A stretch of DNA of 63,495 nucleotides, counting the filler, from Rhabdomonas costata (taxonomy: Eukaryota), in NCBI GenBank assembly GCA_019059605.1. It is 24 parts of 24 records of this genome, joined end to end, with 100 filler letters (N's around TTAATTAATTAA, not from the genome) between each part and the next. Parts side by side here need not be neighbours in the genome. Positions count along the whole stretch, not along the records: positions 23,868 to 26,418 come from JAHMHO010002910.1; 23 more parts are not named here. One strand, 5' to 3'. The position numbers were made by a program, and so were the translations under genes. Every line of letters begins with the position of its first letter. Within the stretch, counting starts at the first letter, position 1. Of the stretch, positions 1 through 63,495 are shown piece by piece. The notes under the pieces were generated by a model. That model did no database searches and was not told the DNA's origin. It was given only the letters and a program-made list of their open reading frames with translations.

Positions 1-938
1 AGCAGCAAAACCTGAAGCTGCAGCAGAACTCAGGCGAACTCAGTTGGGCGTAGGCGACGTCTTCAAAAATATCCGAGTGCTGTATAAAAATGTAGCATGA
101 ACTTTCTGAAGAACATCGGTGGCTTTTATTAAAATCTTTTAATGCAGTAATAAAAATTTAAACTCTTTACGACATTATTTGTTCGAATTCTGCGGATTCC
201 GGGCATCTGCTGAGCTAAAGGATGTGAACATCTCAGACTCTTCTTTTGAGAAGGGAGATCAAAGGTAGAAGATTATAGATGAATGAGTCCACCTCCCATT
301 AGATGCCTCGGTAAAACTCTGGATGGAGACGGTCTCCCAAGGACAATTGCCTTATACCTGTGAACGAATATCATTTTCCAAAAATAAACTAAAAAATCAG
401 GACAGAGGGATCGGCTGAAGCATCCGAGGCCTTTGCATTCAGTGGCCTCCTGAAACGCCGTGTTGCTGGAAGATTTTTTTTACTGATTAGGGGTTTGCTG
501 ACCTTCCTTCACCCGCGAAAAACACCTTCCGCTCACTGAACTTGACAGAGAGGGTGAGGCGTATCAACACTGGATGGGACAACACGGCTCCCCTTGACAG
601 GGCTGTAAAGAACCCTGGTTACCCCTGATTTTCGCCCTTCATCCTGTGGTTTTTCTGACGAATACGAAATTTTCAATGTAGAACTGGTTTCTGTGCCTTT
701 GCCGCAGTGTCGAGATGTTGCAAATGTATTTTAAAAGCTTCCTAAAAGGAGGGTCATCGTCAAAAGACCAGGGGTTTGTTTTCTATTTACAAGCCCTGCC
801 CCCTGGAGGCATGGAAAAAGGCAGCTCTGAGCTCTGAAGAAGGGAAACACGGGACTCCCAACATCAGCCTTGTAATAGGGTTTGCTCCGGTTTTCTGTCA
901 CACATTCAGGTACTATAATTGAGCAGGCCTCGCAGCAG

Positions 939-1917
939 GTTCAGCTCAAGTTTCCCGAAAAGGATGGCAACGAGGTTTCGTTTCGCCCCTTTTTTTGTGC
1001 CCAGCAGTACGTTTTCCTTCGTTGTCCCGTTTACAGCGTTCTCCTCTTGCTCAGTTGCTTCAGATTGACCTCGAAGGATTGCCTCACACAGAGTTGCTGG
1101 ATGTCGCCTTCAAGCAGCGGCAGCTGATAAATGAATTTGCTGAAGAACGAAAGGTGTGGGTTTCTGCTTTCGTACAAATGAGTTTTTCAGCAATCATTCC
1201 CACACACAACTTTTCATGTTCAAAATTCTCTCTTGTTTTTGCTTGCTCTTTACTCTCAGAAATTGATTTCAGGTGTGTCGCTGACCTTTCATCCTCCCAG
1301 TGCACAGTCGTCACCTTAAAAGTGGTCGCACGTGCACGTTTAGTGGCGCCGTTTGGGTCTATTGGGCGTGCTTTCTGTCAGGTTTTTCCGGCCGTTTCGT
1401 TTTGGCCCCTCTTTCCATGCTTTTGTCCTTTTTCCATGCAAGGTACGTTGCTTACGTTGTACTACCTTACCACACTTCTGGCGTCTGACGGGGAGCGTTT
1501 CTAACGTCAAGCTTGAAGGAACTGTTGCTTGTTCTTTGTGACTATCTTCTGTTTTTATGTTTGCAATTCATGTCACCAGGCTTCGAACCAAACGGTTCTG
1601 ATGGTCAGACTCCCGACATTCTGCACAAGGACTCCCTCGCAACCACGGAGACACAGTGTGATTTTGAGCTTTTCGGTTTCATGGCTGAGTGATGAAACAC
1701 CATGCAATAATTCCGGTCTGATGACTTGTTGCTTTCAGGAAGTTTGGTGCCGAACCGGAAATCACCGTCGAAGTTCGGGTATATCACTGCTGCGGGTTTT
1801 GGTTGCCCAGCTTTGTGTACGTATGTGCACGTATGTGCGTTTTGCGACTTTCAATGGCAGGAGGTCATTCAGCTTCGAGCTAGGAACAACGACCTGTCTG
1901 CACAGCTTGAGACAGAG
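939..1917 (+). CDS. Multi-exon fragment of an unknown, probably coiled-coil protein
   Basis: AG/GT-bounded candidate exons: VQLKFPEKDGNE; RSPLAQLLQIDLEGLPHTELLDVAFKQRQLINEFAEERK (~1037-1153); EVIQLRARNNDLSAQLETE (1861-1917). No family motif recognised. Confidence 0.45.
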
Positions 1918-2552
1918 GTACGTTTGCGTCTTGAGTCTAGGTGGTGTCAATAATTGCATGCCGTCAGCTGTCGCCAGCTGTAACTATCACGGAAGCCACG
2001 GTAATGTCAGGTGTCGAGCAGCAGGGGGTGAAAATAACAAGCACAGCCTGCTGGCTCATCTCCAGGGAAAATAGGGGCCCACATCCCCCCAGTTTGGGAG
2101 AAAGCACCCGACAGCTGTTTGGCGACGGCCTTGCGAAGAGCTGCTGCCAGTCTCTGCCAAAATTCCTGCTGGAGTTGACCAGGACAGCTCGTCTCACCTT
2201 CCCTGTAAAGGGCTTCGCTTATCTCGAGAAAAGCTGCCCGATAAAGCGGGACCCTCTTGCCCATAGGCGCCAAAAGTCTCTACCCCAATTGGAATGGATT
2301 GGTTTCCCGCCGCGGCACAGGGTGCGTCGTGACAGGGGATAAATCACAGAGGAACGAGACAAAGTGAAAAGAAGCGAGGTAGGAGACCAAATCACGAGAG
2401 GACAATTAAATCACACCTTGGCAGACGAAAAAGGGTAACATCAATTTCGCCATCTGTAGATGGAAAAAACAGTGTACAATGTTACAAAACAATATACAAT
2501 GTTGGGGCAGCCGAAGTGCATTTCAAGGTGCCGTCAGGACCTATCCAACAAA

Positions 2553-2652
2553 NNNNNNNNNNNNNNNNNNNNNNNNNNNNNNNNNNNNNNNNNNNNTTAA
2601 TTAATTAANNNNNNNNNNNNNNNNNNNNNNNNNNNNNNNNNNNNNNNNNNNN
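2553..2652. other. Artificial contig linker (N44-TTAATTAATTAA-N44); first of 23, recurring about every 2.65 kb (5205, 7857, 10508 ... 60848)
   Basis: An identical 100-nt block with stops in all six frames separates unrelated contigs. Adjacency across a linker has no biological meaning. Confidence 0.99.
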
Positions 2653-4521
2653 GTGGTGTGTTATTCCTCAGTCGATTCCATTCCATTCCATTCCTCAGAT
2701 CCAAACTTGGTAGGCAGCGGCTTTTTCTCACTCCATGGCGAGTAGTCTAGGGTGCTTCCTTTTCTCACACGAATGAAGGAAAAAGTATACGAAAGAACTT
2801 CGACGGGCGCAGAGTGTAGGAATTATTTTAGCACTACTTGTATGCATACAAAGTAGTCAGATGAAAGAGGGATTCTTTCACACTTTAATGTCTTGCCTCT
2901 CCCCCCCCCAACCCACCTCCATAATTCGAATTTTTTCGCACGAGTCAACATGCGATGCCTCCCACAAACCCCGCGAGTGGGCTCGGAGGTGGGTCACGTG
3001 ATTTGTAAGGGACGCAATTGAAAGGTTCCCCTCATAGGCGGCCATAGAAATCCGAAAGACCATTGCATGTGGTTTTCGGGGGGAGGTGGGACACTCTCCT
3101 CACAACTGCTACAAAAATGGAGTTGTCGAAAAAGCTCAGGAGATGCGCTGGAAGTAAGGGGAAAGGGGATTTATCGTTGACTTCCTCCTGTAAAGTGACA
3201 GGCCCCACTGCCAGTGACTGGTGAATGCTTGTTGTGAATACAGGCTGATTTGTTTGTGCATGGGTCGAAGCGCATAACAGATAGCAAACGACAGCGCGGT
3301 GGTTGTGGGAAAGGCTATAATCTCTTTCTGGGACAATAACATGTGTGTAGGGGGCAGGTGTTTGTGAATGGGTGTAACAGGGTGCAGGCCACAGTTTGGA
3401 ACATTTATTTGTTAACCCACACGTCCTTGCGGTACACAGTATGATGAGTTAAACTGTTTGAGCTCTCCTCCTCCTCAATGTTCCCGACCCAAAGGCGCAG
3501 CCTACCTCAACGCCGACGAGGCTGCTGCCGGTATTGGACGGTGGAAGCTCTGCCTGAGGGGACGTGGAAGATTGCATTTCTGACACACGCTCACCCTACT
3601 GAAGGAATGTGACGGAGATAAAATCGGAAGAGCGGATTGGAACAAGGGGAAGACACAAAAGATAAAGTACAACATGCTTGAGCTGAAAACATCACAACAA
3701 TGTCAGTGGTCCTATTCTGCCCTGACTTCCGTTTTTTTAAACTGAATAACTGGATGGTTTGAAACGATTCACAGCAAGCCTTTTCGCAGCGAATTTACTG
3801 AGGAAGTTCAGTCTGCCCCAATTGTGGGCGGTGGGCGGGGGCAGTACCTGCAGAAAAACTTGCAGACATTGCAGAAAACCCGTCCCCTTACACGCCCAAA
3901 ATGTGAAGTTTCGCCTTTCTCACACTCTCCTCGCTACAAGGACAAACGTTTGTCTGTGTTGCCCACCCTCCCCCATCCCAATTGCCCACAGCCTGTACTG
4001 CTGACCTGCTGTTCTTCACTCTGTTGTGACGTGACGTGACGAAAAAAAATTGAATGAAGAAAACATGCGAGTTTCACAGACATATGCGCTTAAGGCACAC
4101 CTTGCATTTTACGCGGCATCTCTCACCCACCCTAGTGTTGCTTTCCTTCTGCTTCTTCTGGTTCTTTTTCCTTTGTTTTCTTTTTAAACTTTTTGCTGTT
4201 CTTCCACTTGGGGGAATTTCAGCAGCTCCTATCTGCACCAATGACCAGGGTTGGACCACTCGCTCTAATTTCGCCCAGAGATATCCCAAATGGGCTTCCT
4301 GGAACCGACGCCGGGTATGACAACTTAAGAGCAACAACATTCACAAAACATATAGAAACTCATCACTGCTTATCCTCCAATCCCCAGTACCCGAAAACGC
4401 CAGCAACTTCAAATCCATCGCTTGCGGATACCGGTACCGGACCCCAGAACGTCTGATTCTCCTTCTGCGTCCTTTTGATAAACCACATAGGGAGACAGAA
4501 TTCACCCCAAGAGACAGAATC

Positions 4522-4946
4522 TCAACTGTTTCCCTTCTCAGGGCTGGCAAGGGCGGCCAAGGACCCCGGGAGGGGCAGAGTAGGGCCCTCATCCTCCCAC
4601 TTGTGCTCGATCAGGAAGCTGGAGTTGGAAATCTCCTCCGCGCCTCCACTGCCGCGCACCCTCAGCTTGAGCTGATGCCACAGAGGGGACTGGTTGTCAT
4701 ACAGAGGGAGTCCCGCAGACCAGACCTGTCCCCGGGCCTTGGCCACGTGAACGGCGTGGTTGAAGGCAGGCCACACACACTGCCCGAGAGGAGGGGCAGC
4801 GCCCTCGCCAGAGGGCGACGTGGTGTTGCACAGCAGCTCACACACAGTGTGCTGCACTACGGTGCTCACCTCCAGAACCATCCCGGACAGCAGCACGGGT
4901 TCGTATACGAAGCAAGAGCGGCCGTCTGCAGAGCACAGCCAGAGTA
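4522..4946 (-). CDS. Probable exon of an unknown protein
   Basis: GC-rich open frame after a pyrimidine tract and CAG: DGRSCFVYEPVLLSGMVLEV...HKWEDEGP. The 3' boundary is uncertain. Confidence 0.4.
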
Positions 4947-6057
4947 CCAAAGCAAAGCATGGCAACAATTGACTGGGTGCAGTTCTGGGGTACAGACAAT
5001 GAAATGGAAGATAGAGTGTTTGCTGGTGCAGGAATCTTCGATATTTGTCCTCGGGGTAGCTCCATGTAAGGTAGCTCCAAGAAAGATAGGATCCATGGAA
5101 AAGAGCAAACAAGCCTACATTTGGTTTCGGTAACTGGGACAGTGTATAAGTGTATAATTTTCGAACTCCCAACAGCATCGTAAAAAGACCTCTTCCCACA
5201 AACANNNNNNNNNNNNNNNNNNNNNNNNNNNNNNNNNNNNNNNNNNNNTTAATTAATTAANNNNNNNNNNNNNNNNNNNNNNNNNNNNNNNNNNNNNNNN
5301 NNNNTTGTTGGTGGAAGTATTGTCCGCTCTCTCCCCACATACCTGCGGGGAGAGAGCGGACAATACTTCCAGCGGCGACCTTGAACATCATCTTTCGCCC
5401 GCCTACAAAGTCAAACGTCCGCAAAGGAAGTGGTTGTGACTCAGTGCTTTGAGGAATGGTGGCACTTTCGAGTTGAGTTGATGGCATGCTTCTGCGCTTC
5501 TGAGCCTTGATTGATTGAAAGACGGCGGAAATCTTTTTCACTTCCCCTTGGAAATTGCCTCTGACTGCCCGAATTCCAGGTGACATTCCAGGCAACGTGC
5601 ACCGCCGGCTGGAATGTGTTGCGACGCCTTTTGTGCAGCACTTGAGGCGGCAGAACGAATGCGTTTTCGGGATGACGGACTAGTACGATGAAGAAAAGTG
5701 GGTCTGTGCTTATTTTTTGAAATGTTTTGTGCTTTGAAAGGTCCTAGTGACGTTCCGCTGTGTTCGTTTGCTGTGTGAATAGCGGTAATTGTCATGGGAC
5801 CTTTCAATCACTATTTTGTTTTTCTACTAGTGCCAAGTTTCCAGACTCCCACTTCAAGAAAACACTCATCTGCCCACTCTGCCACATAGTATGACACAGT
5901 TTAGGCGCGTTTCGATTTCCAAAAAGCCCTACACGCTGTTATGCAACTGCCTTCTGGGAATTCCGCAGTGGACGTTCTTTAGATGCAGCCAAGGGATGCA
6001 TCAGAGGTTCCTCCCTCGCTCCTTCTCCCCAGGAAGCCCAAGCGAAAGAGTGAGCGC

Positions 6058-6874
6058 CTGGGCGGTCCAATCCGAAAGCTTGGCCTGCACGAACAGCAGG
6101 TCCTGCTCACAGGCCGTGCAGCACGTCGGCCGGCCCATCTCCACACAGACCACCGCGTACAGGCTACGCACCTCTAGCCCTGCGCGCGCGTCACACAAAC
6201 AGCACTCCGCGCCGACCTCACGATGAAACCGCTGCTTTTGGTGGAACCCTAGATGTAGCTCCGATAATGCGACGCTCCTTAGCAGACCACTCCCATAAAG
6301 ACACACACAGAGGTTGGCCGTAATTGGTATATTCGCACTAACAAGCCTCCTTGGCAAATCTGACCCAACTAAATATATCAATTAGATGGACGCTCTCAAT
6401 GGCAGGATGGTCATCGCGGCTGTGAGGGTAAGTGTACAAACTCGCCCAGGGATTTGCTGGGTTGCTTGAGCCACAACATCCCCTCCCTGACCCCACTCTT
6501 CCCGCTATTTCCGTCATCCCCTCTTTGCTCTTGGTTTCGTGTCTCTAAACGACCACTTCCCTGCTGATTCCTTCTGATTTCGATATGGGTTCAGCTTCAG
6601 CTTCTCACCTCCAACCCCCTGCCCCCTATGTCGTATGTCCTTCCCGTTTCTCCTTCTGTCTGCTCTCTTCTCTTCGAATTGCGTCTATCCTGCCCTTTTT
6701 GCCTTTTTCTGTGATTCTGACCAGCTTCAGGGGATGGGGGGTACCTTCGGGGAGGCGGTCCGCAAGCTCCCCCAGGAAGGCTGGCCCTGTGACTGTGCGG
6801 CACAGCACCTCCTCGGGGTGGTTCAAGCGCTTCGCCAGCTGGCTCTGCACGCACTTCGTCAGTAGCACACGATA
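6058..6874 (-). CDS. Two-exon fragment of an unknown protein (6874-6745, 6179-6058)
   Basis: Phase-consistent splice: YRVLLTKCVQSQLAKRLNHPEE...DRLPE-G-LEVRSLYAVVCVEMGRPTCCTACEQDLLFVQAKLSDWTAQ. The second exon ends at CAG|GC, a possible GC donor. Confidence 0.5.
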
Positions 6875-9480
6875 CTGTGCACAAAAGGACAGCAATGAAG
6901 TACTACGGGTGAGGACGTACGTGCAGCAAGGAGCCCGTGAGCCAGTGAGCAGGTCTTCTTCATGTCCCAAATCCATAGGAATGTTGACCTGTGTACAGGA
7001 CAGTCCGATGGCCAACTTAGGACATCTCGGCAGCATTTTACCGCACTCAAGCTTCATGCTTACCAACATGCGGGTGAAGTGCATCCAGCTGTTGTTGTTC
7101 GTATGTTCGAGTTCGATTGCGAGACTCCGCCTCCCAGCTTGCTCATTACGGCGCACACCACCCGTCCGCGAGGTGGCACCCGAAGGTCTATCAGTGGTGG
7201 CTCAGGGTTCCGCCAGTACCGGCGATATCGGTATGTACCAAACACCCGGTTTGATCAGCAAGCTCGTTCAATCCACCGCAACCTCTTCAATTGATGTTCA
7301 CAGCTATCTCCGTGGGCACACCCACGTTCATCACGTGCACAAGGCATGTTTTTGGTGGAGGTCTTTTCTGCCTCCAGCGGGATTTCAAATGCTCTCCCGC
7401 TGACGGGCCGCGTCTCGCGGAACGGATCACCCCTCTGCTGCTGGGGGGGGGGAGGTTCTTGGAAAAACTCAATGGCGCATTAAACCACGGTTCTACGTTG
7501 TAGAGAGCTCAAACCCTCTGGGCTCGCCCAGTCGGTCGGAGACCTCATTCGACTCTTCCACACACACATACGCAGACTTTAGGTGGGAAGAAATTTCACC
7601 AAAAGACAAAGAAGCAGCACAGGGTCGACAGCCTGCAGCAGGAGTACAGAAGTTCGGTTTCAGTGCGAAAACCAACACACACAAACACACATACACACAC
7701 AACCTCACTCACTCACTCACTAAAACTCACTCACTCACTCACAGAGAGAGCCACAGGCAGGCAGGCAGGCAGAAAAGAGAGAAAAGCCCATACGTCCAGG
7801 CTATTGGTCTCATTGAGGTGGTACAGGCTCAGCCACCGCAGGGAGCACCCCCCACCNNNNNNNNNNNNNNNNNNNNNNNNNNNNNNNNNNNNNNNNNNNN
7901 TTAATTAATTAANNNNNNNNNNNNNNNNNNNNNNNNNNNNNNNNNNNNNNNNNNNNTGTGTGTGGGAACAGCTCGAAGAGCTGGAGGGCATGGACTGAGT
8001 GGGAGGGGTGGGGGGAGCGTACAGTTGACAAGTAATGTGAGCTTTCGCGGCGTTTTCGTATTACTGCGGTTGTTGCGGCTGGCTTCGCTGACCTTATGAA
8101 CGGTTCTTCACAGAAGCGGTGGACTGTTGACGGGGGACACGTACACGGAGCAGTGAGGCGTGATATAGTGACCTGTTTCTGGCTTTTCATTGCTGATTTG
8201 CAGGGTGAAAGTTCGGTACGCTTGGGCTTAAGTCTTAAGCTTCGAGGTTGGGTTTGGGTTGTGAGCTCTGTTTGGTGAAGAAAGGCGATTAAGGCTGCTT
8301 GCTTGCTCGGATGGGTGGCTGTCTGGGCCTCGCGCGGCTCAGCAAGATGGCCCGCCTCCTCCCATCCAAATGAAGCCATGCACACCACACAAGAGTAAGC
8401 ATTCAATTAACCGCGGCAAAGCAGAAAATTCGGACTCACAATGGACATACATAATGACACTCCAGAGCGCCTTATCTGGTGGTTTACGCGTGCGACGTTG
8501 GCGGATGCGGAAATAAGCGTGAGCGGACGAACCTCTGTGGACTACCAAACAACCGCCAAACTAACCAGCGGAGATTTCCCCCAGGTCCGGACAGGCGTTG
8601 GGAGATTGGCCGGCTTAGGACGGGCCGTTTCCACTTCCGCCACATGGAGGCTCTCCTATCCGACTTAAGATTTAAGATGACGACCCTCAACAAGGAGTCG
8701 TCGCTATGACTTGAACTCTTAAATGCGCCACTCCCAGAGGGGTACAATAGAGTGATGATCAAGGAAGGGGAGTTCACTTTTGGGTCGGACTTTCCACACC
8801 GACGACTCCACAGGGAGCGGATTTTATCATTGAGTGATTTCCACGTCCCTTTGTATAAAAGTACCTAGTTGGCTATTGTTTGAAGAAAGGAGGCATGGGA
8901 AGGGTACCCGATGGGCTTGGGGGCTACCACTACTATTTGGGCCGTCGCCGTTGCTTGGCCCAATCGTGCGTCTTCCAGGGCAGGGCAAGGCCCATGGATT
9001 TCTCTCTCTCGAATCTTCCGTTCACATGTCCATGGGAAACCCTCCTGAAGTCTTTTGCCCACCGATCTTTAACGAAGCTGAAGTGGCTCATCACATGCAA
9101 TCCCAAACAAAATAGAAGTGCAATATCCATCTGCACAGGCATACTCGCAACCCGAGCAAAATTATTGCCTCATTTTTACTGGTATACCATGTGGATGTCA
9201 GTGCGGAGGTGGACCGCATTTATCACTCCGCGTTCACGTTGTTCGGATGCTTGGTGTGGATCCCAACTCCACTCCTTATTAATCTGTATGTGCAGTGGAC
9301 TGTTTTTCTCGCGATTTTTTTTTGGAGGTGTTGTCCGTTTTTCCGCTCACGCCTTCTCTGGGCGCTCATGCGGGTAGGGCAGTTCAGGAGGTGAGCCTCC
9401 TTGGCCAACCCCAACCCCCCCGGTGAAAGGGACTTCTCCGAAGCCAAAGGGCTTGGGCCCCGTGCCCATTTGTGCTTCAG

Positions 9481-9631
9481 ATGCGCATCTTCCGCCGGCG
9501 GAGGCACGGCATGGTCATCGCCACGCTGACCATCGCTACCTCCCTCCTATTTCTTTCCGCGACCATGCTGGTGCCGATCCGAGAGCGCCCGCGAAACATG
9601 TTCCGGGAGGACGTCGGGAGCCCTCTGCCGC
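9481..9631 (+). CDS. Candidate first exon of a type II membrane protein
   Basis: ttcag|ATG; MRIFRRRRHG followed by hydrophobic MVIATLTIATSLLFLSATMLV, then a GTATGG donor. Confidence 0.4.
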
Positions 9632-10607
9632 GTATGGTTAAGTGACGGCAGAGTGGGGGTGGAATGGAGACCATTCATTTCGATTCCTCTCCTTTTCCCT
9701 TCCAGTTCACTGCCCCACCCCTCTCGATTTCGGTTTGCCTTCCGTCTTTCAATTCCGATGCCCTTCAGAGCGGCAACCCGGTTTGTTTCTATTGTCACAA
9801 ATTTAGTGCCATAAAAGCAACCGATTCAACGGGGAGCTACGCAGTCCCGAAGTGACGATGTTCACATGGAAGGAAGAGGAAAGCCACAATATTTAACAGG
9901 TAAATTGCTGGAAACATGTTGTCAACCATTCACTTCACTGGAGGCATGCCCGCACATACGGGGGTGCCAAATGTACGCGGCGATATATCAGTGCAACAAG
10001 TTGTAACCGGCAAAGCAACACGCTCCAGCAGAGAACGGGAGCCGAGATGAAGAGAAAGACAGACAACCAAAGTACAAAAGTACAGGAGGAATCATTGGCA
10101 TGGGAGAAGCATTGTAGGGTGGGCGTCCGTGAGTCATTTGACAAAACGGGAAAAGGGACAAAACGGAGTGCCAAAGGAACGCGGCAAGAGCGCCGATTGT
10201 TTTCCTAGGAAACTACCACTTCAAACATTTCAGCAGCAGCGTCTCCAAAACAACGATCTTTTAATTTGTATGCACCCCCAGGTTGTCAAATTGGAGCACT
10301 CCACGCTAGATTTCAGTGATGCTGTGGAGCCCTCGAAATTCGGCCCAGGGATGTGCGACCTTGGCTCTTCAATGGTTCTTCAACTCTGTGAACGCCTGTT
10401 ACTTTTGCTTGGTACGCGGTCTCACTTACAGAGGATACTACGGACTCTCCCCCCGGCCTTTTGGGAGATCCCCTAGAGACGCCCTTCAGCTTCCTGGACA
10501 CAAAACCNNNNNNNNNNNNNNNNNNNNNNNNNNNNNNNNNNNNNNNNNNNNTTAATTAATTAANNNNNNNNNNNNNNNNNNNNNNNNNNNNNNNNNNNNN
10601 NNNNNNN

Positions 10608-10836
10608 TTTTGTTGGGGTACAAGCACAAGGAGCTCTTGCGCGCAATCACGCCGTCGTCAAAGTGGGCTTCCCACACGTATCCTGTGGAGGGGTTGGCTT
10701 GCAACACCACCACCAGCTCGTCGGTCTCCCCGAGCACAGTGGGATGAAAGCCCAGCTCATAACTTCGGCGATGGATGAGGCCTTGACAGCCGTGGAAAAG
10801 CACCCAAATAAGAAGGCCTATGGTGAGCAACCTCAT
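10608..10836 (-). CDS. Secreted chagasin-family (I42) cysteine peptidase inhibitor, 3'-truncated
   Basis: Signal peptide MRLLTIGLLIWVLFHGCQG and the family signature VVLQANPSTGYVW (L-x-x-NP[ST]TGY-x-W). Confidence 0.75.
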
Positions 10837-12143
10837 CCTTCGCAGAGAAAGTGCGCACGACTTTGCTCACGGACAAAAACAGTGGGTAAAGGTGGAGCTG
10901 TGAAAGAAGATTACTAGAAAGTTGCCTTTCTAAGTTTTCTAAACGAATATACATGGAATTAAGAGGGCAAAGCTAAAGCAGGCGCGGGGTCTTTTGTTTA
11001 TACCTGCAGTGATAACATCTTTTTATTCATTTATTTTTGCTCCTCGGACGAAATCACGGCACTGCGTCACAACAGCTCAGTTGCACAGACACAAAAAAAC
11101 ACAGGCAAAAGTGGAACGGAACGGGTTTGCAAAAGAAGGTAGTGGTTGGGGACCGAGCACACACGGCGAATGGGCCTGGCACTCCCGGCGGAACCGCTCA
11201 TCACAATATTCCCCCCAACATTCATTCTCTTTTTGACTTTCATTCCATTTGCTCTTGTCAACCATGGCCTGCCAGGCTAAGGAAGTCTCAACATCCTTAA
11301 AAGATGCGTTTTCTTGTGAATGGCGCGTGACCATGACTTTTGAACACTTTCGCTGTACTCAAATTCCAACGCCAACGCCGCGCAGCGTTTCAGGAGGCGA
11401 GAGGATAAAGCACTTGTCAACAGTCACTCCAGCATTTAAATGTCATCAGACCTCTGTCCCCCAAATCCAAAACACTCTATCATGCCGTGCACCCACCTCC
11501 CCAGAAGCTGAGTTTCTCTTCTCCCCGCCCGCACTGCGACCGATTGACCTCAGGTTCCGCCACCACAGACTCACTACGGGTGTTTGCTCGTTTCTCGTTC
11601 TTTCTTCTGCTCATCTCATCCAGCTTTCAGGCCATTTAGTTTGGCCAGTCATGCGTCACTTTGCTCGGAGTGGTTTCGACCATGAGCGCTGGCTGCTGAA
11701 TCGGGCCTTCGAGTGCAATTGGCCTTGGGAGTGAATCCCAGGTCTGCTGGCTGGTTGGCTGGTGTGGCCACCTGGTGTGCGAACTTGGGGGTAGCACCCA
11801 CAACAATAACAGCACACGACACAAGTAAAGAAATAAAAGCCAGCATTTGACCAATAGTCTTCCTTTTCTCTGCCACATAGGGTTCCAATCGCCGTCCTCC
11901 AATGCTGCCCCCACCCCTCCCTTCGATAAGGCAGAACGACAGAATAACAACCCCAATATACTTCAGTGTGCTCCTCCACCTAAGAGTGTGGGCACTGCCC
12001 TTTGGTCCCCCACACGAGGGGCTTACCCCTCCTACAGGAAGCCCAGTGGATGCGCAGGCATCGATGACTGACTGCCGCAGCAAAACTTCCCTGAAGACAC
12101 CAAGCACCAAGACATAGTGAACCTCCGGCAGCCACCAGAGTCT

Positions 12144-13141
12144 TCAGTCTGCTGCTGCCAGGTCCTGGGAGTTCTCCCCCTCGGACTCCGCAAAGCGGCT
12201 TCGCGGGGGGGGCTGCAGGGGTTGAGCCAGGCTGGACACGCCCACCCCCATGGGGGACTTGGGGTTGCGGGTGCGGTTGAGGCCCCCGAACTCCACCGCG
12301 AGCTGCTCCGGGGCAATGTGCTGCTCCAGCACAGGGCGCCACTTGGACTCCCCGCCCATGATGTGGATCTTTGCCACCGTCACCGGGTCCAGCCACGACC
12401 GGATCAGTCCCCTGGCATGCAGGGGGGGAAGGGAGGATCGAAGACACTGCAGGCGAGTCCCAACGGAAGAGATGCAAGCAAATAAATAAAAACAATTGCA
12501 AAACAATTCTTTTTAAGAATGTACATCTTCTCAGATATATTATTATTTACTCTCCCCTGGCAGGGGTGATGACCTGGTGGAAGTAGAGCCCACTGCTGTG
12601 AACTGGCACCCCGTTTGAGCGGGCATGCCCGTTGTTCGTGGCCTTACTGTCAGAACAAGTTGAGTTGGAGTTGTCGTCCCGCGCACACATTCCCGCTTCC
12701 AACACTCAGGTTTACTTCTTTGACTTAGGGACAGTTACTCCAGCCTGGGTTTATCCCTGAAAGTTCGCAAACTTCTCGGATGAAAGGTATGTTGACCCCG
12801 GGGGACGACCATCTTTTTAACCGAAGACCGTGAACTACACAAATATACCACAGTGCGGTGTTGGGCTTTTTTTTAGAGACACATCAAGCAGGGCTGTAAA
12901 GGGCCTTTCCCTGCGGGAATCACTGATAATTGCCAACCAGGTATTTTAATACGGCCTTGTCAGGAAAAGTAGCTGGCAAAAAACTTCACCACCCGGCACC
13001 TCACATCAGCAGCAGCAGCATCCACAAGCATCCACAGCATGCACGCCACGTACCAGGTGGCCGTGAAAATCAGAGGAGCATTCACCACAAAGTTGTATCC
13101 CAGCCGCTCCGGGTAGTGGGCGAGGTCCAACTCTGCCATGC
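12144..13141 (-). CDS. CRAL-TRIO/Sec14 lipid-binding protein, last two exons (13141-13054, 12411-12144)
   Basis: Spliced product: LAHYPERLGYNFVVNAPLIFTATW-GLIRSWLDPVTVAKIHI...IAPEQLAVEFGG. These are classic Sec14 motifs; the intron is GT-AG and the stop is TGA. Confidence 0.9.
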
Positions 13142-14966
13142 CTTGTGAAACAAAAAAANNNNNNNNNNNNNNNNNNNNNNNNNNNNNNNNNNNNNNNNNN
13201 NNTTAATTAATTAANNNNNNNNNNNNNNNNNNNNNNNNNNNNNNNNNNNNNNNNNNNNACCCTCAGGCCGGTAGTTATGGAAGGCACGTTGTGGCAACGC
13301 TGAACAGCGCAACAGTTTTAAAAAGGAGGTTTTCATTTTTATAGCCGTGGTTCCTGGTATTCGGGCAATTGGGGGCATTCTTGGGTGTTTTTGTTTGATC
13401 ATTGATGACTGGGTGTCAACGAAAGGGACAAAGTTTCAGCAGTCCAAACAGTTTTTCCAAAGGAAAGAAATTCCGTTTTACTCTTTGTTGGACCATAAAT
13501 TCGAGCCCTGTCACTTTTATGGACTATTTTGAGAGAAGGAGAAAGAGAGCAGGCAGAAGTCCTGGCCGCTGGAAGCGTAAACGGGCTGTTCATCAAGGAC
13601 GACACCCCCATCACTGTCCGTCTAGCCCGTCTAGTCCGTTTTCTCTGGGGGAGCTGGAAGACGGGGGTCTCAAATTTCGTAATTTCATAACTTGCAAGAA
13701 GTCAAACTTCCACGCAAAGCCACAGAGTAATCTTTTCAGTGCTCTGTTCTTGTGTCTGCACAAAGAACTTCAACATTTTCCAGAGGTTCGTTCAGCTGAC
13801 AATATGGGAAAAAAGGGAATAAGAGTGGGAACAACAAAACCCTTAAAACAGGGCGAGTTTTCGACAAACACGGCAAGTGGGATGAACACTGGACAAAGAT
13901 GGGGGCACGCGCGTTTCACCTCACTGAGGGGGAAGAATAGGCTGAGAACATCCAAACTCCCACAGCAAAGGTTTGTCACCACCTGGGCCAAAAGTGAGAG
14001 AAGAGCCGGGAGAAGACAGGGAGATTTTCAGTGAGGGGAACACTGATGGCAAGGCTCACCTGCTAGCCTAATTACATACAAAGCCGCAGGTGGAGCTGCT
14101 GCACGCTCCCGTTGTCTCAACAACGATGGGGGACCCTCCCGCTCGACTGGACTCACTTTCCTTTTCTCTGGCACACCTCTCAGCCGTCACCTCCGCCAAA
14201 GTGGCGTTAAAATGCAGATGGTTAACGACCGAGAAGTCCAGCGCGAATAGGGCGGACGGAAAGACCCGAGAAGGTCCTCGGGGCGGAGCAGCTACGACAT
14301 AACCGACTGCTGCATTTCACTCAGGGGGAGCGGGGGGCTTCCTCACCTGGAACCCAGATGCCAAGAGGCCAGGAGAGTCCCACACAGTTACGAACCGTGT
14401 TGTGTCTCCCGTAGGGACGTAACACAGGCGAGCATGGTGATAATTGCAAGCGCGTGTGCTCAGACCTCGTCGAAGAGTGCTTGACCGCAGAGGTTGAAAG
14501 CATTGCGAAAGCCAATTTGTACCCGCCCCCGCCCTCTTCGAACGGCTCGGTTTGAAATTTATCTTAACTTTCATAAAATTTTTGAATGTAACAGTTAGGG
14601 TTAGTCAACGGGGTCAGGGTCACGACAGGGACAGTGCCAATGCAAAAGTTCTAGTTGTACTGGGTCAGATTGGGTCAGATGTTTGCAAGGGTGGCATCTG
14701 ACGCCCTCTGAGGTCTTCAAGTAGTTCACTTCGACAAGTACGTTGCAAAGTTAGCTCACCTACCGGCTCAGCAGACACAAATGATAAGAAAACCAGTAAC
14801 TTGCATCTGGCTATCTTTTTCAACTTAAAGTGTGACAGATGGCGAAAAGCAGTATCCCCATGTGCACCTTAACCTTCGGCGTAATGACTTGCCGCGTTGT
14901 TTTTTCACGAATCCTTGTCTCTGTTTTCTTTTCGCAGTGTTGCTGCCTTTGTTTTTGTTCCTAGGA

Positions 14967-15267
14967 ATGGCTGATGGTTACGTAATCAGCAGCTATGTGT
15001 TCACAATTTTTTCTTCTTCTTTTTGCGGGGTACAGCGTCTTCTACACGCACTCTCGGCGTCGAGCGGGTAAGGACACGAACTTATCGAACTTTGTAGCTG
15101 CGCGCGGCACCGCGTCTGCGTGATTAATTGGCTTTTCCTACCACGCGTCGGCAATGGGGACTTGGGCTGTTGTCTCACCGTCGAGTTACGCTTCGTATGC
15201 GGGACTACTGGGCCTTTCGATGTACGCCCTTTCGAGTGGGCTCCCCATCGTCATCGTCGCGGCACTG
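14967..15267 (+). pseudogene. Disrupted first exon of a sodium:solute symporter (SSS/DUR3-like) family transporter
   Basis: Removing one T from the T-run near 15007-15012 gives MADGYVISSYVFTIFLLLFAGYSVFY...NFVAARGTASA*LIGFSYHASAMGTWAVVSP...YALSSGLPIVIVAAL|GT. There is an in-frame TGA at 15121-15123. Confidence 0.65.
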
Positions 15268-15906
15268 GTGCGTGTGAGCGCCTGCCACTGCTTTGAATTT
15301 AAAGAAGTTGACCTATTGCTGCGTGTTTTCTTCTCCATTGTAACACGCCGGTCTTCCCGTTGTACCGTGAAAGCATCAATGACTGATCGGGCACTTATAA
15401 TGAATCAATGGCTCAGGTTTCATTTTTTGACGGTCCATTATTTCGTATTTTTCAAAGATGAAAAAAGATACCTTTCACTGGTCTGGAGGTTGCCACCCTT
15501 TTTTGACGATGCGTTATTTTTCTTCTGGAGAAAAGCAAGAGTTAAACCATCATTTGCCGCCACCTTACCTTACCCTTCGGATCGTTCCTCTTCCAAGTTT
15601 TGCAAAACATCTTCCGGAAAAGATGAAGCGTTTTGGTTTTACATCGGCCTGCCTCTTTTCGTTGTGAGGATAAAGGGTGCATTTTTCAGGGTCATATCTG
15701 TATTTTTCCGTGAAGTTTGCTCTTTCGTCCAACTCAAGCGCCCAGGCGAAGCGAGAGGGACGCCCTCAATGTCTTGTTTGAACGCTGGATCCTTGCCAAC
15801 CAACCCNNNNNNNNNNNNNNNNNNNNNNNNNNNNNNNNNNNNNNNNNNNNTTAATTAATTAANNNNNNNNNNNNNNNNNNNNNNNNNNNNNNNNNNNNNN
15901 NNNNNN

Positions 15907-16954
15907 GGGTGGTGGCCGCGGTGGGGCCGGCGGCGAGCGGCGCGCCGGTGGATTGTGTGGTAGTTTCTGTGCGCCCAGCCAGCGTGTGGGTGGTGTTCCA
16001 ACTGCTCGCCGCTGTGTCCGCCGCTCAGGCCGCCGCCCTGGTGTGTGTCCGTGTGAGTGAGTGTGAGTGAGTGAGTGAGTGTGTGTGTGTGTGTGCGCGC
16101 CCGTGTCGGTGGGTGCCGGTGGGTGCGTGATGTACTTTCAAGAAGTCAGCCTTGCGATCTTGGAGGTTGAAGCGCAAGAATTAGCGCGAGAAAGCTTTAT
16201 GAGCGAACCCCCCGTAAATTACATTACTCTCTCGGTCGCTGCTCTGAAGACATGCAAACAACCACGCTATTGTGTCAGCAGGTGCCCGTTAAGCGTCTCG
16301 TCAACCAACCCATCAAGTTGCAGGTTCATCTTTCGAAGCTTCTCAGTTTTTCCCAGCATTTTATGGCAAAACAGCAGTTTTGCGGCGAATGAGGCAGGCC
16401 CTCCCTTTCTTTCCGACAAAGGTCTCCTCCCTGATCTCGAACTGCAGCTCGATCCCTGGGCTGAACTGCCTGAGCCTCTCAGTGAACTCAGGAGCCAACT
16501 CAGGCAGTAGGTCTGCTCCATCCCTTGCACCCATCCTGTGGTTTCCCTGACCTTTTCATTCCATTTTCGTTTTCAGCCCGTTCCCTCGGTTTCTCATTGA
16601 TCTCTGCAGATGATTTTTCGCGTCCTTTTTACTTCAGCGTGCGGTAGTGGAGCACTTACACTCATGCCAATTCTTTTCCTTTCGAACCCCCGGGGATCGT
16701 GAAGGCAGAGGCTGATTGGGCCATAGGTTGCGCTTAGTTGAGTTGGCAGAGCATTGGGATGGCTTTGCGTTTTGGTTTTCAGTGGGATCTCTGGCGGTGC
16801 CATTGCGGGGATTGTGGTGGGCACTGTGGTGGGGTTCGCTCTGGTTGTGCTTGGAGCTGTGACTGCAGTTCTACACCTTCGCCGTGCCCGCCACGCACCA
16901 GCCGCCAGCCAAGTCCACCCCGTCTCCGGTGGCCGCGCCAACAATGGTCCTTGA
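15907..16954 (+). CDS. Single-pass (type I) membrane protein, last three exons (15907-16040, 16422-16510, 16783-16954)
   Basis: Phase-consistent GT-AG splicing gives an SEA-like VVSVRPASVWVVFQL segment, then the TM segment GISGGAIAGIVVGTVVGFALVVLGAV, a basic stop-transfer LRRAR and a TGA stop. Confidence 0.75.
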
Positions 16955-19900
16955 GGCCGCTAACCCCCTCTCCTCTTGCTTTTGGGTCTTGGGTGTGATT
17001 GTATTCCCTGGACTAGTAACGTCCGCAGATCGTTGCCTTATTTGCTGAATTAATTCCCACAAGGGGAAACTGAAACTGAGGACGTGGCGCGGACATCATA
17101 ACTTGACAAGAATGACCTCTTGGGGCCCACATTTGGCGGATGGCAATGCTCCAGAGCTTACAGACGGCTTCCCTCCGAGCTGAGAGCTGAGGTGCATATG
17201 AGAATGTAGAGTGTTACATTTTTTTGTTGAACACATGATTAGGTTTCAAATTGCGGTGCATAGTGCGCTTTTGCCTTCGGCTTGGGAGAGATCATGGCTG
17301 TGGCGCATTTATTTTGAGATAACGGGGACAGTTGCTTTTTGATTTTTGCGTATTCCGGAAAGGGGTGCGAGATTTTGTATCATACCCACCCCCCCTATTG
17401 GAACGTTTGCTATGTGTCTCATGACTGACCTGATGGATTTTGCAAAGTGAATGCCCCCCCCCTCCCCCGGTCATCGATAGTATGCCGTACATGTTTGGCC
17501 TTCGCAGCGCCCTCTTACCACCTGGCCGCGGCGGAGGAGGGGGTGGCCGAGGTTGACATAACCGCTGATCTGACCGGCGGACACCGGAATGCATTTGGCT
17601 GAAGGACGTTCGCGTAATTTTTAGGCCGGGAGCAAGCTCTACCAATTAATACAGGCGTGCTCGTTTTCGAAGGGAGCGCTTGTGATTCGGAGCAACACTT
17701 CTTGTAGTGTCAGTAAGCCGATGTTCTGCCTTCTCTGTCCTCCGCACCCACACCCCAAATTCCCGTTTCACGGGACTAAGAGCAAGAACAGCCCTTTGGG
17801 TGTTTATTTTTCATTTAAGGGTCCTTCTTGGCGCGAATGCGCATGCTGCGATAATGCGTAACAGAGTCGAACTTGCCCGCGTTTGCACCACCGAATGCTC
17901 ACACGTTACCACAGAACTCTTTCCTCACGGGTGACCCACGGGTGGCCTTGGCGCATTTCCCACTTTTTCGGGGGCGCTTTTTCTGGCTTGCTTTTCCTCC
18001 CCTGTAGATATTTCCGACTTGATTTTACCCTCGTTAGAGAGGACCGCGACCCTGCGACCGTAGTCGGACAGGTGTGGGGGGATGATGTCTTTCTCTCCTC
18101 ACGTGAAGACGCAGTCACAGATAAATAGTAGGGAGTTACACACGTTACCTTTCGTTGGAAATCATGGTGCTGTTGTATTTATGGTGTAGTTGTTTTCTCC
18201 TTCGCCCTTGGCATGTGCTTTCCCTGCCTTCCACCTTGTCTTTTTGCTGCTCAACGTTCTTTTCGTGCTCTTCTTTTTCGTGCTCCGATGGGCCTCTGCT
18301 CATCGCCTCGAGGGCTGTGCTGCTCCCTTGCTTTTGTAGTTGATACCTTCCTCTCCACTACATCTGCAACCCGCTCATGCCTTTCACAGGACTGTCCACA
18401 CCAGCCCGCTTACGGGCCAAAATACCTCCCCCCACAACCCCCCAACCACACCCACCACNNNNNNNNNNNNNNNNNNNNNNNNNNNNNNNNNNNNNNNNNN
18501 NNTTAATTAATTAANNNNNNNNNNNNNNNNNNNNNNNNNNNNNNNNNNNNNNNNNNNNTGTGGAATCGGTCGCCTGCTGCCGAACTCTGAAACTTACCCC
18601 CACGAGAGGTATATAAACAGGATTACAGTGTTTTCAGAAGCCGTTGAGGACGGACTGACTGAACTGACTTGAATCTTGAATGTTGGTCGAATCCACAACA
18701 GCAGCAGAGAGAGTGCGAGTGGAGAGCAACCTTACGCTTCAGTTGCTCAAGCTGATTTTCGGTGCGAACTCTCAAATTCCCGTAGCGCTTCTTCAATTCC
18801 CCCCGAAGCTTCTTTTCCTTCTCCTGTCATCACAGAGGCAAACCATGACGTTTAAAACCTCTGAAAGAGTGCGCGGAATCGGGAAACTGGAGTATTACTG
18901 GAGAAACCCTCCAGATGTAAACACGGAGAAACTATAATCTTGTAAGATACTCCGCGAATCCCCACCAACAAAAACCTGTTATAATCATTGATGGCATGGT
19001 GTGATGGAGAATGCTCACCACGCTGGTGAAAAGTGTCTTTACGCTCAAGTTCATTATCGCAAAGCAAGGAGCGGTGCTAATTCCTTGTTGGACGTCTTTC
19101 GTGCTCCCCTTGGGAAGCAATTGCAGAAAAAGAACGTGGTCCTGCACCACCCACACCCACTCCCCATTTTATTGAGGCTGCCGACCATAGTGAGGGTCCG
19201 GAGGCCGGCTAAAAGGCTGGGGCTCCTCCAGGAAAGGATCTCCAGAAGATAAAAAAGTACCGTTGAGTGCGGAGATCTCTTCCAAGTATTCGGCAAAGTG
19301 GCCTCCTCCGGGCCGTTGTGTTCGAGTGGAAGTTAGGGAAGGGAGAAAAGCAACAAGGTGCCAAAAGGAAATAGGATATAATTGTAAGCAATTGCGGTGA
19401 GGACGGGGTGGGGTTCACACGAGAGCAAAGTGCCTTCACTCCACACTTCACAGTAAAGCGCAACACTCCATTCATTTTACCTGTAGTCACGAGTGGCTTT
19501 TTGCGCTTCTCACAGCACCCCAAAGCCCAACGAATTGCACGCAATCTTATGTGGGGGAACCGCGACAAGAGGTGTCCATTCCGATCCCGTGACAGTCATA
19601 AGCATTCACAGAAGCACAAAACTTCTCACAAGTTCAACACAACAAAAAACCCCACACTGCAGTTCGCCAGGAAGAAGCGATGCGCAAGGACCGCATTCAC
19701 AGAATTGGAACGCAACAAAAAGTTTTCCGGTTTAGGAATATATATCACCATGAAAAGGGAAAATCCCCCCTCGCTTGAACGCAAACAGCAAAAAGAAAAA
19801 GAGGCGCCCAAAGGCGGGAAATGGTATCTCAGGAATGTGCACGAGTTTTTGCACAGATGCTTGAGAAGTAAGATGCTGCACCTGCACATGACAAGAAGGA

Positions 19901-21208
19901 GAAGAAGGCAGAAAGGGACGAAGGGAGGTGGAATGAAAGGCAGTGGCCGACATCAGCGGTCAGTGTCATGTGAGATTTCGTGTTTTACATATTTCGCTGA
20001 TCATGGAAACGCACTCACACAATGAATCGCGTTTGTTGAGTCTCCCGCTGTCAAAGGGGAAGTACGCCAACACCTATGCCCAGTGTGAACGAGTTCATGG
20101 GTGAGTGAGAGGGAGCAGAACGGAACTCCACCAGTGCTGAGGAGATAGGAATACGCTGCGCACAGGAGTGCCAAGATACGCACACCTCCTCCCCCGCTGT
20201 CCCACATCGCTCACCCCCGAACATACCGGTGGCCCTCTCCCATGTGTCTTAGATCCCAGCACGCGAGCCGTTTCTTTGGACTAGAAAAGATCACCGCGCC
20301 CAAGGGCTATGAGGACAACACCGAGCATGCACACAGGACACATACACACAGACAGACACACACATTGAGTGGATAAGGCCATAAAGGCCAAACGGAGGGG
20401 GAGGGGGGCACAAAAGGTACCAAACGGCACAAAAAAAAACAAGCCACGCAAACGCAAGGGACAACAACTGTGTGCGCGCCAGAGACTCGTGGGGGACAAG
20501 TAAGACTCAAGCACACGCACATCCACACTGACCCACACGCACACGCAGACCCAGCGGGTTCCACCCGCCGAAGGCCTTCCCCTTCGAAATTTCTCAGCAG
20601 CTGCTGAGCATGTTCCCTTCACGCATACGAAGTCCGGCATTGCCTGAACAGAGAAAACAAAGCAAGACAGTTACGAACACAAGTAAGCCCATTATACTGA
20701 GAAAGATGTGAAAACAAATCGCCACTCACCCAACGAACAACAGCGTTGTGATATGCAGGGTACCTCAAAACATTCTCTATGGGTATTTTCACCGAACCCC
20801 TTTACTTGCCTCCCTTTCTAATCGCGTCCCTGGGATGCAAAAAGGAGCAAAGGTGGCACCTTTTTTGAACAAACCACTTCACGGCGTCTCATGGAGCATG
20901 TTTCGTGGTCCTCCAACATTCATGTGATCACTAGTCCCGCTGTGTACACATCGCCTTCCAGACCTAGAACGCATTTGTGGCGTTGATTACTTCCACAAAT
21001 GGGGGCACTGGGCAGACAACGCCCTGAAAGAGACAGCAGACTGCGCAGAATGCCGGTTTTCTTCGCAGTCCCTTTGGACGGCTTTCTTTTAGTGTGGACC
21101 ACAAACCCNNNNNNNNNNNNNNNNNNNNNNNNNNNNNNNNNNNNNNNNNNNNTTAATTAATTAANNNNNNNNNNNNNNNNNNNNNNNNNNNNNNNNNNNN
21201 NNNNNNNN

Positions 21209-22189
21209 TTGTTGTTGGAGTTCATTGAGTATTCGAGCGAGATAGTGGACCGACATGGAGGTCATGACCAGGCTGTCACTTGGATAAACAACAAGGGAGC
21301 AGTTTACACCGGAAGCACACTAAATTATCTGCATGAGAAGTGGCATGACGAGAGATATAGGTTGGGTGAGAATTTCAGTAACCCGCGACAGGGATGGACA
21401 TTCGAGCAGTTTGTGTCGTTGGCAGAATACCACATGAGAGGTAAAAAGCCGAGGTGGACAGTCAGGTTGCCAAGAGAATTGGCGTGGGCGTTTCGAACCC
21501 CAGAGGGTAAACAGGTATACTTCTCGGTATGTGATGTGCATCCGTTGATATGGGCTAAACATTATCTACAGAGCCCAGAGGTGGACAATCCTCGTGTGGG
21601 GATAAATGAAGTGGACAGGAATGGATGGTGTTATGCCCAGAGAGAGTTACATCAACTGAGATATAATGCCGGACCAAGTGGAGTTGTCTTCGGGCAAGCC
21701 TTACAGAGGCTAAAATCAGCTGTCAACACACTGAGACCGGCGAAGATCATGATAAAGGGGAACCAAGATGAAGCGCAGTTGTTGAGCAAATACTTTGAGC
21801 TGATAAACTTCGTGCACCATCCCCCCATAGTTCCCTGCCCAAGAGTGAGGGTAAAGCAGCCTGGAGCCTTGTCAGAGGAGGTACAGGAGACAGTGCTGAA
21901 GCCATTTGTGTTTGCAGTGAAGGCTACATGTCCAGGTCATGCTGAACAACATACCGGGGACCCCAGGTTCCCGAGTCCAGATAAAGTTGACCATTGCGCA
22001 TTAGTGGAATGCTTATATTACTCGGTATACGGGTTACCTGGAGCTAAAGTGGGTGAGTTTGACCAGATGCGGTTTCCCACGTTCACGAGATATATTGCGC
22101 TGGATGAAAGGAAGTGGATGCCCACTGGACAGAACACCGAGAGTTATACCGTGCAGCGTGGGAACAGGACAACGTTCCAGCGGAGATAG
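21209..22189 (+). CDS. Intronless ORF (326 aa, 5'-truncated) with a Maelstrom/arenavirus-NP-like DEDDh nuclease fold
   Basis: Ordered motifs: LPRELAW, RELHQL, IMIKGNQD and C-x2-H...HCALVEC (an E-C-H-C zinc set plus H-x4-acidic). The ORF itself is clear; the family call comes from motif recall only. Confidence 0.55.
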   Translation: MLLEFIEYSSEIVDRHGGHDQAVTWINNKGAVYTGSTLNYLHEKWHDERYRLGENFSNPRQGWTFEQFVSLAEYHMRGKKPRWTVRLPRELAWAFRTPEGKQVYFSVCDVHPLIWAKHYLQSPEVDNPRVGINEVDRNGWCYAQRELHQLRYNAGPSGVVFGQALQRLKSAVNTLRPAKIMIKGNQDEAQLLSKYFELINFVHHPPIVPCPRVRVKQPGALSEEVQETVLKPFVFAVKATCPGHAEQHTGDPRFPSPDKVDHCALVECLYYSVYGLPGAKVGEFDQMRFPTFTRYIALDERKWMPTGQNTESYTVQRGNRTTFQRR

Positions 22190-23867
22190 GCCGTTAAAAG
22201 ATCAGTCGTCAGTCGTCAGATAGACGCCTTCCGCCTTAGCAGGGGAGTGTGTAACCCTCGACATCTACATGGAACGAGTGGGAGTATGCGGATAAAGTGA
22301 CAACCAGAAGGCCTGGCAGAGTTGAAAGATACATGGTGAGAGGAGTGAACCCGTTCTGTAGAGAGTGGACATTGAGTACCAACGCTCGGCGATCCAGGCC
22401 GTTGAAAAGGGAAGCACGTCTGGATATATGTGCTCGCCGAGTTATATCAGAGAGGGAAAGGGGAGAGAAGGCCGAACCGGAGAGAGAGAAGGGCAAGACC
22501 CTCGAGCGAGGCAGTGAGAGAAATGGTTGGGAAGGAAAGTGGAAAAGACGCGAAAAGCAGGAAGGCACGGCAAGCGAAAAGCACAGGAGAAAGGAGAGCA
22601 GTCAGCGAGCAGAGAGGAGAAGAGATAAAGCGCACCCGAGATATAAGAAGAGAGGCGCTCAGATAGACGGGAAAGGCTTGAGGCAAGACAATGGGTAAAA
22701 AGAAGGCCAAGCTAAAGGCTTACGAGGATAAAGGAAATCCTCGATGCGCATGTGCACGCGTTTGTTGTGTTTTTGCCCAGCGAGGATCGACAAGGTCAAG
22801 ATCCTGCAGAATTGGAGTAATTTGACAACGAGAAGATGGATGATTAAAAGAGGAAAAAGTCGGTGTTCTTCAACGCCGATTTCAAGATATTAGAGAAGAG
22901 ATCCCGATAAAGGTCTGGAAACCGACGCCTGACGTCGGATGTTTTTGTGTGGAGTTTGATTTGGGTATACTTTGGTTTTCGTGGTGTTTTTGGTTTGTGA
23001 TAAGAAAGTTGTTCACCTATTTCACAGGTTGCAGCTAAAAGCCCAGCGGAGCGAGGCGAAAGCGAGGTAGAGGCGAGTCAGGGCTAAAAAGGTTTAGAGC
23101 TGAACCTTCTCACTTTCAACTGTGCTGTGCTCTGGTGCCGTTCCCTTCTTGCTTGCCTTGTTTTTGGGTGGGAAAAGCGTAAGCGGACGGCTGGGTAGAG
23201 GCAAGACCTCCAGGACCCCACCTCCCAGCGGAACCCTCGAAAGCGAAGGCCTTTGAAACGAGCAGCCAGCAGAAGCCACAGCAAGAGAAGTCCAGCTAAA
23301 CCACCCGCTTTGCACAAGACCCAGGACCCACCTCAGCTAAAGAGCCCCCGCCACCAGCTAGAGCAAGCAAGCGCGGAGCCGAAGAGCCCGACGCCACACA
23401 CACCCAAGCCAGAAGCCAAAGATATAGCCCACGCCGCGGCGACAGACCGCAGCGCACAAAGAGAGGAAGCCAGACAGGGATCGGGATAAACTCAGCCCCG
23501 TTCTGGGTGTTTCCACCCAGGTAAACCGCGGCAGCGCCCACTTAGTGCAAGCTAAGTCGGGCACAGGCTGTCAGAAGCGGAGCCCAGAGCCACGACCACC
23601 CGCAAGAGGTAGGAGGCACGTAAGAGGCTCGGCGGATAGACGGCGTGGGACACAGGTTACCACACTGTACATCGGCAGCATACCTATGGGTACCAACACC
23701 ATACGCCCTACTTCAACACCAGGCACTAACACACACGCACACATAGTAGTAGTAAGAGGGTAACTATNNNNNNNNNNNNNNNNNNNNNNNNNNNNNNNNN
23801 NNNNNNNNNNNTTAATTAATTAANNNNNNNNNNNNNNNNNNNNNNNNNNNNNNNNNNNNNNNNNNNN

Positions 23868-26290
23868 TGATCAGGGAGCGGAGGGTTGCGCGGCCCATGG
23901 GGTCCCCAACGTGCAGGTGGTTACTCCCGAGGAAGCGGAGCCGGCTAAGAAGGAAAAGGAGAGTGAAAAGGTAGAGAGGGAGAAGGAGGAGGAGCGCATC
24001 CGCGACAGGAAGCGCGACGTGATCATGGCCATGGCCTCCCGGCTGGACCATCTATGGGTGTGCGCACTTGCGGACAAACACACACACACACACGGCTCAC
24101 TTGCATGAACAGAGCTCTGTTTGGTGATCAGCCAAACGGAACCCGGTTTTTCAGTTTTTGTGGTTGGCCCCTACTCAGCAGTGCACCCCTGTCAGGAGCC
24201 TCTTTTGCCACTGCCTTGTCGTGCTGCTTTGACGCCTTTGCCCCAACTCAGAAATAGTGGGGTCCCTTCCCATTCGCTTGTTGGATTGGTGTCCTCTACT
24301 TGGCAGTCCATAACGTTCAACGCGGTGATCACCACGAACTACAGCATGGAGCTGTGCATGTGCTCTAAGAGGTGCGACGGCGGCCGCTGCTCCGAAGAGA
24401 GCTGTGCGCTGTGCTCATGGCCGGCACCCCTTGCCCCCAGGGAGGTGGGGATGCCCAGCTACCTGGACATCCTTCGGGTGCAGCTGCCTTCTTCGTCGTC
24501 TTCGTCTTCGTCGTTGGCGCAGGGCCCGGCGCGGCCCCCGGTGATCCAGATTCACGGCAGCGTGCGGTGGCCGGAGAGTGTGGTGCTGAGCAGCGAGGGG
24601 TACCGGCAGCTGCTGCACACGCAGCCCGCGTACACGGCGTTCCTCAAGAGGTGTGTGGATGTTGTGTGATTCTCCACAGACGGAACACTTTGATGCATAG
24701 TACCCCTCACCCACTCCGGATGACTGCTGTATCTTGAAGAGGTGTTGGTTGAAATTCTTCATTTAGCATCGTTTTTGGTTTCTTCCCGCAGAGCTCTGTG
24801 GGGTCACGCATGCAAAACAGAAACTACAAGTCAAGCTTGACCTGACGCCCTGGTGTGTGTGTGAGTGTGTCTGGGCAGCTTCAGGTTGCGAAGTGGTGGG
24901 AAGGGTTGCAGTTGGCTTCTGATGACAGCGTGGCGTCGGGCTGTTCCTTTCGCTGTCTTTCCTGCCATATTTCTCGTAGAGTTCCTCTTTGTGCAGTGTG
25001 ATGTCCTGTCGCACTATTCTGTACTTCGGCTTCAGCTTCACGGACGACTACCTCAATGAGGTTTCCCTTCCCCACCACACTCTTATGCAGTGGTGGGCCC
25101 TTGCAAGTGGACCTGTCTTCGCCCTCTTCAGCTGGCCTTTTTGAAACTCTCAACCAGTCGTATGCGGCGTCAGCGGAAATTTGGGAACATTTATTTCGAG
25201 CCGAAGCGTCATGCTTTGTGCTTGACAATACGCTCAATGGTGTGCATCGAACAGGCTGGACTGGACAGGATGGACTGTCGACCCAAAATCGGACTCATAA
25301 CACACACATAGTGGCGCGGTGGGGTCATGTATGATAATAGAGTGGTGTGGTGGAAATAATAAATCGCATTATAAGCGTGTAAATTGGAAAGCTTGTCCGC
25401 CTATGCCTGCGTGCTGTATTTCACCAGCAATGGCTGCGAAGATAGTGACACAAAAACGCAACAGAACTTTGTTGAGATGCCTCGAGAGGGTAGAGAGGGT
25501 TCCTTGGACTGCTCGCCATTCCCATCTCCTAGATTCCCGAATTTTATCCATTACAAAGAAGGTTCATTCCATGGATTTGTTCCGAAATCCTGGTGCGGGG
25601 TTTGCACCACCGCTCAAACAGATTCGCAGTGAGGTGATGGCGATGAAGACCCACAGGGACCGCAAGGGGCTCGAGGACGCCGCCTCGCTGGCCTACGCCA
25701 TCGCCAACGACCAGTCCCCCTCGCACTGCAAGCACTACCGCGACCACGAGGGGGTGATCTTCCTGACATGGGACAGCCGCCGCGATGGCTTCGGAGTGGC
25801 GGACCGGATCATGGGAAGCATCTTGAGGATGACTCAGGTTTGTGGGCCAGGTCGATGTGACCGCTGACTGGGGTGTGTCTGAAACAGCCTTCGTCCACCA
25901 CGGGCCCCATATGCCGCCGCAGGAATGGAGGTGTCACTTACTCCTTGGCCGTATTTTCCAGGATGTGTGGAGTTCGTGTGCCGAACAAGCGTGTACAGCC
26001 GGTTCATAAAAATTTCAAGCCCTTCTGCCAGCTGTTGGAAGCTGCGTCAGTCCCCATTTGGCTGAAGTGCGTCTGTTTCTTCCATCGATGGTGGCTGCCC
26101 TGAAAAATCGAAGAAACGCATCCTGTCTCAGGTGGCAGCAGCCCTCAGCGGGTCCACAGTGATCCTTTGCAGTTTGGGGCACACCACGGAGCCCGAGAAC
26201 CTGGTCTCGCTGTACATGCACTTGGAGCAGGAGAGGAACAACCCGCTGTACAAGACCTTCCCGCCGTCCTACTTCGCTCCTTTCAAGCTG
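23868..26290 (+). CDS. SIR2-like (SIR2_2 / immune sirtuin-fold) protein, five internal exons: 23868-24057, 24307-24650, 24997-25060, 25622-25837, 26132-26290
   Basis: All introns are GT-AG and phase-consistent. Motifs in order: AVITTNYS, VIQIHGS, SVVLSSEGY, YTAFLKSVMSCRTILYFGFSFTDDYL, LAYAI. Confidence 0.85.
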
Positions 26291-26518
26291 GTAGGCGGTT
26301 TCTTTTTTTGCTCCCGTGCTATCGCTTTCGGTCTGCAACGCCGTTGTGTTGCTCTGCGATTTTGCGGGACGGTGGTCTAGAATAAATACTTGGATTTGAT
26401 TGTGGAAGCACACCACAANNNNNNNNNNNNNNNNNNNNNNNNNNNNNNNNNNNNNNNNNNNNTTAATTAATTAANNNNNNNNNNNNNNNNNNNNNNNNNN
26501 NNNNNNNNNNNNNNNNNN

Positions 26519-27322
26519 GGTTGTGGTGTGGTGGTCCGCGGCAGTGCCAAAGCCGATGCGGCGAAACACCGGGTCCCAAGGGTGGATAAACTCGGAGTGG
26601 ACCAGAGTCAGCCAATTGGCGTACAGCGATCCGAAGGCCATGTAGCTCCACACGTTTGCCGGAACAATCCGGGCGGTGATGACCAGGGGCACGAGGATCA
26701 TGAAGAGGGTGTCCAGCACAGAGCCGTTGAAGGCGTCGAACAGTTTGGGGTTCGTGAACCGGTGGTGGGGGTTGTGGGAGAGCTTGTAAAGCATGGGGTG
26801 CAAGACATGCTCCATTTTATGCATGAAGTACATCAGACAGTCCTGGATAATCAACTGGAGGAAGACGTGCAGCCAGTTCACTCCCCCGGAGAAGGCGTAA
26901 TATGATTTCGGCATCACCCCCAGCATCCACGTGAGACATAGGTACCCACCCAGCATCAAGAATCCCTCGGGCTGAGCCAGGTGGCCCTTCAAGGCGACAC
27001 CAAACTGGTAAGGTGGCGCACCTACCAGCTGCACCGGAACTGCGGAGCAAAGGTAGCCGTACTTCCAAAGCGAGAAATATATAATGGTGAAGGTCTGTCC
27101 CACAATCACAGCGAGAATTCCAAGGCTCAAGCCCAGGGGGGACGGGCGGACTCCCTTTTCAACATTCCAGTAGTCCTTGGGCTGGTCGTCGTACCAGGCC
27201 TCCGGAAAAACCTTCGCGTAGTTGGCGCCATACGTCAGAATCAAAGGAACGGTCAGGATGGATGCCCATAAACCCAAGAAAATGAGGCAGCTGGTCAAGC
27301 CACTTGTTAAAGCAGCGACCAT
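26519..27322 (-). CDS. Fatty acid hydroxylase/sterol desaturase superfamily protein, intronless, 3'-truncated
   Basis: His boxes YFMHKMEH and SHNPHH, then LVHSE and the start of the last box (ADHH). Several TM segments. ATG at 27322. Confidence 0.9.
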
Positions 27323-29362
27323 CGCAAAAACTTGCAGAAAAGTCAAAAAAGCAAATCTAAGATGAAGAAATGAAGATGAAGCAACAAGTCAATACCAAGA
27401 GACTGAGTCAACAAGGGCCTTAGTAAGTTCCCCCCACCCCACCCTTAAGATTTTGAGACGATGGTGGTTACCATCACCTTTTGACCACCTCGGGTTCACA
27501 TTTTCGCCGAGCATTCATGGGGATATCACTGCAGGCGTAGAGAAAGGAAGTGCTGGCAACAGTATCGAACAAATTTCTTTCAGAGCCCCCAGGGTGAGAG
27601 GGCAGACGCTTGAACCTGAACACACACACACACACACACACACAAAGAAACACGTGAAGACCCACGTACCAGAGTTGGCCAATTTTTTATGCTCAACGAA
27701 GTTTCTGTAAACGATTTTTCGATTTTTCGATTTTTCAGCGAAGTTTACGCCTTAACCGTTTTGACTTTGACAATTTTTCAACACATTCGTTTCAAAGGGG
27801 TGGAGAAAGTCCCACGAGTTGATCTTTGGTGCATGGGTGTGGGCATGCTGCTGTGTGGGAGGCCTTGATTCACTGATGTGTTGCGCTGTTGCTTATATCG
27901 TTGGGTGTGCTTGAGGGTTCTTCAACTTGTATCTGGGTTGCCAAGAGGCCCCGATAGCCGAGGCAACGTCCCCAATTCCACAGTAAAAGTGCTCGAATCA
28001 GAGCTTCAATACATGTTCTTCGTGTTCCCCGACAAAAAATCGGGGACAGGTTACCTTTTCGGGCTTGAACTCGACGCCTACCTCGTTTTAAACCCAAAAA
28101 AACACAATTTTGGTTTTTTTGAGAAAAAATTTGCAAAGTCGACGAAACAGGGCTGGCCAGGCCAAAAAAAATTTTCGCGGGTGCCACCCAGCCTTTGAGT
28201 CGGCGGTCCGGACCACCTCGTCGGATAGGCCCCCCCTCCTAACCTGGGGGCAGGTCAAAACATCAAGTCTTGAGACGTCGATTACCTCGCACAGAAAAAA
28301 GCCCCACTCAAAAATTTCACAAGAGACGGCCAAACACACGTGGACATTTTCTCCTTTTCCCTGCATATTAAACCTCAGCTTACCACGTTCGTACGTCATT
28401 TGTTTTGGGAAGAAGTTGCCACACGCAACACGGGTCCACTCGGCCAAGAAAATGTTCTATAAAGGAAAAAATATATAAACTGTATTTAAAAAACTCCCAA
28501 CTTCCCCGTTATCAAAATACTAACCACCAAATTCAAAGATTGAATCATCAATCTTTCAAAAAGAACCTTTGAGCACCAAATCAATGGGATTTTTCAAACA
28601 AACATTGATGTCATCAAATTAAAAAATTGAACTTTTTGAATTGAAAATGCAACATTTTTTTTGCTATTGTTGATATTCTGAAATTCTGTAGGATTTTTTT
28701 ACTGGCGAAAGTTTGCATGTGATGGTGAAGAGTGCAATTCAGGTATTTTGATAGTTTTTCGGATGTTTTTTTGGACGTGCCGAGGGTGAATCTCCGGCAC
28801 ACCACAAGCGGGGTTATTGAGCGGCTGCTGTGCTTCTGGGCTCCCAATCCGGGCGAGGAAGCTGTCAGCTCCTCAGGCTGGCTGGGGTCGTGTTGGAACG
28901 GGAGGTGCTTCTCGTGCACTACCCGGTCGCCGCCGATACTGTGTTGGAGCTTCAAGTCACGGACCTCAGAAGAAAGCGACCCGTGCTACCTTCCCCGTTT
29001 CTCATTTCAGCAAACCCATTTGATTCCTCGCGGGACGTACCGACAGACCCAATCATCACACCAACACNNNNNNNNNNNNNNNNNNNNNNNNNNNNNNNNN
29101 NNNNNNNNNNNTTAATTAATTAANNNNNNNNNNNNNNNNNNNNNNNNNNNNNNNNNNNNNNNNNNNNGTTTTTGGTTTGTTTGGTTGTTTTTTTTCTTCG
29201 TTCTTCTTTCCTTCCTCTCACGACCATGCGTTTTCCTACCGCAAAAGTTTCTCTTCCTTTTCATGACCACCACCCAGCCGGTTCCCATGCCACAGCTTGC
29301 CCCTTGCCACTTGTGAGTTTGTAAGGTATGTGCGTGTCTGTATGTTTGAGTGTGTGGGGTGC

Positions 29363-29641
29363 CTTCGCTCCGCCTCCAAGGGCGTTCTGGAGAAGGAAGG
29401 TCAGCCTGGAGTTGCGGTACGGGACGTAGGCCTGGCGCGCGCACAGGGCCTCCATGACGTCACCCAGGGAGGTCAAACTGCGGTTGATGCATTGCGTCTC
29501 CTTCACCGCGGCGGCCACCGCAGCACACTGCGCTTGCGCGGGGTGCCCCAGAGCCTCGAAGCATCCCAGCGCCGGGGACACCGAGCGAGCCATCGTGTTC
29601 ACCCGCTCCGAGCCTATCAAAGCATATTACAACACACGTCA

Positions 29642-29693
<52 letters not shown>

Positions 29694-31364
29694 AGACCAC
29701 GACCACCACCACCACAAAAGACATTATAGAAAACAAGAGGCCCTCACTTGGCAACCGGAGAAGCGGGAGACGCAAACCAAAACCAAGATCATTTCAAGGT
29801 CATAGCAAAATGAGGAGCAGTCACTCCTTTCTGTCCACCGAAGGAAGGTGAGCAGCGAGGATAATTTCTGCATTTTTGGAAGGATCCTGCACATGTGGAC
29901 AAGAGATATGCAAACAAGAGCAATCCCGCAACAAGAGATGAACCAGATGTGTAGAAAAGGGGTGGGAAGTACCCTTCACGCTGAGGTGAATTTAAGGGGA
30001 GGGCGAGGGTGAATGATGACAAGAGAGAATGAAAGCTTAGCGCAGACATCTTTATGCTGAAAGGGGGCGTACTTCAACCCAAATCCGTTCTCGACCGAAG
30101 AAAAACGCACACACACAGACGCTTTCAGACATACACAGACACACGCAGGCCAACCCGCCAGGTCGACGATGAACAAGGTGCCTCGAGTGGCCTCGCGGGA
30201 GATGTGGTTGCGGCCGTGCAGGGTGACCCGGACGACGCAGTGGGAGCGGGAGGAGTGCTCGTTCAGGTTGGAGACCCCCACAGCCCGCGCCGTCATCCCT
30301 TGCCGCAGCACAGGCACCACGTCGGCCATCCCGCGCTCCACCCGGGCCTCCGTGAGCTCGGGCACGGTGACCTGCGACCAAACAGACGAGGGTTTTCTGC
30401 GCAAAATACACTCAGTTGAAGTCAACGGACCTCGCTGAGGTAAGAATGACAAATCCTGTTTTATGCAAATTCAAGCAACCAGAACGCGAAACAAGACAGG
30501 ACTGCCATATGCCCAGCAGACGAAAGAGGATTCCACAGGACCCACTGAACTCTTGTTTCCTCGGAGAAATGCATAGGGCCAGCAGGTCAGTAGGTTGAGG
30601 CGGGGACCGCCTGAAGGCCAGTCTGCTCTGCATCGCAGTGTCAGAGCACGGCTCGATCTGTATAATGATGGCGGTTCTCAGGACTGGTTTCGCGCGCCCT
30701 TGTTGCCTGCAAGTCGCATTCCTGTTCCTTATCCAGGATTCGGCCTAATATCAAAGCTAACTCAGTTGCACATCTTGATCGACGAGAACTTCACGCGACC
30801 AATGACGGGCAGCAGGTTCTACCGTGTTTGAATGACGGATAACGTGCTAGTAAGTAATTATCCTGTTGACCCTGTTGACGGATCCTGTTGATCATGTTGA
30901 CGGATCCATGATTATTCTAATAATTAGTAATGAGCAACCACCATTTCTCAACCTTGCCGACCCCAAAACTCCCCGCTACAGTTCGCTTTAGTTTTTCAAC
31001 AGATGCGGGAGGGGGGGGCAGATTGGAGGTCGAGAGGAAAGGGCTCGGAATGGATAAGAATGTGCCCTCCCCCCTTTGCGGCCCACAGTACTGCAGCGGT
31101 GAGCCACACCTCTCCGCTAGGGCTCTGCCGCAGCTCTAGCTTGTGCGACCGCACCCCACCGCCCTCCCCGCCGGGAGATGTGGGCCGCAGCAGGTCGTAC
31201 ACGGCGTCGTTGTAGATCTCCATCAGGGCCAGACTGAGGGCGTACTCTGCGGTGCCCTGGGCCTGGTGGGCCTGGGTGCGCGCCCACAGGGCATGCAGCA
31301 GGCTGAAGATCACCCCGGGCTCCTCCTCCGTGCCCAACAGGGTGTGGGTCTTCCCACTGCCCGT
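29363..31364 (-). CDS. Kinesin motor domain, probably kinesin-14/C-terminal type; exons 31364-31110, 30371-30155, 29613-29363
   Basis: P-loop (Q)[42 protein letters not shown] and [18 protein letters not shown]. Splices are phase-consistent; the last exon ends AAG|GC. Confidence 0.95.
29641..29714. repeat. (CCACGA)n microsatellite in a kinesin intron
   Basis: About 10 tandem hexamers followed by CCA units. This explains the spurious poly-T, poly-PR and poly-WS ORFs. Confidence 0.95.
30860..30910. repeat. Short degenerate tandem repeat (CCTGTTGA[CGGAT]) in a kinesin intron
   Basis: atcctgttgaccctgttgacggatcctgttgatcatgttgacggatcc. Confidence 0.7.
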
Positions 31365-32936
31365 CTGAGAGAGAGCGAGAGAGCCACGGAACGTGGGTGG
31401 GAGCTGGATCTGTCAAAACCCATACCGGGCGAGCTCGCGGGGAAATCCTCACTTATCTTTGGTTTGATGTGAAACAAGTCACGCCGAATCGATAGGGCAA
31501 TATCACCTTTGTTCAGTGAATGGTGCATACCCAAGCATAGCCGATCACGCGTGCTCAAGCGCACACGCTCACGCAGCAATGGAATAACGGGGCTGAGAAT
31601 CCACCCGATACCTCCCTCATGCTCCCCCATTTCTGGTGCTGCTCCCCCTTCATGCTTCCTCAGATAATCGACAAAAGCTTCTTTAGATTGATGTGAAGGG
31701 GGAGCAGCACCAAAAACNNNNNNNNNNNNNNNNNNNNNNNNNNNNNNNNNNNNNNNNNNNNTTAATTAATTAANNNNNNNNNNNNNNNNNNNNNNNNNNN
31801 NNNNNNNNNNNNNNNNNGGGGGGGTTGGGGTCTGTTGTATATACAAAAGACCCCAAGCCTGCTTCGGCTTAGCCCTCTTGCGTTTATGCTAATTAGTATA
31901 TAAAGAACTATCAAAACCGCTAGATAAAAACGCAACTATCGGCGCAGCCGTTTCCTGTGCTTCGGCTTAAGCCCCAGTGTGTCGACCCTTGTGCATGATT
32001 ATCTAATCTGGCGCTCAACAGCAGCTCGTTTTCAGAGAATTGCTTCGTCTGCTACAATATCTGGGTTAGCGGTTTAAGTCGCGGAATTTTCGTTTGCTAA
32101 ACTTTTTGCGGTCGGGGGGGGGGGATGTCCCAACCGAACACCCAACCGAACACGTCAGGTAGGCGGTCTGGGGTAGCCCTCAGGCCTGGCAGGTCATTCA
32201 GATGTAGTGTCCTTCTCTCGAACAGTGGCCAGGAGCCAGCAGCTGAAGTTCCACCAGGTGGCACTTCACAACAGAGCTCGGACCGTAAGCGAATGTGAGG
32301 AATTCCGACACGCCGACACAGGCATTGTACAGTCTGGAGCTCAGAGGCAGTTGCGTTGAATAGGGACACGAATGAGGCATTCTGCAAGTTGCGAGTAAGC
32401 CCCCCGGGGATAAAGCTAACCAGTGCGCAACCCCAGAGAAGATGGGAGGAGCCATGGGGAGCCGTGGAGGGGCGTGGACCGGTCAGTGTTCTCTGAGCTG
32501 CCAACAATCAAGGAGTAGCGACGGACCCCGCACACACGCAGAAAGCTGGTTGGGTAAGAAGCTTAAATCACAGTGATGACGCCCGACCACCGAAACACAG
32601 TGGGTGGCTGCCCCCGACAGTTGTGCTGAATCTACAGCCTCCCTGCTCTCTGCCTCGTTTGCTGCGGCTTTGCTCTCGCGAGTTGCAAGACTGCTTCGTT
32701 GGCTTGCCCATCCTCACCTCTTTTGCTCTAACTTTCCGTGTCCCATGAAAGTGAGAAATTGCACTGCAAACAAGCTCCATGACTGAAATTAGCGGACAGA
32801 TTCTCTGCAATCCATTCGCTCTGCAAGTGGATTGTGATTACTATTGCGCAAGCACTCACCATCAGAAAGAGTTCAAATGAGATGAAGAGCAAAATCTCTG
32901 CAATTGTCTTTTTGCTTCTTTTCTCCCGCCCTGCAG

Positions 32937-33654
32937 GCAGAGCTTGGAGCCCTCAGAGTGCGAGCGAGGGCTGGTCCACCGCCTTCGCATGGGGGCTGGG
33001 CTTCCGGAGCGTCTGAATTTGGGTGAAGTCCGAGAGATCGTCGGGGAGATACTCCCGAGCCGAACTCGCAGCTCCTCGTCGCTGGGCTCGGGAACTGGTG
33101 GCTCCCGGGTATGCCTTTCCCACCCACCACCTCCATACCTGCACAGAGAAATCGGCAGAGCGCCCGGAGAGCTGGAAAGCTGTCCCCTCGTCGGCACCTC
33201 ATAATCCCTTTATTTTGCAGGGGGCGTTTGTCAACAGCCACGACTTTGCCTCGGACATGTGGGGAGTAGGTGCGCGTGTGGGTTCCTTGGATTTCCTTTA
33301 TTTTATAACGTGCGTATTTTCACCGAATTTTAGGATGTGGAGGTTTCCGCCGAGTTTGTTTGAGGATGTGGGGACCAGGCAGTAGCATGGCCCCCAGGTC
33401 TTAATGCAACTGAAATGTCTGTCGCATTTCAGTTCAATTCATGACTCTTGGTTGTGCGTCAATTGCCAATTATTGCTACCCCGAGTGTCTTTCCACCGTT
33501 CGTGCATCAATTTTACGCGTTGTGCGCTGCATTGACGAACTACAAAGGGCTGATTCTGTACCTGATGTGCTTCAAGAGGCTGCCGTATGATGACACGACA
33601 GACCTGCACTCGCAGATTCGTCTCCATGGGCGGCATAAGATTGAGATTCCCAAG
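32937..33654 (+). CDS. Protein kinase C-lobe fragment; exons ~32937-33107, 33221-33269, 33548-33654
   Basis: Spliced subdomain IX reads HDFASDMWGVGLILYLMCFKRLPYDD. The last exon ends AAG|GC. Confidence 0.75.
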
Positions 33655-35118
33655 GCATCTTTGATCTTTTGGGATGGAATCTTTTGTGGATCCATCCTTC
33701 TTCCTTGCCTCGCTTTCTTCCTTCGAATCACTGGCGGCCATGGGTCCCCCTGGGGTCCGGAAGTCTGTGGGACCCCGCCGTTTCCTCGCTGTACCCATTC
33801 GGTTATGTGTGTTTGCTTTCCCGTCAACAACACACCGCACCACAGGAACCGCACAACAAATGCCAGGTTGACAATACAACGGCAGCCTTATGAGGCCTGT
33901 TAGGATGGACTCAAACCACGCACACCATACATTGCGACCTGCTGTGTTTGCCTGCCCCTTCAGCCGGGGGCACCATTGTTGAGGACGGTCTGAACACGAA
34001 TATGAACGAGTTTCGCTGATCCGTTTGGTTTCGATGTGTACGAAGACGAGGAGAGACGCTGTGGACCATCGCTCCGTCCACCATGAGAACTCGCAACGTT
34101 CCGCGAAATAGAACTGAAAATCCCCACAACAATCAGCATTGTTCGCCCCACCCCCCTACACACAGTAAACACAAACCGTGCGTCTTGCCATCACGCTTTT
34201 CATCGGAAAGGCGGACGATCTAAATTATGACCACACCGGTTGCGGACAGGTGAGAAAGGACACGATTCGCGGTTGTGTACCCTTTTTTCATGCAGCTCCC
34301 GAAGTACTCCCGGGAGATGACGAACATGATTTCGCTTTTGCTCTCGCCGAAGCCCGGCGACCAACCNNNNNNNNNNNNNNNNNNNNNNNNNNNNNNNNNN
34401 NNNNNNNNNNTTAATTAATTAANNNNNNNNNNNNNNNNNNNNNNNNNNNNNNNNNNNNNNNNNNNNTGTTTTGAAGTGCCCCACTGAGAAAGTCCTACTT
34501 GGCCCCAGGATGAACTGTGGACAAGAAGGACTTTCTCAGTGGGGCACTTCAAAGCGACGACGTGATGGGCGGTAAACAATTTTTTTTTGAAAATTTTAAA
34601 GAATCGTCTTTCAGGTCATTAATCTAAATACGCCCAATCCTTGTGAGTCACAATTCTGGTGTGTACAAAGGGATCGAAAAACAATGGATGGGTGAAGGAG
34701 GAGTGCCGAGGCCGCCGAATGAGAAAAGTATTTGTGGTCGTGGTGTAGCAAAGGAAAGGACCAGGATAATACAGGGGGGAGAGAAGGGAGGGGGTGAGGG
34801 CATGGCACCACAAAACTATGAACTTACTACAACACCCCCCCCCCACTACTCACCCCTAAGACTTGAAACTACACCTTTACTGATATATTTACTGATATAG
34901 TTATGCTGTGGCCAGCAGAAATAACTTTACAACCAGACCAACCACGCCGAGCCAAACGCAACAGTGAGATATAGGAAGGAGGGGTGAGGAGAAACATCAG
35001 AGTTGATCCGCGGGTCGTCGAGCGCAAAACAGAAAACCATGAAAGGTCGGAAATAAGGTGGGGAACGTATGACACTGCCCGTTGCAGAGGCTGTGCTTCT
35101 GGCGGCAAGTAGCGCAAC

Positions 35119-36801
35119 CTTGGCAACAGCTCGGTTCACAAAGTTCACGATGGCCTTGCTGTTGTTTTCGGAAATCCGCGTGGGATCACCCTCGAGGACT
35201 TTCATCCCAGTAACGGGATTAGCAACAACCTGTTGGGCAAAGGGTAGAACAACTCCTTCTCCACACAAATCACAACCCCAATTCCATTCACTGGAGCGCA
35301 CCGTGTTCCAACAACAACAAACCAGCAACGACATTGTGAGCTATCTGGTTCAAGTCGGGTTTTAAAGTCTCCATCTTGTGAAGTGGTGTTTTTATATATG
35401 TGGTGGTGTATTTATTTATGTGTGGGCGGGGGGGGGGGGCGGTGACAGGGTAATAGTAATACCCGGTACTACTGGTGGCTGTGTGTGTGTGCGCGCGCGA
35501 GCGAAAACTAGCGCAGCGTCACACGTATTGGGCCATTAAGCACAAGTCATCACCGAACCGTCTGCTTCTGTCACTGATAAAATACACCATCCCCTACCCT
35601 GCAAAAGCCTCTGTTGGAATCTCAGGAGACACGCGAACAGCCAACTATACCCCCCCCCCGTGAATCACAAGGACAAATAATTGATATCTGAAAACATTCT
35701 AACCTTCTATATCAAGCACTGGAGGATCATTCGCCGCCACCGGTGCCGTATACCCCCAAACACATGAGCCCCATTCCCAGATGTAGAAAGGTTGTCCGTA
35801 ATTTCAAGGAAGGTGTCACTCCTATGTTGAGTTGAACAGAATCTCGAACTGTTTGCCACACGCACAGACCCGACACACCTCTAGGTGCTCGGGGCGAAAT
35901 GCCTCCGCAAAGAACGGGTGCTGCATGGCCTGTGCCGCGGTCAGCTCATGACCACCCTGCAGCAAGTACAATTTCGCAAGGAGCATCAGTGACGCTGCGT
36001 ACCGTGGTGAAAATGTGCAGGGCATTGATCCATCATTCAGAGAATTCAAACATAAAAAACGGCACGACCGCACTAAACCGCTCGCCGAACGTCCCACTAA
36101 CGGTCCAATACCCAGCGGCACACCTTGAGGTGCACGGCGTGAGCTTCACTCGTGCCGGGAGCGGAATCCGAAAGCAGACCCAGCCCAAACAACTCTGCAA
36201 GCAGGCTCGCCGCTGCCTCCTCACCAGGCTGCTGCGGAGAGACTCGCAAAGCGGACAACAGGTTGACCACTGCAGTATTGTCCTCGGGAGACACGCCCGA
36301 AATGGGATTTTCTACAGCGGAGGTGATCTCCTCAGCAGTGGCGCAGCCTGTTCGAAGTGCGACACACGACGCCACCTGATAAAGTGAACTGATGGCACAC
36401 CGCCCAATAAAACGGTTGTCGGACAAAATGACCCGCCCTCCCTTCCGGCTGAAGACGCAGCATAAGCTCAGATTAATGAGCACCGAAGAACAGTGAATGA
36501 GCTGAAAATTAGAGAAGCACGTACCCAGGAGCGTGACAAGCCGTTCGTACAGAGCTTGGCTCACAGCCTCAGGTTTCGTTGGAAGCGATACGCCCTCCCC
36601 GCTCCATCGCATCATTCTCCCCAGGATGCACCCAATGGCCACAAGGTCTACTGCGGCAGCCCTGGGGGGCACCTGAGCGCCTCCAGGAAAGACCTGCGAT
36701 CCACTAAAGTCGGAGAGCTTCAGCGTGAAGCTCTCCGCTGAACTGAGGTCACCAACGACGGCAATGTTAGAGGGCTGCACTCGTCCATGAACAATGCCAC
36801 A
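35119..36801 (-). CDS. CMGC/MAPK-like pseudokinase fragment (four exons)
   Basis: CGIVHGRVQPSNI (no HRD Asp), LKLSDFS, DLVAIGCILGRM, TLLGCATAEEI and LTAAQAMQHPFF. Confidence 0.7.
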
Positions 36802-37118
36802 CTGCAAACCGTACATGCAACGCCAACTTACCGACCCCGGGCCAAAGCGCCCCACAGCCCCCCACCTCTCAGATTCCTAGTCAATAAAACGCCCTTGCTG
36901 ATGCTGTTTCTCGGGGCGGGGAAAATGTCGAGGCCAGCGGTATGGCAGCGGACGGGATTCATGTGATGGCAGCAGTATTACTTGTAATCGCTGCCATCAC
37001 ATGAATCCCCACCACCCCNNNNNNNNNNNNNNNNNNNNNNNNNNNNNNNNNNNNNNNNNNNNTTAATTAATTAANNNNNNNNNNNNNNNNNNNNNNNNNN
37101 NNNNNNNNNNNNNNNNNN

Positions 37119-39659
37119 GGTTCGCCCTGAAGCGGCCGGAGGCACATCAACTCCAAGGGGCTTCAAAGTCCGCCCCCAGGGGTGGCGCCCGAACCGACGC
37201 CCAACCAGCGAGGCCAGCGAGTCTCCTGCCAGCAAAAAAAAAGAGTCATTAATAGGCGCGGACACGCAGATGCGAATAGGGGCTGAATTCCGGTTGCTAG
37301 AAAAAAATATACTCAAAGAGAGCATAGATTGATTTTGACTTAATGGCAAGGAGAAGGGCATTGAAGGGGAGGAAAACACGTGTGGTGTGATGAAGATTGT
37401 CACCAAGCATGACAGCCGACCGCATCAGCCGCACAAACTTCAACAGGGTGTCTACCCGTGAGTGTTGAGCGCATCTGGTGTGAGCAGATGCGCTCACACC
37501 AGATTGCAATGCATCTCCTCCCAAAAGAAACACTTTCCTCTTTCCTTCACCAGACGACACCTCATCGCTGCATTCACGCATTGGCAAAAAAAAAAAGGAA
37601 CGGAGAGAATGAAACGCCGCAGTAAGGGACACAGTTCCACGAACGCAGCAGGACACTTAACGCACCGATTCCCAGCACAATGATCCCCGCAAAAGGGCTC
37701 AGGCCACGCGTAGGGCCCTCCACCACGGCCCAGGGCCCGGCTGTCCACCAAGGGCCGCACATAGGCCTCAGCCCACGGCCACCCTGGGACCACCCTCAGG
37801 CACCGGGTCAGCTCCACCACGGCAAGCAGGCACAGCGCCACCATCATTGCCAGAGAGGTGTAGCCCTCCCCGAGAAGCAGCCCAGGGATGAACAGCCCCA
37901 CAGACAGAAAGTGGAGGGGAGCACCTTGTTGGGGGGAAGGGATTGGGCTGCAGGCCCAGTGAGAGTCCTAAGTATACTCTATAGTGGGCAATTTTTCCTT
38001 ATAAAACATGCCCTCCGCATTTGACAGTATGATGGTTGTTTGTACATCTCCGCAAAAAGCAGAGAACTGTTGAGGTGGCATTATGACATAATTTGGTTCC
38101 GGTGTAGCGAATCGTCTTCTTCATGCAACAGTATCCCAAGCGGCAGCGCTAAGACCCTGCGAAGAACTTAAGACCTCGGCCCAAAGCATCCAGGACACTC
38201 ATCAAGAGTATTCTGGAACCCTGCGTTGCCCTCTCCACTGATACCGAGCACCCCACCACTACCACCACCACCAGCACCACTCCACAAGAGCCACCACAAC
38301 GGCATTTGTAAAATCTAGCGCTCATGGGAGAAAATTTTTTTGGACCAAAGAAAGTGGCTTGCTGTCGAAGAGCTGCAACCAGCACTTTAGCACCAAGTCT
38401 GAGGAATCGAGCACCTTCCTCGAGCACCACCCCTTCCCCCAAACAAAGAAGTATATGCGGAATAGCTTCCGGAGGGAAAGCGCGGAGGCCCCGCTCCGGC
38501 TCAGCAGGGGCACCGCGGGGACGCTGCAAAGAAGAAGGCCGAGCCAGTATGGGGCCAGCAAAAATCCCGGGTGGTTCACAAAGCCAACCCGAAGGAGATA
38601 TCGCACCGCAGAGGAATCCACGGGGGAGACCGCGGCGTTCAACAGGGGAAGGACCACGCCAACTCCAAGACACGCGAGGATCCCGTGGAGGAGCAAGGTT
38701 CGGCCCAAAGGGCTCAGCCCAGTTAGCGCGTGCACTGCGCAGACAGCCATCACGCAGTAGCTGGCCGTCGATAAAATAAGAATCTAAAAAACACAGCAAT
38801 GGACAAAAACTAACACAGTGTATTCACAGCCCACCTTAGCGCACTCCTCTTCAAGATGTTCGCTCGTGCAGCCTATGAGTTCCCCGAGTGGCTGGAATTC
38901 AGAGGAATTCTCGCTTTGCAATGAAGTCATTCCAGCAATCGTCACCTTGCACCTTGCACAAATCATGAGTATTAATGAAACTTGCAATGTCGTGAGATAG
39001 AGCACATACTGAATATCTTCTTCATAAGGATTGGGTTCAAGCAGAAACAAAAGACAGACCTTGCAATCATAAAAGGCAAAAACAAAAGCTGAAAAGGGCT
39101 GAAGGCACTTTCAAAGACCCTTCAGGCTGCACGGGGAGGGAGGGGGGTCGAAAACCCGAACACTTTCCCAGACACCTGCTCCAACCTCCGAAAAATCCCG
39201 GTCCCTCTGGATGGGCACCCCAGCACTGACAGCATAGCAACAACGATCATAACTTCTGAGCCCGAAAAGTGGCTCGCAATATAAGCCCTGTAAAACAGAC
39301 CAAAACTCAAACAAACCTCAGTCAGAGGAGAAAACGCAGAAAACGCAATGAGAACGCACACAATGAAAACCACAAAAACAACAAAAGCCACTGCCTCTGT
39401 GCATTTCTCTCACACAGTAAAACACAGGCCACCCATGTGAAGAAACAGGCAATCGTACAACGGAGTATTGAGCGACGGCAAACCTGAAGCGGTGGCGGAC
39501 AAATACCGCCACCACGGACACCAAAGCAGGGGACAGTCCCGATAAGCCAGTCTCTTGGTAGGCCAAGGCAGCCCATAGCGCACCTACCGCAAGCCCGGCG
39601 GCACTCGACACACTCGTCACCGCGTAGACTGCAACGCTCGCAGCAGCCACGGCAGCCAT
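37119..39659 (-). CDS. DOLK: Dolichol kinase-like (Sec59/CTP_transf_1) gene, 3'-truncated, with one non-canonical intron and an apparent internal deletion/frameshift
   Basis: Multi-TM protein with FSGSEVMIV, LRKLFH-FLSVGLFIPG, VELTR, PLVDSR, PFAGIIVLGIG-DSLASLVGRRFGRHPW. Exons ~39659-39484, 39288-39176, 38783-38459, 37912-37666, 37225-37119. Confidence 0.85.
37913..38458 (-). other. Nonconventional (non-AG) intron with base-paired ends, 546 nt
   Basis: Joining ...CTATTCC|ACTTTCTG... restores RKLFHFL. The intron reads GCATAT...CCCCTCC. TTGTTTGGGGGAAGGG near the 5' end is complementary (15/16) to CCCTTCCCCCCAACAA near the 3' end. Confidence 0.8.
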
Positions 39660-39923
39660 TGAGGAAGNNNNNNNNNNNNNNNNNNNNNNNNNNNNNNNNN
39701 NNNNNNNNNNNTTAATTAATTAANNNNNNNNNNNNNNNNNNNNNNNNNNNNNNNNNNNNNNNNNNNNGTGTTTTTGTTTTGTTCAAATCTTGTATCTTAC
39801 AGAATTAGAACGTGTCTGGTTTCGATACTTAAAGGATAGGCGTGTTTCAATTTTTGATAGCTTTTTGCTGACTTGGCTAACATACTCCCCGAAGATGGTG
39901 CTTTTCTCCTTGCACCCTTCCAG

Positions 39924-41976
39924 AATCGCTTGCACGGAATTCTATTGGCATTGCGATGTCTGGCGGTGGTGCTGTGGGTTCACCCGAATATATATAGCAT
40001 TCATTTAAGATTCGCCTGCAGCGTTGAGGAGCAAGAAAATTTGAAAGCAAGGTTCACCCAAAGCCCAGTGGCGGGCCAACCTGTGCTCCCCTCTGAAATA
40101 TCCCATGCCCCACGCTTAACCGCACCTTGGAGTGCGTCTTCTGCTTGACCCTGGTAATTCCTCCTCACCCCTCCTGCATGCGGACGAAATGCGGCTGCAT
40201 TGGAGCTCGCTGTATGTAATGGTCTTCGGTCCGCCTGGTCTTTTTTGCACTCCTTTTGTGGGTACCCGACGCACCTCTACTTTTTCCCTCTTTGTCCTCT
40301 TTTTGTTCACGGAAGGAGCAGGTGACGTTCGAAAACTGAAAAGAGCCACCCAACCAATCGTTCATGTGGGATGAAAATCGCCTTCCCCATGGTTGACCAA
40401 CTTACGGTTCAACATATGGGGAGTGCCGGAAACTCTTTTTCAATTGCACTACACAGGTAGTGGTTGAGAGGAAAAACGGAAAAAAAAACTTGTGCAATTG
40501 CGGATGCACAGATCTTGGCCGCCGAGTTCGAGCAGGAGCCCGCTCCGGTGGCGCTAATCAGCCACACTGCGAAGGGGATGGCCAATTTAATAGGTATTGC
40601 CAAGTGCACTGCTCCTGCCCCGCATGTCTGTGTGCAGCAGGATGGGTATGTGGTACGTCTCTCTCTTGGCATTGATGGCAGCCTGGTCAATAGTTGCTGA
40701 AGGCGTTGTTCTTGTGGTCCTTGACAATGAATATCCACGCAATTCTGCAACTCAAATCCGGGAACCTGGACTGCACTCTGGACGGCACCTCTAACAGCCG
40801 GATCTCCTCCATAATCCCCCTCCCCAACTGAGCCCACTGAGCATGACTGCGTTCTGTTCCTCTTGCTGTCGCAGGCGACTTCGTTGACCTGTGTGAGGCC
40901 ACGCAAGGTCAACTGAAGATTGCCCGTCGGGCCTTCACCCTGGCCGGGCTGCTACGCGAGCTGCACCACACCTTCGCTGCGGAGGCGGGGAGGATGGGGG
41001 TGCGGCTGGAGCTGGTGACCTCGGAGGAGCTTGTGCCGAGTGTTTTGCTGCTTGGGGACCGGTGTCGGCTTCGGCAGGTGAGGTTTGGAGGGGAGTTTGG
41101 GCACAAGGAAAGGTTCATGAGAAGCGTTACCCTTACGCTTTGCGCTGAACTCCTCCATGCCTTGAACTCAAGCGTGTGGCGTTTATTACGATGGCAACAT
41201 TCCTTCCTGGTGTTGGCCTGTTCTTGCTGCATGGTTTTGCCGCAGGTTCTGGTGAATTTGGTCGTGAACTCCCTGCAGGCGATGCCGGAGGACCTCCCTG
41301 CGGCGCGGCGGTGGGTGAGTGTGCGGGCCAGTGTTGGAGCGCGGCCCGGCACGGTGCAGTTCACGGTTTCGGACGGGGGCGTGGGGATCCCTGCGCGGGC
41401 CCAGGCGGGGCTGTTTGTGCCGTTCCACCAGTGCGCCAGCTCTTCGGGGGTGCGGCAGCGGAACTGTTCAGGGCAGAGCTGTGGGTTTGGGCTTGGGCTG
41501 GCGATCTGCTCCGCCCTGGTGCAGAGGATGGGGTATGGGTCTGTGTGCCCAGGTGGAGCAAGTAGACGTGATGCGTTACCCTGTGGTGCGGATTTCGAGT
41601 GTTCCTTTTTCTTCTTCTGGCATTTCTGGGAAGTTTTGCTGCTATTTTTTACGAAAGGTTTTCCGAGGTGCCGGCAGCCCGGGGTACACTCGTGCTATTC
41701 GTTGTCCATGAGAATGTTTGTGATACTCTGGTACGGGGATTGTCGAATGCATACACTGGTTTGCCTTCCTTTATAACAATCCGTAAATCCGTCTACTTGA
41801 TGGGCACTTCTCTGAATGGGTGAACGGGAGCACCCCCCAAAATACGAACTGTCTTGGCATACCTAAATCTCCCGATTGTCCTTGCTACTCTAACCTGCAG
41901 GGGTGAGATCAGCTTGCAGAGCGTCCCTGGCGAGGGCACCACCGTAACCTTCTGCCTGCCTCTGGCGGAGCACCGG
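39924..41976 (+). CDS. Histidine kinase fragment (HisKA end + HATPase_c); exons ~39924-39965, 40512-40593, 40875-41077, 41246-41532, 41901-~41976
   Basis: NRLHGIL, MANLIGDFVDL, GDRCRLRQVLVNLVVNS (N box), VSDGGVGI (G1), LFVPFHQ (F), GFGLGLAIC (G2) and MGGEISLQSVPGEGTTVTF. The first exon is the least certain. Confidence 0.93.
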
Positions 41977-42421
41977 GCAAACGGGTGTGTGAGCGATGGC
42001 GCGGAGGATTTGGCTTGCAGTGTCAGCGTCGCCAATCGCGCACCTTTCTATTTTGCAGAAAATACGAAGCTCTCCCCAGCGAAATGTCTGCCCGGTGAGA
42101 GAACCCCTCTCGGAATCCACGTGATGTGACCAAAGACTTAATTTCCTTTTAGCACTGATACTTGCACTTACAAGAATCTAGAAGAAATGAGATGTTAGGA
42201 AAATGGGGTCGCTGCCGATGTGCCAGCACATAAGGTCGTCTTTTGCCAGGACAGCACAGGATGACCACAGCACAGGCAGTTATGGTGCAAGCGGAGACAG
42301 GAGAGCCACANNNNNNNNNNNNNNNNNNNNNNNNNNNNNNNNNNNNNNNNNNNNTTAATTAATTAANNNNNNNNNNNNNNNNNNNNNNNNNNNNNNNNNN
42401 NNNNNNNNNNGTTTTGGTGTT

Positions 42422-44834
42422 TTATCGGATCAAGGCAGAGGAGCGGAACCCGTCGAGGTCACGGCAGTCCCCCCCGCTGTACTGCCGCAGCAACGCCGTG
42501 AGGGCGCGGTTGGAGCGTGCTGCGCGGGCCTCGTCCGCGCTGTGCAACTGGGCGTAGTAGGCTTCCAGCTGCTGCAGGTGACCCTCACGGAGCTCCCGAC
42601 GCAGCTGCTCCAGGGCCTACCCAACCGCACGGAACACCCTCCACCCACAAGCCACATCGCACTGTATAAAATTGGATGATACTGCATTGAAGGCGCAAAA
42701 AAATAAAGTGCGTCCATCACCACCATAGGTCCCAAGTCCTGTGCAATACACAACGGCTCACGAGACCAATGCTGCAGCGATCCATGCGTCATGAGCGTTG
42801 TGTCCGACGCAATAAACTTAACACTGTTAACCCCCATCGCACTGAAAGCCGAACAAAATTATCCGTTCCGGAGTTTGAAATGGTGGTGGGCACCCTGATG
42901 CACGGGTCTGGTTTCGGTGTGACGGGGCAACGACACACACGGATCCACGCAGCCGCCGTTAACGCCTCCCATGGCGCACCTCCCAGCAACTTTCTCAGCC
43001 CATCAGCGGCCTCTCCTTCTCCCAAGGCGTTGGTTATTGTTCTTTTGAAGAACTCTCCAGCGGCGAGGCACAAAGGAAGGGGGGGGGGTTCGCTTCCCTC
43101 CCTCCATTTTCTTTAAAACCCAGGGGGCCCCCAGAAATGCACAAAAGTTTTTCAAGGGTTCAACGCTCATCAACACCCACGCTAGCAGCTCTTAAGAACA
43201 TAATAAACTGTGCCATTTCGAATGAAACGTCTTGCACTGATTCGGTCCATTCCGACTTTCCAGGAAACAAAGCAAAATATCACCCAGTTTTAAAGCACGT
43301 TTTGTATTTTTTCTTCATGAAATCACAATAAAAGAATCAGCAGAACACAACAAATGATATTGTTGTTGGGGTTGAGCGGTAGGTTATGTTGGGTTCGTGG
43401 GCGAACCAGGTGCTGCTCCCGCTTCTGGGTCCTTCGGCACTGCTGCAAGTGTTTCACCTCGTCCATCAGAAGCTTGTGCTGAGAGAGGAAGTACTCCTGC
43501 AGGGCCTGAGTCTGCAGCTCCTGTTGCGCGGCGGCCTGAGAGAAGAATGTATGGTTTGAAACAGGGACTCAGAGGGAGAGAAAGGAATTGCGAGCGGGGT
43601 CATGCCTTCCTTTTGGAACTGAGAGTGAGCGGTGCGTGCACTTGTTCCAAAAAGATACAAAAGGCCTTCAGGCACCTGTCAACGCAAAAGGGGATCACCA
43701 GCGAGCATATATAGTTTTCATTCACTATTCGTGAAGGTGTGCATGTTTCTCTCTTTCACTCGAGTGAAACCACACGAGTGGTGAAGGCTTCAGCATTCAT
43801 TTCCAAGCCACGAAGTTCAAACCGCCCCAACTTGCCCATGGTTCCGAATGCCTGAAGACCCCACACTGTTGGATTTTTCAACAACGCAGCAACAACAGCA
43901 GATCTGCTGCAATAAAGCCACCACCAGGAGACATCTACCCCTTCAAAAGAGTTCGAAGGAGGTTCAGAGGTTCAAAGGTGGGCACCTCCCCACTCAACAG
44001 GGCACGTGGTACTCAAAGTGTTCCCACGGGGTCATTTGTGTGGGAGAGACTTGTTATGGTCAAGTGAGTCCCGTAGGCCTAGAGTGAACAGCGTATACAG
44101 TTTGCTCTGCTGGACAAGAACCATTGGACAGCAGACTAGAATAGTTTCCGGTTTGGAAACAGCCACAGGGACGGGCTAAGGCAAGGAGTAGAATAGCGCA
44201 TGGGGGAGAACACAGATGGGATTGGGTATGACATTCAGCACCTCTTGGTGCTGTTCGCGAAGGCGAGCCTTCTCGTCAACCACACGCTGGCGCTCACGCT
44301 TCAGCAGCACCCGCACCCTGCGCCAAATGCGCCAACTCATTCATACCTCCACAACGCAGGCTCCTCATTAGGCCCAAGCAAATACACCGCGGTCGGCAAA
44401 AAAATGAATAAAAATGACTTCAGGGAATTAACATACTATGGAAAGCATCCACTGTGGGTTGACAGTGAAGGATTATAGGAGTGCAGCCTGTACATGCGTT
44501 TTTTAATAGAACTACTTTGACAGATGGAAAGAAACCTCAATGGCGCATTAAGCCGCGGGACTTCGGAACCTTTTTGGATACTTATCTGTTGCTCTCTATG
44601 GCCTTCGCAGATCTGGTCAGAATTTGTTGCTTCTTGGGCTCGGCCTGCAAGGTTCGGCCTCCGCGAGGTTGGCCTCTGCCACACGGATGCACGCACATAC
44701 AGTTTCACTGAGGTATTCTCCTGGGTGCTGCGGGGGTTGGCGAGAAAGGACCGGGCGAGCTGCTGGTGGGACTCTAGCACCCGTCGGGTGCGAAGCATCT
44801 CTCTCTTGGCATCCCCAATGACCGCGTAGTAGCC
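42422..44834 (-). CDS. Coiled-coil protein, 3' exons (~44834-44701, 44317-44242, 42617-42422)
   Basis: Phase-consistent GT-AG splicing: GYYAVIGDAKREML...SVKL-VRVLLKRERQRVVDEKARLREQHQE-ALEQLRRELREGHLQQLEAYY... Confidence 0.65.
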
Positions 44835-46830
44835 CTGCAGCAATAATCAGACAGCGGAAGTAAGAGGGAGCGAAGGGAGCAGGTGCCATAACTGGACAGT
44901 GCACAGTGGAGCACATATGTGATTTGATGCGCGGTGGTTCATTGAGGCAGACAAAAAACNNNNNNNNNNNNNNNNNNNNNNNNNNNNNNNNNNNNNNNNN
45001 NNNTTAATTAATTAANNNNNNNNNNNNNNNNNNNNNNNNNNNNNNNNNNNNNNNNNNNNTGGGGAGGGGTGGGGTGGGGAATGCTGCGGTGGTGACGAGA
45101 GAGGTGAGCTGTGCGCTGGGACGGCAGGAGGGCGCCTGACACAGCGTTGGTGGGAGAGCGTTGAAACCCTTTTACACGTTGCAAACGGTGTCAGCGTGGT
45201 CGTCTTCGATTTGCGCCGGAGGTTCGCAGCCTCACGTCTGGCGTACTCGAGGTGAGCGCAGCGGGATCCCCAAGGTATGGTGGGGTGTGCTGCAAATCTA
45301 AACCTATGATATCATAACGGAAAAGTGAAAATACGTTCTCTCCTCCGGTTCCCGTTGCTATTTTGCGAAAACATTGCACACACAACCACAACCACACATC
45401 CCCACGCGTACCCCAGGAGGACTGTTGCCCATGGGTTTCGCAACAATACGGAAGAGGGGCAAAAGGCTTAAGAACAGGACAAGCCCTGAAGAAGAATGAC
45501 TCATCCTACACCCAGGCACACACAGAAAGAGGGAATTGCGCTCACAAACACAAAGCAGCCACCTAGCCTCCCCTCGCACTCTCCCCCGATTTACAATGTG
45601 ATGAAACCCTCATCACTCAAAAATCCTCTGTGGCAGGCTTCTCTTCATACGTCTTCAGGGACCCGTTTATTTGGATTTCTAGAGCCTAGTAGTCCCGCGC
45701 TTTTATTGCAGCAACAAAGCGCGAGACTTCCCCAATGCCCTGAAACATAAGCACGTCTTAAAGCTGCACCGCTGCTGTAACAAACGCTGGACACAGTCCT
45801 TTAGTGCACGAATAAATTCCTTTGAACCGGGATTCACACAGTCAAAAAGGGAGCCCCGAGATAGATAAGAGCAACGTGTCAGCTGTCCAGAGAGGACAGC
45901 CCTGACAGCCCTCTGGTAACTCTTCGCCTGCCTACAGCCCTGTGCCAGTAGAAAGCCCTCAGTGCGCACGGAGCTTACCACGCAAGTTCGTTCCATATCG
46001 GGAGCCTCTCTGCCTCGGCAGCATCATGAATTCAGAAGAGCCTCTTGTATCAGTACTGGTAGAATGCCCCGATACGCTGGCCGGAAAATCACACTATACC
46101 CCTGCGACCCCCTTCCTCTTGAACCCCAAGAAAGCGGTGGAGAGAAACGGTCGAACCTTCGATGTCCTGCACGAGGCTGACCTTCAACAGAGAAAAACGC
46201 TCAGAGGCGCACATGGATACAGCTCGAACTAAAAACCCACCCCAAACGTCCAAACGCTGCAAAGCGCTGCGCAGGAGAGAGAGGACACAAATCACCAAAC
46301 CCACTCGTGCATACAGTAAGCTCTAACTCTTACAACAGAAAAAGATAAAGAGAGGGAAACACAATCGAATTGTGGATAAGGAGGGTCTGGGGGCCCAAGT
46401 GCAATGCCTCGAAAAACCCCACAGCCCTGAGGTTTGGGAGAAAGATTCATAAGGAGATTAACCCCCCGGTGGCTTCAGCTCAGATCCCCTGGCGGAGGAG
46501 GAGCCAACACAGAACAAGGGGCGGGCAAAGCCTGAAAAAGAAAACACACGGTACAGATCGGATCTAACGGTAAATGGCGGGCGTGAAAGCCCCAACCCAC
46601 CACCCACCCAGCGTGTGCTTCGACAAGCCATGGCGAGAAGGGAGACGCAGGCTCCCCCGAACATCGTCACAGTGCACCACAAAAAGCTGAAGCACCAAAA
46701 CAAAGCGCAGATCATAGAAGCGCAAACAAAAAGGGAAACACAAGCAGAACACACACCACACACATGCACATGCATACCACCGGTGCGGAGCGAGCCCCAC
46801 ACTATGGAGCCGCACTTCAAAGGGGAACTC

Positions 46831-47440
46831 TCAGGCGTTGCCGAACAGGCCATCGGAGCCGTAGTACGAGGGCGGAGCATAGCCTGGGGCTGGGCCGGCG
46901 TTGGGGTCTGAGGAGTAGCCGTAGTAGGCCCCCTTGCCGTACGCGGCGCCGGGAGCGGCGCCGTTGGGCTGCACACCATCCCACATCCAAAAACACAGAG
47001 GGTGCTCACTCAAGGGCTTTTGCACAACGCCAACCGCAGCACTCCACCTTCTCTGTGTGTGTTTGTGTGTGTGGGGGGGTGTTGTCCTCGAGCACGTGGA
47101 AATGCATTCAGAGAAACCGTCCGATCTGGTTCCACGCGACTCCATCGCCAGTCCCCCTCCACAAATCGGAATACTTCTTTGTTTGAAAGCGAAGCCATCT
47201 AGATTATTCTGAACCAACTGTAGTGAAAAAAACCAACAACAGAGAGGAAAGGGACCGTGCAGGCAGAGCACTTGCATAACCATAAATAAAGGAGCGTGTG
47301 GCGGACACCTGGTAGAAGCTGTCGAATCGCATCGAGCGGTTCCACTCGTTGCGGCCGCTGTACCACTCCCGAATGGAGGGCGAGAATTTGGCCCCCCACA
47401 CCGAGGTCGCCGGCTCAAGCTCACTGCGGGGGCCCCACAT
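46831..47440 (-). CDS. Small Gly/Tyr/Pro-rich protein (89 aa if the ATG is the true start); exons 47440-47309, 46968-46831
   Basis: cgcag|ATG; MWGPRSELEPATSVWGAKFSPSIREWYSGRNEWNRSMRFDSFYQ-PNGAAPGAAYGKGAYYGYSS...GLFGNA*. GC-rich third codon positions. Confidence 0.7.
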
Positions 47441-48324
47441 CTGCGAGGGAAAAGCGGACAGCCTCTCTTGGGGAAAAAAGCATAAGGAGCTTCTATGTTG
47501 GCTCATCGGCGGCGACAGTGCTTGAACAACGGGCACACCTGAGCAGCCAGCCTAACATTAACACTGCTGAGATATCCTTTCTGCTGACATCTCCCTCGAA
47601 CAACCACANNNNNNNNNNNNNNNNNNNNNNNNNNNNNNNNNNNNNNNNNNNNTTAATTAATTAANNNNNNNNNNNNNNNNNNNNNNNNNNNNNNNNNNNN
47701 NNNNNNNNTGGTGGTTTCTATTTACTTCATTTTTGTTAATGCGTGCTGTCCGCCTTGGATAAACCGCATTGGAGCTTGGTTGATGCTTATATTTGCGTGC
47801 TAAACGAATTTGGAGTGCAGTAGCGAACGCAGCTTTTGGTTTCGTTTCGGTTTACTTTCGTGTTCCGAGATCTTCTAGTGAACCTGGATAGAGCAAGGGG
47901 ACAACGAATGAGCATTTTAAAAGCATCGGAAAGCAGATGGTCTTGCGTGAGCAGGAAAACGGCAAGCGGGAGGGCAGGTCCTAACGTCTGGGCGGAGCTG
48001 GTGTATTGGAGCCTCTTGCGCTGCGGAGTCCCAAGTCGAGCCCCAGTCGGGGCCGAGTCGAAGGTAAAATTCCAAGGCAAACGTCGATTTAGCGCCGAAA
48101 CCAAAGTATCCTTCTTGTTTTAGCAAAAGGGTATTACTCCGAGATTCGCGCGAACAGAAAGCCGAGGCTCTCTCTCACTGTTACTATCATCACAAGCACA
48201 TCACACATTGAAGGAATGAAATAGCCACCTGCATGCCCATCCACCATCTCTTCCCGGTCCGTTGGTCTGACGCTTGACACACCCCTGTCGGCATTCAGAG
48301 GCTTTCGCTTTTTCCTTACTTGGA

Positions 48325-49470
48325 ATGGGAACATGCCACTGCCACTGTTGTCCTCGCCTTGCCTGCGTTGATTTCTTCTACCGTCGCTTCAAAAACCGCA
48401 TCTCACCTCACCGCGTGGACAAGGTGACCCTCCGCCTTCCCCCAGAGTTACTTCCTCACCGGAATACCACCTCACTTTACGCCCCAATATCCAGCGAAGT
48501 CTTTTCTTCCCAAGTGGTGTATGAGGTCGACCCGGAAGGGACCATCACCTACATGAAGGTCGACGGTCAAGAGGTGACTCCCCCGCACACTCCCTTGTGG
48601 GCCATCATGATGCCCGCGCTGCACCCATTCTACAAGTCACTACACCGCAACGTGTGCTCGGGAGTGGTGCAGCATTCGATCAGCTTTCGGTGGTTCTGCG
48701 ACACCCCCAGCTCGCGGACGGAGATGGTGATGGTTGTGGAGCGGATCCCGACCGGCGCGAAGTACTACTCCTGCACATTGAGTTCCACCCCCCATGACGC
48801 ATCGTTTATGTCCCGAATGCATTTCACGGATGACAGCTCGCTGTCGCCGTGGACGCAGTGCTGCCAGTGCCTGCGGCTGAAGGACAAGGAGGCCTGGCTG
48901 ACCCCCGGGGAGTTCTACCAGGCTCACCTGGAGGAGCTTCAGTGCCGCTGCCCAGTGTCCCACACCATATGCCCGGAGTGTGTGTCTCAGTATTGCGGGC
49001 AGAGCGAGCAGATGCGCACCATTCTGCGCGAAGCCAATGTATCTCTCGTGGATCCCGAAGTCGTATGCTCCGCCCTTGTAGTAGACGACGACGCGGTCTC
49101 CGCACGCGTTGTTGCCGCCCTGTTGACCTCCTTGCATTGCTCGGTGGAGGTGGAGACCTCCCCCCTGCAGGCGATGAAGATGCTGACCTCTCAGGCGGCG
49201 TGCAGCTCGTTTGACCTCCTGGTGGTGGACAACGTGATGCCCGAGGTGAGTGGGGCGGAGCTGATCCGCACCCTTCGTGCGGTTCATCACCCCGCGTTCA
49301 TCATTGGAGTCTCGGGGAGTGCGAGTGCGATGAATGAGATGACCACGGCGGGAGCCGATCACTTTCTGTGGAAGCCGGTTCGCATTGCGGTGCTGTCTGA
49401 GGTGCTGAAGACGGCGCTGCCTCAGCTGCCTCGCAGCAGAAGTCCGGGGAGTGCTGATTCGCTCCTGTAA
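48325..49470 (+). CDS. Intronless response regulator: Cys-rich N-terminus, PAS-like domain, CxxC...SHxICPxC module and C-terminal receiver (REC) domain
   Basis: REC motifs ALVVDDD, LLVVDNVMPEVSG (phospho-Asp), IIGVSG and GADHFLWKP. Zinc-like module QCCQCLR...W...SHTICPEC. Confidence 0.9.
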   Translation: MGTCHCHCCPRLACVDFFYRRFKNRISPHRVDKVTLRLPPELLPHRNTTSLYAPISSEVFSSQVVYEVDPEGTITYMKVDGQEVTPPHTPLWAIMMPALHPFYKSLHRNVCSGVVQHSISFRWFCDTPSSRTEMVMVVERIPTGAKYYSCTLSSTPHDASFMSRMHFTDDSSLSPWTQCCQCLRLKDKEAWLTPGEFYQAHLEELQCRCPVSHTICPECVSQYCGQSEQMRTILREANVSLVDPEVVCSALVVDDDAVSARVVAALLTSLHCSVEVETSPLQAMKMLTSQAACSSFDLLVVDNVMPEVSGAELIRTLRAVHHPAFIIGVSGSASAMNEMTTAGADHFLWKPVRIAVLSEVLKTALPQLPRSRSPGSADSLL

Positions 49471-49722
49471 TGCATCAGCGGCCGAGGTTTTTGAGGATGG
49501 TGGGTGTATTGTGGTCTGTTTTGGCTTTCTTTGTTGCGCTTTGCTGGTTTCCTTGGTGGTTTTCGTTCTTGCAGTTTGTATACGGTGTGTTCTGGTTGTT
49601 GTGGTTTGAGGATGAGACTTTTGTGTCTGCTTTTTCGTCCCGACCCCCACAATGCTTTGCTTTGCTTGCTTTATGAAAAGCTCCACAAACCTGCATAAAC
49701 CCTTCGGGGGGGGGGGTGCAGG

Positions 49723-49848
49723 TGCAGAGCGAGCACATGCGAACCTGTGCTTCACACGTGGATCCCGAAGTTGTGTTCTACCCTTGTTGTAGACGACGCG
49801 ATTTTTTCCTCCCGCTTTGTCACAGCAGCAGTCCCGGAAGTATTCTGC
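49723..49848 (+). pseudogene. Degenerate partial duplicate of the response regulator 3' half
   Basis: GCAGAGCGAGCACATGCGAACC matches ~48999-49020. GTGGATCCCGAAGT...CCCTTGTTGTAGACGACG matches ~49048-49091. Deletions are present. Confidence 0.7.
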
Positions 49849-52560
49849 CCCACTCACTTCCTCCCAGTCCCTAAGTCACGCGACTGTTACCGGTGCACAT
49901 TTCTCCTTCCAGCTTTTAACTTTGATCCTTCCCACCTTCCTGCCCCGCTGCCCACTGGTCCCGCAATGCTGTGACGTTTTTCCATGTGCTCGAAATGGTG
50001 GTGAATCACTGACGTGGTGCATCAGCAAGCGTTGTGCCGAAGTCGTTGTTGGTTTGGTGAGGGCGTTTCTTGCTTCTGCGATAATTCGGTTCTTAGCAAC
50101 GGTTTGCAGAGAGGTTTCTTCGTGGTTTCCTGTGATAGGTTAATCCACCTTTCAATGTGCGAGCGATTTGTCACGTGATGGTCTTTTTCGTTTGCTCCCG
50201 TACTTTGTGTAACTGACAGTGTTTTGTCACGTGAATAATTTCACTCGAATTGCTCACNNNNNNNNNNNNNNNNNNNNNNNNNNNNNNNNNNNNNNNNNNN
50301 NTTAATTAATTAANNNNNNNNNNNNNNNNNNNNNNNNNNNNNNNNNNNNNNNNNNNNTTTGTTTGGTATTCATATTGGAAGAGTTGACTGCTTGTGCTTC
50401 GAGGAGGTTGGCTCGCCACCCTCCCCAATAGCACAAGCAGTCAACTCTTCCAATATGAATGCCAAATAATCCTCCTCGCAAACATCTTAATTTTGATTCC
50501 ATATTTTTTCTTTATATGGTTTTGTTTTGCTGAAAAGTCGCTCCAATTCCTGATAAGTTTTTTACTTTCACGTTTTCTTCTCTGGGCGAAATGCAGCTCC
50601 TTCGGCGGATTGTTCGTGCGCGGCAAGTGGTATGTCGCAAACAATGCTTTTTTGCAGTACTGTGTGGTTATTAAATTATTTTCACGCACTGAGTGCTTTT
50701 TCACAAGACCTTTCATGTTCGCTGGGCCCAGGAGTACAACCGCGTTGCTAGATGGTTTGGGTTCCCACTACCGCTGCACTTAGCGCACCCCCCCCCCCCG
50801 CAGCAGTCGAGTCGCCACGGCGGCTCGTTCTGCAATCGAAGGTAAAAAGACCTTAAAGGGGTTACCGGGAGAGTCAAGTGTTCGCTGGGATCCCAATCGA
50901 ATATTGGCAGAGAGTTAGGGAGCGATGCACGTGTTCCCTGGGATCCCAATCGAATATTTGCAGGGATTCACAGGTCCGACGACGGGTTGGGTCGCGCGAA
51001 CTTCCACGCTTCCCAACACAGCAAGCAGTGGATTTTTTTTAAAGTGGTTGCAGATCAGTCCTCCTCAGTGTCCCACTTTCGAGGAGAAGAATAAGGGACC
51101 CCAAACTTTTTCATTGGAACCTACCATGACGACATGGCAAGGGTTGATCGTGGGATTGTAAGTTCAGGGTGTTTTTGATGTGCTTCGATTAATGCCGGAT
51201 AATTTTCGCGTGGAGGTGTGAGTTTTGATTTTGCCATTTCCCGGAGAACAGGGTCGATTCACGTTCCATTTTCTCGACTCTGCTCTGAGGAAAAGTTTGC
51301 CCGTGTCGGTTTTCTTTTTTTCCTTTGTCCTCCAAAAAAGCTCTCCTGTTACAGTTTCTGTCCCTGCTGTGATTACAACCTCACTCGTGAAATCGATGAC
51401 GTTGTGACAACCCACATCTCTGAGCACAGGGGTTTTTCTGGTTCTCGGTCGCACTTGTAGCACAGGAAACGCGCAAGGATTTCTCGCCTGTGATTTTTCA
51501 GGATTCTCTAAATAGTCGTGGAAGTTTGGTGAAGGTGGTGAAGTGAAGTTTAGCAGATTTGTTTAAACAGGTGTCCAAATCTCCATGTTGTACATAAAAA
51601 CAAGGAAGGTCCACACCAGCATGGCTGCTGGGCGGTACACGTATGGTGGTCGTTTTCGTTCGATAAAGAGCTTCGCGCGTCAGCTCCCCGACGCTCGCAT
51701 TTGAGTCATACGAATCCCTTTCCGAAAAGGTAGTGTTGAATTGAGGTTACTTGGTATTAGCTGTGGACGAAGCTGAATGGATTGCTTGGTGGTCAGGAGA
51801 GGACAGTTTCTAGCCTTAGTAATCGTATTTGTTATTGAGTGTTTTGATGATCATCTGAGGGATTTAACTGCATTGTTTAAACAAGTCAGTGATCAAGGCC
51901 GCCTCTTTATCAGAATTGCTGCTGATCATTGGTCAATAATTAGCACATCGTTTTGTAATTCCTTGCTGCCCAACAACCACTGAAAATGCTGAACAATTGA
52001 AACAGCAGTGCGCTTAAATATATTCTCCCTTTGCACTCCAAGGGGGAGGCTCCAGTTATTTACCCTTCGTGTGTGACTCGGCAGGAGGTAATTAAAAATA
52101 ATAGTTTAGTCATTGTGCGAACTTTTGTCTCGTTCGTTGGTGCTTGGTGGTCCGGTTGTTGCCAGTCATCGCTTACCGCTCCCAGCACCTGATTGATGTG
52201 TGCTACTCCCCTTTGAACAAGCTAACTCTACGAGATTTATTTCTGAACTCGCCAGGGACCCCCCCTCCCCTGCTGCCGGTATTGCCGCTGCTTCAGCAAG
52301 CAGTGCTCCCCATTATTGCATGCATTTGTCTTTCGGCGAAGTGTTGCCTTTTTTTTTTCGTCCAAACTGTGAACATTCCTGTGAACCGTTAGGGGAAGGG
52401 GGCAACTCTGCAGTCCTCCATGTTTGTCTCAGGTTCGTCGCTTTGCTACTGCCGCGGCAGAGTCGAGGACTCCCTACGTCAGGTCGGACTGCGCGTTTAG
52501 CGCGTTTTTTGTTTCTCTGTTGTGTTTGCATGTGACAAAATTTTCGCGGTTTCGATTCAG

Positions 52561-52718
52561 GCCGGGGTACCTGCAGCAGTGGGCGTGCATGAACCTGGCC
52601 TGGGCCAAGGACTTTCTGCTCGTCCGCGTCGCAATCATCGTTATTTCCTACTGGTTTGCTGGGCACTTCTTCGCCGTTCGATGGGTTATTGAGCATGATG
52701 AGGACCACGCTCCGACAG
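52561..52718 (+). CDS. Internal exon of an unknown membrane protein
   Basis: AG/GT-bounded: PGYLQQWACMNLAWAKDFLLVRVAIIVISYWFAGHFFAVRWVIEHDEDHAPT. Confidence 0.5.
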
Positions 52719-53005
52719 GTTTGCTTTTTTCCTGGGTATCTCTCGAATGTCTTTCAGTTTTTTGGAGAGTCATGATGAACGGTAATGACTCTGTTCTCTT
52801 TGCCAGCGTCTACGGCTGACCTCGAGGCGAAGAAAACAGAGTCATTACCGTTCATCATGACTCTCCAAAAAACTGAAAGACATTCGAGAGATACCCACAC
52901 AAAAANNNNNNNNNNNNNNNNNNNNNNNNNNNNNNNNNNNNNNNNNNNNTTAATTAATTAANNNNNNNNNNNNNNNNNNNNNNNNNNNNNNNNNNNNNNN
53001 NNNNN

Positions 53006-53627
53006 GTTGGCCTCGCATGCGCGCTTCAGGCGGTCCTGCGAGAGAAACGACGGAAAGTTCGGAAAGTTGACTGTTGGAATAAGGTTCAGCCCCAATAGAG
53101 AAACGGCCACGGCCACACGGCAACCTACAGGCTAACTCAACAAACCATTTACACGTGCTGTTCACGGCACGGCGGCGACGCAGGTGTCCCCAACGACATG
53201 TTGTTGAAATAGCGGGAAAAATATTACTGTTCTGTGCGCTATATCTTGCAGTGTCGTGCGTGTGCGTGTTTCGTCCGTCTTCAACTTTAGGACTGTCCAG
53301 CGTTTGAAAGAGAAGAAAGAACAAAAACATTCCATTGCTGGTTTCCTCCTGTATGGGTGAAAAATGGTGTTTTGTTTTCGACCGGACTTTCGGATGCAAT
53401 CCACTTGTACAAACAACGAAGATGAGCTTGGAAGGTGTCACACAGGCCTCAGCCCAGCTTTGACCAAAGGACAATGTGCTCAGAGCTACCTTCTTGAAGT
53501 GAGGGAACCGCGACGACGCAGGAATGGAGCGGACGTCCACCAAGGCTCGCACACGGTGACGCTGGAGAATGGACTGGAAGGCCTCTTGAGAGTGGCTGGA
53601 GTGCCCAATCGTCAGCAGAGTAGTCAT
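53006..53627 (-). CDS. DUF488 family protein, N-terminal two exons (53627-53490, 53035-53006)
   Basis: MTTLLTIGHSSHSQEAFQSILQRHRVRALVDVRSIPASSRFPHFKK|DRLKRACEAN carries the TIGHS and LVDVRxxP signatures. The intron is phase-0 GT-AG. Confidence 0.88.
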
Positions 53628-56085
53628 TATCAGAACCACACAATAACAGAAACAGACAGAAAGTAGGGAAGGGTGTGAGCCGGCCTGTAGCTGCAAAAGC
53701 CAATCCCCACATAAAACAATGCCCCCCCCCCAAAAAAAAACGCGGAGGTTCCGGCTCATCCTCGCCGAAGCCTCCCGACCTCCCAACGGTGGGTCGCATG
53801 TGTGTGTTTCTGGGTGTTGAACAGACCCAAACCTGCGTGCGGGTGAAAAGTTTAATGCCGCCCATGATACAGCAGGGCCGCACTTTATGACACTCTCTCA
53901 AGAGGGAAGCCCCTACTTGAGCCTGTGTGCACCCAGCCTTAAGCCTTACCCCTTACCCCGGTACCGGGTCCTCAGTGTCACCATGTCTGGACAGGCACTC
54001 CCAGGACTCCATGCCGCACAGCTCGAATACCAACTTTAGGAACTTTGTAAGACAAAAACAAAAGGCTTATCAGCTAAAGTTCTGCAGAGGTTCCTATTCA
54101 CCCTTCCCACCAACCCTTACTCCCATACCCCTGCCGACGCAAAAACTGCTTTGCCGGTAGTGCGGGTACAAAGCCCCCAGGAGCAACAAGCTTCCAACAG
54201 CAAAGCCACCCAGGTTTCCCACGAGCACATCGACAGCTGCGATGCGTCAGCCCAGAGTAATCGCCAAAACAGACACAAAACCCCCCCCGCCCACGTATAC
54301 ACGGGACCACTGACAAACAGAACAGGACTGGACAGGATAGCGTGGGGGAGCACTCCTACAAAAGAGAGTCGTGTCAGGCGGAGAAAACGCAAAAAGTACG
54401 TACAGGGGGAGCGAAAAAATCCCCAGAACCGATCGGAGCCTTCCTCACCTCACGACTCACTCGGATAAATGCCCCGGCCACCGGGAAGGGATATAGCACC
54501 CGCCCAGGCATCCTCTCGAGCCTTTGGGGAGCTTTCAGGCAGCACAAAGGAGAAAACCTCTTTCCGGAGCCCTATCGCCGGAAAACACATATAAACTGGA
54601 ACCTCAATCGTCCCCCCTCCCACAGAAAGCCATCCTTCACGGCAAGCACCCGTACACCTTGCCATGGTAGCACAAACACACTCACACACTGTGGTTCATA
54701 AGTAATTACATCGGTATCCACAACAAAGCCACCGCGCCTCCTGACGCAAAACTCTCCCACCATCGACGGAATAACTCCCCGGATCGAGAACAGGGGGTCC
54801 GAAGATGGGTGGGAGAAGGGCGAGGGGAGAGGGACGCATGGAAGAGGGGAGGGGTGCCGTCCATGTGCTCTGAAGGAACCCACCGCCCCGGAGACCATTC
54901 TTCAATCCTTCTCAATGCTGATCGAATTGCAGAAATTAACAAGAGAGACACTTGGCAGTGTGTGTTTGGCGGGAAGGGCGTCTTTATAGCTCACCAAGGA
55001 CTCGCTGTGGGGAGGACTTTGGGAGGATCCTCTTGGGGCCCTCCATTGGGACGAGTTTTCCGCAGACCTTGGCAACGGTCTTCCCCAGGGGTACCATGGT
55101 GATGGCCTGGCCCATCGTGTTCTGCACGGCCAGGGCCCAGGCCACAGAGGTGACAAGTCCAAGCCTACCGCCAGAACATAAGGTCAAAGTTACCAAGCCT
55201 TCTGTTTGCAAAAGCGTTGCTCCAAGGGCACCAACTTTGGAGCCTGGGAGGACCAGGACGCGTTCACTTGAGGTTTACGAGGTAATAAATCGGTATAGTG
55301 AACACCCCTATGGAAACCTAAACAAAACTCAAAGCCAAATCTCATCCCACGCACCTAAAAAGGGGCCTGCAAAATGAGAACAGAAAATGACTTAGTGACA
55401 GCCCAAGCTGCCGGGTGCGACCAGTGAACACAGGATCATGCACAAGCCATGAGGATCCGTATCCCACCCTTGCCTAAAAAAAAGCCTCAGCAATCCACAG
55501 CTGAACGGAAACATCAAATCATATATGGCCTGCAACTCTTTACCAAACCAACNNNNNNNNNNNNNNNNNNNNNNNNNNNNNNNNNNNNNNNNNNNNTTAA
55601 TTAATTAANNNNNNNNNNNNNNNNNNNNNNNNNNNNNNNNNNNNNNNNNNNNTGTGGTTTGGTTTTGCCCACTTGAAAAGGGTCGATTCCCCGACAATCT
55701 CCGCCGCTTGGTACTGAGCGTGTCGGTCTCTATGGCCGCCGTTTCGAAAATCCGCACAAATGCGCAGTGTCAAATCTGTCGTTCTGCTAATTCGGTGCAT
55801 ACTGTTGTTAAGCACACTCTTTTGCAACGCTTTGCCCGCGGTCGCGCAACCTGAACCGGCGTGGAACCAAAGTCGGAGTGCCCCCCGGCAGGATGAAGCC
55901 GGCGGTCCTGGGGTGCCTTCCCCCGGCTGTAAAAGGGATCGCCGCTCATCACGACCCCTTTCCAGAATCCCCGGTTCGCTTCAGGATTGCGCCCATCCTC
56001 CCCCCAAGGGCCCGTTAACCATCTTCACGCACTTTCCCACCTGCCCTCATGCAGCGCTTTGCGCGCAACACCCAGCACTTCGATC

Positions 56086-56155
56086 CGTGGTCATTGGTTT
56101 TATGGGTGCGTGGTCATTGGTTTTATGGGTGCGTGATCATTGGTTTTATGGGTGC
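56086..56155. repeat. 23-bp minisatellite, three copies
   Basis: CGTGGTCATTGGTTTTATGGGTG in direct tandem with one mismatch and no spacers. Confidence 0.9.
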
Positions 56156-58372
56156 AACTTTGTACCCATACGCCGTATTTCATTTCCAAAAAAACGGTGC
56201 TATTCTTCCTGGGGCTCCATCCAAAAGTTTCACGCCGTGCGTAAACACCGTGGGTGGTTTATGCGTGGAGCGGGCCCGTAAAAAGAAGGAGATTCAGGAT
56301 TGCATGCCTGTTATTCCCTAGCGCGGAAACAAGAGAGCAAAAGGACGTCATCTTCAAACAAACCGGCAGTGAGTAAACTGTACTTCCTTCACCGCACGGC
56401 AAAAGCTGTGTATTGTAGGTTCGTGCTAGTTTTACCGTGTCGAAAGCCTTTAGCGGCACAGTGTGGGAAGGTTCCGGTGGGGACACATCCACTTCCATTG
56501 TGCACTGCCTTATTTGATGATGTGCACACACAAAAGAAGGCCAGCCATGGGGAAACAGGATCTGCTGTGAAAGAATGGTCTCCATTATTGTGTGCTTGTC
56601 ATAGAGAATTGTATGGTGCTGTATAATCAAGCCCCCAGCTTTCAATTCAAGTGGACTAGCACTAGCATTCGCTTCTCCTCCAGCTTTTTGTTTTGCGGCA
56701 ACACCGCAAAAGATAAATGCACGGCTTCGAGCAGTTTCAGGGCATCCTATTGGGATTCTTCCGGCACAATGGATCACAAGCACGGGGGGCAAACGCGGAA
56801 GAACAGCGGCAGAAGGTCTTCTCGTGGACAGCACAAGTCATGAAGCAGACGGGGAGAGCCTCTGGTACACAGAATATATGATATGCTACAAAGGAAAAGA
56901 GCCCCAAGGGCAGAATAAAAGACAAAAAACACATAAACGCTATCGATCCGGTGGGTTTGAGAACGCAGGCACAGCTTTGAAGAGCGGAAGAAATGAGAGA
57001 ATCATTCCGGACTTCGCAAGAAAAAAAGGGTTGAACACACTCACAACAAGAAGCAAAAGCCGCTGAGCATAACCCAATGCGGGGCCCTTTCCGGCGACCC
57101 CCCCGTCTGAAGCTGGCGCCCGCAGGACAAAGCAATACCCCCTGAGCACGCATGAGCTTGATGCGTGGCCGCGACTAACGACGCGAGCTCAGCAGGCTTA
57201 GCCAATCATTAAGAAAGAAACTTTTTCGGCATCTTTCTGCCCCACAACATACGAATATGGAAGGAAGCGATCTCGATGGCACGTACTGCACAGAAAAAAC
57301 CAGAAAGGGTGCAGCGAGAGTCATTCGACGGCATGAAACACACGTGGCTCCACGTCTCTTCCGACAGAGCGGGTGAGACCACGGTCCTTGGAGGTTCTTC
57401 GCCCACCAAATTGGCCGAGTTCGTTAGCCAGAGCGGCGATTCCAAGGCTTTAAACGGTATGGTGCCGAGCTCATGTACTGTTTCCCTAGATTACCAAAAT
57501 CAAAAAATCTCGAAGGTGCGCGGCCGATGCGGTATGTTCCACTTTGATGACCCAGGTACATATAGAGTCCTCCCACAGCCTCTTGAAGTGTAGCTATTCC
57601 ACACAAACACACACACACACACAAACACACACACATACACCGCATGTCATTCAGTCTCAACGACAGTTGCTGTGTTGTGCAATGATTTGCAACCATTGCT
57701 CTGTGCAACTTTGGTGCCATCCGAATATCATGTGGTGTGCAGCTTTTTAATTTCACCATTTGCCCCAGATGGTCAGTTAGTCGCATATACCTTCATTTAA
57801 TGCAGAAGTTCTACACACCACATCCACATGACTCTTCTCTTTCTTAGCGTTGCCGTTGGAGCAAACCCCATATTTTTTCCACTGCCAGACAAGGCCCACT
57901 GCAAATGTTTCATCAAAGCAGACACAGTCACTGATCCGAGGTGTGAATGTTGTGCCATCCACGTTAAAAGATCAATGAAACAGTCTTACACTAATGGAAA
58001 TGTTGACGCTTCGAATGATGCTCGGACAAAGGCAAAAATATTTACATCTTTCCCATTCACTCGTTTCCCAACAAAATCATCTTTCCTGTTGTGCTCCTCG
58101 GCAAGTCCCATTCTCCCCCCGTCGAATTTTATGGCCGATTCTCTCGGTCATTCTTCCATCATTTATCTTAATGGACAAATCAAGGCTGGACAACACCCAC
58201 NNNNNNNNNNNNNNNNNNNNNNNNNNNNNNNNNNNNNNNNNNNNTTAATTAATTAANNNNNNNNNNNNNNNNNNNNNNNNNNNNNNNNNNNNNNNNNNNN
58301 GTGTTTTTTTGCGTTGGGGTGCTGCTGTTAGGAAGGTGGCGTTGCGTGTGTTGCTCGATGTGTGTGGGTCAG

Positions 58373-60289
58373 GTTTTTGCCGACGCGGACACCGACTGCA
58401 GCATTATCATTGAGCTCGTAGCAATCTCCGAGGGCGTTTTTGCGGAAAGGCTTGCGCTGTACGTTGAGGATATGCTCCATCGTTCCCTCACATTCAATGC
58501 TATTATCTGAGTTATTGTGTTGCCTTGAGACTGTTATGTTCCCGACTGAATAAAATATTCTTTGCTGAGGCGGGAGGTAATGGGATGTTGCATTTGTCCA
58601 CGCCTCAAAGAAAGATCCGCCAAGGGGCATTGGCCAGCCTGAAAGCGCAGTGTTTCAGGGTCTATTGCAAATAGATAGATGATCAATATAATATATAGTT
58701 AAACGTCCGTTAACTAGTCGGAGGCTGGGGTTCACTATCGGTGCGTGGAATTCGGGAAAGTCCGAGGATGATTTGGGTACCTCCAACACAACCCGCCTTT
58801 TACATAAGACCGACCGGTCGTGGAGAGAGCAGCACACACGAGGAGTGGTTGTGCTGAACGCTTGTGCAGCTGAACCCTGGGTGCGGTTTGCTGCCAACGC
58901 TGCTTTGCTCTGTCTTGCATAATTTAGATATCACTTCGAGGAACTGGCGAAGGCCAACGGCGCCCAAGGAATGGTCACCGCAAGTGGGGTGCTGGCTGGT
59001 GGGCGCCTTCCTTTGATATCGTATGGGAACGAGTGGCCGCTTGTCTCTGAGTTTTGATGGCTACTGTTTCATAAATCCATTTTTAAGGATGAGGTTCGGG
59101 GATAAAGTTCATCCCAAACACCGTGTGAGGTGAACTTTTTTTTGCATATGCCACTGAAATGTTTGACGATGTTCTACTTGCACATTTGACATTGAGAGGA
59201 AATAGTGCAGGCTGTCCCTATTTTTCTCACATTGGTTGTCTCCGAGCCGAGGACAAGGAGAAAGGTTGTGAACGACCTTCTGTGCGAAATAATAAAATAT
59301 AATATGCAAAGGTCTGTTCTGACGACAGTAAGGGTTGGTTTAGACAGTGCCCACGGAAATGTTGATTGGACCTGACCCCCACGTGACCCGCCTTCTTGCT
59401 TGCAGGCCAAACACCATAGAGTCCATGGCCTGGGTGCAGGGGACTCAGGCTGTGGCGAAGTTCAAAGAAACGGCGAAGAATATAGTATGCACACATACAT
59501 TTTTCCTCTTTCTTTCGTATGCACACACTTCTTCTTTTTTTTACCTTTTTTTTTCACTTCCTATTTCACTTGTAACTCCTTGTTTTGGGTTGGATTCAAA
59601 GACATTGTTCACTCGCAGGTGCAATCTTTCCCGCATATCTACGACCCATACATACACCTGGCGCCCAACCGTACGAAGACCGAACTTATGGAATGCAAAT
59701 GGATCAATTCGAGAGGGACCCGCCTTTGGTCTCGATACCATTGGCAAGTTCTGGTCCTGGTGTCGCTGCAGTGTTCACTATGGCTCGGTTTCTCCGCAGG
59801 TGAATATTTACCTCGCAGTCATTCGGCTGCGGGCGCCGTGGTCAACAGAAGTTTTGGTGAGCTTCAACGCGCCTACAACAATTAGCGCGGGCTCCAGCTC
59901 CCGAGGAGCTGTCGCTGTGGTTTGCACCCGCACCGCGACTCACTCGGCCAACAGCCCGCACGTCAGTCCACACTTACCACTAATCGTCAATCAGGCAACA
60001 GCCAGCGTTTCAGCGGGCCCAGCACGCACACCGTTCCCTTCCCACCACTTCCCGCTCCCCACCACTCCCCTTGTATGCTTGGAAGGTTTCGATTCCACGT
60101 CAGCTGCGTTTGACTGTGGGTGTCGGTTAGTATGCGTACTTCTTGATTGTGTCATTTCTTTTGAGGGGGGGGGATTTTGCCAACCACACCTTTTTTACAC
60201 AGGGGTCAGATCAAGCGCACTGCGAGCGGGTCTTTTCTCAGCTGCTTGCCAGCCTGGCGATCCATGACTTTGGCTTGTTTACCCCATAA
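58373..60289 (+). CDS. MOG1: Ran guanine-nucleotide release factor Mog1, 5'-truncated; exons 58373-58458, 58928-59020, 59406-59484, 59800-59919, 60203-60289
   Basis: VFADADTDCSIIIELV, YHFEELAKAN, GTQAVAKFKETAKNIVNIYLAVIRL, TEVLVSFNAP and C-terminal SLAIHDFGLF. All introns are GT-AG and in phase. Confidence 0.93.
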
Positions 60290-61001
60290 ACCCGCTTGCC
60301 GGTTCACTCACGCGGACGCTTTAGCCACGAGCTTGGCTCCATATTCCTTTCTACGCCACGACTGCTGTAACTGCTGTAACCGTAGCTGCTGCGCACGCTC
60401 TGGTCTTGCCATTGTTGTGCCTTCGTTTTATTCCGTGCCGAGAAGCAGCATTGGATTCAGTGCTGTTCTTCATGGGTCGTCGCTGTCGGAGGCGAAACAT
60501 CAAACAAAGGATGATCGTGCATCAAGAGAAGAAGGGATCACATGTTTGCGGGAACTTCGGTTTCGAAATGTCTAATTGCAGTCTTGTCTCTCGATTATGT
60601 TTTCTGTATCTGCCTTCGCGTATTCGGGAAACAGCCTCAGTGCATTCTGCGATTTTCAGTCACATTCAATGAACAATTGAACGGAACAGTCTCCATTCAC
60701 CACCTTTTGTTGGGGTTTCGGAGCTCGGGTGTGAAGGCGACTATATGCGTTGAGGAGGGAGACGTCCCCTTAAAAGCCGAGGACCGTCACCCAGGGAGGG
60801 CGCTCAGCCCACCCGTGCTTCCGGCTCGGCTCGTACACAACAACAACNNNNNNNNNNNNNNNNNNNNNNNNNNNNNNNNNNNNNNNNNNNNTTAATTAAT
60901 TAANNNNNNNNNNNNNNNNNNNNNNNNNNNNNNNNNNNNNNNNNNNNCGCCTGGTGCGCCCAATAAAACTACACAACAACATCAGTCACACCAAGGCAAG
61001 C

Positions 61002-61504
61002 TTAACCCTCATCCATGAAAAAAATGCGGTGAAGAAAAGGGAAACCGAGGAAGGAAAGTCCAAGCATACGGGGCTGCAGCCATTGACCCGAAAGAACCTC
61101 AGAACATGAGGGGCGGCGATCGGCCTCGAAGTTCAGACATGTCTTCACCAGCTCCACGAGACCCGAAGGGACAGTACGCTCAAGGCTCTGAGGAAGAAGC
61201 TTCTCGAATGTTACATTGCGAACCAGAAACCGCCAATGACGGCTGGGGGTTTCGGAGTAATAGTCTGGATGTCTGCCCGTGGCCAAAACCAACGCAAGCA
61301 CCCCGAAGCTCCACACATCAAACGAAGGCTGCACGGAAGCAAAAGATTGGATTACAACCTCGGGAGGCATGTACACCGGCGTGCCCGAACACCCCAGAGG
61401 AGCTCCGCTGAGCTGCGAGAGCCCAAAGCCAGCCAACCTCACGACGCCAGAGGATGAAAGAAGAACGTTGGAGGGCTTCAAGTTCAAGTGCACGATACCA
61501 GGAT
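61002..61504 (-). CDS. Pseudokinase C-lobe exon (subdomains VIb-XI)
   Basis: PGIVHLNLKPSNVLL (HRD to HLN), RLAGFG (DFG to GFG), GTPVYMPPE, DVWSFG and CLNFEADRRPS. The 3' end is uncertain. Confidence 0.85.
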
Positions 61505-61794
61505 CTTAGCAAAGGAAACAAAAAGAACAGAAGGACAGGTCCATTGAAAACGAATAAAACCCCAGAACCCGAATCCTCATTCCATTATACCTTGGTTATG
61601 TCAAAGAAATAGCTCATACAATCACATACTTGTTCCATCCATATCAGACAAAAAGGAAGGCTAATAAAAAAATTGTGCCCTTATTCGCAACACTGATTTA
61701 CAGCAGGGATTTTGTCCGCAGCTCAGAAAATGAAAGAGGTATGTCATTCGTGCCTCAGCGAGCTCAATGTGCAAAATGGATACCAACGACATAC

Positions 61795-63441
61795 CAGAGA
61801 CACACAGACTGCAAGAGCTCCCCACGAAGTGGCCGCGGTAGTCGTTGTAGCAGGTGCACAGCCCGCTGGTGGAGTTGGCATTGTTGAAGTTGTTGCACAC
61901 CCCGTTGTTATTGCACGGGGTGCAGGCCCCACCCTGTGCCACCCAAACGCAACATCAAGCGCCAAACACACTCATGTAAGAACTGGGGCGCAGCTGGTCG
62001 TTGCTCGGCAGTTGGTGGGCAGACACCAATACGCATTGCTTGCACGAGGCATTGCTGATGTGGAGGTCCCACTTTTCTGGCCAAGGGGGTGCAGACCCTT
62101 CTATTGCTGGACAGAGAAACCTTCCAGAGAAACCTCAGTGGGGCATTAAAGCTGGGTTTAGCAGCGCTTAAACTAAACGTACACAAAAAACAAACAGGCC
62201 ACATCCAACGGGGACTTCTTCGTTTTAGCTCAGAAAAATAGCAGTTGCCCCTTGCCAAGGCCTAGCAAACATCTCAACATGCCTGAAGATCGAATTTCAC
62301 TATCGATATTCATTATTTACATTGTTACCAAAAAGTCCAGTGTCCAACATCAGCACTACAGCACAGCAGCGTACGCATGCATACACCCATGCAAAGAGAG
62401 AAGTGAGGGGAGAAAGGAGAATGAGTATTGAGCACATAGCGCGCTGGATGCGAGGCAAAAACAGATGAACGTGAACTGCTCCCCAACTCGGGTCCGTAAA
62501 ATGCATCTGATGGGGGGCAAAAATGCACCAGCGCCTTGCGTAACTCTTTTGCTTTCCGCACGCGGGTTTGCATTATTACATTTCTTGTTTGTTAACAGAC
62601 ATAAAGTTCTGTCCTCATTACCTCAGCGTAGCCAAAAAGAACTCCGAACCAAGTTTTCCCCTCGCCGGCTGCACAGCTGCAGTTTGCGTGTGGGTAGGAG
62701 GGATGAAGTGGGAGGTCTGGGGAGCGGGCGGGGGGAGGGGTACCGGACAAGCGTTGGTGCACTGAATGCCATAGTACCCGCTGGCGCACTGCTGACATGC
62801 TGAGCCCGCCCAGTGCCCCGTGGCATCCGTGTCGTAACAAATGCACTGGGGGGTGGTGCCTCCGGTTGGAATCCCGCACACCTTCACCCCCCCAAAAAAA
62901 ATACCCAATACCTCACACAGACATGCACCAACGACTTCCTGCCATTCTCTGCATCACGCGACCCATGCTCAAGAAAGACGCCTTTGCTTCTGTGCAAGGT
63001 GCCACTGTACCATGACTGCCTATGCAGGAAAAAAATCTCGAACTCTCTTTTTGTCTTAAACCCACGCCCACACGCTTTCATGCGCAGACATATGAAATGC
63101 TGTATCATCAGCTGTATTATAGCGCAGCCTTCGACGATCGACTGAAAACCTGCACGAGATATGCACATTGGCTGAATGATAAACTAATTTCACATTCACA
63201 TACCATTAATGTACAGCATGATGCCGATGTCTTCGGGATGTGGCGATCGCGGTGAAAGCGGAAAGTAAGAGGCTATCTCTGCTTGAGCTTAAGTGAATCT
63301 CGGCAAGTAAAAAAATGAAAATGGAAAGATAAAAACAAGACCCCGTTTCCATTGCACAGCGGCACGGCGCAGGTCATGTTGCAGTAGGTCCCAAACCACA
63401 GCGTCATGCACTTCAGGCAATACACGGAGGGGTCAAAGTTC
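61795..63441 (-). CDS. Laminin/EGF-like Cys-rich repeat exons (~63441-63341, 62881-62744, 61933-61795)
   Basis: CLKCMTLWFGTYCNMTC...CNGNG-VC...CICY...GHWAGSACQQCASGYYGIQCTNACP-GGACTPCNNNGVC...CTCYNDYRGHFVGSSCSLC. Confidence 0.85.
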
Positions 63442-63495
63442 CTGCCAAAAGAAATGATATCCCCACCCGTTTTTTCGGATCATCACCACCCCACA

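Follow-up and report, generated by a model that had tools for sequence, protein, structure and literature searches.

One contig of Rhabdomonas costata almost certainly carries a genuine, spliced SIR2_2 gene. Our preferred reading, which we hold with moderate confidence, is that this contig represents the central portion of a eukaryotic gene with multiple exons, covering most of the SIR2_2 catalytic domain and the start of a receiver-like domain, and that the product would act as an NADase. The gene derives from a little-described eukaryotic SIR2_2 branch with an extra Cys-rich loop, and its product is probably NAD-cleaving. Bacterial anti-phage systems repeatedly use NAD+-destroying, immune-type sirtuins as a weapon, and FAM118B has recently linked such proteins to innate immunity in vertebrates. 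The build and control of the many protist versions have hardly been explored. The present gene records one such protist lineage at the genomic level, introns included.

The window, i.e., the whole stretch of 63,495 nucleotides that was analyzed, consists of 24 contigs of 2543-2559 bp each. As indicated by the linker map, the contigs are separated by N44-TTAATTAATTAA-N44 linkers. The SIR2_2 gene fragment was confined to a single contig (23868-26418, plus strand, GC 0.554), whose edges truncate the gene on both the 5' and the 3' side. The contig contains neither the GAG NAD-binding loop nor the bulk of the C-terminal domain. When eight relatives were used as tblastn queries, the other 23 contigs gave no significant match to the gene (off-contig E 0.24-0.93).

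The first-pass annotation of this DNA had proposed an intron-containing SIR2_2 gene of five phase-consistent exons. This was borne out by a model in which five plus-strand exons, separated by four GT...AG introns of consistent phase, were joined in frame to 972 nt, giving 324 codons without any stop. Exon 1 (23869-24057) is open in frame from the contig start; its 5' limit is not fixed and its 3' part is certain. Its 3' end reads ...MASRLDHLW and is followed by the donor GTGTGC, and its final ~23 codons, directly 5' of exon 2, were aligned to the relatives P0002, P0007, and P0001 (...VMA/SSRL(D/E/Q)H...). The upstream Lys/Glu-rich part is without a homologue, and a possible acceptor was noted within exon 1 at 23915-23916. 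Intron 1 (24058-24306, +, 249 nt) holds a (CA)n run. Exon 2 (24307-24650, +), bordered by an acceptor ending in cttggcag and the donor AG/gtgtgt, encodes the SIR2_2 core, in which the Cys insert and a Ser run lie among the two catalytic residues Asn and His. It is followed by the phase-2 intron 2 (24651-24996, +, 346 nt), and the first base of exon 3 completes a Ser codon started in exon 2.

Exon 3 (24997-25060, +), which is only 64 nt long, is supported by the Pfam profile and tblastn. It encodes (S)VMSCRTILYFGFSFTDDYLNE and showed 57-88% identity to the relatives in tblastn. As the annotation had remarked, no listed ORF contained it: the exon sits inside a stop-to-stop frame of just 54 aa (24980-25144), which is below the usual listing limit of 60 aa, and it was therefore hidden from the ORF track. 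The 3' part of intron 3 (25061-25621, +, 561 nt) can be read in the exon 4 frame without a stop but has no homologue. An upstream extension of exon 4 into this region was rejected, as the resulting 107-aa frame contained no Pfam family and the corresponding tblastn extension repeated residues already provided by exon 3. Exon 4 (25622-25837, +), supported by alignments, BLASTP, and tblastn, encodes the last part of SIR2_2 (IRSEVMAM...LAYAI...HEGV...LRMTQ) and keeps the conserved columns R538, A557, and E574. After intron 4 (25838-26131, +, 294 nt), exon 5 (26132-26290, +) begins in phase 0 at the acceptor ...cctgtctcag and encodes the first ~53 residues of the receiver-like C-terminal domain (VAAALSGSTVIL...), with a donor GT at 26291. 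An acceptor for exon 5 at 26171-26172 was also considered and rejected, since it breaks the frame and yields no homologues, whereas that at 26130-26131 is in phase and gives an exon that aligns to P0002, P0007, and P0003. The GC content of the exons was 0.60-0.65 (exon 3: 0.50), compared to 0.49-0.54 for the introns.

The spliced product aligned to P0002 (1858 aa) as one BLASTP segment of 293 aa with 52% identity (E 7e-90), and to P0007 likewise as one segment with 48% identity (E 6e-77). The alignment to the relatives was gap-free at all four exon junctions. With tblastn, exons 2-4 were collinear in all eight relatives at significant E-values, and exon 5 in two of them (P0002 and P0007).

Next, we analyzed the family to which the product belongs. 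Exon 2 on its own cleared the Pfam SIR2_2 (PF13289) cut-off of 24.5 bits, scoring 33.7 at profile positions 34-78 (E 4.6e-8), and exon 3 extended this match at profile positions 83-100, although under the cut-off (13.4 bits, E 0.085). In contrast, no exon matched the canonical SIR2 family (PF02146) at E<=10, which agrees with the earlier assignment to SIR2_2 rather than to the deacetylase sirtuins. PF02146 was likewise absent from ten proteins of the exon 2 search that were scanned at E<=0.01. Among the SIR2-type relatives scanned, seven of eight contained PF13289 at 48-75 bits; P0001, a 224-aa fragment, scored 19.8 bits, below the cut-off. A word-index homologue search with exon 2 at the 'longer' lengths returned zero matches, and an exhaustive exon 2 search of 1.84 billion representatives returned 26. 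Two of these, a chitin-binding peritrophin repeat protein (P0004) and an FG-GAP/fn3 protein (P0024), matched exclusively in the Cys-rich or low-complexity part and were thus excluded.

A profile of 16 relatives was then compared with the PDB. The top match was S. equi ThsA (7uxt, E 7e-22), followed by KomC (1e-16), other ThsA entries (6lhx/8wc0/8bto, ~1e-15 to 1e-16), DSR2 (4e-10), and FAM118B (2.7e-7). A comparison of a predicted structure with ThsA and FAM118B, as the annotation had suggested, was carried out on the AlphaFold model of P0027 (783 aa); the structural evidence therefore concerns a relative at ~35-45% identity rather than the window's own protein. The pLDDT of this model was >90 across most of the domain, and its top Foldseek matches were ThsA, KomC, and DSR2. 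The model gave Z 20.9 with SeThsA, 20.7 with KomC, and 19.4 with FAM118B, compared to Z 9-11.4 with canonical sirtuins. From these profile matches and the model of the relative, the gene is assigned to the SIR2_2/SIRim branch, and a canonical deacetylase sirtuin is excluded.

The ordered motifs that had been read from the sequence were all found at their places. ITTNYS is encoded at 24328-24345 (+), with the Asn codon (24337-24339) equivalent to ThsA Asn112, and IHGS at 24550-24561 (+), with the His codon (24553-24555) equivalent to ThsA His152 and FAM118B His206. VVLSSEGY follows in exon 2 at 24580-24603 (+), and ILYFGFSFTDDYLNE is encoded by the 64-nt exon 3. In an alignment of 97 rows, the T, T, and N of TTNY were nearly invariant and the H and G of IHG were invariant, and both of the latter are kept in the window gene. 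In total, 26 of the 27 near-invariant columns covered by the contig were retained, including the Asn and His. The N112A and H152A substitutions in ThsA are reported to abolish NAD+ cleavage (PMC7272460).

The replacement of TTNYD by TTNYS is, by sequence, real. The corresponding Asp of TTNFD (D127 in alignment A3) was invariant in 25 bacterial relatives, and the Asp is present in the PDB rows of ThsA and KomC. The window gene carries Ser at this position, where the eukaryote-like clade described below carries Ser, Thr, Asn, or Asp. The exchange of Asp for Ser could alter or weaken nicotinamide handling. The GAG(F)(S/C) dinucleotide-binding loop was present in P0002, P0007, P0027, P0005, P0017, P0022, and P0016. 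A candidate for this loop at the contig start, GAEGCAAHGVPN, was rejected: it lies ~36 residues from TTNY compared to at least 75 in the relatives, it lacks the ELAAQLLED-type helix that the relatives hold between GAG and TTNY, and mafft --add left the GAG columns empty. The look-alike 'GAEG' at 23877-23888 did not align to the loop. As the helix motif is missing here, the loop is placed in an exon beyond the contig. The Ser run in exon 2 is encoded by a TCN microsatellite, and P0001 is Ser-rich at the same loop.

The six-Cys insert that had been noticed after TTNYS proved real and maps to 24355-24414 (+), between the catalytic Asn and His. It comprises C-x-C, two more Cys, and C-x-x-C. CxC and CxxC occurred together in 7 of 98 aligned rows, all from the inner eukaryote-like clade, and at least two Cys were present in the insert interval in 17 of 98 rows, none of which were bacterial SIR2-receiver rows. 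In the P0027 model, the pLDDT was 61-78 at the insert. The zinc module of canonical sirtuins is located after the catalytic His; no Cys cluster was found 3' of this residue in the window gene. The insert is a candidate metal-binding knuckle. The literature describes the SIR2_2 subfamily as lacking a zinc-binding cysteine tetrad, and Bonhomme et al. (2024) report that the zinc site with its four cysteines is systematically missing from sirims. When exon 2 was compared with the PDB by phmmer, the only matches were cyclotides (kalata B1 and related proteins) aligned to the Cys insert at E 0.5-7, which were dismissed as chance level.

A further domain had been suspected after the SIR2 fold, and exon 5 indeed matched the start of the receiver/flavodoxin-like C-terminal domain of the relatives (positions 1-60 of the eukaryotic C-terminal-domain profile, i-E 2.3e-7 in a search set of ~136 sequences). 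It covers ~55 initial positions of this domain, which is complete in P0002, P0007, P0027, P0003, and P0023. In the P0027 model, the C-terminal domain resembled receiver domains (Z 9-9.9) and B12-binding flavodoxin-like domains (Z 10). Bacterial relatives gave sub-threshold Response_reg matches (E 0.007-0.19), and several were named 'CheY-like' by JGI. No SLOG or Macro family was detected in the Pfam scans of the relatives. However, the alignment of the P0027 model to SeThsA spans both domains (model 211-765), and distant kinship of the second domains is therefore possible. In the relatives, SIR2_2 is followed by the receiver-like domain and, in some, preceded by an N-terminal WWE domain; some relatives are 1100-2300 aa long. 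WWE exceeded the Pfam threshold in P0002 and P0022 and fell just under it in P0027, and a record lists it for P0017; the window itself showed no WWE. Profiles of the C-terminal domain detected no significant extra copies of it in the long N-terminal parts of P0002 and P0007 (best i-E 0.98 and 8).

Phylogenetic analysis with bacterial and eukaryotic SIR2_2 proteins, as the annotation had recommended, placed the window gene in a eukaryote-like clade among bacterial rows. It grouped with P0007 (support 93), then with P0002 (95), and then with P0027 and P0003 (96). These rows fell within a 9-row clade (98), itself within the 21-row eukaryote-like set (92). This set grouped with bacterial one-gene SIR2 plus receiver-like proteins, mainly from Myxococcota and Actinomycetota. 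A profile search found 113 proteins, mostly of the bacterial SIR2 plus CheY-like type. The closest ESM Atlas clusters (scores 0.92 and 0.91) were Myxococcota SIR2_2, and in the prokaryote genome set 109 of 155 pattern-matched stretches encoded relatives. No conserved neighbour accompanied these bacterial proteins: even the most widely shared family of neighbours occurred in just 4 of 44 loci. A defence-island signal was also absent: by crude ORF calling, 2 of 83 immediate-neighbour ORFs matched PADLOC at E<=1e-8, namely a protein kinase domain and a WYL. The 'immune-type' label is thus drawn from family resemblance alone.

We compared the window family with known systems. Thoeris ThsA, the SIR2-SLOG NADase (e.g., Streptococcus equi 7UXT and Bacillus cereus 6LHX/8BTO), was the top PDB profile match, through the S. 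equi entry, and has equally placed catalytic Asn and His. SeThsA (253 residues aligned, rmsd 3.0) and KomC tied for the closest structural match to the P0027 model. ThsA also has in common with this family the logic of a SIR2_2 enzyme fused to a second alpha/beta domain. In ThsA this is a signal-binding SLOG (type I) or Macro (type II) domain, and the activating signal is made by the TIR-domain protein of an adjacent gene, ThsB; in the relatives of the window gene, the second domain resembles receiver/flavodoxin-like folds. Unlike ThsA, the window gene has Ser for the TTNYD Asp and a Cys-rich insert between Asn and His, and is eukaryotic and intron-split, with relatives that bear WWE and very long N-terminal regions. 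KomC (Kongming/KomBC, PDB 8ZSF) matched the model over 259 of its 264 residues; it consists of a lone SIR2 domain from bacteria, which acts together with partner proteins and has neither flanking domains nor a Cys insert. The closest non-eukaryotic relatives are bacterial SIR2 family proteins with a C-terminal CheY-like domain, which have the same two-domain order. Examples are records named from Pyxidicoccus trucidator, Corallococcus, Enhygromyxa, and Nocardioides aquiterrae, and their function is uncharacterized. These proteins lack introns, the Cys insert, and WWE, and their TTNFD Asp is invariant; some bear an XRE-type HTH or a metallophosphoesterase domain instead.

Human FAM118B and FAM118A (SIRanc, SIRanc2) belong to the same SIR2_2 subfamily, and the P0027 model matched FAM118B (9r0p_B) over 274 residues. 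FAM118B is reported as a NAD-processing eukaryotic SIR2_2 protein linked to immunity (PMC12700824; bioRxiv 10.1101/2024.09.18.613514). It is a single-domain protein without WWE, a receiver-like domain, or the Cys insert. As delimited in PMC12700824, the FAM118 clade is restricted to vertebrates, and its members share 41% identity or more with the human proteins FAM118A/B. P0027 lies outside this range, with 13% structural-alignment identity to FAM118B; the Atlas score for FAM118B was 0.75, alongside the profile E given above. The same source describes very weak in vitro activity for FAM118B and FAM118A alone; therefore, family membership is no guarantee of strong NADase activity. The sirims of Bonhomme et al. 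(2024) are eukaryotic SIRim proteins. That survey reports them, in clades A-E, from 19% of eukaryotic genomes, and describes SIRim fusions in two of them, with NACHT/NB-ARC and repeats in clade A and with Macro in clade C. As in clades B and C, the nearest prokaryotic structural kin of the window family are ThsA-like. The main text of that paper makes no mention of WWE, receiver, or CheY. The survey searched EukProt, from whose transcriptomes several close relatives of the window gene also come.

Taken with these comparisons, we propose that NAD+ would be bound in a pocket formed by the off-contig GAG loop, the TTNY Asn, and the IHG His, and that nicotinamide would be cleaved off by an NADase or related ADP-ribosyl transfer enzyme. 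The enzyme would stay off as long as no signal reaches the domains on either side of it. Candidate triggers are an ADP-ribose-type ligand that binds WWE and, for the receiver-like domain, either a ligand or a partner. As in ThsA, KomC, Avs5, and FAM118B, self-assembly is likely involved, and the CxC...CxxC insert would probably bind a metal, stiffening the small lobe. NAD+-cleaving activity seems somewhat more probable than its absence. That the protein serves in defence or in programmed cell death is possible but doubtful. A fuller version, which we regard as rather unlikely, would combine these elements: a eukaryote-only branch may have rebuilt the Thoeris logic, with WWE and a pseudo-receiver gating a SIR2_2 NADase that has its own Cys4 site. 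Here, WWE would read ADP-ribose or poly(ADP-ribose), and the Cys4 (CxC...CxxC) would have been gained independently between Asn and His. The window protein might then be a giant of ~2000 aa like P0007, serving as an ADP-ribose-triggered NAD+-depletion switch in protist stress or anti-viral cell death. If true, it would be an exception to the published absence of a zinc-cysteine tetrad in sirims/SIR2_2.

Alternatively, the same protein may act outside defence, as a component of ADP-ribose/poly(ADP-ribose) signalling or NAD metabolism, e.g., a WWE-guided ADP-ribosyltransferase or a stress or DNA-damage regulator in which the receiver-like domain is an ordinary signalling input. WWE domains are typical of ubiquitination and ADP-ribosylation proteins, and their presence in relatives, the missing defence-island signal of the bacterial relatives, and the two-component-type domains on other contigs of the assembly all fit such a role. 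The SirTM sirtuin subfamily is moreover reported to ADP-ribosylate proteins (PMC12700824). However, the characterized close structural matches are all immune-system NADases (ThsA, KomC, DSR2, and Avs5) or immunity-linked (FAM118B), and the profile fits SirTM and canonical sirtuins no better than immune NADases. We treat this alternative as tentative.

A decaying or catalytically dead copy, either a pseudogene or a scaffold that does not process NAD+, might be suspected from the Asp-to-Ser change, the microsatellite-encoded Ser run, the homologue-free, low-complexity Lys/Glu stretch of exon 1, and a gene known only as a 2.5-kb fragment. Nevertheless, the 324 codons are free of stops and frameshifts, and the near-invariant columns are retained but for one, Asn and His among them. 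Ser, Thr, or Asn in place of the Asp is common to most of the eukaryote-like clade; the change is therefore long-standing and tolerated rather than a sign of recent decay. P0001 has a Ser-rich run at the same loop. A dead copy is very unlikely. Still less credible is a canonical deacylase sirtuin, a bacterial contaminant, or an assembly artefact. A Cys-rich element is present, as canonical sirtuins have a zinc module, but it precedes the catalytic His, no exon matched PF02146, and the P0027 model fits SIR2_2 enzymes (Z 19-21) far better than canonical sirtuins (Z 9-11). The closest non-eukaryotic relatives are bacterial, but four introns of spliceosomal type interrupt the reading frame and the nearest relatives of all were found in transcriptomes of EukProt, and a bacterial gene is therefore ruled out.

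The gene draws attention to three features, namely a conserved Cys-rich insert in a subfamily said to be without metal sites, a receiver-like domain, for output or input, that the bacterial relatives also have, and WWE in relatives, which would connect ADP-ribose sensing with NAD+ cleavage. If these features hold, they would offer a tractable model of the rewiring that NAD+-depletion switches underwent once they had passed between bacteria and eukaryotes. Should they fail, the gene would be one more member of a family present in about a fifth of eukaryotic genomes.

As for the rest of the DNA, an Rfam scan at gathering thresholds returned zero families across the whole window, and five minus-strand frames of the contig gave no match to Pfam at E<=0.01. 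Other contigs of the same assembly encode domains of the receiver and histidine-kinase ATPase types, indicating that the organism has two-component-type signalling.

The window of 63,495 bases consisted of 24 pieces of 2543–2559 bp, apparently sorted by length and spaced by N44-TTAATTAATTAA-N44, and was thus a chain of short contigs from a fragmented assembly. Nothing could be read across the linkers, and no gene had a genomic context. The SIR2_2 gene lay on the piece at 23868–26418 (2551 bp, GC 0.554), where it was cut at both ends and lacked a usable neighbourhood. Its exon model was obtained by reading the plus strand and joining the frames by script, with all introns being GT...AG. The five plus-strand exons were E1 (23869–24057, with an open 5′ limit), E2 (24307–24650), E3 (24997–25060, 64 nt), E4 (25622–25837), and E5 (26132–26290, followed by a donor GT at 26291), separated by introns of 249, 346, 561, and 294 nt. 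The last two bases of E2 and the first base of E3 formed a Ser codon. The joined frame of 972 nt (324 codons) was free of stops, and the exons had a GC content of 0.60–0.65 (0.50 for the 64-nt exon) compared to 0.49–0.54 for the introns. For E5, an alternative acceptor AG at 26171–26172 was rejected since it would shift the frame, and the AG at 26130–26131 was needed instead. As the first-pass annotation had described, ITTNYS, a six-Cys stretch, IHGS, VVLSSEGY, and ILYFGFSFTDDYLNE were all found on the plus strand in that order. The absence of the 64-nt exon from the ORF track was likewise explained, as its stop-to-stop frame was only 54 aa, under the usual listing limit. Homologues covered only the last ~23 codons of E1, and the Lys/Glu-rich part upstream had no homologue. 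A candidate GAG loop, the N-terminal NAD-binding loop, read as GAEGCAAHGVPN at the contig start was rejected based on alignments.

Next, the exons were compared with known families and with related proteins collected by sequence search (P-numbers). E2 alone matched Pfam SIR2_2 (PF13289) at 33.7 bits (cut-off 24.5; E 4.6e-8; profile positions 34–78), and E3 extended this match over profile positions 83–100. PF02146, the family of canonical sirtuins, gave no match even at E ≤ 10, so the expectation of PF13289 over PF02146 was borne out. An exhaustive HMMER search with E2 over 1.84 billion representatives returned 26 matches at E ≤ 1e-3, from which P0004 and P0024 were dropped as unrelated Cys-rich or repeat proteins. 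The spliced product aligned with P0002 in a single BLASTP segment (residues 1475–1743; 52% identity over 293 aa, E 7e-90) and with P0007 at 48% identity (E 6e-77). All four junctions fell within conserved, gap-free columns of the multiple alignment, such as ...FLK|S|VMS... against ...FLKSLMS.... When eight relatives were searched against the whole window by tblastn, E2–E4 were collinear for all eight and E5 was recovered for two (P0002 and P0007), with no significant match on other contigs. Judged by these searches, the match of the exons to SIR2_2 exceeded chance. The contig thus carries part of a spliced SIR2_2 enzyme gene; this part appears intact and includes NAD-site residues.

Family assignment was then analyzed using A1, a profile built from 16 relatives, and a structure model made for the relative P0027 (783 aa) from a 97-row alignment. 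Against PDB, A1 matched Streptococcus equi ThsA (7UXT, E 7e-22; the entry title is "USG protein", identified as SeThsA in the available text of PMC12700824), the SIR2 chain of the KomBC complex (9v0g, 2e-17), KomC (1e-16), Bacillus cereus and Escherichia coli ThsA (about 1e-15 to 1e-16), DSR2 (4e-10), and human FAM118B (3e-7). The best PADLOC models for the relatives were SIR2-type LmuA and ThsA1. The P0027 model had a mean pLDDT of 73.6 and a pTM of 0.76, with the SIR2 domain mostly above 90. Foldseek ranked ThsA, KomC, DSR2, and Avs5 first. With the same model, the independent structure search VIA gave SeThsA (Z 20.9; 253 aligned, rmsd 3.0), KomC (Z 20.7), FAM118B (Z 19.4; 274 aligned), KomBC (Z 18.9), Avs5 (Z 16–17), PsSIR2 (Z 13.6), and Sir2-HerA (Z 11.5–12.7). 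The earlier placement beside ThsA and FAM118 proteins agreed with this order, in which both SeThsA and FAM118B stood above canonical sirtuins (Z 9–11.4). Therefore, membership in SIR2_2 rather than among deacetylase sirtuins is well supported by profile scores and by predicted structure.

The status of the active site was examined in the 97-row alignment, where H, G, and a Tyr were invariant and 31 more columns were at least 90% conserved. Of these columns, the contig covered 27, and the spliced protein, once aligned, retained 26, the exception being a Gly in the Cys insert; the seven N-terminal ones (GAG loop, Trp, and Gln) belong to sequence upstream of the contig start and were accordingly missing. 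ThsA N112 and H152, whose alanine mutants lost NAD+ cleavage according to the available text of PMC7272460, correspond here to the TTNY Asn and the IHG His. FAM118B employs H206 and D255, as stated in that of PMC12700824. The annotated replacement of TTNYD by TTNYS was also seen, the Asp being present in ThsA and KomC and invariant in 25 bacterial relatives. Across the eukaryote-like clade this position was Ser, Thr, Asn, or Asp, and the loss of the Asp thus appears, from the alignment, to be an old, tolerated change.

The six-Cys insert noted earlier was present between the Asn and the His (24355–24414) as C-x-C, two further Cys, and C-x-x-C. Both CxC and CxxC occurred in this interval in 7 of 98 aligned rows, namely the window protein, P0027, P0002, P0007, P0003, P0009, and P0001, and P0005 and P0028 retained CxC and one Cys. 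At least two Cys residues in the interval were found in only 17 of 98 rows, none of them a bacterial SIR2-receiver row. The insert precedes the catalytic His; the zinc module of canonical sirtuins is located after it. The P0027 model had moderate confidence here (pLDDT 61–78). The zinc module and cysteine tetrad are described as missing from SIR2_2 (sirim) proteins in section 5 of Bonhomme et al., and the same statement appears in the available text of Baretic et al. (PMC12700824). Since a cysteine tetrad is reported as absent, the clade-specific four-Cys pattern, as aligned, is a real deviation from this zinc-less rule, and it is proposed as a candidate metal site only. The cysteine spacing, GG pair, and SWP tail at 24352–24426 were reminiscent of plant cyclotides (kalata B1), but homology was rejected because the PDB matches were at chance level (E ≥ 0.5). 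Separately, E2 contained an eight-Ser run (24489–24515) encoded by a TCN microsatellite; P0001, the closest fragment relative, had a Ser/Gly-rich run at the same loop, indicating that this loop tolerates low-complexity expansion.

A further domain had been predicted to begin after the SIR2 fold, and E5 indeed aligned with the start of the conserved C-terminal domain of the relatives. In the P0027 model (residues 605–773; pLDDT about 85–95), this domain matched B12-binding flavodoxin-like domains at Z about 10 and, at Z 9–9.9 with 114–129 residues aligned, a large number of receiver domains. Response_reg matches in bacterial relatives were below threshold (E 0.007–0.19), A1 matched CheY weakly (E 0.04), and JGI labels several bacterial relatives "CheY-like". 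We call the domain receiver-like. Upstream of the SIR2 domain, a WWE domain was found in relatives only: P0002 and P0022 passed Pfam, P0017 carries it on record, and P0027 was just below the cut-off (20.2 bits against 21.1). The closest relatives are giant proteins (P0002, 1858 aa; P0007, 2322 aa) with N-terminal regions of 1300–1800 residues. In these regions, no Pfam family was detected at E ≤ 0.01 besides WWE and one ankyrin repeat, the latter in P0007, and the C-terminal domain was not found in additional copies.

The profile search collected 113 proteins, mostly of 410–480 aa, the named ones being from Myxococcota, Nocardioides, and Steroidobacteraceae. A scan of prokaryotes with one genome per species gave 155 pattern-matched stretches, 109 of which encode relatives, mainly in Myxococcota and Actinomycetota and also in Gemmatimonadota, Gammaproteobacteria, and Planctomycetota. 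A quick IQ-TREE analysis was conducted on 58 SIR2 cores hand-picked from 135 proteins, excluding fragments and near-duplicates. The window protein paired with P0007 (SH-aLRT 93), then P0002 (95), and then P0027 plus P0003 (96); its 9-row clade (98) was nested in a 21-row eukaryote-like set (92), which was set among bacterial rows. This label was based on EukProt origin (P0003, P0017, P0026, and P0016), WWE (P0002, P0022, and P0027), and the introns in the window, and was given to P0005, P0007, and P0028 by similarity alone. The three outgroup rows had very long branches and did not fall on one side of a branch, so the tree fixed neither the root nor the direction of any transfer. In P0001 (224 aa, the top-scoring relative), the last ~30 residues left the family right after ...SEGYG; this end looks like a gene model running into an unspliced intron, at a position different from intron 2 of the window gene.

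By family resemblance, the gene product would be an NADase controlled by assembly. All close structural matches that have been characterised (ThsA, KomC, DSR2, Avs5, and FAM118B) cleave NAD+, and several such SIR2_2 enzymes require filament or oligomer formation according to the available text of PMC12700824. From this family behaviour, NAD+ cleavage by the product is slightly favoured, and a role in defence, as the annotation had proposed, or in cell death is a tentative and rather doubtful reading. The bacterial neighbourhoods count against an immune role. No conserved partner gene was found near the closest bacterial family, where the largest neighbour family occurred in 4 of 44 loci, and only 2 of 83 immediate-neighbour ORFs, taken from crude ORF calls of the nearest neighbours, matched PADLOC at E ≤ 1e-8, one through a kinase domain and the other through WYL. 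A role in ADP-ribose or poly(ADP-ribose) signalling, as opposed to defence, is suggested just as well by the WWE domain of the relatives. Among bacterial SIR2 plus receiver-like relatives, P0037, P0039, P0041, P0043, P0044, and others had an N-terminal XRE-type HTH, and P0042 and P0047 had a C-terminal calcineurin-like phosphoesterase (metallophosphoesterase) domain. These added domains may give a clue to the regulation of the bacterial family.

SIR2_2 proteins are widespread in eukaryotes, being reported in section 8 of Bonhomme et al. from 19% of eukaryotic genomes in five clades, two of them ThsA-like, and several relatives originate from EukProt, the database used by that survey. A protist gene of this kind is thus not novel in itself. 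For the WWE, SIR2_2, and receiver-like architecture and for the Cys insert, no published description was found, although the supplementary tables of Bonhomme et al. may list the clade. The main text of the Bonhomme et al. preprint contained no instance of "WWE", "receiver", or "CheY", and SIR2_2 and WWE were not found together in the literature searched. In the available text of PMC7272460, on SIR2, Thoeris, and eukaryotes, WWE occurred only within the reference list, and "receiver domain" was not found in SIR2, NADase, or antiphage literature among the matches listed.

Genes of eukaryotic type were present on other contigs of the window. These encoded a Response_reg receiver domain (48271–49467, plus strand, 59.9 bits) and a histidine-kinase-type HATPase_c domain (40847–41773, plus strand, 49.7 bits), indicating that the organism has two-component-type signalling parts. 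The contig next to that of the SIR2_2 gene encoded a fatty-acid hydroxylase (26519–27322, minus strand, 45.6 bits), whose closest ESM Atlas clusters were 80–94% eukaryotic. Short (CA)n or (GT)n dinucleotide runs were observed within intron 1 (24076–24094) and intron 2 (24855–24872) of the SIR2_2 gene, and comparable runs occurred on neighbouring contigs, for example, around 27620–27640.

Follow-up and report, generated by a model that had tools for sequence, protein, structure and literature searches.

We analysed a window of 63,495 nucleotides (linkers included) in which 24 contigs of Rhabdomonas costata are chained end to end, and focus here on the contig at positions 37,119 to 39,667 (JAHMHO010002915.1). 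On its minus strand lies a gene that, judged by its homologues, is a euglenid dolichol kinase gene; its layout is given in Table 1. Its exons match the transcript-derived protein P0001 (EukProt, label RCo035806) at 100% identity, which shows transcription of the locus and the splicing of introns 1 and 2. The identity runs through exon C as far as ...LLSRS, where P0001 ends, 11 codons short of the junction at which a 546 nt segment separates exon C from exon D. An earlier note on this DNA had named a euglenid dolichol kinase as the host and had placed the segment among spliceosomal introns. The first claim is supported by the identity to P0001 and by the homologue profile, and the second by three GT-AG introns, two of them seen through P0001 and one inferred from the profile. 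Removal of this last one (intron 4) would join ...FAGIIVLGI-G-DSLASLVG, which is the profile block YAGVLSLGVGDAVAS.

The name dolichol kinase is based on source names and on the precomputed assignment of PF28421 (DOLK) to 72 proteins, plus Atlas clusters. Of the blocks that mark the family (RKx[F/Y]H ahead of a PG helix, the DxRD loop, a THIYLL-type helix and GxGDxxAS...W), those present at the locus are RKLFH (with the segment removed), the PG spacing, VDSR and GIGDSLAS...W; at KTxEG the sequence is LKPLGV. In exon C the profile aligns from position 226 to 326 (38750-38460), and in exon D from 327 to 388 (37913-37728; 34.9 bits). Exon D also matches P0002, P0005 and P0006 by tblastn at E ~1e-11; the repeat proteins P0003 and P0004, also among its matches, were set aside as unrelated. 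In a Pfam set that does not include the DOLK model, the four exon ORFs, P0001, P0002 and P0005 gave no match, and the only match of P0006 was a sub-threshold one to CrtO. A PDB sequence search with P0002 returned chance matches only (E ~0.8).

Table 1. Features of the dolichol kinase locus, in window coordinates
Feature	Position	Strand	Remarks
GT-AG intron 1, 196 nt	39288..39483	minus	borders fixed by P0001
GT-AG intron 2, 392 nt	38784..39175	minus	borders fixed by P0001
Upstream exon (exon C)	38459..38783	minus	ends ...SLRKLF plus first base of the His codon
[quoted passage not shown]
Candidate nonconventional intron, 546 nt	37913..38458	minus	exact RKLF|HFLSV join after removal
G-rich 5' arm of end stem	38417..38448	minus	intron +11 to ~+42; 16-mer at 38431-38446
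C-rich 3' arm of end stem	37921..37954	minus	intron -9 to ~-42; 16-mer at 37926-37941
Downstream exon (exon D)	37737..37912	minus	(H)FLSVGLFIPGLLL...PLVDSR
Gene defect	37712..37736	minus	+1 frame change, ~180 nt downstream of the junction
GT-AG intron 4, 440 nt, inferred	37226..37665	minus	profile match

The segment begins GCATAT and ends CCCTCC, and its GC content is 0.50, compared with 0.54-0.66 in the exons. On the minus strand exon C ends ...CGG AAG CTA TTC C (last base 38459) and exon D starts AC TTT CTG at 37912. Both junctions of the 546 nt removal are therefore pyrimidine|purine, C|G at the 5' end and C|A at the 3' end. There is a TCC repeat at both borders, giving four equivalent placements of the segment (slides 0-3, towards higher coordinates, with 37916-38461 as the limit). 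The placements start GC, CG, CC and TC and end CC, TC, CT and CC, respectively. A 3' AG is found at none of the four and a 5' GC at slide 0 only. Slide 0 is also the only placement with a purine both at the intron 5' end (G) and at the start of the downstream exon (A); slides 1-3 do not have this combination. The extent and ends of the segment, its want of an AG, its C|G and C|A junctions and its flanking TCC repeat had all been described in the earlier note, and the description stands.

Exact removal of the 546 nt is, on the alignment with the family, what homology demands. RKx[F/Y]H is contiguous in all 74 dolichol kinase homologues and is followed by PG at the same spacing, and the boundary between F (profile position 326) and H (position 327) coincides exactly with the junction. 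Seven joins, consisting of the 546 nt removal and six of 18 alternatives, were scored against a profile of 73 homologues. The 546 nt removal gave 72.4 bits in one domain. The best of the six alternatives, a GC-AG pair at 38458-37925 that adds four residues, gave 61.2 bits; a second GC-AG pair (38466-37948) gave 53.4 bits, and the four GT-AG alternatives gave 48.5-50.0 bits, each broken into two domains. An intact RKxFH is kept by none of the 18 in-frame GT/GC-AG combinations. The proposal that only removal of these 546 nt restores RKxFH is thus upheld, as is the continuity of the motif among homologues, which had been named as a check on it.

The ends of the segment are predicted to pair with each other. 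Two 16 nt arms, at 38446-38431 and 37941-37926, show 15 complementary positions out of 16, a level attained by 1 of 1000 control segments. The predicted end stem is ~30 bp long and pairs a G-rich with a C-rich arm; the duplex of the first 40 with the last 40 nt has an energy of -40.1 kcal/mol, which was attained by none of 3000 random 546 nt segments of the window and by one of 3000 shuffles of both ends. The corresponding duplexes of GT-AG introns 1, 2 and 4 are at -14.0, -7.6 and -14.2 kcal/mol. Both the MFE and the centroid fold of the complete segment contain the end duplex, and so does a cofold with the exon flanks. Folded as a whole, the segment stands out only slightly (z = -1.94; 2 of 100 shuffles as stable), so the signal sits in the ends.

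The main stem starts 11-12 nt inside each end, beyond a 7 nt bulge. Outside it there is a 3 bp helix of GCA (+1..+3) with UGC (-11..-9), with +1/-9 as its outermost pair. This leaves an overhang of 8 nt in all, the same sum as the canonical 3+5. Slide 3 puts the pairing, as GCA/UGC, at +4..+6/-8..-6. Slide 3 has the right register but pyrimidines at the positions where purines are preferred; slide 0 has the purines but a 0/8 register. The earlier note had reported the 15/16 complementarity and suggested folding the segment, and had proposed that the arms would bring the splice sites together. The complementarity was reproduced and the duplex was recovered on folding. The end stem is indeed very strong; its position, however, is 11-12 nt in and, the 3 bp outer helix apart, off the canonical +4..+6/-8..-6.

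These features are those expected of one class of intron. Euglenid nonconventional introns are described as having Y|R junctions, a repeat resembling a target site duplication and paired ends (PMC11282704, in the part available), in agreement with what the earlier note had taken as established; such features are also described in parts of PMC3935182 and PMC4770533. A purine at the intron 5' end is noted in an excerpt of PMC4770533, and in excerpts of PMC12501133 the downstream exon begins with a purine and borders are slidable in 84.4% of E. agilis introns. Additionally, seven putative nonconventional introns have been reported in R. costata itself (PMC8219788, in excerpt), and these may or may not include this locus. 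Taken together, the junctions, the slidable repeat, the end stem and the homology lead us to favour, with modest confidence, the reading of the 546 nt segment as a nonconventional (non-spliceosomal type) intron of the dolichol kinase gene.

As such an intron it is atypical, since the Euglena code is lacking at every placement. The code, N3-CDG...CH'G-N5-6|R, is present in 61.2% of E. agilis nonconventional introns (Nomura et al. 2025, in the part available); in Euglena, a single change to CAG or CTG is enough to abolish splicing, and the 3 nt donor spacer is a strict requirement (PMC12501133, same limitation). At slides 0-3 the candidate reads TAT, ATA, CAT and GCA at +4..+6, TCC, CTC, GCT and TGC at -8..-6, and CTC, GCT, TGC and GTG at -9..-7. 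CAG at +4..+6 paired with CTG at -8..-6 therefore occurs at none of the four placements, as had been proposed, and neither does the full code, for which slide 0 alone offers a purine exon start. Because the code is found in only 61.2% of the E. agilis introns, its absence does not exclude the candidate from the class.

A different account of the same observations is that the segment is an insertion in the DNA, either MITE-like or filler from double-strand-break repair, in a decaying or non-functional gene copy, and that it is retained in the RNA. The motif would then appear to be restored merely because the insert and its 3 nt duplication had split a once-continuous coding sequence. The TCC repeat around the segment and the long imperfect inverted repeats near its ends are consistent with this, as is the state of the gene downstream. 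As assembled, the locus has a frameshift, and the conserved transmembrane helix of the THIYLL type (profile positions 389-415), which all homologues checked possess, is missing from the whole contig. The distance from H to GxGD is ~82 residues at the locus (from alignment coordinates), compared with 97-116 in 63 homologues. The frameshift and the missing helix, which is universally conserved, had escaped the earlier note; they make a DNA insertion in a decaying copy possible and weaken the premise that a working mRNA is made from this copy. The LKPLGV reading of the KTxEG block and the end of P0001 ahead of the segment point in the same direction. Consistent with this, two protein searches found no protein covering exon D at high identity: there were no matches among proteins of 86-275 aa, and among 50%-identity representatives of all lengths there were five, the best at 40% and none above 44% identity.

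Against an insertion of this kind, the inverted repeats are subterminal (+11/-12), with only a 3 bp helix at +1/-9, and the arms have no duplication flanking them. A 3 nt microhomology is expected by chance in ~5% of junctions, by calculation. Exon D and all exons upstream of the defect are intact open frames with a good match to the family, and P0001 shows the locus to be transcribed and spliced. The earlier note had suggested looking for transposon-like sister copies in the assembly. Neither blastn of the segment nor an inverted-repeat scan of the 24 contigs gave a further copy in the other 23 contigs of the window (~58 kb), a result that tells against the intron reading as well, and a repeat search of the whole window was dominated by the N/TTAATTAATTAA linkers. 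The scan also picked out a second spaced inverted repeat, at 45484-45660, which has no evident coding frame and was set aside. Finally, insertions are the proposed source of nonconventional introns in euglenids (PMC3935182, in excerpt), so an origin by insertion and a present function as an intron are not exclusive. We consider a retained insertion unlikely, and it is the strongest of the alternatives.

Somewhat less likely again is splicing of the segment as a conventional spliceosomal intron through other sites. Such an intron would most likely run either from a GC donor (38458) to an AAG acceptor (37925), with RAPL inserted between F and H, or from a GT donor (38430 or 38444) to an AG acceptor (37948 or 37968), with 19-23 extra residues. 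Each of these combinations keeps the reading frame and contains no stop, and the C-rich tract that forms the 3' arm precedes the AAG at 37925, making this a possible 3' site. C-rich tracts are given as typical of E. gracilis conventional introns in an excerpt of PMC11170887, and end stems are also known in some spliceosomal introns according to the available part of PMC3935182. Each option, however, splits a motif that is contiguous in every homologue and lowers the profile score by 11-24 bits. The gene's own donors (CAG|GTTTGC, CAG|GTGTCT and TCG|GTGCGT) do not resemble TTCC|GCATAT either, and an AAG after a C-rich tract differs from the T-rich tracts followed by CAG or TAG that the gene uses elsewhere, although these comparisons are with three introns only.

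A U12-type AT-AC intron was rejected, as no placement starts AT. An Rfam search of the contig gave no match at E up to 1, so the segment corresponds to no known group I/II intron, ribozyme or snoRNA host.

An assembly or amplification artefact, in which the segment or the downstream deletion is unreal in its present form, is very improbable: the window is made of 24 chained contigs of ~2.5 kb each, some with near-perfect hairpin repeats at their ends (52733-52897 and 50362-50466), and the defect at 37712-37736 is hard to square with an expressed gene, but, in contrast to foldback chimeras, the segment has imperfect arms with 489 nt between them, and the exon sequence is continuous on both sides, with an exact match to P0001 upstream.

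If the segment is a nonconventional intron, its removal might proceed as follows. The spliceosome would first remove the three neighbouring GT-AG introns. The G-rich 5' arm and the C-rich 3' arm would pair into the ~30 bp stem and bring the junctions to the foot of the helix, with the outermost pair 0-3 nt away from the 5' junction and 8-5 nt away from the 3' junction, depending on placement. Some activity not guided by U1 would then cut and join TTC-C to AC-TTT, restoring RKLFH, and the intron would probably be released as a circle, by analogy with reports from Euglena. The analysis itself shows the sequence, the need of the homology for this exact join, the exceptional end pairing, its contrast with the gene's GT-AG introns and the euglenid host; removal from RNA, the stage at which it would happen, the enzyme responsible and release as a circle belong to the proposed model.

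A more speculative extension, which we regard as improbable, is that in this early-branching osmotrophic euglenid the machinery reads the geometry of the helix and not the CAG/CUG sequence. Any stable end helix would then do, the cuts being made at set distances of 3 nt and 5 nt from its foot; at this locus GCA/UGC would occupy the canonical register, and the long G/C-rich arms would resemble those of hemistasiid diplonemids. Should this be the case, a cut-and-ligate mechanism that measures structure would be ancestral and common to Euglenozoa, and the CAG/CTG requirement of Euglena would be a later specialisation.

In the E. agilis genome, at least, nonconventional introns outnumber all others (71.8%), and almost all knowledge of their signals comes from phototrophic Euglena. 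If borne out at RNA level, the present case would come from a distant, heterotrophic euglenid and would combine the absence of CAG/CTG with an 8 nt overhang and a very strong helix; it would help to tell whether the machinery reads sequence or geometry. At present it is one candidate, in a gene copy of doubtful integrity and in a group where such introns are expected.

The closest comparison is with the euglenid nonconventional introns (Milanowski et al. 2014, 2016; Nomura et al. 2025). The candidate shares with them the absence of GT-AG borders, pyrimidine|purine at both junctions, a short direct repeat with slidable borders, a stable stem uniting the ends, ordinary GT-AG introns in the same gene and an 8 nt overhang equal to the canonical 3+5. 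It differs in having no CAG/CTG, with GCA/UGC pairing in that position only at the pyrimidine-bearing slide 3, and in a main helix that is much longer (~30 bp, -40 kcal/mol) and lies behind the 7 nt bulge.

The label of 'intermediate' intron, which the earlier note had offered, is apt in part. At slide 0 the candidate resembles the I/N introns (Milanowski et al. 2014; PMC3935182, in excerpt) in its 5' GC, its non-AG 3' end and its stable end structure, and the operational definition (5' GT/C only) does cover it. Kinship with spliceosomal introns was rejected by the 2016 study: in the available part of PMC4770533, 5' GT/C reflects a preference for purine and not a distinct or transitional type. 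The label therefore says nothing on mechanism.

With MITE-like TIR elements and introner-type introns the candidate has in common inverted repeats, a 3 nt flanking repeat, no coding capacity and a length below 1 kb; its repeats are, in contrast, subterminal, and it is a single copy in 58 kb. The noncanonical introns of the hemistasiid diplonemids Namystynia karyoxenos and Artemidia motanka, for which no match to U1 is proposed and descent from MITE-like elements is suggested (PMC12621601, in the excerpts available), belong to hosts in another class of Euglenozoa and were compared by description. Their pairing is given in the same excerpts as lying within the 9 terminal nucleotides, whereas the main arms of the candidate begin at +11/-12. 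They are nevertheless like the candidate in having inverted G-rich/C-rich ends and strong end pairing.

The 24 contigs of the window (each approximately 2549-2560 nt) are chained by linkers, which are N runs around TTAATTAATTAA, so the window comprises several loci and genes across a linker are not genomic neighbours. P0001, a EukProt protein of 264 aa (label RCo035806), is 100% identical to exons of the contig carrying the dolichol kinase gene; we take its label prefix to stand for Rhabdomonas costata, a heterotrophic euglenid. The segment lies among spliceosomal introns, as proposed, because the gene has three GT-AG introns, all with T-rich tracts before CAG or TAG. Short, overlapping perfect inverted repeats (~11 bp; CTGGTGTGAGC / GCTCACACCAG) occur inside the last of these at 37470-37510 (minus strand). 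Excerpts of a published account describe R. costata introns as mostly GT-AG, with seven putative nonconventional ones (PMC8219788).

Features of the dolichol kinase locus and candidate joins, with profile scores
Feature	Position	Strand	Remarks
Host contig	37119-39667		gene on minus strand
GT-AG intron	39483-39288	minus	borders fixed by P0001
GT-AG intron	39175-38784	minus	borders fixed by P0001
Upstream exon end	last base 38459	minus	...CGG AAG CTA TTC C
Candidate intron (join of the earlier note)	38458-37913	minus	546 nt; starts GCATAT, ends CCCTCC; 72.4 bits, one domain
Downstream exon start	next base after segment	minus	AC TTT CTG
GC-AG option ('upstream AAG')	38458-37925	minus	adds RAPL; 61.2 bits
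GC-AG option	38466-37948	minus	53.4 bits
Four GT-AG options			48.5-50.0 bits, two split domains each
GT-AG intron	37665-37226	minus	joins ...LSPFAGIIVLGIG to DSLASLVGRRFGRHPWG

TCC forms the last three bases of both the upstream exon and the segment, and because of this repeat the borders can be placed in four ways (slides 0 to 3, slide 0 being the placement in the table) that give one and the same mRNA. The 5' ends are GC, CG, CC or TC and the 3' ends CC, TC, CT or CC; none of the four placements has a 3' AG, as the earlier note had claimed for its own, or an AT start. An imperfect, microsatellite-like GGT/GGTGGT run lies mid-segment (38230-38290, minus strand) and weakly matches 29690-29715 of a different contig.

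The exon pieces had no match in a local Pfam library, which holds no dolichol kinase model, so homologues were gathered instead. The downstream ORF gave five matches among 1.84 billion representatives. In three of them (P0002, P0005 and P0006) the alignment starts at the His of the motif; the other two were repeat proteins and were set aside. P0002 (Sycon ciliatum) is named dolichol kinase-like and falls in dolichol kinase clusters of the Atlas (0.96); as a query it returned 72 proteins, of which almost every one bore the name dolichol kinase or a precomputed PF28421 annotation. The motif is contiguous in all 74 homologues (RKxFH in 66, RKxYH in 8), as had been expected. After it come a hydrophobic stretch and PG, spaced as they are in the window. 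In a profile from 73 homologues, the F|H boundary (positions 326|327) coincides exactly with the junction. With the profile we scored seven joins: that of the earlier note, and six others drawn from 18 in-frame GT/GC-AG combinations. The former scored best, and none of the 18 keeps the motif contiguous. Taken together, the contiguous motif and the profile scores indicate that homology demands removal of precisely these 546 nt.

The ends of the segment pair far above chance. The 16-mers at 38446-38431 and 37941-37926 match at 15/16 positions, a value equalled by 1/1000 control segments, and the first and last 40 nt form a duplex of -40.1 kcal/mol, reached by 0/3000 random 546-nt window segments and 1/3000 shuffles of both ends. 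The end duplexes of the three GT-AG introns are -14.0, -7.6 and -14.2 kcal/mol. When the whole segment is folded, both the MFE and the centroid structure contain the end stem, although the fold overall is only mildly unusual (z = -1.94); a cofold that adds 25 nt of exon per side contains it too. In the cofold, +1..+3 (GCA) are paired to -11..-9 (UGC) and separated by a 7-nt bulge from the main stem, +11..+42 with -12..-42; the 3'-terminal 8 nt stay unpaired. The borders, length, terminal bases, repeat and pairing are thus all as first described.

Elsewhere in the window, the sole other non-trivial spaced inverted repeat is at 45484-45660 (16 nt, 88% complementary, 145-nt spacer), with no evident surrounding coding frame. 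Near-perfect foldback repeats lie at or near contig ends at 52733-52897 (72-nt arms, 21-nt loop) and 50362-50466 (37-nt arms, 31-nt loop), and a third, at 36935-37005, was spotted by eye. Their appearance suggests either palindromic chimeras from DNA amplification or genuine hairpins.

On balance, we lean towards the segment being a putative euglenid-type nonconventional intron, though an atypical one without CAG/CTG. This reading is weakened by a defect in the same locus ~180 nt downstream. The downstream exon keeps a single frame through ...PLVDSR (37737), while from 37711 the block ...LSPFAGIIVLGIG follows in frame +1, placing the frame change within 37712-37736 (minus strand). Additionally, profile positions 389-415, a THIYLL-type transmembrane helix present in all homologues checked (with variant spellings in four), had no match in the contig, whichever frame was read. 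In the 63 homologues with both motifs, H and GxGD lie 97-116 residues apart, against, by arithmetic, ~82 here. Deleting 19 nt at 37736-37718 (GC...AG) would mend the frame but not the helix. As assembled, the locus cannot specify a dolichol kinase whose C-terminal half is canonical, and the defect may reflect a pseudogene copy, a real deletion or an artefact. The frame change and absent helix would suit DNA inserted into a copy of the gene that is decaying, a reading that is unlikely, though the strongest of the rivals. The KTxEG family block reads LKPLGV after GDSLASLVGRRFGRHPWGRT (37150-37170, minus strand), 30 nt from the contig end; the block may have diverged or decayed, or another intron may lie here.

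The intron reading is also weakened because P0001 stops at ...LLSRS, short of the junction by 11 codons, and protein database searches, including the 1.84 billion representatives, gave no high-identity protein over the downstream exon. Finally, the C-rich 3' arm is followed by AAG and could act as a spliceosomal acceptor, a further weakness; however, conventional splicing at alternative sites is improbable, given the broken motif in every in-frame combination and the lower scores of the six tried. That the segment is an artefact is very improbable. The sister copy envisaged earlier was found in none of the other 23 contigs of the window, and the host contig had no Rfam match.

In the parts consulted of PMC11282704, PMC3935182, PMC4770533 and PMC6221363, euglenid nonconventional introns have variable, non-GT-AG borders, often Y|R, with a purine at the 5' end, TSD-like repeats and pairing ends, best conserved at +4..+6/-8..-6 and usually CAG/CTG; they are removed after spliceosomal introns by an unknown mechanism. 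Circular products are ascribed to 2021 work in passages of PMC11282704 and PMC12621601. By the 2014 operational scheme, as excerpted (PMC3935182), the GC start makes the segment 'I/N', the one sense in which the 'intermediate' label fits, but a passage of the 2016 study argues that such introns are not a distinct type (PMC4770533). For Euglena, excerpts of PMC12501133 give genetically defined requirements (5'-N3CDG-/-CH'GN5-6|R), with a donor spacer of strictly 3 nt and single CAG or CTG changes lethal to splicing; in E. agilis, 61.2% of the nonconventional introns carry the code, and 84.4% of introns are slidable. The segment lacks CAG/CTG, as the earlier note had said, and fails the code at every placement. 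In borders, repeat and structure it resembles euglenid nonconventional introns, and its total overhang of 8 nt equals the canonical 3+5. The claimed Y|R junctions hold at slide 0; at slide 3 the GCA/UGC mini-helix falls exactly at the canonical +4..+6/-8..-6, but T occupies both purine-preferred positions. Its ends are also similar to the G-rich/C-rich inverted ends described for hemistasiid diplonemids in part of PMC12621601. The segment is a candidate new member of an already known intron class, one that is to be expected in this lineage.
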